In this document: one piece after another, positions 1-64,000 of the stretch
Position numbering within the stretch: position 1 is the stretch's first letter
How the letters are laid out: each line of letters opens with the position of its first letter
Origin: the human T2T-CHM13v2.0 reference genome, Homo sapiens
Assembly (NCBI RefSeq): GCF_009914755.1
Contig: NC_060940.1
Length of the DNA: 64,000 nucleotides
Strand: one strand, 5' to 3'
The notes under the pieces: generated by a model
Databases searched by the model: none
What the model saw: the letters and a program-made list of their open reading frames with translations, nothing else
What the model was told of the DNA's origin: nothing
Translations under genes and position numbers: made by a program

Positions 1-243
<243 letters not shown>

Positions 244-1039
244 AGCCCTGGCCTGGGGGTCAGAAGGGGCTGATTTCAGCCTCAGCCCTGTCAGTTATCA
301 GCAGCTGCATCACCACTGTGACCCTCAGTTTCCTCATCTGTACAGTGAGCAAAACATAGTTCCTCCCCCGGCAGCTGTCCTGAGACACAGAAACCACGAC
401 CACAAATCACAGGGCTGCTTGGCGCTCAGACATATTAGGAAAAAAAGGAAGAAGATTTGGGTGATCTGAAAAGGTCAGTTTGAGGGTTGAGGGAGAGAGT
501 CCTGCATTTCCTCCCTGGCCTGGCCTCAGCTGGGCCCCACTTCCTGTCCCAAGCTGGCCAGTCAGCTGTGCCCTTGTTTAACCTCCTTCCTGCGGCCATC
601 TCTGCCGGGAGGCACCTCGGTACTTTGGTTTAATTGGCCTCTGCCTGCATTTTAAAGCAGAAAGCGGCCTCTCTCTGAGGACCCAGCGGGGGCAGTCCCT
701 CCCCGTGCTCTGTGCGCAGCCCCAGCTGCCTCTGCACTCCTCATCCAGCTGCCCCGATTTCACGGGGCTCAAATGTTCAAGGTCACTGGGTCGCCCAGAG
801 TGGCTGCTCCACTCCCTTCTCCTCGCCCACGCTGCTGGGACTGCCGGAGCCCCTCCCAGCCGGCCAGGAGCCTGGCTGATTCTTCTCCTAAACTCACCCT
901 GCCCCTAGCTTGCTGCATGAGCTCAACTCCAAGCCCCATTCCAGATCCCGATCTCCTGGTCTGCAGAAGAGTCCAGTGGCCACGAGCGACCTTCCGGAAT
1001 CGCTCCTCGCACGGTCTGAGACTCAGGAGGGAACATTCT

Positions 1040-1200
1040 TCATTCTCAGGGAAGGACTCCATTGGTCCTGTTCAGGTCCCGTGCCCATCCCTGCACCAAT
1101 CACAGTGGCCAGGGGAATGGGAAACTGTGATTGGTCGGGACTGGGTTACATGCTTCCCCTGTTACCAAGGGTCAAGGGCAAAGTACTGGGACTGGCACCA
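1040..1200. mobile_element. Old MaLR LTR fragment (MLT1K/J-like)
   Basis: Characteristic 'gtgcccatccctgcaccaatcacagtggccaggggaatgg...gattgg...ctgggttacatgc' segment. Confidence 0.6.
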
Positions 1201-1904
1201 TCCCCAGAAACTCAGGGGCAGAGGGAGGAGCAGCCCATTTCCAAGCCGGGATGCAGTTCCAGGGCAGGCAGTAGAGGCCCAGGTAACCCCAAACCGGATG
1301 CCACTCCCAGGGCAGTCCACGGTGGAGTGAGCAGCCAGGTGGGAAGGGCAGGGTGTCTCCTCCTAACTGCACCTGACCCCATCCTGTCTGATGTGCGTCC
1401 CAGGAGAGGGGGTGTGGCGACACCCCTGTGTGGTCCCCTTGCGAGCCAGCCAGGCCATCCCGGTGCCTCTGGCTTCCCCTCCCTGCCGCCAGCGCACACG
1501 TTGCAAACATCTGCCCCGGCCGGCTGCTGGGGGTCCCCTCCTGGAGTTCCCTGCTGCTGACAGGAACCAGTGCGCCTTTTATCACCCGCGGTGCACATCT
1601 GGGAACACTCTGGCCAGTGCGCTGGAGAGCTGACTCCCGGCCAAGCTCGCCGGGCAGGAGGGGTGGCCTGGGTCTGGGAAGCGCCTCCCAGTCCCGGGCG
1701 AAGCTGCCCCATGTGACCTCCAGCTTCTGGACGGTGTCCACAGAGGCCGTTGTGTAACCGCCGTGTCCAGGAGCGGGGCGGGCCTGGGCGGTGGGTGGGG
1801 TCCCACCAGCAAGCCTGGTCTGCCAAGGGGAGACGGGGGCCTCTGGGGTGGCTTAGGGACAGGGGGCTGGGGCTCCTCTGATTGAGGGCTGATGTGCATG
1901 CTCA

Positions 1905-2220
1905 TTCTTCCCCTTGCCCCTCCTGCCTTTCTCTTTTTCTTCTTTCTTTCTCTGCTTTTTCCTTCCTCTCCCGTCTCTCTGGCTTTCGGTTGGTCTCTCT
2001 CTCTCTCTGTCTTTCTTTCCTCCCTCCTTCCTTCTTTCATTTTCTTCCTTCTCCCTTTTCTCTCTCCCTCCCTTTTCCCCTCTTCTCTCCTTCCTCCCTC
2101 CCTCCCTACCTTTCTTTCTTTTTCTTTCTTTCTTTCCTCTCTCTCTCTCCATCCCTTCCTTCTCTTTTCTTTCCTGTTCTCTCCTTGCCTCTCCTTCCCA
2201 CAACATTTTCTCTTTCCTGC
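1905..2220. repeat. CT-rich polypyrimidine low-complexity tract
   Basis: About 300 nt almost entirely C/T on the + strand. Confidence 0.9.
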
Positions 2221-2379
2221 TTGAAGACCGCCTTCTGAAGATGTCCCTTTGAAAGGCAAGAGCCTGAACAAATGATGTGGTTTTGGAAAAGCCCAGTCTG
2301 TCCGCTTCTAAAGATGGGGTTGGTGGGGGGAGCTGTGCTCTTGCCCACCCCCCGCCCACGTCATGGGTTGCATCCTTTT

Positions 2380-2710
2380 AGTTGTTGTCGTTGTTTAGTC
2401 AAGGTCTCCCTCTTTCACCCAGGCCGGAGTGCAGTGATGTAATCTCAGTTCACTGCAGCCTCCCCTCCCGGGCTTAGGTGATCCTCCCACTTCAGCCTCC
2501 CCGGTAGCTGGGACCACAGGCATGCGCCACCAGGCCTGGCTAATTTTCTCTCTCTATCTCTCCTTCTTCTTCCTTTTTTTTTTTTTTTTTTGGTAGAGAC
2601 AGGATCTCACTATGTAGCCCAGGCTGGTCTTGAAATCCTGGGTTCAAGAGATCCTCCCCCTCTCAGCCTCCAAAAGTGCTGGGACTACAGGCATGAGCCA
2701 CCATGCCCAG
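2380..2710 (-). mobile_element. Alu (AluJ-like)
   Basis: Reverse Alu consensus with expanded CT/T linker. Confidence 0.9.
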
Positions 2711-4560
2711 TGTCCACAGCATTTCAACAGAGAGAGCCAAGCCTGCAGCCACCAGTGGCAGGCCCCTAGCTCCCCTGACGCTGATGGATTGCAGACACTT
2801 TTGAGACAGACACGGTGCAGAGAGGACTTCTCGGACCTCAGCAGAGCTGTGACCCAGGCTGGTGGTTTTGCTTGCTTGCCCAGCCCTCTGTCCATCCGTC
2901 TGTGGCTCCCTTCAATGCCACCTGCTGAAACCTCCGCCAACACCAGGCCACGTGACAGGGACTACAGGTGTGAGCCACCATGTCCCCAGGCCACTTGAAA
3001 GCATGTTTGTTTTGTTTAAAAGCGTCATCTCTTCTGCACGTGACTGGGTAACATGTCTCCAGGAGAGCCTGGGGAGGCCGGTAGACGAAGGGGCTCAGGG
3101 GGGCGTGGGCAGGGGTTCTGGTCCCTGGCCTCCTCAAACCCAGCATGGCAGAGAAGGCCTACGTCCCTTCACTCATCCATTTGTTTCTCAAATATTGGCC
3201 GAGTCCTGTTGGGGGTGAGGGTGCATGCCAGGCATCTGGATTATAACAGCATGCGAGACAGAATATCCTGCCTCCTCCATTTTAGTGAAATGCGAGGAAT
3301 AAAAACATAACCAAGTGGGTAAATACGGTAATTGTCATTAGGGTGGGTCTAGGAAGGGAGTCAGCCAGGTGCTGGAGCCCGTGAGTCTAAGGTCAGCCTG
3401 CTTCTGAGGGGGGCTCCTTTCACCTGGGCTGGGCAGGAGGAGAGGGCCCAGTCACATGGGGAGCAGTAGGAATTCTCCTGGCAGCAGGAGTGCATGTGCA
3501 AAGGCCCTGAGGCACAAGAGGTTTGCTGGGCTGTAGAGTATGGAAGGAAGCCCCAGGGGGCTTACAAGGAGGGACCAAGGGAAGGGGGGCAGGATCTGAT
3601 CCGGGCGTCCTGTGGGCCATGGTGACGACTTGGGGCTTTATTCTAAGATCAGTGGGGAGGTCACTAGTGGGCTTGAGCAGGGGAGCTCAGGGTCTGACTC
3701 ATGCTTTAGGAAGACCCCCTTGGCCAGGTGGTGGGACCGCGTGAGGGGAGGGAGAGTGAGCGGGGAGGAGGCGATTCTTCATTGTTTAAGTGGAGGTGCT
3801 GGTGACATCAATGAGATGGTGACCCCAGAGGTAGGGAATAAAGGATGAAACCTAGAGAAGTCAAAGGTCCCTATCCTCACAGGGGGCTGGCTAGCAAAGA
3901 GAACAATTATCCAAGTATTGACAAGACAGTGTAAGAAATATAAAATATATGGGCAGCTCTGGGGGCTGCACAAATCCTTAAAGACATCCCACCAGTCTTG
4001 GAATAATCAGGAGGGCAACCTGGAGGAGGAGGCATTTAAGCCGAAAATGAAAGGAAGAAAACAAGAAGAAAGAGGAGCGGGGAGGCAGAAAACAGTGTTT
4101 CAGGCAACGGGAGCTGCCTGTGCAAGAGGACAGAGGCAAGAGAAAACATACACATTTGAGGACGATAGAAGTTAAGTGCTCCCCGTTGCACAAGTGAGGA
4201 GGTGAGGGAGGGTGGGGTTGTGGTAGGCCTGAGCTCCAGGAGAGTGGTGGACTTTGTTCTGAGGACCTCAGGGGCCACTGGAGGGTTTAACTCTTAGTGT
4301 TAGTGTCATCGCCAGATTTGTGGTTTACAGAGATTCCTGCAGTTGCTGGTGGCGTGGGTGGTGGGGAGACGTGTCCAAAAGAGGGGTTCTAACTCAGCAG
4401 CTTCCTCCCCGAGCAGCCCTGCAGAGCCAGCCCATGTTCCAGATCCAGCACCAAGCACCTGAGCCTTGTGCCGGAGGGGGTGTGAAAGGAAAATAAAATA
4501 TGGGGACCTCAATCCACTCTGCCAAAAGGAAGAAATTAAGCTGAAAGCTGAGTCCTGTAA

Positions 4561-5585
<1,025 letters not shown>

Positions 5586-7307
5586 TTGTCTGGCTATCTT
5601 GATCACGCTGTGCACATCTTCCCTGTGGGAGCAGCTGGGGCACCGTCCTGGACCTGGGAGAACTGCAGTCACCATAGGGTTGAGGAGCTGTCAGAGTCAA
5701 TCACGATAAGCACTAAACACACTGGACCGCCCCAAAGCTGCTCTGGGGAGGAGTGTGGGCCTTCCAGGCAGATGCAGCGGCCAAGACAAAGACCTCAGTC
5801 AGGGCGGGAGTGTTTGGCGTAAGACTGGTCTGCCTGGAGAGAGGGCTACCACTGGTGGAGACGCTCGAGAAAGCCTGCCTGCCAAGCTTCAGTGTCTAGA
5901 CTTGATCCTTTGGGCAATGGGGAGCCATGGAATGTATGTAAGCAGAGGAGTGAGAAAGTGGGATTTTAGGAAGGCTGTCCCTCACAGCTCGAAACTCCCA
6001 TTGCCCTCCCAGGTCAGCCTTTCTGTTCCCCTGCCTGACCACTGCTGCTCAAGGCCGTGATGATCCCAGGGGGCCACCCAGTCCCTTTTGAAAGCCTGAA
6101 AGCTGCCGGCACCTCTTTCCTGTGCCCAGGTACCCCTAGGCTGCCGGAAGCGATGCATTGTAGCGCTGGCCTCCAGGATTTCCTGCAGTGGCCCATGGGC
6201 TGGACAGGTCTTTGTGAAAACCTCCCCAGAGGACCCCATGCAGCCTGGCCAGGGTCAGGCCTGGGAGTCAGTGAGAGGGTTGTTTGCTCAAAGCAAATGG
6301 GGCCTTGGGGAGAGGACCCTGCAGGAAGTGGATGCTGTTTGTGGGGGCTGCGGGGTCTCTGGAGCCTCCTTCAGCAGCTCCCAGCTCTGGGACCACCTAT
6401 GTGTCCTGGCCCCTGCTTCTCCAGCATCCTCTGCTCTGGCAGGCGCGGAGCGGGGCTCTGACCGGGTGGTGGCCGCCATCCCCTCACTCAGAGCTGGCTG
6501 TGGGCTCCCCTGCTCTTTGCAGCTGGCAGAAATGACATGGGGGACAGCCTCGGGCAAAACTGGGACATCATGACCTTTGTTGAGACAGTGTCCCCCTCCT
6601 TATTCCCCTCTCCCCCACAGTCCTGGGCAGGACCTTTCAAATGAGGCTGTGGAGGGGGTTGAGCTGCAAAAGGTCACCTCCTCTCCCTGCCCCACCCACT
6701 CCTGTGACGGCCAGGTCTTGTCACTCCCAGACTCAAACTGCCTTTTGGCTCAGGAGGGGATCCACACAGGCCCAAAAGGAGTTTTATTTATACAAATAGT
6801 GCCTACCCAGTGCCTAGCAGACACAGGGGTTCCGTGAAGAGTGTCGGGGTTGTAGGGGGGCAGTGGGGGAGGAAAGAAGGCGTCACTGCTGCCCAACCTG
6901 GCCAGGGATGAAGGGGCCTCCCCGTCCCCTAACCCACAACCTAGCGCCTCCCCTGCGTGGCTCTGTGGCCACAACACCCCGGGGCCCTGACCTGCCCCGC
7001 CAAAAGCTGCAGCCTCCAAACCCCGCCAAGGTCACGTCGTTTTCTGTCACCAAACTTCCGAGGCTGCTCTGTGTGGCTTTGTGTGGCCTGGCTGCAAACC
7101 AGACCCCGATCACGCCGATGAGAAGGCCTCGCTGGGGCAGGAACCTGGGCTGGGGCGGATTCCTGTCCCTGGGGAACTGGAATGAACGTTCTCTGAGCCC
7201 CCAAGCCTTTTTAGTCCCCCTGTCCGTGAGCTGGAGCACCTCACTCTGCCCAGCCCTGCCTGGCCGGCCTGGGAACCTTGACACGAGCTGTTCGTGGGGT
7301 TCTGGTT

Positions 7308-7484
7308 ACAGCAGGAGGCATACAGGGACCTTTAACCGCTGCACGCAGATTCGGGGGTCTCTGTCCACAGCAGGAGGGGTACAGGGACCTTTAACCGCTG
7401 CACGCAGATTCGGGGGTCTCTGTCCACAGCAGGAGGTGTACAGGGAGCTTTAACCGCTGCATGCAGATTGGGGTCTTTGTCCAC
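7308..7484. repeat. 59-bp tandem repeat, 3 copies
   Basis: Unit acagcaggaggggtacagggacctttaaccgctgcacgcagattcgggggtctctgtcc recurring at 59-nt period. Confidence 0.95.
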
Positions 7485-8717
7485 CTGTGAGATGCCTCTG
7501 AGTCCTGCTCTTCTTCTTCGGGCCACGGCAAAGCCACACAGAGCAGGTTGGAAGTCTGAATCTGTGACATGTCAGCTGTATGACCCTGAGCAGAGCTCTG
7601 TTGTCCCACCTGGAATGTGGCCATCCCCACCAGCGGGGAGTCCGCACAGCTGTGGGTCTCCTGTGCCCTCAGCTCTGCCTGAAGGAGGACAGGGCATCAT
7701 GGGCTGTGCATTCCATGCCAGGGGAAACATTTTATCAATCAATAACCTCCCTGGCCTGTGGATCAAGGGGGCACCTTGACGATCATTGGAGGGTCAAGGG
7801 AAAGAGCTGCTGTTAGCTGAGCACATACTGTGTGTGCCATCAGGTGTCTTATGTCCTTACCAGACCTGCCTTTGTATTGCCATGTTCCAGGTGCAACCCC
7901 CAGCCCAGGAGGAGACTTGACTCGCCTGAGGTCAGCTGGAGCCAGGAACACCTTTGTGCAACAGCTGCCGTGGCCCATCTGTGAGAGACACGTGGACCCC
8001 GTGCCTCGAAACAGGTCCTGGGAGTGGTGTAGGCACCATGATCCCCTCAGAAGATTCAGGGGAAAAAAAAAAGGCCAAGCAATAAATGAAGTGATTTCCA
8101 GCAAGGGAGTGCCGTGCGGGGCAGCTCTCGAAGAGGTGGCTTCTCACTCCTGCCGCGCTGAGCCCTGAGCAAGACGGAGCAGCTCTGCACCCAGAGGGGC
8201 TGAGCTTACGGGCAGAGAGAGCTGCCTGGGCAGAGGCCCTGCAGGAGGACACAGCGGGAGGGAAGATGGGCTGACTTTGAGGGCTTCCTGGGCCATGGGA
8301 AACAGCATCAAGCAGCCCCAGGAGGTTAGCCAAGAGTGGGCAGGTGTGCGACTCAGTAAAAGTCAGTTCCTCAGTTTACCCAGTTTACCCAGTAGGAAGG
8401 CCACAGGTCCACCATCTGAGCCCTGATGACGCCTGAGCCAGGTTTCCTGCCTCTGAGGAAATTCCAATTAGATGCAGGCGAGATGTGCTGGGCTGATAAG
8501 GCACTAACAATGGCCCAGGGCAGAAAGCGAGCAGGGCCAGAGGCAGGGCCCAGAGCCCAGAGGCTGCGAGACCGGAGAGGCTGGGGCGGCCAAGACCTCC
8601 TTCACGCCTGGGGTCTGGGTGTGGGTGGGGGCCGCCTTGCATCAACCTGGGGGTAGGGAAGGGAGGAGGTCAGGCACGGCCAGGACTCGTACAGCAGCGG
8701 GGTGTCCAGGGCGTTGT

Positions 8718-9185
8718 GTGAGTGTCCCATGGCTGCCCTGACAAATCACCACAAGCTTAGAGGCTGAAACCTCGCAGCTGCTTCTCTCCTGCTTCTGCAG
8801 GTCAGAAGTCAGACATGGCTCTCACTGGGCCAAAATCCGGATGTCGACAGGGCTGGTTCCTTCTAGAGGCTCTGGGAAGCCCTGGTCCTTGTGCTCCCAG
8901 CTTCCAGGCCACCCGAATTCCTTGGCTCCTGGCCCCTTCCTTTCTCCAAATCCATCATTGGAGCATCTTCCAGTTCCTCTCTCTCAGTGTGATGCCCCTG
9001 GCTCCCTCCTGTGAGGGCCCCGGGGTTCCTCAGGCCCACTGGCTAATCCAGGACACACACCCGCCCCCCACATCCAGGTCCTTCACTGAATCATGTCTGC
9101 AGAGTCCCTTGGCCACCCAAGTTAACACAGTTGCAGGTGCAGGGGTTAGGACGAGGGGCACCTTTGGGGATTGTTTGAGCCTGCA
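8718..9185 (-). mobile_element. MLT1 (MaLR) solo LTR
   Basis: Matches the MLT1 pattern: ggctgc..acaaatcaccacaa, cagaagtc, ggctggttccttct, ttccttggctc, taatccagga, ggttaggac. Confidence 0.8.
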
Positions 9186-9369
9186 GGGTTGACGGCAAGG
9201 TCAACATTTCTGGGCTGGAGATTCAGGACCCCGAGGTCAGGGTCGGGGACAGGACCGAGCTGCCATCTACAGGGGTTTGAGGGGACTGAGAAGCCACAGA
9301 AAATCTCATCGTAGGATGTGGCTGTTACACGCAGCCAACACCAACAGGCGAGGGGTTGTGGAGCCCTGC

Positions 9370-9590
9370 GAATCCCAGACTTTGGAGCAAGAAGCCCTGG
9401 CTTGGCCTCTCACCAGCTGTGCGCCCCGGGGCAGGTCACTCTGCCTCTCTGAGCTTCACTTTCTGCAAGTGAGGGGCAGGGAGCAGAAGAGGCCCTGGCT
9501 TTCCAGGGCTTGCGGGGACATCTGTGGGAGGATATTTGTAACCTGCATGACACAGTGCCCGGCACATGGTAGGTGCTCAACCTGTGATGG
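9370..9590 (+). mobile_element. MIR
   Basis: ggcaggtcact...ctctctgagcttcactttc core and cacagtgcccggcacatggtaggtgctcaa tail. Confidence 0.75.
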
Positions 9591-10429
9591 CAACGTCCCA
9601 TGGGCCATCCCAGCGGGGCCTGGGGAAGAAGGTGACATGACCCACCCAAGACCACTTTACAAGGCGAGAAAGTAAAGCTTGTCCCGAGAACAGCTACATG
9701 ACAGCTGAGGGATCAGAGACCTGGGCAAGCCACAGAGGGCGCTTAATGAATGCGTGTCGAATGAATGAACAAGTGACTGTGAGGTGGCATTAGATGGGGA
9801 CGGAGGAGCCGACGGGGTGCCCTGGGTCCTGTGCAGGGGAGGGGGCCACAGAGAGAGGAAGTGAGACTGCTGAGCACTGCCCAGGACGGATGGACAGAGC
9901 CACTGGGGCAGGGCCGGGGAGGGCAGAAGCTGGAGCGTAGCCGAGGCCCCCGCCCTCTTGCTGGCTAGATGTTTAACTCTGGTGAATGGCCCTGAGCGGG
10001 CACCACACCAGCCTGGAGTCTGCTCCCGGGAGGGGCGGACACAAAGCCTGCAGGCCAGGGGCCTCCTGACCAGAGCTGCCTGTCCAGGGCTCAGCCCAGA
10101 TGGGGATCAGCTCCTCTTCCAGGCGGGCTTAGGGGGCTTCACGTGTACTTCCTGTCTGAGAAGCGCTGGTGTGGACACCCATGGAAGAAGGTCAAGTCGG
10201 GTGACCTGATTGCTTGGGGCCGGGTGGATGGGGTGCCTTTTGAGCTGAGCTTGTAAGATAATTTGACTGCAGGGGTGGAAGGCTTCGGGGTGGGGGAGCG
10301 ACATCACAGTGATGGGGACGGCCAGTGGAGGCCGTGTGTTTTGGCTGGAGTGGATCCCAGATACTGTGCCCTGGTCCAGACCCTGGAGATGGACTGGCTC
10401 TGCCCTCAGTATTCACAGTCCTTACAATG

Positions 10430-10640
10430 ACCAGCAGGCCCTGTGCTAAACATGTTATGTCCATCAGTTCATTTACTATGCCAAGAATGGTGTGGGAGGC
10501 CCCAGTGCTTATTCCATTTCACAGATGGAGCAAGAGAGGCACGGCAAGGTCAGTGACTTGCCCAGGATCTCTCAATGTGTAAGTAGCTGAGTCAGAATTC
10601 AAACCCAGATGTCCTGGCTCCAGCATCCTTGCTCTTAGCC
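10430..10640 (-). mobile_element. MIR
   Basis: ccatttcacagatg...gtgacttgcccagg...gaattcaaacccag. Confidence 0.75.
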
Positions 10641-11879
10641 TGTCTTCGAACTGCCTCTCTGAGAGCACTAGGGAGCCACGGATAGTTTGAGAGCAGGAGA
10701 GTGACATGCATGAAACAGAGTTTTGCAGAACTGGATGTGGCAGAAGCATGCTCACGAGTACACCGGGGTAAACATTTTTCAGGGGTTGGGATGGGAATTG
10801 GGAATGGGGGAATGAGGAGGGGGAAGCCTCTAGGGTGATCCTTCCCCAATCCAGGCAGGAAGTAGCATGATGGCCTTGGGGAGGGGTCAGCCAGGCTGAG
10901 ATCCAGCCAAAAGTGAGGTCTCAGGAGAATTCCAAGAATGAGAACGAGGTGCGCCCATGGCCACTGAGGGCTAAGGACAAGAGGCCAATCAATGGCCGAA
11001 GCCCTGGGAGAGTCACTGCAGCTGCCAGGGGACAGCGGCCGGCCCAGGCAGCCATGAGCCGGTTTCCCTGGCCTAGTTTTGGCTGCATTTTCCTTACCTC
11101 CTTTTTCCCTCCAAGTCAGAGCCTCTGGGAAATCCCTGCCGGCCTGGCTGCCTTGAGGCCTTCTTCCTGGCTCGGCCGGAGGACCCCGGGGCAGGCTACA
11201 TCCTGCTCTGTGCTTGGAGCCCAGGGTCTCTTCCGGGACAGACCCACAGGGACAATCTCCCTTCCTGGCCTCGTCTCTGTGAAAATCCAGCCTGAGAGTA
11301 GGGCAGAGAGCCTTGCTCTGCACAGATCGTCGAGGGTGGGCCTCTCCGTTTGAGGCTCGGTGATGCTGCGTGGGGGGAGTCCGCGCTGGCTGACCACACA
11401 GCCTGCTCACCTGCCCCATGGGCTCGGGAGTCGCCAGTCTGGGCTGGTGGCTGACCTTGGACGGCTTCCTTAACCCCTCTCGGTTTCCTTCTCTGTAAAC
11501 ATGGGGAGATTAACGATGGGGTTGTTGTGAAGATTTCTTGAAGATAGTGGATGTCAAGGTCACAGTCGTGCTGCAGACATTCTCATTACCATGCATTCCT
11601 GGCAGGGCTTTGCTTAGGGGCCTGAGGACATCATAGTCTCGAAGCTAACTGTTCCTGATGAAAAGATATTCATTGCGTGTCTCCCACATGCAGGCAGTGT
11701 TGTAAGCACGGGGACAGAGACGTACGTGAGCAGATGGAACCCCCGAAGACCTGCAGCTGTCATCCTGGGACTGTGTGCCCGGCACTGTGCTAAATGCTCC
11801 CTGGGGCATCTCGTGTAACCTTTGCAGGAACCCTAAAAACGACGATCAGATTAGCCTCCTCCTCTTGAAAATGGAGACA

Positions 11880-13825
<1,946 letters not shown>

Positions 13826-14729
13826 CCAGGAAGCTGAGTTTCCCAGCCCTCCATGCCTGCTGTTCTCCGTGCTCCCCATGCTCAGCCCCAGCTCTCTGGG
13901 CCATGTAGCCTGGGATTCCCTTTATTTCGCTTGGTGCCTGAGTGCAGCACTTGGAGTCCCGCCAGTGCTGGGCACGAAGTAAGTTCACCGGGAAACCTGG
14001 CGGCTGCTGACCGAGCTCTGTTGTCTCCCTGGACGGGGGCAGAGCTGTGTCTGGGAGGAGTTCTGTTCAGAACCCAAGCCACAGCCCACATGGCTGGGAC
14101 TAGAAGCCAGGTCCCCACTGGACCTGCATCTGATCTGGCCCTGACTCTTCAGGCCGGCAGTGTAAACGCCTCCACTCCTGGAGTCCACACCGCTGGGCCG
14201 AGGCAGCCTGGCAGCCCCTCCGAGGCCAAGCAGGGGCCACGTCCTGGTTATCAACCTTCCTCCCACAGCCTGCAGCTACCCCAAGCCCCCAGGTTGGCCA
14301 CCAACTCTATCTACCTCACATATGAGGGAAACTGAGGCTCAGAGAGGTGAAGACCCTTGCCCTGGGTCTCGCAGCATGCGGGTGGCAGTCCTAGGATGCA
14401 CACACAGGTCTTGGGTCCAAGCGTGTCCACTGGTGGGCTTCCTCACCACGCAGAGCCTCGCCCTGAGCGAATTTGGGTCAAAACGCAAGACACTGATGCT
14501 GGGATGTGTGGCCCTGGGAGCAGAAAGCTGGGGGCTGAGAGCTGGGGGCTGAGAGCTGGGGACTGCTGGGCCCTGGGGACGGCTAAGCTCTGGGTCACGG
14601 CTGGCAGGATGGCCCCGGAGGCTGTTCCTGCTGCTCCCCAAGAAGCAGCCAAGATGGGGTTGCAAGGGCTGCACGTGTGCACAGGGCCTGTGAGGGCTGG
14701 GGGCTCTGTGGGGGATACTGGGATCAGTT

Positions 14730-15545
14730 TGTATGTGTCTGTGTGTGTGTGTATGTGTCTGTGTGTGTGTGTGTCTGTGTGTGTGTGTGTGTCTGTGTGT
14801 GTGTGTGTGTAGCTGCATGTGTGTGCCTCTGTCTGTGTCTGTGTGTGTCTCTCTTTGGGTGTCTCTGTGTCTCTCTGATTCTGTGTGTGTCTGTCTCTTT
14901 GCATGTCTGTTTCTGTATCTCTGTGTGCCTCTGACACACTCTGTCTCTGTCTTTGTGTCTCTGTATTTCTCAGTGTCTCTCTGTATCCCTGTCTGTCTTT
15001 CTGGGCCCCTGTGTGTCTCTCCATCTCTGTATCTCTGTCTCTGTATCTGTCTCACAGCATCCTGTGTGTGTGTCTCTCTGTCTCTGTATCTCTGTCTCTG
15101 TATCTGTCTCACAGCATCCTCTGTGTGTGTCTCTCTGTCTCTGTATCTCGTTCTGTCTCTCTGCTCCCCACTCTGTGTGTCTCTTTGTGTCTCTCTGTCT
15201 CTGTATCTCGTTCTGTCTCTCTGCTCCCCGTTCTGTGTCTCTCTGTCTCTGTATCTCTGTCTCTGTATCTGTCTCACAGCATCCTGTGTGTGTGTCTGTC
15301 TCTGTATCTCATTCTGTCTCTCTGCTCCCCACTCTGTGTGTGTCTCTCTGCGTGTCTCTCTGTCTCTGTATCTCGTTCTGTCTCTCTGCTCCCCGTTCTG
15401 TGTGTGTCTCTCTGTCTCTGTATCTCTGTCTCTGTATCTGTCTCATAGCATCCTGTGTGTGTCTCTCTGTCTCTGTATCTCGTTCTGTCTCTCTGCTCCC
15501 CGCTCTGTGTGTGTCTCTGCATCTCTATCTCCCTCCATCTCTGTG
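14730..15545. repeat. (TG)n/(TC)n microsatellite grading into a compound minisatellite
   Basis: TG runs followed by recurring ~50-60-nt units containing cacagcatcc or ctgctcccc. Confidence 0.9.
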
Positions 15546-17086
15546 CATGGTCAGGTTCACAGCGTCCCTCTCCTGCCTCTGGGCTCCTGAGTGGCACAGT
15601 GAGAAGAAGGCCCCTCTCCGGGCAGATGGAATGAGGGGATGGGCCAGCCCTGACTCGGTGGCTCCTTCTGAGGCTGCTCTAGCACCTCCAGGCAGCAGGA
15701 AGAGGCGTTCAGGCCTTTCCCAGGACAAGGCCTACCCCGCTCCTGCCCAGGCAGCAGGCAGCAGGCAGCAGGCAGCGGCTGGCTCCATGCCTTCCAGCCT
15801 TCAGGATGAATTCCCTCCTCCTGGGAGAGGCCCCTGTTTCCTATCCCTGAGGAGCGCTGCCAGCTCTGCATGCCCTCGGGTTCTGCAGGAGTCCAGGGAA
15901 CCTCTGGCTGGGAAGAGGCCTGGGCCCCACCTCCCTCAGTGGCCTGCCAGGCCCCACCCTCCCAGCCTCCCTCAGCAATCGCCCCCGCCCTCCTCTCCCC
16001 GGCTGGTCTGTGTTTCTTGGCCCCAGTTGAGATGAGTCACTGGGGAGCCCCTGACAGCTCTGAGGGTGGCAGCCCCCCGCAGGACCCAGGAAGTCAGAGT
16101 CCCCAGGGCAGCCAGGCCTGAGCTGGCCTCGAAGCCACCAGCCCACTCAGAACAACCGTCTGTAGGGCTCATCAGAAACACAAACAGCCCAGCGGGACAA
16201 ACACGCTTGGAGTTGGCCACCCTGGGGCCACAGCCCAGCTGCCCCTGTCAGTGACAGGATGTCTCCAAGTTCAAGGCCATCATCTCCAGGTGGAGGTAAG
16301 AGCCCCAGCCCACCGGGATAGCCGGAAGGCTGAGGTCACAGAGAGGGCCCCATGCCCGGCACAGGTGTCTTCAATAACATGAGTGCATGGCGCCCACTGG
16401 CCACCTCCACGTGAGCTGTGGGAACGCTCACTCCTCAACAGCAGTGCTCTGAGAAACACGCACACAACGTTCTTCCAGCTGATACTCGGAAAACCCAACA
16501 TGTATTGCTGAGTTACTGGGTGTCCCAGGCTCTGCAGGCGCCAGAGAGTCCATCATGGTGGGCAGCTCCCACCCTGGAACCCCGCAAGGAAGTGACTCTC
16601 CCAGTGGATGCTTAGGCTGGTGTAAGGGAGATGCATGGTGGCAGGAGGAGAGGCTGGGTTCTCCCCACAGGCATCAGGCAGGGCTGGCTGCCTGGAGGAG
16701 GGGGCCTGTTAGGGTGCAGGCCTCGTGTAGTGGGCAGCGCAGGATGGAACATGCTGTACCCAAGGCTCCTGCCTGGCCCCCTGGGCTCCCTTTCCTGCCC
16801 CTGATGGTCCAGAAGCTGCGTGTGTCTCCCCAGCCTCGGCCTGAGGCCTGGCACCAGGTGTCAAACACCAGAGTCCTGGCAGCCGGAGGATGACAGCTGG
16901 GCCCCACCCCAGGGGACAGGCTCCAACACGTTCCCTGCAGGGCAGAGGCAGATTCAGGGAGGAGGGGGGGTAGGGGGTGGGGATGGCCGGCTGGGGATCA
17001 GACTGACCAGGTCCGAGTCTGGGCTTGTCCTGGGTGCACTGACAAATAACTCGCCACGTCTATTTCCTCACTGCAAAAGGCTGGTG

Positions 17087-17395
17087 GGTGGGCACGGGGG
17101 CTCACGCCTGTAATCCCAGCACTCTGGGAGGCTGAGATGGGAGGATCACTTGAGCCCAGGAGTTCGAGACCAGCCTGGGCAACATGGTGAAACCCTGTCA
17201 TTACAAAAAAATACAAAAATCAGCCAGCTGTGGTGGCACACATCTGCAGTTGCAGCTACTAGGGGAGGCTGAGCTGGGAGAATCACCCGAGCCAAGGAAG
17301 TCGAGGCTGCAATGAGCTATGATTGCACCACGGCACTCCAGCCTGGGTGACAGAGCAAGACCCTATAAAAACAACAAACAACAACAACAACAGCT
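17087..17395 (+). mobile_element. Alu (AluJ-like) with (AAC)n tail
   Basis: Full-length Alu consensus. Confidence 0.9.
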
Positions 17396-18519
17396 GTTGA
17401 TGTTGATGGCGACTGCTCAAGGTTGTGTGAAAAAAATTAAAAGCACGTGACGCTGAGGTTGAATAAAAGGACTTTCTCATCAGACATCCGTGACATGGCC
17501 AAGCATGCTAGCTCCAAGAGGTCAGTGCTATTATTATTATTCCTGTTTTACAGATGAGGAAGCAGAGGCTCAGGGCGCAGTGAACATTCTCTCAGGTCAT
17601 CAGCAGCAGAGCTGGGAAGCTCGTGCATGAAGTTTAGGTGTCTGTATAGACAGCTCCTCTTCTCACTGGATTTATAGGCTCCCCCTCCTTTCTGCAGAGG
17701 GCAGGGAGCTCATTCAATAAACAGAATCAATGAATGAATCAATGAACAGTTGCGCTGTGTGACCCCGGGCAAGCCTCCTCACTTCTCTGGGCCCGCATTT
17801 CCATTTGTCGGGTTAAGCCTGGGAGCGTTCAGCTCTAGAAAGCTTTTCAAGCCAAGGTCCAGGAACCCAGAGAAGCAAAAGGCAGCCTGGGGCCCCAGCA
17901 GGGGGACTTTCCAAGGTCCCTGGTCATTTTTAGCCTCCCTCCCTGGGGACAAGTGACCCACACTCTGTCCTCAGGCCTGGCTGCTCTCGGCAAGTTCTTT
18001 TTCTGGCTGTATGAACTCAGGCTGCGTGCACAGCCAAAGTTAAACTCAAGAGGGCTGGACACGTGGCTTGGGCGGGGAGCCGGGGCAGATGGCAGGCCAC
18101 CTGTGGAAGGGATGGCTGCGAGTTGGCAACCCCCACCAGAGGCACCTCCACCGCCCCCCTCCTCCTGCCTACCTGCTGGCCTCACTTACTCCCTGTGTTC
18201 TGCACTGAGCCCCTGCAGCATCCATGGCAGGGGCTCTCACAGAGAGGGGACCAACTGAGGCTGGACAGGTGACGAGGGGACAGACATCCTCTTCAGAGCC
18301 TGGTTTGCAAAGGCTCAGGGCAGGGAAAGCAGAGCCCCAGCAGACCAAGGGGAAGGGGCTTGGACACCTCTCAGAGGAGACCCCCAAGTGGGGCTATGGG
18401 TAGGTGCTGACCCCCATGTCCCCTGACACCCCATCCCACCTCGGTCCCTTAAAGATCCCACCAAATCTGTCCCTCGAAGGTGTCACTCACTAAATCTTTG
18501 GGCATTTAAAGACTTTTAA

Positions 18520-19422
<903 letters not shown>

Positions 19423-19444
19423 TTTGGATGCCCACATCTTTATA

Positions 19445-19720
19445 TAGGGCTCTGTCCCTTACCTGCAGTTGTAAAATCACAAGTGCTCAAAAAAACCAAG
19501 TTTTTGTGTCACTCATTTGGCTGCAAAAAACTGACCTGAGGCTCATCGGAGCCTCCACTTGCTGTACTCTGCATGAATATTCATGTATTTCGCTACAGAA
19601 ATATAACAGTGGTTGATTAAGGGAACTGCCTCAGCCCCGCTGGGGTGTCATGTAAGATTTGGCACTGGTACCATTTTATAATTCTAATGCTACAGAATAT
19701 GCTGAGTTCTGGAACTCCTC
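19445..19720. mobile_element. DNA transposon relic (MER46C/Tigger-like)
   Basis: Inverted homolog of 60045-60365 (ccccgctggggtgtc vs gacaccccagcgg; atttggctgcaaaaaactg vs cagtttttgctgccaaac); family assigned from memory. Confidence 0.55.
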
Positions 19721-19999
19721 TGCTGTGATGGAGGTGCATTCGATTTTAACCACGTGGAGAGATGTCTTCAGGGCTGACATTTGCTGGATCTTTGCTGGTG
19801 TTTCGCTCATGTATTGAATTCAAACATGGAGAGAATTTGTTCTATCTCACATAAAGACATTGAGGCTTAGGGAGGTTCCACTCATGAGAGATAGGCCAGA
19901 ACTGGGCCTAGATCTCTGGCTGCCAAGCCCAAGCTCAAGCCGTTAGACCTTCCTGCTCCTTCCCCTTCTTGGGGGATGCTGTTTGAGATGTCTCTAATG

Positions 20000-20510
<511 letters not shown>

Positions 20511-20969
20511 CCAGGGTCCCAGGACTGGGGTGAAGGGAAATGTTGTTCCAACTTCTTCTGGACTTGAACTTAGGGGCTCCAGGATCTCACTTTTTGCCTC
20601 TACCCCCTGCTGCCAGGAGCACGTCAACCTTAACTGTCACCCTGGGAGCCCCGTCTCTCTGAGGCAGCCACAGGGCTGTCAGGCATGTCCTGTTGGCCAA
20701 AAAGCCATGGCTGGGAGTGGCCTCTCCAAAGCCAGTCATTAATCTTGGTTAACGCAAGGGAATTGCACCTCAGTTCAGATATTACCTTCCCTGCCCACTC
20801 CCTTCTCAGAGCCTGACCTTTCTGCATATTTTGCGGAACACAGCACGAAGTTCCCACGTGAGCACTGACATTCCCTGGCCCTCTGCTGCTCCGCAAAGGG
20901 CAGTTGTGCTTTTTATCTTAAATCAGTCTGCCTGTCTTCTCTCCCTGCCTTTTTTTCCAGGAGTAAATC

Positions 20970-21450
20970 CTTCCTTCCTCCCATCCATATACCCACCAAC
21001 CCATCTTAATCCATCCATCTGTTCTCTTTCTATCCATCCATCCATCCATCCTTTCTCCATCCATCCATCCATTCACCCATTCATCCATCTATCCATTTAC
21101 CCACCAAACCTTCTATCCCAAACTCATCCATCTATCCACTCATCATTCATTCACCTACCCACCAAACCATCCCTCCACCAAACAATCAATTTGTCAATCC
21201 ATTCATCCTTCATTTCTCTTGCCTTCCATCCATTCATCCATCTACCTATCCATCCACCCACCCAGCCATCATCTGTCCATCCATCTATCCATCCATCCAC
21301 CCATATTCATTCACCCACTCACCAAACCATCCATCAATCCATCCATCCTTCATTTCTCTTTCCTTCCATCCATCCATGCTTCCATCTGTCTACCCATCCA
21401 CCCACCCAACCATCATCCACTCATCCATCTATCCTATCCACCTATCCATT
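20970..21450. repeat. Degenerate (CCAT)n simple repeat
   Basis: Repeated ccat/tcat/ccac tetramers. Confidence 0.9.
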
Positions 21451-21589
21451 CTGGTGCCCAAGACAGGTGCCCATAAATCTAATCAAATGAGTGAATGATG
21501 AGTCTCTCCAAGCAATTTATTTAGTAACCTTATGAGAAAGGGAAAAAGATTCCCCTGGAGCAAGTGGCTTTGGTGGAACGCGTCCCTCC

Positions 21590-21900
21590 CAGCTCTCCTC
21601 ATTCATTCATTTGCCCATTATTCAGCACATGTTTACTGAGTGCCCCCTAAGTGGCAGACATCACCTCGGTTCTGGTGCTGGAGATACACAGTTGAGCAAA
21701 AACAGATGCCTGGGCCTCGCCCTCATGAAACTTACAAATGTGAGGGGGGACAGATGTTAGCCAAGTAGCCACGCTCATGAAGCCATAATTACAAACAGCA
21801 ATTACAAGCGGTGCCCACACAGTGCCCAGAAAGAAAAGAAATCACTCAGAATATCACAGAGGTTTCCGAGCCAGGCCCCGGGGCCAGGGAGGACTCCTGC
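21590..21900. mobile_element. L2 3' fragment
   Basis: cattcattcat...tttactgagtgcc...gtgctggagataca. Confidence 0.6.
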
Positions 21901-22168
21901 GAGATCTGGATGGTCATGCAGAGGCCAACGCTGGTCAAGGAAAAGGGCACCTGAGCCAGGTGAGTCAAGAGAGGAATCCAACAAAGAGAACGGGCTGCAA
22001 AAGCGGTGAAGAAGCTGCAAGAGCAAGCAGGGAAGTGAGGCTGACTCGTGACGAAGAACAGCAGGAAGCTGCTGTCACCCCTGGGCAGGACAGGGGAGGA
22101 GGATGGAGTTACTAGAGCTGCTGCCGGAACCACAGAGATCTGGCCACTTGCAGAGACACTGCCCAAGC

Positions 22169-22202
<34 letters not shown>

Positions 22203-23809
22203 GGAGTGAGAGGAGGGCTTCTCCCTCCCCTGGCCCTCTAGTCTCCCTCAAGTGCCTCTCAAGGACTGTCCCTAATGGGAAGTCAGAGGCAAGGAAGCCT
22301 GGGAAATGTAGTTTGCAGGGTCAGCCTGCAGAGCAGAAGGGTGAGGAATGGGGTATGCCTGGGACAGGCAGGAATTCATCAGGCACAGAGGGGAGGGGCG
22401 CAAGTTCCAGGCAACGGAAGCAGCACATACAAGGACCCTGTGGTGCAACGTGCCTGGTGCCTCTTAGGAAGGCCAAGGCACCAGGAGGGTGCAGGGTCCC
22501 GAGAGGCCTCAGGGTCTCCAGGAGACCTGGGCAGGGCCAGCAAACAGGGATTCTGACCTTTAACCTGAAAGCTCTGAACGCTGAGAAGGATTTTAAGCAA
22601 GAGGGAGACCACAACCAGACTTGCGCTTTTGAAAAGACCGTGCTGGCTGCTGGGTGGAGAACAGACGGACGGGGGCCCCCAGAGGGGAAGCAGGTTGGAG
22701 GTTGGGGCTGCCCCGCCAAGCCCCTCCCCCAGCTCCCCAGCTTCCGGCCCAGGCCGGGGACCTCCGATTGTCCCCACCCTCTGGTCTCAGACCCCCATGG
22801 CAGGAGGGGAGCTCCAGCTTCTCCTAAGGAGACCCCCACTTTCTTGATCACCTGCTTCCCCCTTTCAGATGGCAGTCCTGGCTCCACCCCCCAATGAGGC
22901 CCCAGCTCGGCCCACACCACCCTGCCCACCTCCTTACCCTCTGCTAAGCCCCCCCAGCGGCCCACACCCTGGGCTGGAGTGCCAGCCACCGCGGCACCTG
23001 TCCATGGCTGTTTTCCACTGCTCCAGCAGCTCAGCTTTCAGCTCTGATAAATATTAACGGCCACGTAGGGTCGAGGGGGGCCCCACGGAGAGATAGTCTT
23101 TCTGGAAGGCACATCAGGGTGCCCAGTCACAGTCGCAACGGGACACCCGGGCCTGACTCCCAGCCTCCTCGCCTGCCCCCACCCCATCCCACTGGGCGCC
23201 AAGCCTGGGAGCCCCACAATCAGACTTTCTCTGGTTTTCTCTTAATGCCAGAGCTCAACTTCCCTTGAGTGAAACCTCGGGCTTCCAAGGAAGAAATGGA
23301 GTCAGGAAGAAGTTCTTGAATGACTGACTGAGGGCCCCTTGGCCTCATAACCACAAATCACCCTTTTCCAAAGGGGTAGAAGGAGCTTTAGGCTGGGAGT
23401 CAGGAATGCCGAGTTCTAGCTGGACTTTGTGTGACCTTGGTCAAGTCAGGGCTGTCCTGGGCCTTGGACTCTCAAATTCAGGGGGTGGGCTGGAGCACAT
23501 CCAATGCCTCAACTCTCTCTAAAAATTCAGGCTTTGGAAGGCAGGCACTTCTGGAAGGTGGGAGCCATTTCAGGGAGCCAGGTGGGGGGTGCTGGTGGTG
23601 GGGAGATGAACCTTTGAGCAGCGTTTACTGTGTTCGAGGCCCTTTGGCATTTGATCTCTTGACAAGGGGGTGTCACGGGCATGGTTGTTGCGACACACCC
23701 ACGTGGAGTAAGGAAATGTGGCTCGCAAGTTCAGCCACTTAGCAGGGGCCACACTGATAATAAATGGCAGGGTTGAATTTCCATCTAGATTTTGAAATCT
23801 AGAGCAAAG

Positions 23810-24137
23810 TAGTACAGTACTCAGTGTGGTCTCTGGAGCCAGACAGCCCGGGGTTGAAATCCCAGCTCTGTCTGTTAGAAGCTATGTGATCCTGGCCAAA
23901 TAGCTTAGCCTCTCTGTGCTTCTGTTTCCTCATCTGTGAAGTGCAAATAATACTTGTGCACCCACCTCATCGGGCACTGAAAGGCTGAAATGGGATGACG
24001 TGTGCAGATTTAGCTCAGCTAGCTAAGGGCTCGGGATTGCTGTATTGATTAAGTCTCACTCGAAGACACATGTGCTTGCCACTGTGTCGGCCTGCTGCTT
24101 GTTTGCTTGGACTCTGTGCGGTGTGTATATACATATA

Positions 24138-24171
<34 letters not shown>

Positions 24172-24457
24172 TTTTTTGAGACAGTTTCGGTCTCTCGCCC
24201 AGGCTGGAGCGCAGTGGCACAATCTCCGCTCACTGCAAGCTCCGCCTCCTGGGTTCACACCATTCTCTTGCGTCAGCCTCCCGAGTAGCTGGGACTACAG
24301 GCGCCTGCCACCAGGCCTGGCTAATTTTTTGTATTTTTAGTAGAGACGGGGTTTCACCGTGTTAGCCAGGATAGTCTCAATCTCCTGACCTCGTGATCTG
24401 CCCACCTCGGCCTCCCAAAGTGCTGGGATTACAGGCATGAGCCACAGCGCACGGCCG
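23810..24457. mobile_element. MIR (+, 23810-24010), then (TA)n and a reverse young Alu (24155-24457)
   Basis: MIR core ctctctgtgcttctgtttcctcatctgtgaa; Alu with AluY-type diagnostics. Confidence 0.85.
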
Positions 24458-24962
24458 GACTCTGCACAGTATTTGAACCCAGAAGTCCCCCGGAAGAAAT
24501 GCACATTGAACCCAGGCCCGGTGGAGTCAGGACCCAAAATCACAGGCGATTGATCTCGGGGACTGTAAGCCACTGTTCCTGGTGAGCACTGTCCTTCAGA
24601 CAGCTGGAATGTTCTAAATCATTCTAAGACCCAGGCAGATTGGAATTTAAAAATGTATTTCCCCTTTTAGAGTGAGCCATGCCTAAGTATTTCTGGCCTG
24701 TGAAAGGAACACAGTTTCAGAGCCAGGGCAGAAAAACCATGTGTGCTCACAAAACCCAACCCAAATCTTGGCCATGAAGACCGTTTCCTCTGTAGCTTGT
24801 ACGGACTTCATTGCAGCTGCTCTGGAAGGCAGGGGGTGCCCTGTAAGAAGCCGCCCAGGGGGTTGGGCTGGTGGGTGAGCAGCTGAGGGGAGGAGTCAGG
24901 AAGGGCGGAGTCTGGGAACCAGGGAGCCTTGGGAATTCCATAGGCCTATGAATGTGATTTAA

Positions 24963-25660
<698 letters not shown>

Positions 25661-25699
25661 GCTGCATTTTGTGTTTTCAACCAAAGACATGAAATAGAA

Positions 25700-26540
25700 T
25701 GTTCAGAAAAACACAATCATGTAAGTCCCAAATGCAAACTCCCCAAAAGCTCACCAATGGCGGAATGGATGAACAAATGACGGAATATTCATCCATAGAC
25801 TACTATACAGCAATCAAAAAGAACAATGTACTGCTTCAGGAAAAAACAGGGAAGAATTGCACAGATCTAATGCAGAGCAAAAAGCCAGACCCGAAGGGTA
25901 CATATGATACACTTCCACTTAGCAAAGGTACAAAAACAGCCTGTGCGGACATGGGCTACAACGTGAAGGTCTGAAAACATTATGCTGGGTGAAAGAAGCC
26001 AGTCACAAAAGACCACGTGTTGTATGATCCCATTTATACGAACTGTCCGGAACACGCAAATCCACAGAGACAGAAAGTAGATTATTGATTGCCAGGGAGC
26101 GGGTGGGGGTGCGCTGGAGGTGTTGAGGGTGAGAACTAAAGGGTATGAGGTTTCTTTTTGGGGGTGATGAAAATGTTCTAAAATGGATTGTGGTGATGGC
26201 TGAAAACTCTGTAAATATACTAAAAGCCATTGAATTGTACACTTTAAATGGGCGGATTGTGTGGTATTTGAATGATATCTTAATAAAGCTGCTAAAAAAT
26301 AAAATGTTCTTGGTGTTAGAAATCAAGATGCCTGCAGTCCTGGCTCAAGTCGTTACCCTTGCGGGTAGGTGAGGGTCTGGAAGCAGGTACATGGGGGCCT
26401 ACTGGGAGTCTGGACATGCCTTCTTTCTGGGTGCTAGTTACACAGATATGTTCTGTTTGTGAAAATGCAGCTTGCTGTACACGTATGAAGATGCACACTT
26501 TTCTGTACGGAGGCGACACTTCAGTGTAAAAAGGTTTTTT
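25700..26540 (+). mobile_element. Old L1 3' ends (L1MB-like inserted in L1ME-like)
   Basis: gaaagaagccagtcacaaaagaccac, aaagccattgaattgtacactttaaa. Confidence 0.8.
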
Positions 26541-27210
26541 AAAAATGACACCCCAGTGTAGCGTCAGACACATGCCTCAGTCCCACCTCACGTCCCCATC
26601 CGTGAGTCCAGCAACGACCCACCAGCCGCATAAATCAGAGGCCAGGGAAGTCGAGCTGGCGGCTGGGTTTGGAACATGCTTCGGTGACTCAGAGCAGCAG
26701 CTGGAAATAATCTGCTGCTGTTGACTTCACCGCCCTCCTGTTCGGCAGCTCGGGGGACCTGCCACGGCCCACTGAGTATTCCAGTGCCAGAGAGCTGGGG
26801 AAACCTGTCCTGAAGTTGGCGGCCGCTGATGAAGCCATAGGCAGGACTCGAAGGCCTGCAGCGAGGCCTGACCATCAGCCTCCCTGGCAGGACCCCTTGA
26901 GGGACAAGGACGCCTCTAGCAGGAAGGATCTGGGAAGGTGGCCCAACAGGCCAGGAGCTGAGCACACAGCAGGGCGGATGAGAGTGAGGCGCTCCGGCCA
27001 GATCGGGTCTCAGTCCAGCTTTAACACTTCCCAGCTCTGACACTGGGGACATGGATTTGCTGTTCCAAGCCTCAGTGTCCTTGTCTGTAAGAGTGTAATC
27101 GTGCCTACTTTTTAGGCTGTTGAGAGAGCCAGATGGGATAATAATATGACTATCAGCTGTGAACATGGTACCTGGCTTCTAGTTAAACATCAGCTATTGT
27201 CATTGCAGGA

Positions 27211-27579
27211 TGTACGCTGATTAGTACTGAGCACCGACTGTATGCCGGGTGCCTTCGTGGCACTTCTCGGTTGCACGCTGGTTAGTATTGAGCACCGACT
27301 GCATGCCGGGTGCCCTCACGGCACTTCTCGGTTGCACGCTGGTAAGTATTGGGCGCCGACTGCATGCCGGGTGCCCTCACGGCACTTCTCGGTTGCACGC
27401 TGGTTAGTATTGGGCGCCGACTGCATGCCGGGTGCCCTCATGGCACTTCTCGGTTGCACGCTGGTTAGTATTGGGCGCCGACTGCATGCCGGGTGCCCTC
27501 ATGGCACTTCTCGGTTGCACGCTGGTTAGTATTGGGCACCGACTGCATGCCGGGTGCCCTCATGGCACTTCTCGGTTGC
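27211..27579. repeat. 61-bp CpG-rich tandem repeat, 6 copies
   Basis: Unit ttgcacgctggttagtattgggcgccgactgcatgccgggtgccctcatggcacttctcgg at 61-nt period. Confidence 0.95.
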
Positions 27580-28134
27580 TCTGGCTTCTGTCTCCCTTTG
27601 CTTGTGCCCCCACCCCGCCCACTGTGCCCCACCAAGAAACCTCCGTGGCTGGGAAGCTTGGGGACAAACCACATAAATGGCTGCTGTGAATTTCATGCTG
27701 CAAATCAGGGGCCTGTTGAGATGCCGGCGGCAAGGGAGTCTTTGAGTCCACTCCAGATTTATGTGAGTGTTTGTCCCATCATCCCCAGTGGCAGGTCAGC
27801 TCCAGCAATCATTTATCAAAAGGGTTTATGAGGCCCTGAAGTTCATGGCAATATCCTTGGATTTCAAGATGGTGAGGGCTGGGGTGGGGGATGATGTCTC
27901 CTGGAGGGGGAGACTGGGCTATTCTCTGCTGGATTCTTTTTCAGGCTTAGGGGAGCAAGGTGAGGTTTTAGAGCACCCGATTCTGCTCTGTGAATCTGTA
28001 GCCCGTGCTCTGACACTTAATTGTGTAATGCAAACCGTCATTGTTTAAAAAGGCACTTTGCAGTTTACAGAATGTTTCTGCCTAGGTTGTCTCAGGCCCC
28101 GGGATAGAAAATGGCCCACCCACTTCCATGCTCA

Positions 28135-28495
<361 letters not shown>

Positions 28496-30129
28496 CTAAG
28501 ACACGGCTACAAAACATGCTGTATGTGTTTCATGTTTATGTTTAACAAATTAGCACAATAAATGCACAGAAAATGCAACAAAATTTCATCAGCCCCAAAG
28601 CTGGCAACTTATCCTGATTCCAAGAATGGTTCCCCTGGGGAAATCCCTGCTTCTTGGAGCCTCAGTTTCTCTGTCTTTAAAATGGATGTGATGCCTCCAT
28701 GTACTGCTGTGTCACATGAGTGCATGGAGGTGAACCGGTTCATAAGCCCAAGGCCTCCACAAATCCCAGGGATTTTTCGTTGTTAACAGTTACATTCTTT
28801 CCCTCTGAGAAGGAGGATATATTTTTGCCAGTGGCCTGCCATGTCTGAAGCTCTTTCTGAGGATAGCAGAGAAGGGCTTGCTTCGTTCTTAGGCAAAAAG
28901 AATAAAAAAGAATTTAAAAAAAAAGAAAAAGAAAAAAAGAAAGAAAAAAGAAAAAATAGGGCAGTCAGATGATAAATTTTGTTTTTCTGGTCCCCAGTGA
29001 GCCAGAGGCCAAACACAGCACACGTTGTCTCTGAAAAGAAGAGGATGGACCAGCCTAAGAAGGTAAATGGGTCCTGGGCGGGATGCCAAAGGCGCAGGCA
29101 TAGTTTAGAGGAAGGAGGAAAAGGGCAAAAGGCCCACTGAGGAGGGAAGTCGGGTTGCAGGGTTGGGAAAAGCCAGGGGCACGTGACAGAGCTTAATCTT
29201 GATTGCTGGCACTCAAGAGGAATAAAAGATGGCGCAGCAGAAGCTGGCCAGGCAGCTGGATGATTCTGGAACTTGGAAGGCATAATGAGTGAGGTTTTGG
29301 ATAGAGTCTAGCGGCGTCCCTGGTTCAAGCACTGATTGGTCCCCAACCATGTCCACATCCTTGTGAAACTGTGGGGCAGGGCAAGGCAAGCCAGCTCAGG
29401 CTCTGCCCCAGTAGGAGAGGCAGGCAAAGAGACAGAGATACAAAACAACGTGTGGTTAAGCATTTGGAGGCTGGAAATGAGTTCTCCTGGGCAGGATGAG
29501 GGCAGATACCTGCGGTTTCTGGGCTAAGACGAACCTACAGGTAGCTGCAAATCTGAGATGTGCCCAGGTGTTCCATGCTGACGGCCTCCTTGTCTCCTGC
29601 AGAATCCAGGTGGGCATTTTTTACCTGCTCCCAATGCAAGGTCTGTCTGTGAGCATCTGTCAATTCTTTTAAAGTCCTACAATTGAAAGATGAAGAGCCG
29701 GGCTGTGCAGTGTGTGGTCTGGAGGGAGCCTGGCACCCTCTCTCCAGCTGCAGGGTGAGGTGTAGGACTTAGAGGGAAGCCAGGAGATGGCTCTGCTGGG
29801 GATGGTCAGGCTGTGGCCCCAGCAGCACTTGGCAGGGATGTTTGGATGGCTTAGTCCTGTTGGAGCCTTTTGCCCATTTCCATTAGAAACGGGGACTTCA
29901 AGTCTACGTTGGTGCATGAAGTTCATGCCAATGCACCCTGACATTTCTTCTCATCTCCTGGCACAAACTTGGCCCGTTTTGTACCCAGACAGGCACGTTT
30001 GAGGGCCTGTTTCCTTTGGCATGAAACTGGGGACACATGTGAGGAGAGGGGGGACCAGATTCTAGGCTGTTCCTGTCCTAGCATTGCAGGATTGAAGAGA
30101 AAGTGAATCTCACTAGCCAGCAAAGCAGA

Positions 30130-30530
30130 GGGTTTCAGAGGCATGCGGCCGGGGTGCCAGTCCCAACTCCACCACGCTGTGTGACCCTGGGCCTGTGACT
30201 TCCCTCCCCTATGCCCCAGTCTCCTCACCCCTAAACTTGCGGGTACAGCACCACCTACCTCGTGGGCTTTGGGGAAAGATTTGATGAGTTGGCACCTGCA
30301 AAGCATAGGTCCTGGTGTGTGCTTCACACTGAATGGGTGTGCTGTGTGTTTAATGTCTACACATGCTGTGTGTGCTTATATCACTGTTTTTCTGCATCCC
30401 AGTGCAATGTACTTTACCAGCATTGGCTCAGTTCACCCTCTTTGCGCACTGTCAAGTTGGCTCTGCTTTACAGATGGGGAAACTGAGGCTCAGAGACCTA
30501 AACGAGCAAGCCGAAAGCCACACAGCTAGT
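30130..30530. mobile_element. Two MIR fragments in opposite orientation
   Basis: gctgtgtgaccctgggc...ccccagtctcctca; tttacagatggggaaactgaggctcagaga. Confidence 0.7.
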
Positions 30531-30759
30531 AAACGGTTGTGTGATGTCAGTCTGCTGTGTCAAGCTGTGGCAGTGGCCCTGCCCCCATGTCATCCCCCCA
30601 GAGGAGCAGCCATCATCACCGGCCTCCTCCTCTGATTTGTGTTCACCCTGCTTCCTGGCTCCCAAGACGTGTTCCAGGGGACTTTCCTGAGTCATTGGGT
30701 CATTGAAGAGAAGAAAAACATTCAGCTGGACGCCTCCCACTCCCACTCCTGGCCCGCTT

Positions 30760-30930
30760 GACATGCACACACAGGCACACACACAGAAACACACAGGTGA
30801 ACTCATACACACATGCTCACACACAGGGTGCACATACATATATAACTATGCACATGTACACACACACATATAATCTAACAAATGCAGAATCATGCACATT
30901 CAGATACGCGCACACTCACACCTGCATATG
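30760..30930. repeat. Degenerate (CA)n
   Basis: CA/TA-rich low complexity. Confidence 0.8.
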
Positions 30931-32899
30931 TATGGTGCAATACCTCCTGGAGGATTCCGGCTCAGCCAAGAAAACCCTAGCTCTCTCTTTTGGTCTGGTT
31001 GGCCCCGTGATCCTTCTCCCTCAGACTCTGTGTGAACTCAGCACAGTGGCCCTCCCTGCCGCCCTGCAGTGTGCCCTGCAGTGCGGACAGGCGGCAGGAG
31101 AACCTCTTCATCCACTGGAAAGAGGAAGAGGCAACACACGTACACGGTCACCTATAGCATGCCAGAGCCCATGCCTGTGCCCAAATCCCTATTTATTTAA
31201 CAACCCCCATTGTACGGAGCAGAAAACCGAGGGGTGGTGTGCCAGGAAGTCCACCCAAGGCTCACACAGCTGGCAAGGGACAGAACAGGATGGAGACCCA
31301 GGTGTGTGGGACCAAGGCACTGAGCCAGGCCCCAGATCTCCAGTGAGCAAGACAGACCTAGCTCCTGCCCTTGAGAGGGAGCACCCAGGATTCCGGGGCG
31401 GGGCAGACAGGAGCAGGGGACGGAAAAATCAATAAAATCAATGGCAAACTCCTGCGCTGGGGAGCTGGGATGAGAAGCGCGGAACAGCACCTGCTCTAGA
31501 GAGGAAAGGGAGGCCTCTGAGGATGATGCTGTGACCATGGCCATACAGATGAGCCCAAAATGCATTTGAAGCAGAAGGGACAGCACGTGCCGAGCCCTAA
31601 GGAACCCATGTTTAACTCACCCGCTGACCTGCATGTCCCCAGCCGGGCAGTGTCTTACTAGCAACCTCTCGGTCTGTGTGGGACCTAATAGTCCCTCTTT
31701 AACTGTGCAAGGATGCAATTCAACAGACATTGTCCTTTAAACTTTTCCTAATCAGCCCTCCTCCTCTCTCCAGGTATTAAAAATGCCAGGAGCCGAGAAG
31801 CCCCCTGCCCCGCTCCCAACATTCCTTCAGGACAGTTTTGCTGACACAGCATTCCTCTGGGCCAGGGTGAAGGCCCAAAGTCCCAACCAATGATGATTTC
31901 CTGTTAACCCTTGGACTAAGGGTTGAGCCCTGGAATATCCCCCAGGGATTCCGGAGGCCTTCTTCTTGCATTTGTTTACAATGCATGGCCCTCTTCCTTG
32001 CCAAGAGGAAGCCCAGTTTTATTTACATTTCAGTGTCCCAGAGGGTGGAGGGGACCACCGGGCACCTTTGTCCCCAGGCTGATTCTGGGCTGCTGCTTGC
32101 AAATGAGGAAGCTCTAAACTGCCCAGAAGTCAGACACTAGTAGAATTTTGAAGCTGGAAGGGGTGCCATTTCACAGATGGGGAATGAGAGGTCTGGAGAT
32201 GCCTAGATTGGACCAGGGCCTGAGCCAGATCATCCGGGAGGATCCAGGGATCCTGGCCTTGTCCTGCCATGGACGGTCCCGTCCCCATCAGCAGACTGGC
32301 GACGTGGACCAGACGTTTGCCTCGCACGGCTACTCGCCCTGGTGGTCAAGAGTAGGGCCTGGAGCCCGACGTCCTGGGTCTGAATTCTGCTTAGCCCCTT
32401 TGGACGAAAACTTAACACTCAATGCCACTTCTTTCCTGTATGTGAAATGGGGCTGATCACCACAGTTAACCCTAAGCGCCTCGCACCGCAAGTCCCTCTG
32501 CTTGTTAAATAAATACAATGGATCTCTACACATGTACAATAAAGACACGGAAACAGTTAATCCCCTGCTGCAGCTCCTGTTGAAGGGAATAAAATCAGGA
32601 CCCAGAGAGGTTGATTCACTGACCTTGGGACACACAGGACCCTTTCTACCTCTGCTGGTGACCCAGTGACCCCTGTCGATGGTGGGAAGGGGCAGAGCAG
32701 GCCTCAGACTGTCCGCAGGATGATGCATTCACTAACGGGTTCTAGGAGACGGGGACGGCTCCTCTTTTCTCTCTCCAAAATTAGAACGCGGGGCCCTGAA
32801 TGGTATCCCCAACTCGGGCCTGTTCGGGACTGTAAATGGCTTTCTCGCTTGGTCCCCCCTTTTGAGAGGGTCGGACAACCCTGAACGAACCCGGCAGGG

Positions 32900-33421
32900 T
32901 GCCTGCATCTAGGCTGGGGCTGCCCTCACTGCAGCCCTGGGGTGGGGGGTTCCTCCGCCTCCAGGGGCGCCCGCAGCGTCCTTACCTGGCTCCTCCCGCG
33001 TCCTGATTGACCTTTACTTAAAGACCAGCTCCAGCCGCTGATGGGTTTCGGCGGGTCCCCCAGGAGACCCTTCAGACGGCTAGAGCCGGGCGCGCTGCAG
33101 AGAGCCCCTAATTGGGGCAATGAATCATCGCGCGCGGCTCCGGCTGGACACAAAATAGATAGAGGAGCCGGCCGCTATTGTGCGCAGTTTGGGACGCGGG
33201 GGGAGGCGGCGGCGGGCGGGAGGGAGGCAGGCTTGGAGGAGGAGGGCGGGGGGAGGGAGCGCGCGGGGAGGGATTCCCCCGCCCGCCGCGCGCCCGCCCT
33301 CCGCCCCTCCCCGCCCCTCCCGCCCGCCGCCGCCCCGCCCCCTCCTCCCCAATTAAATGACCCCACGCCTTGGCAGGCGCCGGAGCTCGCACATGCGGCT
33401 GCCGCTCCAGCCGCCCGGGCC

Positions 33422-33455
<34 letters not shown>

Positions 33456-34510
33456 GTTCCGGGCGCGCTCGCCGCGGCGCCGCCTCGGCCCGCGCCGCCG
33501 CCGGGGGGTGCTCGGCAGGCCCGGGGGGGCGCCGCTGCGAGGGGCCGTGCGCCCGCGCCCGCGCCGGCCGCCCGCCGCCAAACTTTGCGGCGCGCACACA
33601 TGCTCCAAGTTGGGCGCGGCGGCGGCGGCCTGGGCGGGAGCTGAGGGCGGCCCGGGGCGCGCGGGGGCCCGGGCGGGCGGCGCGGCGCGGCCATGAGCGG
33701 GCGGCCGGCCCCGGTCTCCCGCAAGCAGCGGCTCATGGCAGCCGTGGGCGAGCGGGCTGCGGGCGGCGCGCCGCTCTCCTGCTTCATCTGCGGCGGCGGC
33801 ATCGGGCGCGGCAAGGAGCTGAAGCTGCAGGTGAAGCAGCCGGCGGCGGGCGCGGGGACCCCGGCGCAGCCCTTCTTCCCGTTCCTGCAGCAGCAGGAGC
33901 CGGCGCCCGGCGCGCGCGAGCTGTCCCCGGCCGACGGCTGCGTGTTGGTGTGCGCCGTGTGCCGCTGCTTCCTGGGCGAGCAGTGGGCCGCCTTCGAGCG
34001 CGCCCGCACGCCGGTGGACAAGCGCATGTACTGGCTCAAGCGGCCCCACCAGTGCGACGCGGGCGCAGGCGGCCGCCGTGGCGGCGCCGGGGCCCCCCGC
34101 GAGTGGAACGTCGCCTACGCGCTGGGCAGCGCCACCGGCGACGACGACGAGGACGACGGTGGCGGCCCCCGGCTGCGCGGGGCCGCGGAGGAGACGCGAG
34201 ACTCCGACCTGTCGGAGCTGTCGGACACCGACCCCCTTTCCGAGCCCGACCCGCCCGCGCGGGACGCCGCCAGCCCCCACCAGGACGGGGCCCCAGGGCC
34301 AGGGCCTCGCGGGGGGCGCGGCCAGGAGTGGAGGCCGGCTCCGGGACCCGCTCCGGGACAGGGCGCAGAGGCCTCGGCGCAGGGGCGCGCGGAGGAGGAG
34401 GGGCTCCCCGCGAAGGCCCACGCGGATGGGGAGCCCAAGGCCGGGGTTAGGCGCCGGCGGAAGGGGGTTGGGAGGCACTGGGTTCCCGAGGCCCGGGCCA
34501 GCGTCCTGAG
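32900..34510. promoter_or_regulatory. CpG island promoter and 5' UTR with multiple GC boxes
   Basis: Extreme GC and CpG density, repeated GGGCGG/CCGCCC boxes at 33200-33345, no interspersed repeats; elevated CpG continues through the exon. Confidence 0.9.
33422..33454 (+). repeat. (CCG)11 trinucleotide repeat in promoter/5' leader
   Basis: Eleven uninterrupted CCG units read directly. Confidence 0.95.
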
Positions 34511-35975
34511 GAGCATTCAGGATCCCTGGCAAGGCCCTCTTGTCCAAGAGGCCCCTGCAGACGGCATGAAAGGGCCTCCCTCTGGCAGAGCCACTAAGAC
34601 CCTGGAGAGCAGGCCGCTGGGGGAGACCCTACGGGGCTTCTGCACCTCCGAGGACAGTGACATCAACATCACCAGTGGGGAAGAGGACCACAAGGAACAG
34701 CCTTTCCCAGGCGTCTGCAACCCCAAAGAGAAGAACAGTGGCCGTGTCCCCCGGGCTCTCCAGGACAGCCGGGCGGCACCAGCAGAAGGCCTTTGCTGCT
34801 ACATCTGCGGGGCCCCGCTGTCCCCGGCCTCGCACCACCAGGTCCACGTGCAGAAGCAGGAGAAGCTGGCTCAGGCCCCGTTCTTCCCCTTCCTGTGGCT
34901 GCACAGCCCGCCCCCAGGGGCACAGCCCATCAGCGAGGGCGGCAGTACCTTGGTGTGCGCCAGCTGCTTCTCCTCCCTCACGCAGCAGTGGCAGAGCTTC
35001 GAGCTGGCCAACGTGCCAGTCCTGCAGCGACTCTATGTGGTGCCCCTGGACAGCCACGCCCCCGGCATGGCCTCTAAGGGCAGGAGGCTCCCGAGGGAAG
35101 AGGGCCTGCCCTCCGGGGCCCTGCGAGAGGCCTGCTACCTCTGTGGGGAGGACTGTACCCCGGATGCCCGGGCGGTCCCCTCCAGGATCCTCAACGGCAA
35201 CGCCAGGAGCGCCATGCATTTCCCCTTCCTCAGCCTCCTGCCCTGCCCGCCCAACGCCCAGGGCCCCAACAAGCGCTGTGAAGTCCGCAGCTGCCCCAAG
35301 TGCTTCAGCGTCCTGGAGGATGTCTGGGCCCTGTACCGGGCCTGCCAGAACGAGGAGCTCATCACCTCCGTGCAGGGCTTCCTGGGCAGGTACCACCAGG
35401 CCTTCTCCGCCTCCGACCCTGCCCTCTCCGAGCTGCCGGCGTCGGCCCAGGGCGGCCCCGTGTCCATCTGCTACATCTGTGGGGCTGAGCTGGGCCCCGG
35501 GAAGGAGTTCCAGCTCAACGTGAACCCCGCCAGCCGCTTGGGCGAGAAGGAGCCCTTCTTCCCCTTCCTCACCGTGTACCCGCCTGCCCCTCGTGCCAGG
35601 CCTGTGGACTCCACCGGCCTGGTGGCTACCTGTGTGCTCTGCTACCATGACCTGCTGGCCCAGTGGCTGCAGCATGAGGCCCGCAGCTCCCACCACGCTG
35701 TCAGCGCCTGGTCCCGGCAGTACCAGGTGGAGACGTTCGTGTGCTTCTTTTGTCAGCAGGAGAAGAAACGGTGTCTGGGGCTGAAGTCCGTGCGGGTGGC
35801 CCGGCTGCCCCTGTTCCTATACACCCTGCGAGCAAGCCACAGCCTGTTGGTGGATGACGGACAGCAGCTGATCATCGGTGCTTGCGTGGAGTGTGGGACC
35901 CTGGTGTGTGCGGGCCAAGGGCTCACCCGCCAAGGACCCATGAGCTGGAGCTCCCCGGTGGCAGCAGCGACGAAG
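33693..35975 (+). CDS. GSE1: First coding exon (761 codons) of a spliced gene, encoding five Cys4 putative Zn-binding repeats; probably the N-terminal extension of a long GSE1 (genetic suppressor element 1) isoform
   Basis: Longest ORF in the window. ATG context GCGGCCATGA (G at -3) with an in-frame upstream TGA at 33642-33644. Strong C/G third-position bias. Internal protein repeats conserved at amino-acid level (CFICG/CYICG/CYLCG/CYICG/CFFC; PFFPFL x3 plus HFPFL). Ends at a consensus donor AAG|GTAAGC, after which coding character is lost. Coding status is near certain; the gene name comes from my recollection of the locus and is less certain. Confidence 0.8.
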
Positions 35976-35981
35976 GTAAGC
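35973..35981 (+). other. 5' splice donor of exon 1 (AAG|GTAAGC), phase 0; intron 1 continues past the window end
   Basis: Near-perfect U1 consensus exactly at a codon boundary (2283 nt from the ATG); composition shifts toward T/A immediately after. Confidence 0.85.
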
Positions 35982-38900
35982 AGCAGTTTTCATCTCATCT
36001 TAGACGCTTCCTCCAAAATCCATTCAGGGAAGGGAGAGATGTTTTCTGTTCCTCAGAAAAACTCTGAAGGAGGAGTTTTCACTGGTTCTGTGCGGGGTGT
36101 TCCGGGGGAGGTACCCTCCCTGAGTCACTGGGCTGGTGCTTGGTGGGTACGTTGGCCTGGCTGACCTTGGAGGCATGGGGCAGGGGTCAGAGGAGTGGGG
36201 ATCAGGAGTGGTCTTAGGGAAGAATAGGGCACTGCTGAGAACAGCAGGCACGGGCCTGAACTTGGGTGTGTTTGCAGTGGGATCTATCAAACAGAGGAAG
36301 TTCGGGGCATGTCTGTCATCCGCCTGATAACATTGGTAATTAGTCCAGCCGTGCGGGTCACAGAGAGGTCTCCGTGCTCACCCGGTTTGAAACACATCAG
36401 AGGTGGAAGTTCCTCTCCGTTCTAGCTCCCGTGTGGCTTGGCTTTTCCAGAGTTTTCCACCTAAGTTCACACTGTTCTTTTGAGACCGTGCTTGCTTTAC
36501 GGCGGAGGGAAATAGGGTTCCAGACATGGGGGTGTGGAATTTGAGGGACAGTGGCCTAAACAGACTTTTCCCCCAGCGGGAAGAGAGTCTTTCCTCTCTG
36601 CAAGTCAGCTGTGCAGGAGGCAGACGGGAGGCCTGGCACTCTCCCTGTTTATAAGGCGCCTGCCTTCCTGCTGCCCGCCCGCGAGGAGCCAGACGGGGCT
36701 CAGTTAATTTGGGATCCGGCTTTGCAAGGGACCAAGCAGGAACTGCCCCCGGTGGGTCTGGGGAGGTAGATGTAGGCGTCTGTGAGTGGCAGTCACCAAC
36801 CCGGCCACCGGGGCATGGATGCTCATTTCTGCCAAAGACAGTCAGTGCGACTTGTTTTAATCAAACGCCTGTAGTGGCAGCTGCTGGCCATGTGTGGGCA
36901 GAGGGACGTGTGGATGGGAAAGGTGGCGCTGTCGTGTTCAGAAAGGGTCATTCCACCCTTTGAAAGCTTCCTGATCCTGCCTCCCACCTGCACGTGTGGG
37001 GCACGGAGGTGGACTATCTGGGGGACATGTTCACTTACAGTGGCTGCACCCGGGAAGTGCGCTCTGCCATGATTTGCCCACCTCTCCCCCGATACGCGGC
37101 CCCTGTCTTCATGCTCTACTCAGATTTCCTTTTCTACTGATGACAGCTTTGGACTTTCAAGCTGTCTTTGTGGCTTTGGTGGGATGGTCTCTCGTTTTAA
37201 TTGGATGAGCACGTCGTCTCCCGTCACAGATGCTGAAGCTCTCCTCTTCGGCATATAGCAGTGCAGCCCCTGGGAGTCAGAAGAGCTGCAGTTCCCAAAA
37301 GGGCTGAAACTGGGAGAAGAGAACAAGTTTTGGAGCAAGACTGACCCCAGTTCATTTGTTCCTTACCATGGCGCTGCGAGGCCTTCTCATCTCATTTTAT
37401 AGATGAGTCAACCAAGACTCAGATAAGTCAGACAACACTCAGTCAGTAGGTATCTGAGGCAGATTTCGAAATTCTGCCCTTTCTCTTGCTAAGTACCTGT
37501 GAGTTAGTTTCTTATCCTGGTGGAATGTCAGTTTCCTTGGTTGAGAAGTGGAAACATACCACTTGCTTTGTAGGGACATGGTGAGAGTTCAATGGATTGG
37601 GGGAAATGTAAGTTCCCCCAGAGGGTCAGATGCTTGACATATAGTGGGACCCTCGTGTCCTCCACCCTGGTGCATAGGAGCAAATTCTTCTTGGATGTGG
37701 GTTGGTTCTGTGTGCGAGGTGCTGGCTTGCAGGCTGGGTGCCAGTTTTATACCTGGCAGTGGTGTTTCAAGGGGCAGTCAGAACTCTCTGCAAATCCTCA
37801 AACACAGGGTTTTGTGCAAAGTATCCAAATTCTGGTGTATTTTCTCATGTGGATTTGCTCACGTGTCAGGAGTTGATGGGATGCTGCCCGTCGGCCTTGA
37901 CTGATAAGAACGCCAGGAAACAAGAAGCCGCCGTTTCCCAGGCAGCTGGGAAGGGGGAGTGGACAGTAGTCTGGTGTGGACGGGAACGCAGGCTGGTGTC
38001 TGCCCAGAAGGGGTCAGCATGGGTTTGGTGAGGTTTCATGTGGTATGGATGTGTGCTCTGTTCCCTAGAACAAGTTAGTGCATTCACTCCTTATCATGGC
38101 TCTTGAGGCCTTCTTATATCATTTTATAGACGAGTCAACCAAGACTCAGAGAAGTCAGACGACACAAAGCCAGTGGGTATCTGAGGCGGGTTTTGAACCT
38201 GCTTCTGCTCCCTACGCCCTCTTCCACCAGCTGCCTGGAGGAGGTGGAGCTTGAGTCAAGCCTCAGAAAAGAGGTAGGATTTGTTGGAATGAGGCAGGCA
38301 AACAGGCCCAGAAGCAGGGGTGACCTGTTCAGCCTCCGTGGGCGGGAGGTGCCTGTTGGGGATGAGAGGAAATAAGGTTGGAGTGAACTCCAGGCCTTGA
38401 AATCAGGAATAGGAGGTTGGATTTGAAGTTGAAGGCTCAGGGGAGCAATAACAATTTCTTGAAAGAAAGTGGAACGGACTGAGAAGAGATCTGCTCAGGG
38501 CCCAGAGGTGGCAGCAATCCAGGTGGGTGGTGAGGCCGCTGGGGCAGGTCTGCCTACAGAGAGGACAGCTCTGATGGGTCTCAGGCTCCCCTGGACGGGA
38601 GGGAAAGGAGAAGCCTCAGCTCTCAGCTCCCAGGGAAGCACGATTGACAGCCGGGAGAATGCCGGAAATGCAGCCTTCTGGTCTTCCGTCCTCCCTCCCC
38701 CTCCTTCCCATTCATTCAACAAATATTTATGGAGCGCCAGCTCTGAGCCAGGCGCGGTTCCAGATGCTGGGGATCTGGTGGCAAGCACAGAGCCTCCAGT
38801 GTCATGGGGGAGGGGGACACACATGAGGAGTGGAGGGAAGGAGCCACTTCCAGCAGAGCAAAGTGCCGAGAAGTAGCCGAGCAGATTAAACTTAGGACCC

Positions 38901-39949
38901 AGTGCCAGGGTGGGCATGGGCAGCGAAGGTGACACTTGCAGGAGCTGGGAATGAGAGCTGGGGCTCCGGGCAGGGGAGAAGCCTGTGAGCCCCCTGGGGA
39001 GGGAGAGAGGGTGGAGGGGCTGTCCCCAAGCCCATTTCCTCATGCCAGCCCCCAAGATCTTGATCCTCACGTGCATCTTCCCATCTGTCTTTTGGGGGGT
39101 GGTTTGAGAATTTAGGTGGGATGAGGAGGGCAGTGGAAGTTAGCTGCGGGGAAGCCACTCAGCTGGGGACGTGGCATGTCCCAGAACCATGATCTCTGCT
39201 GCTTCCTGTGACTCCTCAGTTGTTCCCTATGATGTGTTCATGCGTTAGCGAATCAGCTTTAAAACACAAGAGGAAACATGAGAAAAATAAAGAGAAGAAA
39301 GAAAGAAGAGGAGGAGGGTGTCCCCTGCACCTTCTGCTTTGGATAGGATTTGCACTTTTCCCTCCAGCTGGGCCCCGGGTCCCCAGAGAGCACCATGCTC
39401 TGCAGGCACCTGACTCGTGCCTCCTTCGCCAGGGCTGTGTCTGGGGTGGCCTGGGGAGGGCTGAAGCCTGCTCTTCTGGGCTGGGCACCCCTGCCCCAAG
39501 GACGGACCCTTCCCTGCAAGCTTCCCAAGGAAGCTCTGTGAAACCCTGGAAGGACCCCGGGCTTGCCTTAAGACAAGCCTGGCTTCAATCTTCATGCTGC
39601 TGGGAGTCGGCTGTGTGATGTTGGGTAAGACTCTTGCCCTGTCTGGGCCTTGGAACCGAGTGAGCCGGCCTGGGTGAGAGCGCCTGGCTCGCAGTGGGGT
39701 TGCGGATGCGTTGACGCCCCCTTCCCCCCGCCCCCGTGAAGTGCTGCTGGCGCGACGCTGGGTTTCTGAGGTTGCAGCCTCTGCCTGCTGCCTTTCTGCT
39801 GGGATGGGGAACGGCTGTCCCTCCCTTCAGAGCTAGAAACAAGGCCAGCCAGGATGTTGGGGGCGGCATTTGGGGACGTGATAATGCGGGTGATAACCAT
39901 TATGGAGTGCTTCCCACCCTCCAGGAGGCGTGCACACTTCACCTGTATT

Positions 39950-40506
<557 letters not shown>

Positions 40507-42129
40507 TAGAACATCTCAGGGGCAGGAGTTAGCTTGCATGGGGCAGAGGCCCTGAGACGCCCCACTTGGCTGCCTTGGCTGCACCCCTGAGTTTCTTTGC
40601 TTACTGAGCAGTGGTGCCCCGTGCCTTGGCTTCCCCAGTGTGGACCATCTGTTGAGGTCTTAGCCGGCACCTTCCTTCTGTTGCTGGGAGAGCTCCCGTC
40701 GAAGATGGGTCTGCTGCATGATGGATTGGCTCTCCCTGCAAGCCAGTTGGCGGGCGGGCCGCGCTTCCCGCTTCCAGGACTCTGTCCGGAGAGCATTCTG
40801 GTTAATGGCGCATGCAGCTGTTTACCTAACCATACCCCAGCCTCTCACTGTGGGGATGCCCCGGCCAGGCCCCCCGAGTGTGGCCTCCGAGCCCAGAACA
40901 GGTGTTGCTGCCGCAACCACCTTTCTTCTCTGCAGGGACATCTGAGGTCTGCAGAGAGCGTCTGTCGTCACCCACCCATCAGGCCACGTGCACATCTGTT
41001 TCCCATGCTTCCTGACTATCTGCGCCCACGCAGTTCCCTGCTCCTCAGGGGGCCTGGCTGCCCCTCCTCCCCAGGCCCAGGCTCTGGAACACCTGGTCAG
41101 GACTGATTGGAAGTGGGGACCTTCTGGAAGGTGCCACAGGAGGCAGCCTGGCTGGGGCTGGTACTGGCACCCTCTCCTTGGCAGCAGCTGGAAAGTGGCC
41201 AGGCCCTTCTCAAACTCAGAGGAGTGAGCTTTCCAGCTGTGCCCCTCCTAAACCCGGAGGCAGTCGGAGAAAACCAGGGGAAGGAGGAAGTGAAGGCGAA
41301 AGGTCTTCAAAACTCGGCCTCCCCTGGAAGCAGGAGGGGGAAGGGGTGAGGCTGGAGGAGCCAGGGTCGGCAAAGCTTCCTGGTTCCTCCTCTGCTTAGA
41401 TCTCTCAGGATCTCACCCTTGTGAGGTTAACTCTGCTGGGAGTGTCTTTGGAGGATGTATAGCTTCTGGGCACCTTTTATTGGCTGGGGAAGACCCCGCA
41501 TACAGAATTCAGGGCCCTCTTCCGCCTCAGGTCCCCCTTCTAGTGGGGACACTGAAGAGAGATGCCATGTCTGTCCTCGGAGAAGAGCGTTGCAGGACTT
41601 GCCTCCTGACTGCACATAGCTCCAGGTGGGACACTCTTGGGGTCAGTTGTGGAAGGAGCCCCTCCTCACCGGGCGACCTTCATCCAGTTTCCCCATCCGT
41701 CAAAGTGACAGGACTGGTCTGCAAAGATCACAGGCGATTTGCGTTGTGTACGTGGTGTCTCATTCTGCCATCTCGTGCTGTGTTAAGAAGGGTTCTGAGG
41801 CCATGTCTGGACTCTCTAGGAAAACGTCTTGTGATTTATTGGCAGTCTCTGCTGTGAGGCTAAGAACGGGAGCATGACTTCATCTTGGGGCCTGGTTTTA
41901 AATTTAGTATATGATGCCGGGACCTCAAAACGCCATGGGGTTCTGTCCCTTGGAGGATAACATGTTAGGGTCAGGAAGAATCTCACAGACCATCACTTTC
42001 AGACAACGCTATACCCTGGCAGTGCTGGGCCAGGGACGAACTGCAGTCCTGCCTCCCGTCCCTGTGTGAGCCTCTACCCTCATCCATATCTACCTTGGAG
42101 AAGAGCACCCATATTCTACCCACTAACTG

Positions 42130-42740
42130 AACAACGTGTGTCTGCCCTGGGCCAGGCACTCCGGGAGCATGTGGCGCTCTGGGCACCTGCTATGACATCA
42201 GGCATCCCCTGACCTCAGGGTGCTGGTGGGCGATGAGAGGTTGAGGAACCAGTGAAGAGGTCCAGCCGTGGTTGTGCAGTGCATTGAGTTCTGTGCTGAG
42301 GTCAGGGAAGGGTCTGCTGAGAGCCTATGGCAGGGTGAGAAACAGGCGTGCACAGGGAAGACTTCCTGGAGGAGGTGACATCTAAGCTGAGTCCTGAAGA
42401 CTGAAAAGGATTCAGCCAAGTCCGTGTAGGGGCCATGTGCTCCTGGCAGAGGAGCAAGTGTTAAGGCCTGGATGTTGGGGGGTAATGTGCTGGCGAACAG
42501 TCATTCTGCATGGAGCCAGAAGAGGGGACGGGCACGAGGGGTGGGCAGGACCAGCATTCCCGGCGGTGTTTGGAATCCCTGGGTGCACACTCGAATCAGT
42601 GTCAATCAATCTGAATTTAAAAATACCAATGACAGGGCCCTGCCCCCAGGCCTGTTAAATCAGGATCTCTGAGGGGTGGTCCCGGGCCATGGTATTTTAA
42701 AGCTTCTAGCAGATTCAAGTGCAAGGGTGAGAACTGCTGA
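42130..42740. mobile_element. L2 fragment and MER5A-like element (~42560-42740)
   Basis: cttcctggaggaggtgacatctaagctgag (L2); aatcaggatctctgaggggtgg...ggtattttaaagct...gagaactgctg (MER5). Confidence 0.65.
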
Positions 42741-43139
42741 CGGACGGCATCGTGGGCACAGCTGAGGAGTCTGGGATTTATCCTGGAAGGCCACGGGAAA
42801 AGGATGCTATTCCAGGTTTCAGCCTGTGTTTACTGAGTGCCCACTGTGTCCCAGGCACTGTTCTAGACACCAGGACCCAGCAGTGAGCAACCAGGCAGGG
42901 TCTTGGGGGCAGTGATGGTGGCCAGCAGAGTGGCCGGAGAGAGGGGTGGTGGGGGCCTGCCGTCTGCACAGTGACGAGTGTCCTGGCAGGGGCTCGAGGT
43001 GGGACTGAGGGACGGTGAGGAGGGAGGTGCGGGGGGTGGGCAGGGAGGGATGAGGGGTACGCTGTCCATTGTAGCAGCGGGCGGGGACCCGTCAGGTGGG
43101 AATAGGGACTGTGGGGCTGCCCTGGAGAAAGCATGGTGG

Positions 43140-43730
43140 TTTTTGTTGTTGTTTTAATTGTGATACAATTCACACACCGTGAAAGTCACCCTTTGAAAGT
43201 GTACAGTTCAGTGGGTTTCAGTGCAGTCACGAAGTTGTGCACCACCATGACTGTCCAGTTCCAGAACATTCCCATCACCCCCAAAGGACACCCTGTGCCC
43301 GTCAGGAGTCAATCCCCGTCGCCTCCTCCACCCACCCCTGGCACCCACTCGTCTGCCCTCTGTCTTTATGGATCTGCCCGTTCTGGTCGTCTCTTGTGAG
43401 TGGAATCATCTAATTCGTGCCTTTTTGTGACTGGCTTCTTTCACGCAGCACCATGTTTTCAGGGTTCATCCATGCTGTTGCGTGGATCAGAGCTTCATCC
43501 CGTTTTGTGGCTAAGAACGCCGTTGTATGGATGGACCACGTTCTGTGTCCCCAACATCAGACCGTGGACATCGGCTTGTTTCTGCTTTTTGGCTCCTCTG
43601 AATCATGCCACTGTGAACACGCATGGGCAAGTGTTCACAGATGTCTTCATTTCTCTTGAGTGTGCGCCTGGGAGTAAGGTTGCTGCGTCCTAGGGTCACT
43701 GGAGATTTAACCCTCTGAGGACTGTTTTCC
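43140..43730 (-). mobile_element. L1MB-like 3' end
   Basis: aaagtgtacagttcagtgg, tttgtgactggcttctttcac, ggttcatccatgctgt. Confidence 0.8.
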
Positions 43731-46700
43731 CGTTGGGGGTTTTCAGCAGGCAAATGACGTGATAGGGCTTAGGTTTGGAAAAGTCATATTGGTGACTCCT
43801 TGAAGCCCTGTTTCATCACTTCTGCCTGCAGTCCATCCTCTTACTCCTGGTCTTCAGGCAGTGGATTTGTGTTTGAAGATGGCGATCGTTTTTGTTCTCC
43901 CTGGGATGAGGGGAGCTGTACTAAGAATTGAGAAGGGGTTTGCATTGGCTCTGGGGGCTTTTGCCTTGCTCCAGCCACAACCCTGGGCATCAGAAGCCTT
44001 GGGTTATGGCCCCAACACTCACAGCAGCCTTGGGCAAGATGTTCTACCCTGGCTGGGTCTCAGTTTTCCCCTCTGGAAAATGGGGGCAGATGGTAGATGA
44101 TAGACTATTAGCTGAGCCCTCAGCTCCTGCACAGCTGACAGTCGCTAACCATCTCGTCTTTCTACATGTGTTGGCGGGGGGCTGTGGGGCAGGGAAGACC
44201 TGGGCGGTTGGGGTCTGGCCTGGCTCTGTGAGCCCATGGCTCTCAGGTTCCCTGCCTGGGGTCTGGTTGCCCTGACTGCTGTGTTTTAAGCTCTGCTGCC
44301 TGGCCTGTCTGGCGTGGAGCCCTTGATTAAATCGGTTGCTGGATTGGGCTTCCCGCGAGAGGTGCAGAACCTCATTGGAGTGGCACAAAGGCCGGGGTTG
44401 GTATTCTGCCCTGCCAAGCCAGGGCCCGGGGCAGGTGCCTCTGGCTGCAGCTCTTTCCACTTGGCGAGAGTGGGCTCGGGAGAGGAGGCAGCCCAGGGCC
44501 CAAAGGCGGCCCCTCAAAGGTCACCCACCGAGGCCACGCTATCCTGCCCATCATTAGTGTCATTTGTTGGCACAGAAAGGGTATTTAGGTTCCGGCCCTC
44601 CACTCCCAAGCCCTCGGGCTCTGATGAGAGCTGCAAGGGGACGCCAGTGTCAGTGGCAGCAGCAGAGGGCATTGATAGCATGCGCCTGGTGCCAGCCAGT
44701 GTCCGAAGAGTTTTGCCTGCATTGCCCCACGTGACTGTCTCACTGTCTTATAAGTGGGCTTATTTGTTTTTATAGACAAGGCAATGGAGGCACAGAGAGG
44801 TTAAGTCACTTGCCCAAAGTCACACAGTGGGGAAGTGCCGGCGCCGGGATCCGCACCCAGGCTGCCTGGCTCCAGCGTCTGCACTCTGCCATGCTCATCA
44901 CACCCATCCTGAATGGGAAGGCAGGCTGGGAGGGAGATGAAGGTAGATGGGGTCAGGAAGCCTCCCTGGAGAAGGGGTATCCGATGAGTTCTTAGGATTT
45001 AACGAAGTGGCGAATGTAGAAAAGCTTCCTCTTCTGGAATTTACGTACCAGTGATGTCACCTTAAAAGGTCCTGATTTTCTTCTTTAAATGTGTGCCAGG
45101 GTGCTGCCTGCCAATGTATTATACTGTGGGAACCATTTCAACGTTTTAAGTCATTTTCAGATTGTGTCGTATTTTACATATAGAAAGAACATGTGTTTCA
45201 TGATGTTGAACTTGGAAAGCTTAGAGCCGGTGAATGCCGGGCCATGTGTCTGGTGTCAGCCCCAGCTTCCGCAGCTGCCCACAGGGTCCGCTGGCCCCGG
45301 GATCCTTCTGGGTCTCATCTGGGCTCCACGCTGACACCGGCTAACTTGGTGACCTTGGGCAGGGTGCCAGTTCCTCCCCTCCCTAAAGCCTTCCCATTTC
45401 TCCTTGGACCACAGAGGGGGCGTGAATGGCCCCATGGGCGGATGGTATCATTCCCGCTTTTCAGATAAGGAGGCCAAGGCTCAGAAACTTAAGAGAGTTC
45501 GGGGTGGAGGTGCCAGCCGTCATTGGCAGGGCTGGGAGGTGTGGGAGAGTGGCCAGTCCAATGCCACTGCCTCAGCCTTTCCCCTGCCCTGGAGTTCAGG
45601 GGTGCTTCTGGGAGGCGATGCAGCCCTGGTGGGGGCCTGGCTTCCACACGGCCCTGCCCCTGATTGAGCACAGGAGGCCGCCGTGCTCTCTCGCATCAGC
45701 TTTCAGAAAGGCTCTCAGTTCCGGAGGGAGAGGGTCAGAGGGCTGACCGCTGCTGCGGCGTTTTATTCACCTTTCCAGACCCATCAACCTAGTCTCCCGC
45801 TTCGGGTGGGAAGGTTTGCAGGCTAGGAGGCTTGTGTGGGGGAGTGACAGTGATAAGGGTGGCAGCTGAAAAGTGGCGTGGGGCCTCCACACTTCCAGAC
45901 GCGACAGGACTGGCCATGGGGCTGGGACGGGTCCTGGGGTCCAGACCCAGCAGCAAAGGGAGGCCAGGAGGCACCTGGATGGCAGCTGAGGGTAGGTTGA
46001 GGCCTGGATGTCCCGAGAGCATGGCGGGGCCTTGCCACAGCTGCAGCGCCAGCTCTGTGAATCTGCAGTCCCTTTGAGCTGGCGCGTCCTCCAGGCGTGC
46101 CCTTGCCCTTTGAGACGGACCGTCTCACGGCTGTACACTGTTCTTTCTCTTGTGCAATTGTACCCAGGAGCCTCTGGACAAGGGAGCCCCGGAACGTCCA
46201 GAATGTGGCTTCGTGCTCTGCTTCCAGGCTGCGCGGCATCCCCAGCAAGGCTGTTCACACCAAGCATGGGGGACGCACGGTGGACAGCGAGGGCTCCTGG
46301 GAAGCCCTCCCCCACCCTCCCCGCCCCCCGCTGCCAGGAGTCCGGGTAGTCTGGGCTCCTGTGGGGGGAGGAGGTGCCATCGTGGGAACAATACCCACCA
46401 TCAGCCTCGTACAGAAGGCCAGAATGTACCTGGTGGACCCCAGGGCGTGCAGAATGGCCTCTGGGTTCAGCCCTGTTGTCCAAGAAACCAGGCAGGCTCC
46501 AGAGGATGGGAGGAGGCTCGGGCCTGGCCTTCAGGTGGCCTCACGTGTGAGCCCCATGGTGAAAGGCAGCACCCAGACAAGGTGTCACTCCCCTGGCGGC
46601 CTGGTCCCTGCAGGGGGGATCGCTGCTTCTCCCATGCCTCAACCTCTTTCTCTTCCGGAAACTGCGTTTTCTTCCTGATTCGTAAGTGTTTGGGGTCAGT

Positions 46701-47029
46701 GCAGGGTCTGGTTTTCTGAGCGCCCAGGGGTGTGACTGCTGGATGCCTCCTGCAAGAGCACTTCCCATTAACGGGAGAAACCTGGAGCACGCTGACTGCT
46801 CACCTGTCTCTTGGCAGGTGACAAGGTGAACCAGGCCTGTCTTTAGGGTTTAAGACCTGGTGCAGTGCAGGTCTTCAGGGAGGCAGGCCAAGCCAACAGG
46901 CGTGCTGGGAGCCGCCTGCGTGGGAGGGACAGTGGATTGTTGACGGCTGCATGAGATGGGAGTGAAGCCCCTCCTGCCCCAGCATCCACAGGGTGGGGTA
47001 GTTTTGCCCCCACCACTCCTCTGACCCAC

Positions 47030-47425
47030 ACACCCCAGCACACCCGCCTCCCTCTCGCACACACGCACCTTGCACCTCCTTCTCCTGCACCACGCTCGCA
47101 CACTTGTATGCGTACACGTTCACATGCAAACCCACCCACACACTTGTATGCATACTCACTGTTACACATGCGGTCACATGCATTCATACATGCATCACTC
47201 CCGTGCACACTCATACACTGTCTCACACCTGTGCCCACACACTCACATGCGTGCTTTTCCATGCACACCTGTACCCTCACCCCCTCACCGCCACATTCGC
47301 ACTCATACACCTGCACAGTCATTTGCATGTACACACACCCGCATGTCCTCACACACATGTGTATGCACACACTCCCACACACCCTCTCTCATTCATGCAC
47401 ACTCATGCACACACACTCACATTCT
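47030..47425. repeat. Degenerate (CA)n low-complexity tract
   Basis: cacac/catgca repeats. Confidence 0.85.
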
Positions 47426-48719
47426 TGCCTGGAGGTGAATCTGGCAGGGCCCGTGTGCCAGCCTAGCTCTCACCTGTGCCACTGTTTCCTCTTGGCCGTA
47501 GGGGTGTCCGTCTTAAGACACAACTTGGCACAGACTCTGGAGTCCAGCTGGGCTGCACCAGGAAGGAGGTGGGCACAGTGGCTGGGGAGGAAAGGTACAG
47601 GGTGGGGTTGGAGAGGCTGGTGTTCCACAGCCAGGGCACCCAGACTCCTCCCTGCTCTGCCCTCACCCCTGTGGTCCTCTGGGTTCTCATCTGTGACCCC
47701 AGAGGGTCCCTTCTGATTTGGTGATCTGGCCGTCCTCCATGCCCTGGGGCCATTTGGACTCAGATAGATGTTTGCACTTGTCCTTCTCTGTTGTGTGACA
47801 CTTGGTAAGTCGACTGGCCTGTCTTAGGCTTGGCTGTAAAGCTGGGACAGGAATGATGGCTCACCTACGTGGATGCCCCCCTTTACCTCAGAGGTGATTA
47901 TCCCCATTTTACAGATGTACAGGCTGAGGCTCAGAGAGGTGGAGACACGTGCCAAGGTCAGAGCTGGGGAGCAGCAGAGCTGACATGGGATCCCTGTGTG
48001 TCTGACCCAAAGTCTGGCTCTCAGATACCACCCTTTGCCTCCTTTCTAGAACTTTCTTCACAGAGATGTCATGAGGGTGAGACAAAGCTGTTGACGTGTT
48101 CTGCACAGACCAAGCTCCCAGTAAAAACTCGGTAATTGTTCATATTTGTTTCTGTGGCCTTACTTATCATTCCCCAGAGAGTCTTCAGTCTCCTCTTGAA
48201 TCCTTCCAGGGATGGCGAACTCACTCCCTCAGAAGCAAGGCGTCACCTGTGATGTGTCAGGAAGGAATGACAGGCTTCTGAGGATCCTCTGCAGCTCTGA
48301 GAATTCTGCCTGGGGAGTTCTGGGGAACAGGAAGAGTCTTGGGAAGGGCTTCTGGACCCCATTTGTGACTCAGGCCTGTCTTTTTGTTGTTTCTGGTTCT
48401 GGTTTATTACCTTGTCTCAGAACCAATGCCTGTGGCTCCCCAGTGACTCTGCTGGTGGCATCTTCTGATGTCTCTACTCCCCCTTCCCCTGCATGCCTGG
48501 CAAATTCTTGATCTTGTATTCCCTAGGGGAAAAGAGGGGAATCTGCAAAGTCATGTTTTCCCTCAGGATGTGGAGAGAGAAATTTCTAACCTCAGTGATG
48601 CCTGCTAAATTATACTTAAGAAGGGGGCCAGGCACTGGCATATTTGCTAAGCATTCCCCATATGCTTCCCTCTTTCCCCCATGAGAGCTCCTTTTCTCTA
48701 AAATACTGCATGGGAGGGA

Positions 48720-49350
48720 TTATTATCCCTACTTTAATAGAGGCAATTAAAGCTATGCATGTTCCTCTAAGCACTGCTTTAGCTGCACCCCACACTTTGT
48801 GATAAGTCATTTCTCATTCTCATCTCATTTGAAATATTTTTCAATTTCCCTTGTGTTTTTTTTCTTTGACCTATGGATTATTTAGAAGTATGTTGCTTAA
48901 TTTCCAAACATTGGACTATCTTAATATCTTATGGTTATTGATTTCTAATTTAATTCTGTGAACAGAGAAGGTACTCTGTATGGCTTTAATCCTTTTATAT
49001 TTAAGTGTACGCTCTTGAAGAAGGGACCACAAGCTCTTGAAGAGGATATGGAAACAGCAGTATTTGGTTCTCTACATATTAATTAACTTGAAGAGATTGG
49101 TGCTTGGTAGCAGTGTTCCAATTGTCTAGGTCATTAACTTTTTTTGTGTGTGTCTATCAGTTGCTAAGAAAAGAGTGCTGATTTCTACTACAGTTTGGAT
49201 TTGTCTTTTTGTCCCTTTAGTTTTGTCCAGTCTTTCATCGTGGATTTGGCACATTCGTGGTTGTTTTGTCTTTCGGATGAATCGGCGCTGTTTCCACTAT
49301 GATGCAGCTCCTCCATCTCTGGCAGCATCTTTGTCTTGGCACCTCTTTTA
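48720..49350 (-). mobile_element. Old L1 ORF2-region fragments
   Basis: AT-rich; ttcctctaagcactgctttagctgca, ttatttagaagtatgttg. Confidence 0.7.
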
Positions 49351-50345
49351 TCTGAATTATTCACATCTGGACACTGAGGTCTCTGAGGTTCGGAGAGGGA
49401 AAGTGACTTGCCCAAGGCCACACAGGTGTCAGCTCCAGGGGCAGAGTGCTCCCTTCTCAGCCCAGCTGCACACAGGTTTTCTCTACTCCAGCAGTCGCTT
49501 TGGGGCCATGGGTCTGAGAGATGCTCCTTCCCAGTGACTTTCTGGTTTCATGATTGCCAGGTGGCCAGAGCTGTGTCCCCGCCTGCCCTTGGCAGAGGAC
49601 CTCCCAGCAGCCCCAGAAGTCACCTCCATGCAGAGCGCAGCATCTGGCCTGCAGCCTGCAGAGAGCTGGGCTGAGCATGCTTGGAATACCCACTGGAAAC
49701 TTCTCACTAAGCTCTAGCTCTGGAGCTCCTGGCGCCATCTCCCTGTTTGGTGAGATGGTTCTGAGCATATTGGCCAGATCTTCCCAGGACTCACATGTCA
49801 TAAGAATTTCTCTGGATAGCAGGAGAAACGTCCCCCGTCTCTGGCTCCCCTGGTCTGTGTGGGCTTTTGGGAGCCCCAGCCAAATCCACTTCCTGGTGCT
49901 TCGCCCTCGCCAGGCTGTGGCCTGAAGTGCCTCAGGGGCTCCGTGCTGGCAGAAGGCCTCCTGCCCATGGTCTGAACCCTCCCTGGGGCATTCTGGGAAA
50001 CTCTGGAGGGCCCTGCGGGGGCTGGGAGGGCCGTTGTCTAGGAGATGTTTATGGGGGAAATTGACACAGTGAGGGGCATCTCTGCCGAGGGCGCGGAGGC
50101 CTGAGCAGGGTGATGGGTGGGTTCGGTCAGCAGTTTCACGGGCCCTACTGTGTGCCAGATGAGAGTAGATGGAAGCCAGTGTGAGAGACCACGATGGGCC
50201 GGGCAGCGACATCTGACCATAGTCACCACTGATACTGTTCTATGTCCCCCTAGGCTTGAGAAGATGCTGCCTTGGGAGACTGACCCTCCACCCATCGTGA
50301 GATTTTGTCCTGATTTCACATTTCACATACATTAACATGTAAAAC

Positions 50346-50967
<622 letters not shown>

Positions 50968-52688
50968 TCAGTGAAATACAGTAAGGATGATGATGATGGT
51001 GGTGGTGATAAAGAAATAGCAGCGATGGTTGCCATGTATCGATTACAAGACATTATCTCACTGACCCTGTAAACAGGACCCTCTGACGGGTGTACCAGGG
51101 AAGTTGACTTCCTCTTTCCCACCAGCCCCTCAGGGTGATTTGGTGGGGTCTGGACGAGGCCAGCCCTGCTGAGCATGTGCTGGGCCAGCACTGGGGTTGG
51201 TGCAGTGACGCAGCCACGCTTGGTGTCTCTGGGGAGTGGTCCTCCTTGAGGTGCCTCTTGTTTCTGTCGCCTCCAGGTCTGGAGCCGGCCAGTGGGAGCG
51301 ACTCAGCTGCCTGGCAGGCTCTGTGGTGTCCAGGTGCCTGGAGCTTGGGGCCTAGGAGGCATGATGGGATCCCTTGTGACTGTGGCTGCAGCAGCTCCAG
51401 GGCCTTAATCAGGCCAGTGGAATGCAGCGTCAGCAGCAGCAGAGCTGGCAGCCCCGCAGCTCGGGAGCCTTGGCTGGTGGAAGGGACAGAGCGACGCTGG
51501 GCAGTGCTGGGGGCAGCTTCAGGCTGCGCCAAGGCCCTGGGGAGCACCGGGGCCCCCGCTTCCTGGACTGAGAGCCCTGCTCTGGGGGAAGAGAGAGAAG
51601 GAATTAAAAACTTGCTTCTCAAGTTTTTCCCGTGACGAAGCCCATTCTTGCTCAGTGTCACCTGGCTCTCCAGCCATCCTTACAAAAGAAGCTGAGGCCA
51701 GCGCCGGTACTATCCCTTTCCTGTGACAGAGAAACCCAGGCTTCAGGAACAGTCGTGCTGGTCTGCTCTTGACCGGGAGATGGCGTGGTTTGGCTAAGGG
51801 TGTGCGGACATCAGGCCTCGCCCCCACCTGCTCCTACCTGGGTGGCCTCAGCAGGTCACTCCATTCTCTGGGCCTTGGGCTCCTCACCCACACACAGGGA
51901 CAGGCTTGGGACCGACCTCACAGGACTGTGGGACATGGAGCACGTGAAGCCATAGCCGAGGGCCCTTCCTGTGGTCCAGACTGGGGAAATGATCGCTGTG
52001 GTTATTTAGGGGCAGAGGAAAGGCAGGGGGAGGTAGCTGAGGCCCCACTCAAAGGCCGTGGGAATGAAGGGGCCTGTGCCCCTCACGCTCAGGATAACCC
52101 TTCCCTTCCCCCACCTGGACCACCCTGGCCTTGTAGCAGGACCCCTGCTCCCAGGCTCCTGGCACGTCTCCCATGGGCCTTGGTACCACCTGCAGGGTGC
52201 TGGGCCCTGTTCACAGTGGCTGCCAGGCCGTGGCCACTGTCATCCAAGGGGAGGCAGGTGTGGGATGGAAACCTGCGAGTGGCTGGAGGGTACCTGGGAT
52301 CCAGGCTCCCTCAACACCCCGTGGGCTCCCAGTGCTCATCTGAGAGACGGAGGGGCATTCAGACACGTGGTCCTTCACGGGGCTGCTGGGCACTGGGCAG
52401 CAGTCAGCGGGCACCTGCTACCTGACCGTCTGTCTGCGGGCCCTGTTCCCTCATCTGTATATGGGAATTACAGTAGAGTGTGTGTCACAGGCTGTAGTAC
52501 ATAGTATGTGCTCAATTAATGTTGGCTCTTATTACTTTTGCTATTTATTATTTCCTTTCTGTTCCTCCGTTCTCACTGTTCTGGAGAGCTGTCACCTAGA
52601 CCTCAAAAACACAGGGACCTAGACCCTTTTAGTCCAGGTGAATCAGGAGGGCTACTTTTTAGGTCAGGTTATGGGAAAGAGCTAGGGG

Positions 52689-52990
<302 letters not shown>

Positions 52991-53789
52991 ACACAGGAGT
53001 TTACAAAGATCCATCATCCTCATCACTACCTCTGTTCTTACATTCACCTTTCTTAACCCTCAAAATTTAATGCAAAATCTGGTGCATATGTGCATTTTCT
53101 GGAGAGAGGATCAGTGGCTTTTATCAGACTTGCTGTGGGGGACATGTGACTCCCAGAATGTAAACAACCATTGTTATAGACACATTTCCCTGCACACGCT
53201 CCAGTGCTGCCGGAAGCCTATTCCTCACCATTCCTTGAAGAGCCAAGCTTGTTCCCACCATTAAGTCTTGACACATGCTCTTTCTTTCACATTTCTGCCT
53301 ATTTTCCTGCTCCGGGGAGCCTTCTTTGCTGGCTCCTGCCAGCTGAAGTTTCTCTTCCCTCTCCTGGCTGACCTAGACACTTATCTGTATGTAGCATTTT
53401 TGACATTTGATAATAACCTAGCACTTTATTCTATTTGACTTCATGTTGTCTTCTGATTGACTCATATGTGTAAGCCCTGTTTCTCCAACTAGATAGAAAA
53501 AATAGCTAAAATTTGAATTTTTACCCATTGACCCTCTATTGTTTTTCTTTTGTGCATTGTACACAGTGATTCCTTGCCAGCTGTGGGAGTGGCATTCCTG
53601 AAAAGCACTGCACTTGGCAAAATCACAGCTGGCAAGATCAAAGTCTCAGTGAAAATGGGAGGTTAGGGAAAAACAATAAAAATGGCATTAAGTATATGTC
53701 TTTAAAAACCACAGTAAATAAAAGTTCTAAGAGACATCACTGCCAAAACAAACCAGATTTGTCCACATTTAAAAACCTGTTCCAGTTGG

Positions 53790-54110
53790 TAATCTTTTTC
53801 TGAATTACCTTCTTAAGTAGATGGGAAACTTGGCCAATGTCTTGATGTACTGACAATGAGAATTCTCCCATGAGGTTTATTTCTTCTTAAGTCAGTTTTG
53901 GTGATTTATTGTTTTCAAAGAGCTTATTCATTTTGTCTAGGTAGTCAAATTAGTTGATAAAACTTTGTTCTTAATATTTCTTTATTATCTTTCTAATGCC
54001 TGTAGGTTCTGTAATGATGTCCCCCCTTTCATTCCTGATATTGGTGCCTACTCTTTTCTTAACCAGTATAGGAATTTTATTAATCTCCCAAAAGGTTTAT
54101 ATTTTAGAGA
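53790..54110 (-). mobile_element. Old L1 fragment
   Basis: AT-rich; ctgtaatgatgtccccctttcattcctgatattgg. Confidence 0.6.
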
Positions 54111-55101
54111 TTTACCTCTTTAAAGTTTTTGAACCAGTTTTTTGGGGGGCTTAAGATGTATCATCTTTTGCACTTGTCACCTATCTTGTTCTGTTTTTGC
54201 AAATCTAGAAGAAATGTGTATGAAAACACCGGGACTGTTCCAAGTTATCTAGGTCTAAGGGCACACTTCCCAAGCCTGATCTTCTCTCTATGCATTGAGC
54301 CAGTGGAGGCTAAAGCAATTTCTCTCTATCACCTGCCCCTGTGATGGACATTGGTGAAGTCCAGATGGTGTGTCCTTTGGCTTGAGTGGATTTTATGAAA
54401 ACTTGGATAAGTAAGAAAGATACTAAACTGAAATATTTTTTAATGCAGAAAAGAGAACTACTTTATCTCAGAATCACAGATCATAAAGAATTGCTGGCTC
54501 TCTCATATATTAGTGGCTGTGTTATTTGGAGCATATGCATTTAATAATATTGTGTTTCATTTCTTATACAAAGTATCCACCATTTAAAGTATTTGTGACC
54601 TTCTGTGCTTTTGCTACAAAGTATGGTTTATCCATAACCTTGATTGAAATTCCAGTTTCACTTGTCTTTGTATTTTTAACAAATATGAGTGTCTGTTGAG
54701 AATCACAAAACTGGGTGAAGTTGAGTCTAACACTCTTCACTTTAACAGGACTCCAAGGCCCAGGAAGGGAAAGGGACTTGCCCACCAATACGGAGGACTT
54801 GCCTCCAACTTAGCCTGTCAGAGGCTGAGGCAGAATGCCAGTGCCCTGGGAATTTCTGCTTCATCAGCCAAGACTGTCCCTCTGGCAATAGATATCCTGG
54901 TATTTTTACATTAGCAATTTGAGGGGCCATGGGAGGTCAGCCCCAGCTGCCAAGCCTGTGTGGGATTCCTGGCCCAGGGCACAAAGGGCGGACTCACCAG
55001 GGTGGGGCTGATGGTGAGCAGCATCCTGCAGACCCACTGCTCTTTCATCTCCAGGGTGGCCTAGGGTCCTGTCAGAGCCACTGACAGCTGCTTCTGTGTC
55101 A

Positions 55102-55555
<454 letters not shown>

Positions 55556-57494
55556 CTAATCTTAGAAATTCACCCCTGAAAGAAACCCCATTCTGCCTGG
55601 CCACATTAGCTTTCATTTTTATGATTATTCCATGCTTGCTGTAGGAATTTTGGAAAGTTCAGAGAGGAATGAAGGAGCAGTGCTCCCTGAGCAGCTCAGA
55701 GGCAGAGACAGCTGATCTTTCCTGTTTCCCCCTCGGCATGTTCAGTACGTACTTTCTATCAAGTTGAGATGGAACTCTACGTGCCGCTGTGCCTCTTCTG
55801 CTCACTTCACGCCCCGGCATGAACATCCCCCGGTGTTGCTACAAACATAGTCCTCGTGCCTGTGATGGGCTCCGAGTAGAGGCCGGAACTTATCCCTCAC
55901 CTCGAGAGTAAACGCCCCGGGTGAGAAGGGCCGCTTGTGCTGATGCAACACGTATGGGAGGTGATACTTGCAAGGCTTCTGGCTAGAAGATTTCCCTGAC
56001 ACCATGACGGATAGACTTGGGTGGTGGGACGGTCTGGGGGCCTGAAGGACTTAGGCCATTAGCAGGGTCTCCAGGGTGGGCAGGCATGGGTGGGCGTGTG
56101 CAGAGGGGCAGGGCACCAAGGAGGACAAGGGCAGCAGTTTTGAATCTTTCCGAAGTCTAAGCTATTCATGTTGAAAATGTAGACAGCAGAGATGTGAAGG
56201 AGGTAATGAAAATGACCTAAGTTCCGCCATCCAGAGCTTCCAGCCCTTTTTTGCTCATGCACATTCTGGTGCACTCAGACACGTGCAGGGTGCACACATA
56301 GGCAGTACTGTGGGTGGGACCATGCTGTACATTGTATGTTTTGGTCTTTTTCACCCAGGACATCATGAATGTCTTTTAGAGGGGTTAGGATTATTCCACT
56401 GTAGAGCAAGATGCTGGGGTTCCAATCGGGGCTCTACCCCTTGCTAGCTGTGCGTTCTTGGGTCTGTTACTTAACCTTTCTGTGCTATAATTTCCCCATC
56501 TGTAAAGGTTAATAGCCATATGTCTATTGGAAGGTTGTTTCAAAGGTTAAGCAAGTTAGGACGTGTTAGAGCAATGTGCCAAGCATTGTTATATGGCCTC
56601 ACGTGGCTCAGCATTCTTCTAGAACAGGAGTTTCATTGGGTGCATATGGCCGCCCGTTGCTGGGCGCCCAGGTTGTTTCCAGCTTCACAGGTGTGAGTGG
56701 CTCTGCAGGAGCCTTTGTGGACCTCATCTGTGCTTCTGCTGCCTCCATCCTGGGCCTGTCCCCCTCACCCTTTTGTTCTTATTGAGTGACCTTGCAGGTT
56801 CCGGAGCCTAAGCTCGTCGGGCACTGGGGAGCCTGGAGGCCTCCTGGCCTCCTCGCCAGCTTCAGCAAGTGGCAGAGGGCGTGAGATCAGGAGGGGGATA
56901 TTCTCTTTGGCAGCCTCTGGGTGGCTTCCCTGGGCCAGCTGTTGGAAGGGACTAAGGCAGAAGGAGAGAAGGCGATGGGGTCGAGGCAGCATCTGGGCCT
57001 CACCTGGAAGCTGCCTCGCCCTTTTGGGAAGAAGGGGGGATTTGTGTAAATGCCCTCGCAAACAAGAGTGACCCCTGTTCTTGGTTCTGCTGGCTGTGTG
57101 CCTGCGCCCAACCTGGCGTCTGGCCGACTAGGGCAGGAGGGCTGTTGGAGGGGGCTGGGAGCCTGCTAGGAGGCTCTTCCCCCGGCATCTGGCACATCTT
57201 GGTAAGGCCTCTAATGCTTGGGAGACCATTGGGAGCCCTCTGGTTACAGTGTACCCAGCCATCGGACTTCAAAACGGGTTTCCTTTTCTGGACTATTAAG
57301 ACGTCATCAAAAGAATAAGAAAAAAGGTTGAACACCGAGTCCACATTCCCTCTATTTCTCCATTCATTCAGTTCTTCGGTGTCTGTTTATTGAACACTCG
57401 TGACGTGGATAGGCATTGGAAAGGAATGATAAACACACCATCCTGTTGAATAGCTGCCACATCTGCATGAGTATTCCTGCTACGTTTCTAAATT

Positions 57495-58165
<671 letters not shown>

Positions 58166-60044
58166 CCTGCTTCATTTTTGAAAAAGGAAATGAGGCTCTG
58201 GGAGGTGAAGGCCTTGCCCAGGCTCATGCGGCCAGTATGTGGCAGAGCTCGACTCTGACTCAACGACGTAGCAGAGCTTCACTCTGAGTCCACGCCCCTG
58301 AATCCGTTCAGGAGAATGGTCACCTTCTCTCTTTGCTGCTGTTCTTGGACTCCGTGTCCGGGCGCCCTTGTGGTCTCTGCTGCAGCTCTGGGCTGAGACC
58401 CCTGGCCCTGGATAGACTAGAACCCAAAAATCCTAGTCCTGGGATGCTGGTTCTTTCATTTCATAGATGAAGGAGACTGTGGCTTAGGGAGGCCAGTGGA
58501 TTCGCTTAACGTCACCCAGGAGGTCAGAGGCTGGTCTGGGACTATTTCTTCTAGATGTGCACAAGGCAGTAACCACAATGAGCTTCTTTTTCTAAGAGGT
58601 AAAAAGAGGTTGATTGCAAACAATCAGGATTCAGACTGGTTACCAGGGAGACAGGGGCCATTCTGGAAGGTTTTTGAGCAGGAGATGACTCTGGAAGTAT
58701 GGGAGGTGACCGTGGACCCTTAGCAGGGCCCCATGTGTGTGCCAGGAAGACTAATGACTCGAGTGTTGGGATTTTTTTTCCCCCTTGCTCAAATGCATTT
58801 GGGAAACAGTTAGATTAAAGACAGTTAACCAGGCGCTTTGGCTGCAGGACTTATCAGTGCCTTTAATGCACGGATGTCTACTGTGTTGGACTTCTGTTCT
58901 GTGCAGTGTGTTTCAGGAAATGGCTGAAAAGACCTTCTCTCCAGGGTGCGAATCTGAAGTTCTGCTGCCAAGGTTGGGGTGGACACAAGTGTCTACAGAG
59001 CAGGATCCAAGGTGCCTAGGTCTGTGTATTTTTTTTTAAGAAGAGGCTAAAAGTGAGTGGCTAAAAATGGCTAACAGTGAGTGTTCGGGGCAGTCATAGC
59101 TCAGCCAGGGCCGGTCGTGAGGCCAGTAGCTTTCAGATCATCATAAAGACTTGTTCCCGGTACAGGAATCACTCAGGAGATTTGTGAGGTGGGAAAAGGG
59201 AGAAACAGACCTGTCCAGACTCCACCATCCAATCGCAGGCATGTACCTCTGCCTACGTGTGAGGGGAGAGGAGGAACAGGCATAGGTGAAGTCAGCTATC
59301 TTATGGTTGGTGGAATTTTAAGTACTTTAATATTTTTAATATAAGATTTAAAAAACCCACAGAGGAGCTTGAGCTCCATTCACTGGGGCGGTAATAAGCC
59401 ACTGTGTATTTGGAGCGGGGGTGAACGACGCTGTAACAAAACATCTTACAAGAAGGATTTTTCTGAGTGCCACCGGGCAGGCGAGTTGGAAGAAGGAGAG
59501 GAGGAAATCAGCAAGAACCACGTTGGAGGTGGGGGCCGTAACCCTGGCTGGGACAGGGGTGGCAGCTGTCAAAGGAGAGTTGGAAGCAGCTTTGCAGCTT
59601 CCCATGTTCCTGAGGCCCAGAGAGGTTAAGTCACTTGCCTCGAGTCACGCAGGGGATGGACTTGGATGCAGCTCTCTGGATTTAGAGTCTTGGAGTATTG
59701 CTCTATGCCACATTTGTCAAATCCGCCTTCTTCTGCCCTATATTTCTGACACCATTTGGGTCCCCCCTGCTAATCCCCTGTCGAGGTAAAGATTCCAGGG
59801 GGTGCATTTGCACCATTGAGGATGACCACTGCAGCGTCTTGTGGTCGTCAAAATTAACCCCATGAACTTAACCACGAAGGAGAAGACTCAGGATGCACCA
59901 GGGCACCGCACTGCTGAGACTGTCCCGGAAAGGTTAGAAAGAATGAGAGCCTCTGTGTTTCAGAAGTCAGCAGCCTAATTCCATTTACACAGAGTTAAAA
60001 AATAAAACAAATCAAAGCCAGCAGCTCCTGTTCCCATCACTTCT

Positions 60045-60365
60045 GACCTGCAGCCCCTGGTCTGATACCTTTGGGGCCAGATATGTCTCGGAAGTCAGGA
60101 TTTTTCAGAACCTCAGACAGATGCTTTAGTACCGATGCTGTGTTTGACACGACACCCCAGCGGAGTCGGGGGCAGCACCCGATAACCAAACACGGTCATG
60201 TTTCTGCTGCAAAACATGTGAGTATTCACGCCCAGTGGGGAAAAACGAGGGCTCTAAATAGTCTCAGGGCAGGGCAGTTTTTGCTGCCAAACGAGTTAAG
60301 AAAAACGTATGGTTTCCAGAACTTTTGGACTTGGGGGTTGTGGGTAGAGGGTTGGGGCCCGTGTT
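60045..60365. mobile_element. DNA transposon relic (MER46C/Tigger-like)
   Basis: Inverted homolog of 19445-19720. Confidence 0.55.
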
Positions 60366-62928
60366 ATCATTGTCTCGACCTGAGTGAGGCCCCTGAAATG
60401 TTGAGTAATGTGCATGGGATAATCTCAGTTTAGGTGACTAGGGAGAGAAGGCCCCTCTGTCCTCTGGAACTTTGTTCCAAGTTCCAACTTGTTCACAAGT
60501 TTCATGGAGAACTTGGAGGGGACCTGCATCTGACTGTCAGCCCCTGGGGGATGGGAGAGGAGAGAGCAGGGAAGGGATTGGCGTCAAGTTCACGTGTGCA
60601 CTCCTGCGTCTTGGCTTGTCACAATGAGTGTGTGTGACTTTCTTAATTTGAGAGAGAAAGAGAAAAAAGGGCCCTCAGTGTGGCTGGTACTGGCTGAGTC
60701 TCTGGTGCCCAGGGGGAGTTTGGAGAGTTTTCTGGATTCCATCCGAGGCCTTTGGTAAGCATTGTTTCTCGATGGGTGGAACACAGACGTGCTCTTTCCC
60801 CGGTTGCTGGCAGCCAGACCTGCCCTGACCTTGAGCAGCTCCATAAATTAATCCAGCGACATGCTATCCTTCTTTGCCAAGGCTCCCTGTGTTGGGAGGG
60901 AGTCCCATTAGGCCCTGTGTTTAGACCGCATGTTTAGACGGGGCGGGGGGGCCTGCCGGAATTTTCATTCCCTCATTCAGAAGCTAAATGGATCTTTTAT
61001 TAAGATCAGCAGAATCCATTTTTAACTGAATTTGAAGGTCACCCTGGGCTTGGGTTTCTCCCCTGTGAATATGTGTCCAGGACACTTGGAGAAGCCTGTA
61101 CTGCGTCAGAGGATGAGCACTGGCCAGGGAGTCTGGAGACCCCGGTATGGGACCTGCTGCTTATTTGGTGATCTCAGGCCAGCCGCTTAACTTCTGCGTT
61201 TCCTGTGGGGTCAGACGAGGGGTTGGATGTGATTGATTTATCGATCAGCCATTTATTGAGCACCTCCTGCATGCCGGGCACAGAGACAACAAGACCTGGC
61301 CCCTCGGAGCTCGGAGCCTGGCGGGGAAGCCAGACACAGGGACGGGCAGTTCAGAACGGTGGACCCAGAGCCACTTGGGGATCCACGTGGGAAGGGGGAT
61401 TGTGGGACCCCAGTGAGCCCCCTCCGTCCACTTGGAGAGGGGCGGGAAGGGAGTCTTCCCAATGCCTGGGAAAGGGAGAGATGAGGCTCACTAGCCACAG
61501 AGAGAAGAGCAGGCAGTTAATTTTAAAGGACTCCAGCCCTTTCTCTTCCTCGGGGAATTTCTTACATATAACTGGTTTTTTGCTTACAGCGTCTTTAACT
61601 CAATTCCTGTTCCAGCATAACACCCAGGGTGTCACTTCTAGCTTTAAAATCCCAAATCTTTTATCTCAGCCTAGGGCCTAAAACCCAAATAATTCAGGTC
61701 TTCCACTTGGTTCCAGAAGATGGGTCCTGGGGACAGTGTTTCCTGCGTCGCCGGCAGTCACAAGAGCGCTGGCCTCTCTGCAGACTAAAGTCAATCCCTC
61801 TCTATGCTAGGAAGCTTGGCAGCTCCCTCCGGGTTCAAGGCCCTCCCTGGTCCTGGCGTCCCCACTCTGTGTCCCCTTAGAGCAAGCAACTTCATCTGCC
61901 TGCCCCATCTCCTCGTTGGCCAAGGGACCTAGAGGGGCAGTCCCCTCCTGCACGTTGTTATAGCTGAGAATCCGAGGCCTGGAGCAGAGAGAGGGTTTGT
62001 CCGGGTAGCACCGCCAGCCCAGGGTCCCCACGGGGCTGTTGGAGCAAAAATCAGCGTGGTTCTCGTGAGGTGTGTTTTCTTTCCATCTTGGATGTGTGGT
62101 GAGCACGCAGGGCAATTCCTAGATACAGTCAGTGACAAACCAAATGCCAAGGAGTCAACAACTCCTGCCTCCTACCGAGAGCACCCCTTGGTTGGGCGAG
62201 TCCTGTTCCAGCAGAGGGTGGCCAGGACGTGCAGGTGTGGCCCTCAGCGTCCTCACACCTCAGGCTGGGAGTCAGCCTCTATGTGGGTGGCAGAAGGGAA
62301 GGAAGATCAGAAGCCCTGGCCACCACTGGGAGGGCTGGGAGCTGCAGTGAACCTGAGGACCCACAGGGTCACTGTAGCTCCCAACCATGGGGACCAGGGC
62401 TCAGAAAGACCGAAGTCATGTGTTCCTGGCTGTAAAAGGGGAGAGGAAAGGGTCCTCTCTACGGACGAGGTCAACAGGGGATGAGAGCAGCTGGCAAAGT
62501 ACACTGAGACATGTCCTTGGAACGTGTTTCCTAGGCCCCAGCTGTGGGCCAGGCTTGTCCTTGGACAGGGTGGGGGTGCCTAGCTGTGGTCAACACAGAC
62601 CAGAGTCCCCGGCTGCCAGGAGCTGACCTTGCGATGGGGGAGACAGGCCATAAAGCAGTGGATGAGCAGAGCCAGGGTGCATCCAGTGGTGATGTGCTGG
62701 GAGGGTCGGGATGGGGGTAGCCTGAGCTCTGCTGGCCAGAGTCTGGGGCTGGGGAGGGCTGCCGTCTTCCCTGGACAGTGCCCACTCAGCCCTGGATGCC
62801 ACGGTTCTTTCTGCTGAGACTGCAATGCCCCCATTTGATTCCGCCCTACACTGCAGAGACCCCCCACCCCGACCCTTTAGCCCCTTGCTCCTTGCCAGGC
62901 CTCCTTGTTTTGAGAAAATATGAGCTAG

Positions 62929-63635
<707 letters not shown>

Positions 63636-64000
63636 TAAACACCCTCTCCAAGAATACAAACCAGAGGGTCCAGCTGCGTTTAATTTATCAGAGGCGCATC
63701 GGCTTAGCTGCGAAAAGAGACACGTTTCTTCTCCAGGAGGCCCCTCCGCTGATTTCTGGGTAATGCGTAGTTTTTTCTCCTGTGAAAAGTGCTGCGGGCC
63801 GGAACACCGAGTTTGCAGCTCTTCCCTTTTTTTTTCTCTCTGAAGTCTAAGTTTGGGAGCTCAGGATCCAAAAAGGATGACATTGGGACATTCTATTCAG
63901 AAGGTATGCTTTGCCCACTCAGCCACACAGCAGGGAACGGTTTTGAGCAGGGGTGTGATGTGGCTGGCAGACCCCCGTGTGGAGACCAAGGTGGCTTCCA

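What the first reader, a model, noticed from the sequence alone, without database searches (positions are those of the whole stretch)
33780..35894. Five-copy 'CxxC...PFFPFL...CxxC-LxxQW' module: candidate unnamed zinc-binding domain family (Plexus-like, ZAD-like)
Seen: R1 C30/C33...C87/C90 (33780-34037), R2 C369/C372...C422/C425 (34797-35042), R3 C481/C484...C534/C537 (35133-~35345), R4 C593/C596...C647/C650 (35469-35729), degenerate R5 C684/C687...C731/C734 (35742-35894). Spacers are 53, 49, 49, 50 and 43 aa. Consensus is C[YF][IL]CG-x~25-PFFPFL-x3-4-P-x-P-x-A-x~11-CxxCxxxLxxQWxx[FH]E-x~9-12-RxY. This is not a C2H2, PHD, RING or LIM pattern. Inference: two widely spaced CxxC knuckles followed by an amphipathic helix resemble treble-clef domains such as the insect ZAD (zf-AD) dimerisation domain. 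I also recall that Drosophila Plexus, a nuclear repressor of wing-vein fate, carries Cys-rich repeats and a GSE-like region. If so, the long form would be the ancestral architecture.
Basis: partly seen in the sequence, partly recalled or inferred. Interest (0 to 1): 0.85.

Follow-up and report, generated by a model that had tools for sequence, protein, structure and literature searches.

The report
Uncurated zinc-module repeats in long GSE1
An alternative first coding exon of the human co-repressor gene GSE1 encodes five copies of a four-cysteine, probably zinc-binding module that has no curated family name and matches the cysteine-rich repeats of the fruit-fly wing-vein repressor Plexus.

Summary
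Window 33693-35975 (+) is a 761-codon open exon ending at a GT donor. It holds ten CxxC knuckles in five pairs, at the stated coordinates and spacings.

R1, R2 and R4 match each other at E 1e-10 to 1e-11 even in a whole-genome search. R3 is weaker. R5 is a truncated copy.

The module matches no Pfam family and no solved structure by sequence. It occurs nowhere else in the human genome. It is conserved in long GSE1 forms across vertebrates, with 5-7 copies in arthropod, mollusc, nemertean and priapulid orthologues. These include insect proteins named px/plexus; Drosophila px has six copies.

Repeat types are older than the protostome-deuterostome split, so the long form is ancestral. All 20 knuckle cysteines are invariant or at least 90% conserved in 55 orthologues.

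The ZAD idea gets no sequence support.

Best reading: one-zinc C4 interaction modules on the CoREST-complex subunit GSE1. Identity and homology are near certain, zinc binding is likely, and the partner is unknown.

The parts
33693..35975 (+). Coding part of the alternative first exon of GSE1 (761 codons, phase 0 at its end). It encodes the N-terminal extension of the long isoform.
   Evidence: ORF, translation, AAG|gtaagc donor. The hub's annotation lists exons 33680-35975 and 33749-35975 of non-selected GSE1 transcripts. Residues 360-700 are 46-90% identical to vertebrate 'genetic suppressor element 1' isoforms.
33765..34046 (+). Repeat R1 (aa 25-118): CFIC, FFPFL, CAVC, an LxxQW helix and RMYWLKR. 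It is the best conserved repeat type across Bilateria.
   Evidence: HMM i-E 1.1e-26. C30, C33 and C87 are invariant and C90 is at least 90% conserved in 55 orthologues. The R1 clade holds 13 of 13 first repeats with SH-like support 0.91. BLASTP to Drosophila px repeat 1 gives E 9e-15 and 38% identity.
34047..34781 (+). Acidic, Gly/Pro-rich linker (aa 119-363) of variable length.
   Evidence: pI 5.2, net charge -9, 15% Gly and 11% Pro. Few conserved columns in A1. R1-R2 distances differ widely among vertebrates.
34782..35051 (+). Repeat R2 (aa 364-453): CYIC, FFPFL, CASC and an LxxQW helix.
   Evidence: HMM i-E 1e-30. C422 and C425 are invariant; C369 and C372 are at least 90% conserved. The R2 clade includes protostome repeats, SH 0.93.
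35118..35408 (+). Repeat R3 (aa 476-572): CYLC, HFPFL and CPKC, with a divergent helix (VW in place of QW) and a longer tail.
   Evidence: HMM i-E 1.2e-19. C481, C484, C534 and C537 are invariant. It groups with the protostome 'M[HY]FP' repeat type; the clade is monophyletic, 14 of 14.
35454..35732 (+). Repeat R4 (aa 588-680): CYIC, FFPFL, CVLC and an LxxQW helix.
   Evidence: HMM i-E 1.1e-26. C593, C596, C647 and C650 are invariant. It lies next to, but not inside, the protostome penultimate-repeat group in the tree.
35733..35912 (+). Repeat R5 (aa 681-740): CFFC, LPLFL and CVEC. It is a truncated copy that keeps the four Cys but lacks the LxxQW helix and the RxY motif. It abuts R4 directly.
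   Evidence: An HMM of 162 invertebrate last repeats gives i-E 5.6e-5 over model positions 2-54, and finds R5 in 10 of 10 vertebrates. C684, C687, C731 and C734 are invariant in 55 orthologues. The clade with protostome last repeats has SH 0.87.
35976..35981 (+). Splice donor gtaagc.
   Evidence: In orthologues the protein continues for about 60 residues and then reaches the MSHEPKSPS... segment.

Best explanation
Window 33693-35975 is the alternative 5' coding exon of GSE1. It gives the long isoform a 761-residue N-terminal extension. The extension carries five copies of an 80-95-residue module. Each copy has a C-[YF]-x-C-G knuckle, a short strand, a PFFPFL hydrophobic motif, a Pro-rich loop and a second C-x-x-C that starts an amphipathic helix (L-x2-Q-W-x2-[YF]-E), and ends in R-x-Y.

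Shown here:
- The module is a real, ancient domain family without a Pfam or PDB-sequence relative.
- In the human genome it is confined to this exon.
- It is homologous to the cysteine-rich repeats of insect Plexus (px).
- The five vertebrate repeats are separate, positionally orthologous types that already existed in the bilaterian ancestor, so the long form is the ancestral GSE1/Px architecture.

Inferred:
- Each repeat binds one zinc through its four invariant cysteines (about 85%). It folds as one compact alpha/beta unit of treble-clef-like layout.
- The repeats sit as beads on disordered linkers. They act as partner-specific interaction surfaces, most likely for proteins (about 45-50%), that tether or regulate the LSD1-CoREST-HDAC1/2 complex of which GSE1 is a subunit.
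- This would explain why loss of px and loss of Lsd1 or CoREST both give ectopic wing veins in flies.
For: Exon and repeats.

Conservation: one search gave 42 hits, of which 41 carry PF12540, from mammals to sharks and teleosts, plus a spider. One search gave 32 hits (27 with PF12540) from chelicerates, a priapulid, molluscs, a nemertean and insects. An HMM built from human R1-R4 alone finds 5-7 repeats per invertebrate protein at i-E down to 1e-23.

Cysteines: in 55 aligned orthologues, 17 of the 20 knuckle cysteines are invariant and 3 are at least 90% conserved, while the other 12 Cys of the exon are not. The pattern CCCC is present in 1,174 of 1,177 non-redundant repeats.

Family size: a profile search of 1.84 billion representatives gave 608 proteins at E<=1e-3, 389 at <=1e-10 and 186 at <=1e-30.

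Plexus.

Ancestral repeat types.

Helix and compact fold: after the second knuckle, hydrophobic positions recur at a 3-4-3 spacing. Mean-field DCA on 1,177 repeats (Neff 638) gives long-range couplings that exceed column-shuffled controls: model positions 31-65, 32-68, 21-56, 20-58, 8-39 and 5-44, with excess 1.3-2.3 against a null maximum of 0.88. Seven of the top 25 pairs are shared between random halves, and the main pairs persist in an 894-repeat subset without the last-repeat type.

Function context: GSE1 forms a complex with HDAC1/CoREST (abstract of PMC10681733 in the listing). Intervein cells mutant for lsd1 or CoRest adopt vein fate (PMC7601384, passage). dCoREST RNAi gives vein phenotypes at 100% penetrance (PMC7145674, passage).
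Against: No structure could be predicted, so convergence of the four Cys and the fold are untested.

The DCA scores among the four Cys columns are artefacts of invariant columns: they are identical in shuffles (2.46-2.47). The remaining couplings may partly reflect repeat-subfamily signatures rather than contacts.

No tool here shows that the human long isoform is translated or in which tissue. The selected RefSeq transcript has no exon in the window.

No physical link between Px and CoREST was found. 'plexus', 'CG4444' and 'GSE1' are absent from the main text of the dCoREST interactome paper, and 'plexus', 'CG4444' and the FlyBase gene id are absent from its one held supplement.

R1 and R5 are basic (pI 9.1, net +5), so nucleic-acid binding is not excluded.

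Only the best 150 of the 608 profile hits were visible, so single-copy occurrences in other protein families cannot be ruled out.
Confidence: 0.7

Rival explanations
1. The repeats are diverged ZAD (zf-AD) domains and work as ZADs do, as homodimerisation modules.
For: The gross layout is the same: C-x2-C, about 45-55 residues, then C-x2-C followed by an amphipathic helix, with one presumed zinc. There is one sub-threshold zf-AD match, to nemertean repeat 2, profile positions 1-57 of 75, E 0.019.
Against: zf-AD matched 0 of 38 single repeats at E<=10 and only 1 of 18 full proteins, at 15.6 bits against a 28-bit cut-off. The zf-AD model finds 3 human loci over its cut-off but not this exon among 12 matches at E<=10. 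hhalign of the repeat profile against two human ZADs gave 1.1% probability over 21 columns, though that ZAD profile was thin. From general knowledge, ZADs occur once, ahead of C2H2 arrays. Here there are 5-7 tandem copies and no C2H2 finger.
Confidence: 0.12
2. The array is a nucleic-acid-binding domain that makes long GSE1/Px a direct DNA or RNA reader for the CoREST complex.
For: Tandem zinc modules are typical of DNA and RNA binders. R1 and R5 are basic (pI 9.1, net +5). Px is described as a nuclear matrix protein that represses vein genes (Matakatsu 1999 as quoted in PMC8864742 and PMC13322080).
Against: R2, R3 and R4 are near neutral (net -2, +1, -1). Linkers are long, acidic and variable rather than short and regular. 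The most conserved non-Cys positions are hydrophobic or aromatic (F38 and L70 invariant), not basic. No similarity to any DNA-binding zinc-finger family was found.
Confidence: 0.2
3. In humans the exon is a relic: transcribed from a CpG-island promoter but not making a functional long protein. The open frame would then be a by-product of high G+C.
For: G+C is 0.63-0.85 across the exon. Other frames are also open for 469, 348 and 224 aa. The selected RefSeq transcript skips the exon (hub annotation).
Against: All 20 knuckle Cys and the FFPFL/QW motifs are intact in the human sequence. Residues 360-700 are 90% identical to a whale and 85% to a mole-rat. There is no stop in 761 codons, and the start context MS..P.SRK.RLMAA is conserved to sharks. 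The donor site is intact.
Confidence: 0.05

Closest known systems
Cysteine-rich motifs of Drosophila Plexus (Px; Matakatsu et al. 1999, seen only as quoted in PMC13322080 and PMC8864742; the paper itself is not held)
   Same: They are homologous. Drosophila px proteins carry six copies of the same module and align to human R1, R2 and R4-R5 at BLASTP E 9e-15 to 1e-7. The array sits in the same N-terminal position, followed by the shared SFAAALR.LAKQA motif and a Glu/Arg/Lys-rich repeat region.
   Different: Vertebrates have five repeats and lack the ecdysozoan-specific second repeat type. Vertebrate R5 has lost its helix. Of 9 px-type proteins tested, 8 dipteran and 1 lepidopteran, none has a PF12540 match at E<=1, whereas bee and beetle 'plexus' do. 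Fly Px and the short canonical human GSE1 therefore share no curated domain.
ZAD / zf-AD (PF07776), a treble-clef C4 dimerisation domain of insect C2H2 proteins
   Same: Two CxxC pairs about 50 residues apart, with the second at the start of a long amphipathic helix; presumably one zinc.
   Different: No significant sequence or profile similarity. Tandem copies rather than one. No C2H2 array. A distinct PFFPFL and QW signature. The fold comparison could not be run.
MYM/FCS-type zinc fingers (for example zf-FLZ, PF04570). From general knowledge, MYM fingers of ZMYM2/3 are also found in CoREST complexes.
   Same: Repeated C2-C2 zinc modules in a co-repressor-complex protein. There are sub-threshold zf-FLZ matches around the second knuckle (3 of 38 repeats, best E 0.06; 2 of 18 and 2 of 11 proteins).
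   Different: All matches are below the 23.4-bit cut-off and cover only about 20 residues around one knuckle. The Cys-pair spacing here (43-53) is far longer than in FCS fingers (recalled).
GSE1 C-terminal domain DUF3736 (PF12540)
   Same: It lies in the same protein in 41 of 42 and 27 of 32 hits, and it defines the orthogroup.
   Different: It is a different, C-terminal region encoded outside the window. The repeat module itself is not covered by any Pfam model.

Membership tests
GSE1/Plexus orthogroup (N-terminal repeat array) | Significant sequence similarity of the exon product to proteins named GSE1 or px/plexus | tested here: met
   42 hits, E 1e-210 to 4e-44; 17 of 94 insect hits named px or plexus; human against D. 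takahashii px, E 9e-15.
GSE1/Plexus orthogroup (N-terminal repeat array) | Repeat array and PF12540 (DUF3736) in one polypeptide | tested here: met
   Met in orthologues: 13 of 18 proteins scanned, 41 of 42, 27 of 32. For the human protein the downstream exons lie outside the window, so the link rests on the hub's annotation of the exon as part of GSE1 transcripts.
ZAD (zf-AD, PF07776) | Match to the Pfam model above its 28-bit cut-off | tested here: not met
   0 of 38 repeats. 1 of 18 proteins, at 15.6 bits. The model does not hit this exon in the genome search.
ZAD (zf-AD, PF07776) | Profile-profile similarity to bona fide ZADs | tested here: not met
   hhalign probability 1.1% against an alignment of two human ZAD loci. 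That ZAD profile is very thin, so this is a weak test.
ZAD (zf-AD, PF07776) | C4 treble-clef fold with a C-terminal helix; homodimer | not testable with these tools
ZAD (zf-AD, PF07776) | Single N-terminal copy ahead of a C2H2 array (recalled architecture) | tested here: not met
   5-7 tandem copies and no C2H2 Pfam match.
Treble-clef zinc fingers (fold group) | A CxxC knuckle, strands, and a second ligand pair at the N-terminus of a helix | tested here: inconclusive
   The sequence pattern fits: a C-x-x-C-G knuckle, alternating hydrophobic strand positions, and a second CxxC followed by 3-4-3 hydrophobic periodicity. DCA couplings link the strand after knuckle 1 with the strand before knuckle 2, and link PFFPFL with the helix. 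There is no 3D model.
C4 zinc-binding domain (one Zn per repeat) | Four invariant metal ligands per repeat | tested here: met
   CCCC in 1,174 of 1,177 repeats. 17 of 20 human knuckle Cys are invariant and 3 are at least 90% conserved in 55 orthologues. Metal binding itself was not measured.
C2H2, PHD, RING, LIM, FCS/MYM zinc fingers | Pfam model match over the cut-off | tested here: not met
   No family at E<=1 on the exon product. Only scattered sub-threshold hits on single repeats. The PDB profile search gave a best E of 0.26, to C2H2 knuckles only.

The most novel reading that the evidence does not exclude
The module is a previously uncurated zinc-finger fold family. It would be the original targeting device of the GSE1/Plexus subunit of the LSD1-CoREST-HDAC co-repressor. 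Each of the five anciently diverged repeats would dock a different partner, such as a transcription factor or a chromatin feature. The long isoform, not the short 'canonical' one, would then be the true functional counterpart of fly Plexus, and px would act in wing-vein repression as a CoREST-complex subunit.
Probability: 0.3. Interest if true: 0.75.

Novelty: new member of a known kind. Interest (0 to 1): 0.55.

Why it matters
GSE1 is studied as a CoREST/LSD1/HDAC1 subunit in leukaemia and DNA-damage signalling. The two most GSE1-focused papers seen do not describe zinc modules in GSE1: PMC10681733 (passages) and PMC8830420 (listing only, 0 mentions of 'zinc finger').

The exon shows that the gene also encodes a form with five conserved, probably zinc-binding modules that nobody appears to have characterised.

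It also links GSE1 to plexus, a classical fly wing-vein gene. [quoted passage not shown] The likely reason is that dipteran Px has lost the recognisable DUF3736 domain, while the canonical human isoform lacks the repeats.

That link gives a testable mechanism for px through CoREST, and fly genetics for the human long isoform. The family would also merit a curated domain entry.

Caveat: orthology databases, which I could not query, may already pair px with GSE1. NCBI and UniProt names such as 'px' with PF12540, or 'Genetic suppressor element-like domain-containing protein', point that way.

Tried and rejected
No fold search was therefore possible.
- Genome search by alignment is not accepted. 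It was replaced by searches with R1 and R2. The nine weak non-GSE1 loci rescored at or below 7.4 bits with the repeat HMM and were rejected.
- DCA couplings among the four Cys columns were rejected as artefacts, because column-shuffled controls give the same scores.
- Literature. Matakatsu 1999 is not held. No paper links GSE1 with fly plexus: one search was swamped by GEO accessions; two searches found 1 and 4 papers holding the words, none on the topic by title. No paper links GSE1 with 'cysteine-rich': 4 papers, none on GSE1 architecture by title. Searches were badly framed (min_terms too low) and say nothing.
- The dCoREST interactome paper does not name plexus, CG4444 or GSE1 in its text, nor plexus, CG4444 or the FlyBase gene id in its one held supplement. 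Other supplements may exist that I could not see.
- The overlapping 469-aa ORF (33041-34450, +) and the antisense ORFs were rejected as G+C artefacts. They have Arg/Gly/Ala/Pro-rich composition and lie inside a conserved coding frame.
Full report
**1. What is in the sequence**

The + strand carries an open frame from an ATG at 33693 to a stop at 36164. The annotated exon end at 35975 falls on a codon boundary and is followed by gtaagc. The exon therefore contributes 761 residues. The region is a CpG-island-like block, with G+C of 0.75-0.85 at 33050-34550 and 0.63-0.69 further on. Long ORFs in other frames (469, 348 and 224 aa) therefore carry no weight.

Ten CxxC motifs were never reached in 20,000 shuffles of the same residues (mean 1.29, maximum 7).

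In a six-frame search of the whole 3.1 Gb genome, R1 finds R2 and R4 at E 8e-11 and 5e-10. R2 finds R4 and R1 at about 1e-11 to 1e-10, and R3 only at 0.056. Nothing outside this exon scores better than E 0.02. The nine best outside loci all fail against the repeat HMM, at 7.4 bits or less. In the human genome the module is thus confined to this exon, at BLAST/HMM sensitivity.

**2. No curated relative**

- Pfam gives no family at E<=1 for the 761 residues.
- Scanning 38 individual repeats from many phyla at E<=10 gives no family in more than 3 of 38 (DUF7685, Rad50 hook and zf-FLZ). The best E is 0.0032.
- The PDB sequence search finds nothing.
- The profile version reaches only E 0.26, on C2H2 knuckle fragments.

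**3. Relatives**

A search with residues 360-700 returned 42 proteins, 41 of them carrying PF12540 (DUF3736, the GSE1 domain). They are 'genetic suppressor element 1' isoforms from mammals (90-76% identity), birds, turtles, frogs, caecilians, coelacanth, sharks, rays and teleosts, plus a spider protein and an unnamed one.

A search from the spider protein gave 32 proteins, 27 with PF12540. They come from spiders, a scorpion, horseshoe crabs, ticks and mites, a priapulid, gastropods, a nemertean, insects and a springtail.

An HMM made only from human R1-R4 finds 5-7 repeats in these proteins. A profile of 38 repeats found 608 representative proteins at E<=1e-3 among 1.84 billion, 186 of them at <=1e-30. 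Of the 137 newly listed ones, 113 are shorter than 1,000 aa. Of those 113, 108 start with Met, and they end a median of 39 residues after the last repeat. That pattern is expected if gene callers translated only the large repeat exon; the human ORF likewise runs 62 codons past the donor. I cannot exclude stand-alone forms.

Only the best 150 hits are visible and the library has no names. The range outside Bilateria, and any single-copy occurrence in other families, therefore stay open.

**4. Plexus**

A search from the Anopheles protein gave 94 insect proteins. Their sources name 17 of them 'px', 'Plexus' or 'MAP7 domain-containing protein plexus', including Drosophila takahashii, D. virilis and D. 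madeirensis. D. takahashii and D. simulans proteins have six repeats. The human exon product aligns to the D. takahashii protein at E 9e-15 (R1 to repeat 1, 38% identity). The R4-R5 tandem aligns to its repeats 5-6 at 5e-13.

None of 8 dipteran and 1 lepidopteran px-type proteins has any PF12540 match at E<=1, whereas a bee 'plexus' and a Tribolium protein do. Fly Px (repeats, no recognisable DUF3736) and the short human GSE1 (DUF3736, no repeats) thus share no curated domain. This probably explains the published statement that plexus has no direct human homolog (PMC8864742, passages). In my searches no open-access paper links the two, and none mentions a cysteine-rich region of GSE1. Database names suggest that orthology pipelines may already know the link. 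I could not query them.

**5. Age and individuality of the repeats**

I built a FastTree phylogeny of 72 repeats from 13 species. These are chosen representatives, not all the proteins held. In this tree the repeats group by position, not by species.

| Group | Members | SH-like support |
|---|---|---|
| First repeats | 13 of 13 form one clade | 0.91 |
| Vertebrate R2 with a protostome type | monophyletic | 0.93 |
| Vertebrate R3 with the 'M[HY]FP' type | monophyletic | no value, because of the root position |
| Vertebrate R5 with protostome last repeats | monophyletic | 0.87 |
| Ecdysozoan-only second repeat | own clade | 0.95 |
| Vertebrate R4 | next to, not inside, the penultimate-repeat group | not applicable |

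R5 is recognised in 10 of 10 vertebrates by an HMM of 162 invertebrate last repeats, but only over model positions 2-54. It keeps the four cysteines and has lost the helix. At least five distinct repeat types therefore predate the protostome-deuterostome split, and the long form is the ancestral architecture. Keeping separate identities for that long suggests that the repeats are not interchangeable.

**6. What the module probably is**

In 55 aligned orthologues, 17 of the 20 knuckle cysteines are invariant and 3 are at least 90% conserved. The exon's other 12 cysteines are not. The four positions are all Cys in 1,174 of 1,177 non-redundant repeats. F of the FFPFL motif and L of the helix are also invariant in the 38-repeat alignment.

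Hydrophobic positions after the second knuckle follow a 3-4-3 spacing, as in an amphipathic helix. Before the FFPFL motif they alternate, as in a strand.

Mean-field DCA (1,177 repeats, Neff 638) gives three sets of couplings:
- between PFFPFL and the helix (model positions 31-65, 32-68, 34-68, 33-64);
- between the strand after knuckle 1 and the strand before knuckle 2 (21-56, 20-58, 21-58, 18-55);
- between the knuckle-1 flank and the Pro-rich loop (8-39, 5-44).

The excess over column shuffles is 1.0-2.3 against a null maximum of 0.88. Seven of the top 25 pairs recur in both random halves, and the main pairs persist after removing the last-repeat type.

There are two caveats. The Cys-Cys scores are artefacts of invariant columns, being identical in shuffles. 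Column shuffling also does not control for repeat-subfamily signatures.

Taken together this points to one compact alpha/beta unit per repeat, with a single C4 zinc site and a treble-clef-like order of elements. That is an inference. Structure prediction and complex prediction were off, so neither the fold nor dimerisation could be tested.

**7. ZAD**

The layout resembles ZAD, but every sequence test failed. The two-sequence ZAD profile used for hhalign was weak. The tandem, C2H2-free architecture also differs from ZAD proteins (recalled). I do not file the module as a ZAD. It may still work like one.

**8. Mechanism**

GSE1 is a subunit of the HDAC1/CoREST/LSD1 complex (abstract of PMC10681733). 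In flies, loss of Lsd1 or CoREST turns intervein cells into vein (PMC7601384, passage; PMC7145674, passage). Ectopic veins are also the px phenotype (PMC13322080, passages).

I therefore commit to this reading: the repeats are zinc-stabilised interaction modules on flexible, acidic linkers that connect the co-repressor complex to partners.

| Role of the repeats | My estimate |
|---|---|
| Protein partners | about 45-50% |
| Nucleic acid or nucleosome binding | about 20% (R1 and R5 are basic; R2-R4 are neutral) |
| Self-association, ZAD-style | about 12% |

No physical Px-CoREST evidence was found. Human expression and translation of the long form were not testable here.

**9. Verdict**

The module is a new family within a known kind of protein domain, the small C4 zinc-binding modules. 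It was noted descriptively in fly Px in 1999 but is uncurated, and as far as I could search it is unreported for human GSE1.

Noticed in passing
window 33041-34450 (+), 33353-34027 (-), 34629-35675 (-): Long ORFs (469, 224 and 348 aa) in other frames and on the opposite strand of the same exon. They are Arg/Gly/Ala/Pro-rich, as expected from 65-85% G+C. They are not evidence of genes.
   Followed up: partly
window 33050-34550: A CpG-island-like block (G+C 0.75-0.85) spans the start of the GSE1 long-form exon (33680) and the divergent lncRNA LOC105371382, whose first exon ends at 33197 on the minus strand. This looks like a bidirectional promoter.
   Followed up: no
window 33749 (second annotated transcript start) against the ATG at 33693: The second annotated exon start lies downstream of Met1 (33693) and Met15 (33735). 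The next in-frame Met is residue 112, so that transcript could only encode a form lacking R1. Several database isoforms of other species likewise start at or within R2, for example P0002, P0003, P0010 and P0012.
   Followed up: partly
window 35153-35862: A RefSeq 'enhancer' feature lies wholly inside the coding exon, over R3-R5.
   Followed up: no
L017 (own genome C16:95807323-95807556), L018 and L019 (C1, two copies): The only zf-AD (ZAD) matches over the cut-off in the human genome are one locus on chr16, about 4.6 Mb distal to this window, and a duplicated pair on chr1. I did not identify the genes.
   Followed up: partly
P0243 (Pseudolycoriella) and P0292 (Harmonia): Two insect models join the px-type repeat array to unrelated domains: Pre-SET plus chromo in one, RRM in the other. 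These are probably gene-model fusions with neighbours rather than real architectures.
   Followed up: no
orthologues downstream of the exon junction: About 60 residues after the junction, long forms reach an internal Met followed by SHEPKSPS. From memory, this is where the short canonical human protein starts. The motif SFAAALR.LAKQA, a GF[QR]PY motif and a Glu/Arg/Lys-rich repeat are shared from human-type GSE1 to Drosophila px.
   Followed up: partly

What the first reader, a model, noticed from the sequence alone, without database searches (positions are those of the whole stretch)
33780..35894. Five-copy 'CxxC...PFFPFL...CxxC-LxxQW' module: candidate unnamed zinc-binding domain family (Plexus-like, ZAD-like)
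Seen: R1 C30/C33...C87/C90 (33780-34037), R2 C369/C372...C422/C425 (34797-35042), R3 C481/C484...C534/C537 (35133-~35345), R4 C593/C596...C647/C650 (35469-35729), degenerate R5 C684/C687...C731/C734 (35742-35894). Spacers are 53, 49, 49, 50 and 43 aa. Consensus is C[YF][IL]CG-x~25-PFFPFL-x3-4-P-x-P-x-A-x~11-CxxCxxxLxxQWxx[FH]E-x~9-12-RxY. This is not a C2H2, PHD, RING or LIM pattern. Inference: two widely spaced CxxC knuckles followed by an amphipathic helix resemble treble-clef domains such as the insect ZAD (zf-AD) dimerisation domain. I also recall that Drosophila Plexus, a nuclear repressor of wing-vein fate, carries Cys-rich repeats and a GSE-like region. If so, the long form would be the ancestral architecture.
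Basis: partly seen in the sequence, partly recalled or inferred. Interest (0 to 1): 0.85.

Follow-up and report, generated by a model that had tools for sequence, protein, structure and literature searches.

The report
Unnamed zinc modules of long GSE1
A far-upstream exon of the human corepressor gene GSE1 encodes five copies of an ancient, uncatalogued four-cysteine module that is also the part of the protein shared with the fly wing-vein repressor Plexus.

Summary
Window 33693-35975 (+) is one open 761-codon exon. It has ten CxxC pairs at the stated residues, with spacers of 53/49/49/50/43 aa, against 1.29 +/- 1.10 CxxC in 20,000 shuffles.

All 20 cysteines are 97-100% conserved in 107 aligned homologues. 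A profile built only from invertebrate units finds all five human units. AlphaFold2 models the units at pLDDT near 90, each as a beta-hairpin knuckle, a short FPFL helix and a long helix starting at the second CxxC. That is treble-clef-like.

No Pfam family, PDB sequence or PDB fold matches significantly. No second copy exists in the human genome.

Homologues span sharks to mammals, amphioxus, a crinoid, molluscs and arthropods, including Drosophila Plexus with six units. Units group by position across phyla, so a six-unit array fused to the GSE1 body is ancestral.

ZAD membership is not supported; only the topology resembles it. Zinc binding and function are inferred. I propose a protein-interaction arm that targets LSD1-CoREST-HDAC complexes.

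The parts
33000..34600 (.). CpG-island promoter region shared with the divergent lncRNA LOC105371382
   Evidence: GC is 0.71-0.86 in 400-base windows. Over 33000-34600, GC is 0.77 and CpG observed/expected is 0.97. The given annotation puts the lncRNA first exon at 32986-33197 (-) and the GSE1 long-form start at 33680 (+). G-rich and C-rich tandem arrays lie at 33196-33350 and (CCG)11 at 33422-33455.
33680..35975 (+). First exon of the Gnomon-only long GSE1 models; coding 33693-35975 (761 codons, phase 0 at its end)
   Evidence: The exon lies about 443 kb upstream of the first exon of the RefSeq 'select' transcript NM_014615.5 (chr16:91678537).
33717..33743 (+). Conserved N-terminal motif SRKQRLMAA (aa 9-17), predicted helix
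   Evidence: The motif is conserved in shark, sturgeon, turtle and coelacanth sequences. The conservation track is and the predicted helix H10-17.
33777..34046 (+). Unit R1 (aa 29-118): C30/C33 ... PFFPFL ... C87/C90, LxxQW helix, KRMYWLKRP tail
   Evidence: Unit HMM E 1.5e-29. The four Cys are 97-99% conserved. pLDDT is about 91-94 with helix H88-103.
34047..34793 (+). Disordered acidic linker (aa 119-367) with two conserved Ser/acidic motifs: DSDLSELSD at 34200-34226 and DINITS at 34659-34676
   Evidence: pLDDT is below 50 over most of 118-363. Conservation is low apart from the two motifs. Net charge is -10.
34794..35048 (+). Unit R2 (aa 368-452): C369/C372 ... PFFPFL ... C422/C425, LxxQW helix
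   Evidence: Unit HMM E 2.4e-33. The four Cys are 100% conserved. Helix H423-438.
35130..35408 (+). Unit R3 (aa 480-572): C481/C484 ... HFPFL ... C534/C537, LxxxW helix, plus extra C-terminal helices
   Evidence: Unit HMM E 6.3e-23. The four Cys are 100% conserved, and C488 and C518 are 85-86%. Helices H535-551 and H560-571.
35466..35732 (+). Unit R4 (aa 592-680): C593/C596 ... PFFPFL ... C647/C650, LxxQW helix
   Evidence: Unit HMM E 9e-31. The four Cys are 100% conserved and H652 is 96%. Helix H648-664.
35733..35927 (+). Unit R5 (aa 681-745), degenerate: C684/C687 ... RLPLFL ... C731/C734, no QW motif; abuts R4 directly
   Evidence: The general unit HMM misses it. The HMM of invertebrate last units finds it at 15.3 bits, E 9e-7. 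The four Cys are 100% conserved. pLDDT is 87-94 with helix H732-743. In the unit tree it groups with the amphioxus last unit.
35976..35981 (+). 5' splice site AAG|gtaagc
   Evidence: The open frame would otherwise run on to 36164.

Best explanation
The exon encodes the ancestral N-terminal half of the GSE1/Plexus corepressor protein. It is an array of five (ancestrally six) compact modules of about 80 residues.

Shown:
- The modules are real, ancient and under strong constraint.
- They are predicted to be folded.
- They are joined to the GSE1 body in gene models from sharks to mammals and in molluscs and arthropods.
- They are the segment shared with Drosophila Plexus.

Inferred for the structure: each module holds one structural zinc ion. 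Two ligands come from a CxxC knuckle in a beta-hairpin, and two from a CxxC at the start of a long helix, which is the treble-clef arrangement. The short FPFL helix packs on the L/W/F stripe of the long helix to make a small hydrophobic core.

Inferred for the function: the modules have kept separate identities by position since the bilaterian ancestor, and they are not basic. The array is therefore most likely a set of non-equivalent protein-interaction surfaces. These would tether the LSD1-CoREST-HDAC1/2 complex, bound by the GSE1 body, to particular transcription factors or chromatin sites. In flies this would be the repression of vein-promoting genes by Plexus. The usual 1217-aa human GSE1, made from downstream promoters, lacks this arm.

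The confidence of 0.65 is for the whole statement. I put the shown part near 0.9, one zinc per unit near 0.8, and the targeting role near 0.4.
For: Anatomy.

Against chance.

Constraint: 20 of 20 knuckle Cys are 97-100% conserved in 107 sequences. Units score 0.55-0.80 on the conservation track against 0.09-0.32 for the linker.

Fold: unit pLDDT is about 90. Each unit shows a hairpin at the first CxxC, a short helix at FPFL and a long helix starting at the second CxxC.

Spread:
- 81 hits from the human exon, including coelacanth, gar, sturgeon, sharks, amphioxus and a tick.
- 120 hits from profile A3, including long forms of 1700-2124 aa that carry PF12540 in vertebrates, and invertebrate proteins with PF12540 from a tick, a scorpion, a snail and a limpet.
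- 41 hits from profile A5, including insect px/plexus proteins and two Drosophila proteins.
- All 162 stored homologues have at least one unit; 88 have four and 34 have six.

Orthology by position.

Fusion: the tails of short forms are not conserved. Long forms share the next exon and then the canonical MSHEPKSPSLG exon. The human next exon is open and homologous, and the donor is consensus.

Link to Plexus: in BLASTP of Drosophila Px against the pika long GSE1, 15 of 15 HSPs at E <= 1 lie in the Cys units. The motif SFAAALR[KT]LAKQA is shared downstream.

Function:
- GSE1 forms a complex with HDAC1/CoREST (abstract of 10.1101/2023.03.13.532402).
- Loss of fly Lsd1 or CoRest gives ectopic veins (passages in PMC7601384, and PMC7145674). 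A passage in PMC13322080 links loss of functional plexus to ectopic wing veins.
- Units carry net charges of -5 to +6.
Against: - Zinc binding and convergence of the four Cys were not measured.
- pTM of the whole model is only 0.49.
- In human the exon rests on Gnomon models only. No curated transcript contains it, and I saw no expression or peptide data.
- Three of the long models start downstream of the conserved ATG and so omit R1.
- Many species annotate the exon as a separate 'uncharacterized LOC'.
- No paper I searched shows Px bound to CoRest or Lsd1. 'plexus', 'CG4444' and 'GSE1' each occur 0 times in the main text of the dCoREST interactome paper, and its supplements were closed.
- The two Drosophila Px proteins lack a detectable PF12540 region.
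- Near-neutral charge is weak evidence against DNA binding.
Confidence: 0.65

Rival explanations
1. The modules are ZAD-type (zf-AD) dimerisation domains. The array would make GSE1/Plexus self-associate, as ZADs do at the N-termini of insect C2H2 proteins.
For: The Cys pattern is the same: CxxC, about 45-50 residues, then CxxC entering a long amphipathic helix. The predicted order of elements is hairpin/strands, short helix, long helix. This equals the order described for ZAD monomers, which are classed as treble-clef fingers (passages of PMC7913770). hhalign of a 628-unit profile against the PDE4DIP zf-AD-like stretch aligns both CxxC pairs at 28.6% probability.
Against: - Pfam zf-AD matches none of the human exon, 9 invertebrate proteins or 18 units. 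The same model finds ZNF276 and PDE4DIP in the human genome.
- hhalign against the ZNF276 ZAD gives 1.7%.
- No ZAD structure is among the 50 listed Foldseek matches, all of which have E > 1.
- ZADs occur once, N-terminal to C2H2 arrays. Here there are five or six tandem units and no C2H2 finger.
Confidence: 0.12
2. The modules are sequence-specific nucleic-acid-binding zinc fingers that bring GSE1/Plexus directly to DNA.
For: Tandem arrays of zinc modules whose members keep their positional identity over long times are typical of DNA-binding factors (established knowledge). Units group by position across phyla. R1 ends in the conserved basic KRMYWLKRP. The weak top Foldseek and Atlas leads are HNH-type nucleases and zinc-ribbon ribosomal proteins, which contact nucleic acids.
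Against: Units are near neutral (-5 to +6; human R2 0, R4 -1). There is no significant similarity to any DNA-binding finger in Pfam or PDB. The conserved aromatic residues look like core rather than surface, which is an inference.
Confidence: 0.2
3. The exon belongs to a separate gene, or to a stand-alone short isoform, that makes a protein of about 800-1000 aa with Cys units only. It would then be unconnected with the GSE1 body in human.
For: Many species annotate it as a separate 'uncharacterized LOC' or hypothetical protein of 640-920 aa. The human model XM_047446670 ends inside the window using exons 46168-46681 and 47502-49831. The next shared exon is 186 kb away and the canonical promoter 443 kb away.
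Against: The tails of the short forms differ completely between human, camel, lemur, goat, marmot and desman. Long forms from shark, coelacanth, emu, wallaby, pika and whale share the following exon and the canonical exon. Invertebrate single-gene models hold both halves. The human exon 2 is open and homologous.
Confidence: 0.15
4. In human the exon is an unexpressed or decaying relic, and only the short GSE1 matters.
For: No curated RefSeq transcript includes it. The GSE1 papers I opened do not mention a Cys-rich region or a long form (find passages only). R5 is degenerate.
Against: The 761-codon frame is intact. All 20 Cys are present, and identity to other mammals is 77-89%. The donor is consensus. 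A CpG island has a divergent lncRNA start (and the given annotation). R5's degeneracy is shared by all vertebrates and is itself highly conserved.
Confidence: 0.08

Closest known systems
Cysteine-rich motifs of Drosophila Plexus (px; Matakatsu et al. 1999, seen only as cited in PMC13322080 and PMC8864742)
   Same: They are homologous. Two Drosophila proteins, one named Plexus by UniRef, are hits at E 1e-133 to 1e-136. Each has six units with the same CxxC...FFPFL...CxxC...LxxQW signature. The best Px-GSE1 BLASTP HSP pairs Px unit 1 with GSE1 R1 at E 3e-14.
   Different: Flies have six units and human has five, the last one degenerate. Drosophila unit 3 lacks the QW helix and unit 4 is split by an insert. 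The Drosophila proteins have lost a detectable PF12540 region. One paper states that plexus has no direct human homologue (PMC8864742).
ZAD, zinc finger-associated domain (Pfam PF07776; Grauzone 1PZW, CG2712)
   Same: Four invariant Cys as CxxC...CxxC. The size is about 75-90 aa. Both have a short helix and then a long C-terminal helix carrying the second Cys pair. ZAD is classed as a treble clef (PMC7913770 passages).
   Different: There is no profile match. hhalign gives 1.7-28.6%. No ZAD is among the listed fold matches. The units are tandem and not followed by C2H2 fingers. The family is bilaterian-wide rather than concentrated in arthropods. The PFFPFL and QW signatures are absent from the two human ZAD-like sequences I aligned.
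Treble-clef / beta-beta-alpha-metal zinc folds in general (HNH nucleases, zinc-ribbon ribosomal proteins)
   Same: The weak top structural leads are of this kind: 4h9d HNH at E 1.4 and small ribosomal zinc proteins, and HNH rows with TM 0.44-0.49 by target in the Atlas. They share a knuckle plus a helix N-terminus as ligand sources.
   Different: None is significant (0 of 93 matches at E <= 0.001). There are no catalytic His/Asn signature residues, and the spacer is much longer with its own FPFL helix.
SINHCAF/FAM60A N-terminal CxxC...CxxC-LLVKRW region (a lead recalled from memory)
   Same: A superficially similar pattern, with a W three to four residues into the helix after the second CxxC (sequence seen).
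   Different: hhalign probability is 0.25% and only 14 columns align. PF15396 does not match the exon. Rejected.

Membership tests
GSE1/Plexus protein family | Orthologous sequence across animals | tested here: met
   81, 120 and 41 hits. All 162 stored hits carry at least one unit. Source names include 'genetic suppressor element 1' and 'px'/'plexus'.
GSE1/Plexus protein family | Physical linkage of the Cys array to the GSE-like domain (PF12540/DUF3736) in one protein | tested here: met
   PF12540 is precomputed in long vertebrate forms and in tick, scorpion, snail and limpet proteins, and in horseshoe crabs, a spider, a millipede and beetles. I confirmed it for pika P0093 (E 2e-70) and cricket px P0143 (E 7e-18). 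For human it follows from the Gnomon models and the open exon 2, not from transcript data.
GSE1/Plexus protein family | Drosophila Plexus itself has a GSE-like (PF12540) region | tested here: not met
   P0160 and P0161 give no PF12540 at E <= 0.1. HMMs made here from the DUF3736 block and the C-terminal block score below zero. Only the SFAAALRTLAKQA motif and an RE/KE-rich stretch are shared.
ZAD (zf-AD, PF07776) | Match to the family profile | tested here: not met
   There is no PF07776 row for the human exon, the 9 invertebrate proteins or the 18 units. As a positive control, the model finds ZNF276 (40.8 bits) and PDE4DIP (35.5 bits) in the human genome.
ZAD (zf-AD, PF07776) | Four invariant zinc-coordinating Cys, the second pair entering a long C-terminal helix, with a short helix before it | tested here: met
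   compared with passages of PMC7913770. This is at the level of predicted secondary structure only.
ZAD (zf-AD, PF07776) | Superposition on solved ZAD structures | tested here: inconclusive
   Foldseek with the whole 761-aa model lists no ZAD among 50 rows, and all 93 matches have E > 1. A single-unit model could not be made.
ZAD (zf-AD, PF07776) | Homodimerisation | not testable with these tools
ZAD (zf-AD, PF07776) | Single copy at the N-terminus of a C2H2 zinc-finger array | tested here: not met
   There are five or six tandem units and no C2H2 family hit.
Treble-clef zinc fingers (fold group) | First ligand pair on a zinc knuckle in a beta-hairpin, second pair at the N-terminus of a helix | tested here: met
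   DSSP of the model shows strands flanking C30/C33, C369/C372 and C593/C596. Helices start at residues 88, 423, 535, 648 and 732, next to the second CxxC.
Treble-clef zinc fingers (fold group) | The four ligands converge on one metal site; one zinc per unit | not testable with these tools
   No coordinates are returned by structure prediction. Metal analysis is a bench experiment.
C2H2, PHD, RING, LIM, MYM/FCS, THAP fingers | Match to the respective Pfam profiles | tested here: not met
   Searches give only isolated sub-threshold rows. Examples are zf-C3HC4_3 at E 0.087 in 1 of 18 units and zf-FLZ at E 0.18 in 1 of 18.
SINHCAF/FAM60A (PF15396) | Profile or profile-sequence similarity | tested here: not met
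   hhalign gives 0.25%, and there is no PF15396 row.

The most novel reading that the evidence does not exclude
The GSE1/Plexus Cys module is a distinct, still unnamed zinc-finger family confined to one gene per genome. Its six positionally conserved units each recognise a different partner. On this reading the long, promoter-specific GSE1 isoform is the developmental targeting subunit of LSD1-CoREST-HDAC complexes. The human long GSE1 would then be the true functional counterpart of fly Plexus, which one paper describes as having no direct human homologue.
Probability: 0.35. Interest if true: 0.75.

Novelty: new variant of a known kind. Interest (0 to 1): 0.6.

Why it matters
GSE1 is a recurrent subunit of LSD1-CoREST-HDAC complexes (listing and abstracts). 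The GSE1 papers I opened by term search say nothing of a Cys-rich region.

This exon adds five conserved, probably zinc-binding modules to the protein. It also gives a testable hypothesis for how the complex is targeted.

The exon supplies the sequence link between vertebrate GSE1 and Drosophila Plexus. Plexus is a classical wing-vein repressor whose loss-of-function phenotype matches that of Lsd1 and CoRest. One paper lists it as having no human orthologue. In pairwise BLASTP the link runs only through these units.

The exon lies in the Gse1-Fam92b 'gene desert', which a mouse study found packed with p300 peaks in embryonic cortex (PMC3757057). Those enhancers may therefore serve the long-form promoter.

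A Pfam/InterPro model for the unit would correct many split annotations ('uncharacterized LOC') in vertebrate genomes.

Tried and rejected
Paralogue in the human genome: rejected. Six-frame searches with the 4-row profile A2 and the 18-row cross-phylum profile A7 found only R1-R4 of this exon. The next best E-values were 0.25 and 4. Matches in closed regions are not shown, so this is not absolute.

SINHCAF/FAM60A kinship, my own recalled lead: rejected.

ZAD membership: not supported.

PDB relatives by sequence: none better than E 0.25.

PDB relatives by fold: none at E <= 0.001. The query was the whole 761-aa model, which weakens E-values for an 80-aa domain.

ESM Atlas: the nearest clusters of amphioxus P0078 are unnamed arthropod clusters. 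All structural rows have TM by query of 0.23 or less. A ZNF276 row (TM 0.15/0.19) and HNH rows are leads only.

Rfam on 30000-40000: no family.

Tandem DNA repeats do not explain the protein repeats; the arrays lie only in the promoter at 33196-33455.

Literature: three searches for plexus together with GSE1 gave no paper linking the two in the passages I opened. 'PFFPFL' gave only an unrelated 1907 scan. A search for DUF3736, KIAA0182 or GSE1 listed 25 of 540 papers, none of them with DUF3736. Matakatsu et al. 1999 is not held, so its description of the motifs is known to me only through two citing papers. Supplements were closed, including the dCoREST interactome tables of PMC7145674, which could list Px. 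I did not search InterPro, CDD, SMART or PANTHER, so a model for the unit may exist there. In the three protein searches, 6146, 6034 and 6333 candidates known from samples alone were left out.

No cnidarian, sponge or nematode hit was seen. The word-based search and my spent cap make that uninformative.
Full report
WHAT IS THERE. Window 33693-35975 (+) translates as 761 codons without a stop. It is the coding part of an exon (33680-35975) that only Gnomon models use as the first exon of GSE1. The exon lies about 443 kb upstream of the first exon of the RefSeq 'select' transcript NM_014615.5. It sits in a CpG island: GC is 0.77 and CpG observed/expected is 0.97 over 33000-34600. The divergent lncRNA LOC105371382 starts from the same island (given annotation). 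The exon ends in a consensus donor, AAG|gtaagc.

THE OBSERVATION. The spacers are 53, 49, 49, 50 and 43 residues. PFFPFL occurs three times, R3 has HFPFL, and R5 has RLPLFL. Shuffling the 761 residues 20,000 times gives 1.29 +/- 1.10 CxxC, with a maximum of 7. Aligning R1-R4 gives 15 invariant columns, including the four Cys, G after the first knuckle, FPFL, L and W. A unit HMM scores R1-R4 at E 1e-23 to 1e-33. It misses R5 even at domain E <= 1. An HMM built only from the last units of 12 invertebrate and amphioxus proteins finds all five human units. R5 (aa 681-736) scores 15.3 bits at E 9e-7, with both CxxC pairs aligned.

CONSTRAINT AND FOLD. In a 107-row alignment of homologues (A4), all 20 knuckle Cys are 97-100% conserved, including those of R5. 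C121, H404 and H652 are at 94-97%. The 250-residue linker is poorly conserved except for two Ser/acidic motifs, DSDLSELSD and DINITS.

AlphaFold2 on that alignment gives mean pLDDT 69.8 and pTM 0.49. The units themselves are at about 90, and residues 118-363 are below 50. Each unit shows the same order: strands around the first CxxC, a short helix on FPFL, a strand, then a long helix starting at the second CxxC (H88-103, H423-438, H535-551, H648-664, H732-743). This is the treble-clef ligand arrangement. I could not measure Cys-Cys distances, because no coordinates are returned.

IS IT A KNOWN FAMILY? Pfam-A gives no family for the human exon at E <= 1. It gives only PF12540 (DUF3736), in the C-terminal part, for 4 of 9 invertebrate homologues. 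No family is shared by more than 2 of 18 isolated units. Profiles of the unit find no PDB sequence better than E 0.25. Foldseek of the model against the PDB gives 93 matches at E <= 10 and none at E <= 0.001. The top rows are an HNH nickase, small zinc-binding ribosomal proteins and a plant PHD-like domain. The whole-exon query weakens that test.

The Atlas neighbours of the amphioxus homologue are unnamed arthropod clusters. The structural rows all have low TM.

For ZAD, the Pfam model finds ZNF276 and PDE4DIP in the human genome but not this exon. hhalign of a 628-unit profile gives 1.7% against the ZNF276 ZAD and 28.6% against the PDE4DIP stretch. The published ZAD monomer has a two-strand sheet, a short helix, a long C-terminal helix and four invariant Cys, and is classed as a treble clef (PMC7913770 passages). 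It has the same order of elements as these units. The resemblance is real at that level; membership is not supported.

My recalled lead, SINHCAF, failed at 0.25%. No second copy of the module exists in the human genome at the sensitivity of two profiles.

RELATIVES AND ARCHITECTURE. The human exon finds 81 proteins among 1854 scored candidates. These are mammals at 77-89% identity in the alignment, reptiles, birds, amphibians, coelacanth, gar, sturgeon, teleosts, sharks, amphioxus (E 1e-72) and a tick (E 4e-41). Many are annotated as separate hypothetical proteins.

A profile led by a 1241-aa shark protein finds 120 proteins. They include long forms of 1700-2124 aa that combine the Cys array with PF12540 in sharks, coelacanth, turtles, emu, wallaby, pika, a whale and frogs. 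They also include invertebrate proteins with both parts from a tick, a scorpion, a snail and a limpet.

A profile of invertebrate proteins finds 41 proteins. Among them are horseshoe crabs, a spider, a millipede, crustaceans and many insects. Several are named px or plexus by NCBI or UniRef. Two are Drosophila proteins of 2052 and 2113 aa, at E 7e-136 and 4e-133, and the latter is named Plexus by UniRef. The unit HMM finds six units in them. All 162 stored homologues have at least one unit at domain E <= 1e-5; 88 have four and 34 have six.

The tails of the short vertebrate forms after the exon junction are unrelated to each other. The long forms share the next exon and then the canonical MSHEPKSPSLG exon. 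The corresponding human exon (chr16:91423656-91423836) is open and homologous.

A tree of 50 units from nine species groups them by position rather than by species. Vertebrate R3 falls with mollusc u3 and arthropod/crinoid u4. R4 falls with the penultimate units and R5 with the amphioxus last unit. Many forks are weak because only 83 columns were usable. I read this as a six-unit array already fused to the GSE1 body in the bilaterian ancestor, with one unit lost in vertebrates and one in molluscs.

PLEXUS. BLASTP of the Drosophila protein against the pika long GSE1 gives 15 HSPs at E <= 1. All 15 lie inside the Cys arrays (best 3e-14, unit 1 against R1). The two Drosophila proteins do not match PF12540, nor block HMMs that I built from other animals. 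They keep the motif SFAAALRTLAKQA, shared with GSE1, and an RE/KE-rich stretch.

This explains why one paper lists no human orthologue for plexus (PMC8864742 passages): the usual human GSE1 lacks the only easily alignable part. [quoted passage not shown] 1999 (PMC13322080 passages). So the motifs were noticed in flies in 1999. I could not read that paper.

HOW IT PROBABLY WORKS. The following are shown:
- The array is conserved, predicted to be folded, and attached to GSE1.
- GSE1 forms a complex with HDAC1/CoREST (abstract of 10.1101/2023.03.13.532402).
- Loss of fly Lsd1 or CoRest turns intervein cells into vein (PMC7601384 and PMC7145674 passages). A passage in PMC13322080 links loss of functional plexus to ectopic wing veins.

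The following are inferred:
- Each unit binds one structural zinc.
- The FPFL helix and the L/W/F stripe of the long helix form the core.
- Units have kept distinct identities by position for the whole of bilaterian history and are near neutral (-5 to +6). They therefore most likely bind different protein partners and so aim the corepressor complex.

Direct DNA binding, ZAD-like dimerisation, a stand-alone short protein and a silent relic are the rivals. I give them 0.20, 0.12, 0.15 and 0.08.

WEAK POINTS. I have no expression or peptide evidence for the human exon. Only predicted transcripts contain it. Three long models start at window 33749 and so begin translation at M112, cutting off R1. 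There is no measured metal and no per-unit structure comparison. No paper was found that places Px in a CoREST complex. Supplements were closed. InterPro, CDD, SMART and PANTHER were not searched.

VERDICT. This is an uncatalogued Cys4 module family specific to GSE1/Plexus, ancestral to bilaterians, with a ZAD-like topology but not ZAD membership. It is a new variant of a known kind (treble-clef-like zinc modules). Its biological interest is moderate to high, because it redefines what the full GSE1 protein is and ties it to a classical fly gene.

Noticed in passing
window 33749 and 34026-34028: The Gnomon long models XM_054379874/5/6 start at 33749, downstream of the conserved start codon at 33693. 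Their annotated coding region therefore begins at M112 and omits unit R1. The N-terminus MS..SRKQRLMAA is conserved from sharks to human, so this looks like a start-site artefact.
   Followed up: partly
window 46168-46681 and 47502-47716: These are the alternative 3' coding exons of model XM_047446670 (isoform X21, 1003 aa). The tail they encode has no counterpart in the short forms of camel, lemur, goat, marmot or desman, whose tails all differ.
   Followed up: partly
window 34200-34226 and 34659-34676: Two short Ser/acidic motifs, DSDLSELSD and DINITS, are conserved inside the otherwise variable, disordered linker. They may be phosphorylation or SUMO-interaction-type sites; this is my guess and was not tested.
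   Followed up: no
window 33196-33455: G-rich and C-rich tandem arrays lie at 33196-33350. A perfect (CCG)11 lies at 33422-33455 in the CpG island, just upstream of the long-form start.
   Followed up: no
window 35976-36164: The reading frame stays open for 62 more codons beyond the splice donor, giving an ORF of 823 aa. Intron retention would therefore add a tail rather than stop at once.
   Followed up: no
G000 chr1:120571167-120571376 and chr1:145619581-145619790 (L011, L012): The Pfam zf-AD model matches the N-terminus of PDE4DIP and its pseudogene PDE4DIPP2 above the curated cut-off (35.5 bits), besides ZNF276.
   Followed up: partly
P0160, P0161 (Drosophila), P0143 (Anabrus): Drosophila Plexus proteins have no detectable PF12540 region, although cricket, beetle, wasp and planthopper px proteins keep it. 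In arthropods the third unit lacks the QW helix motif.
   Followed up: partly
whole window (mouse Gse1-Fam92b interval in PMC3757057): A mouse p300 ChIP-seq study lists the Gse1-Fam92b 'gene desert' among the most enhancer-dense regions in E14.5 cortex. [quoted passage not shown] The long-form first exon lies in the corresponding human interval, between CIBAR2 (formerly FAM92B, from recall) and the canonical GSE1 exons.
   Followed up: no
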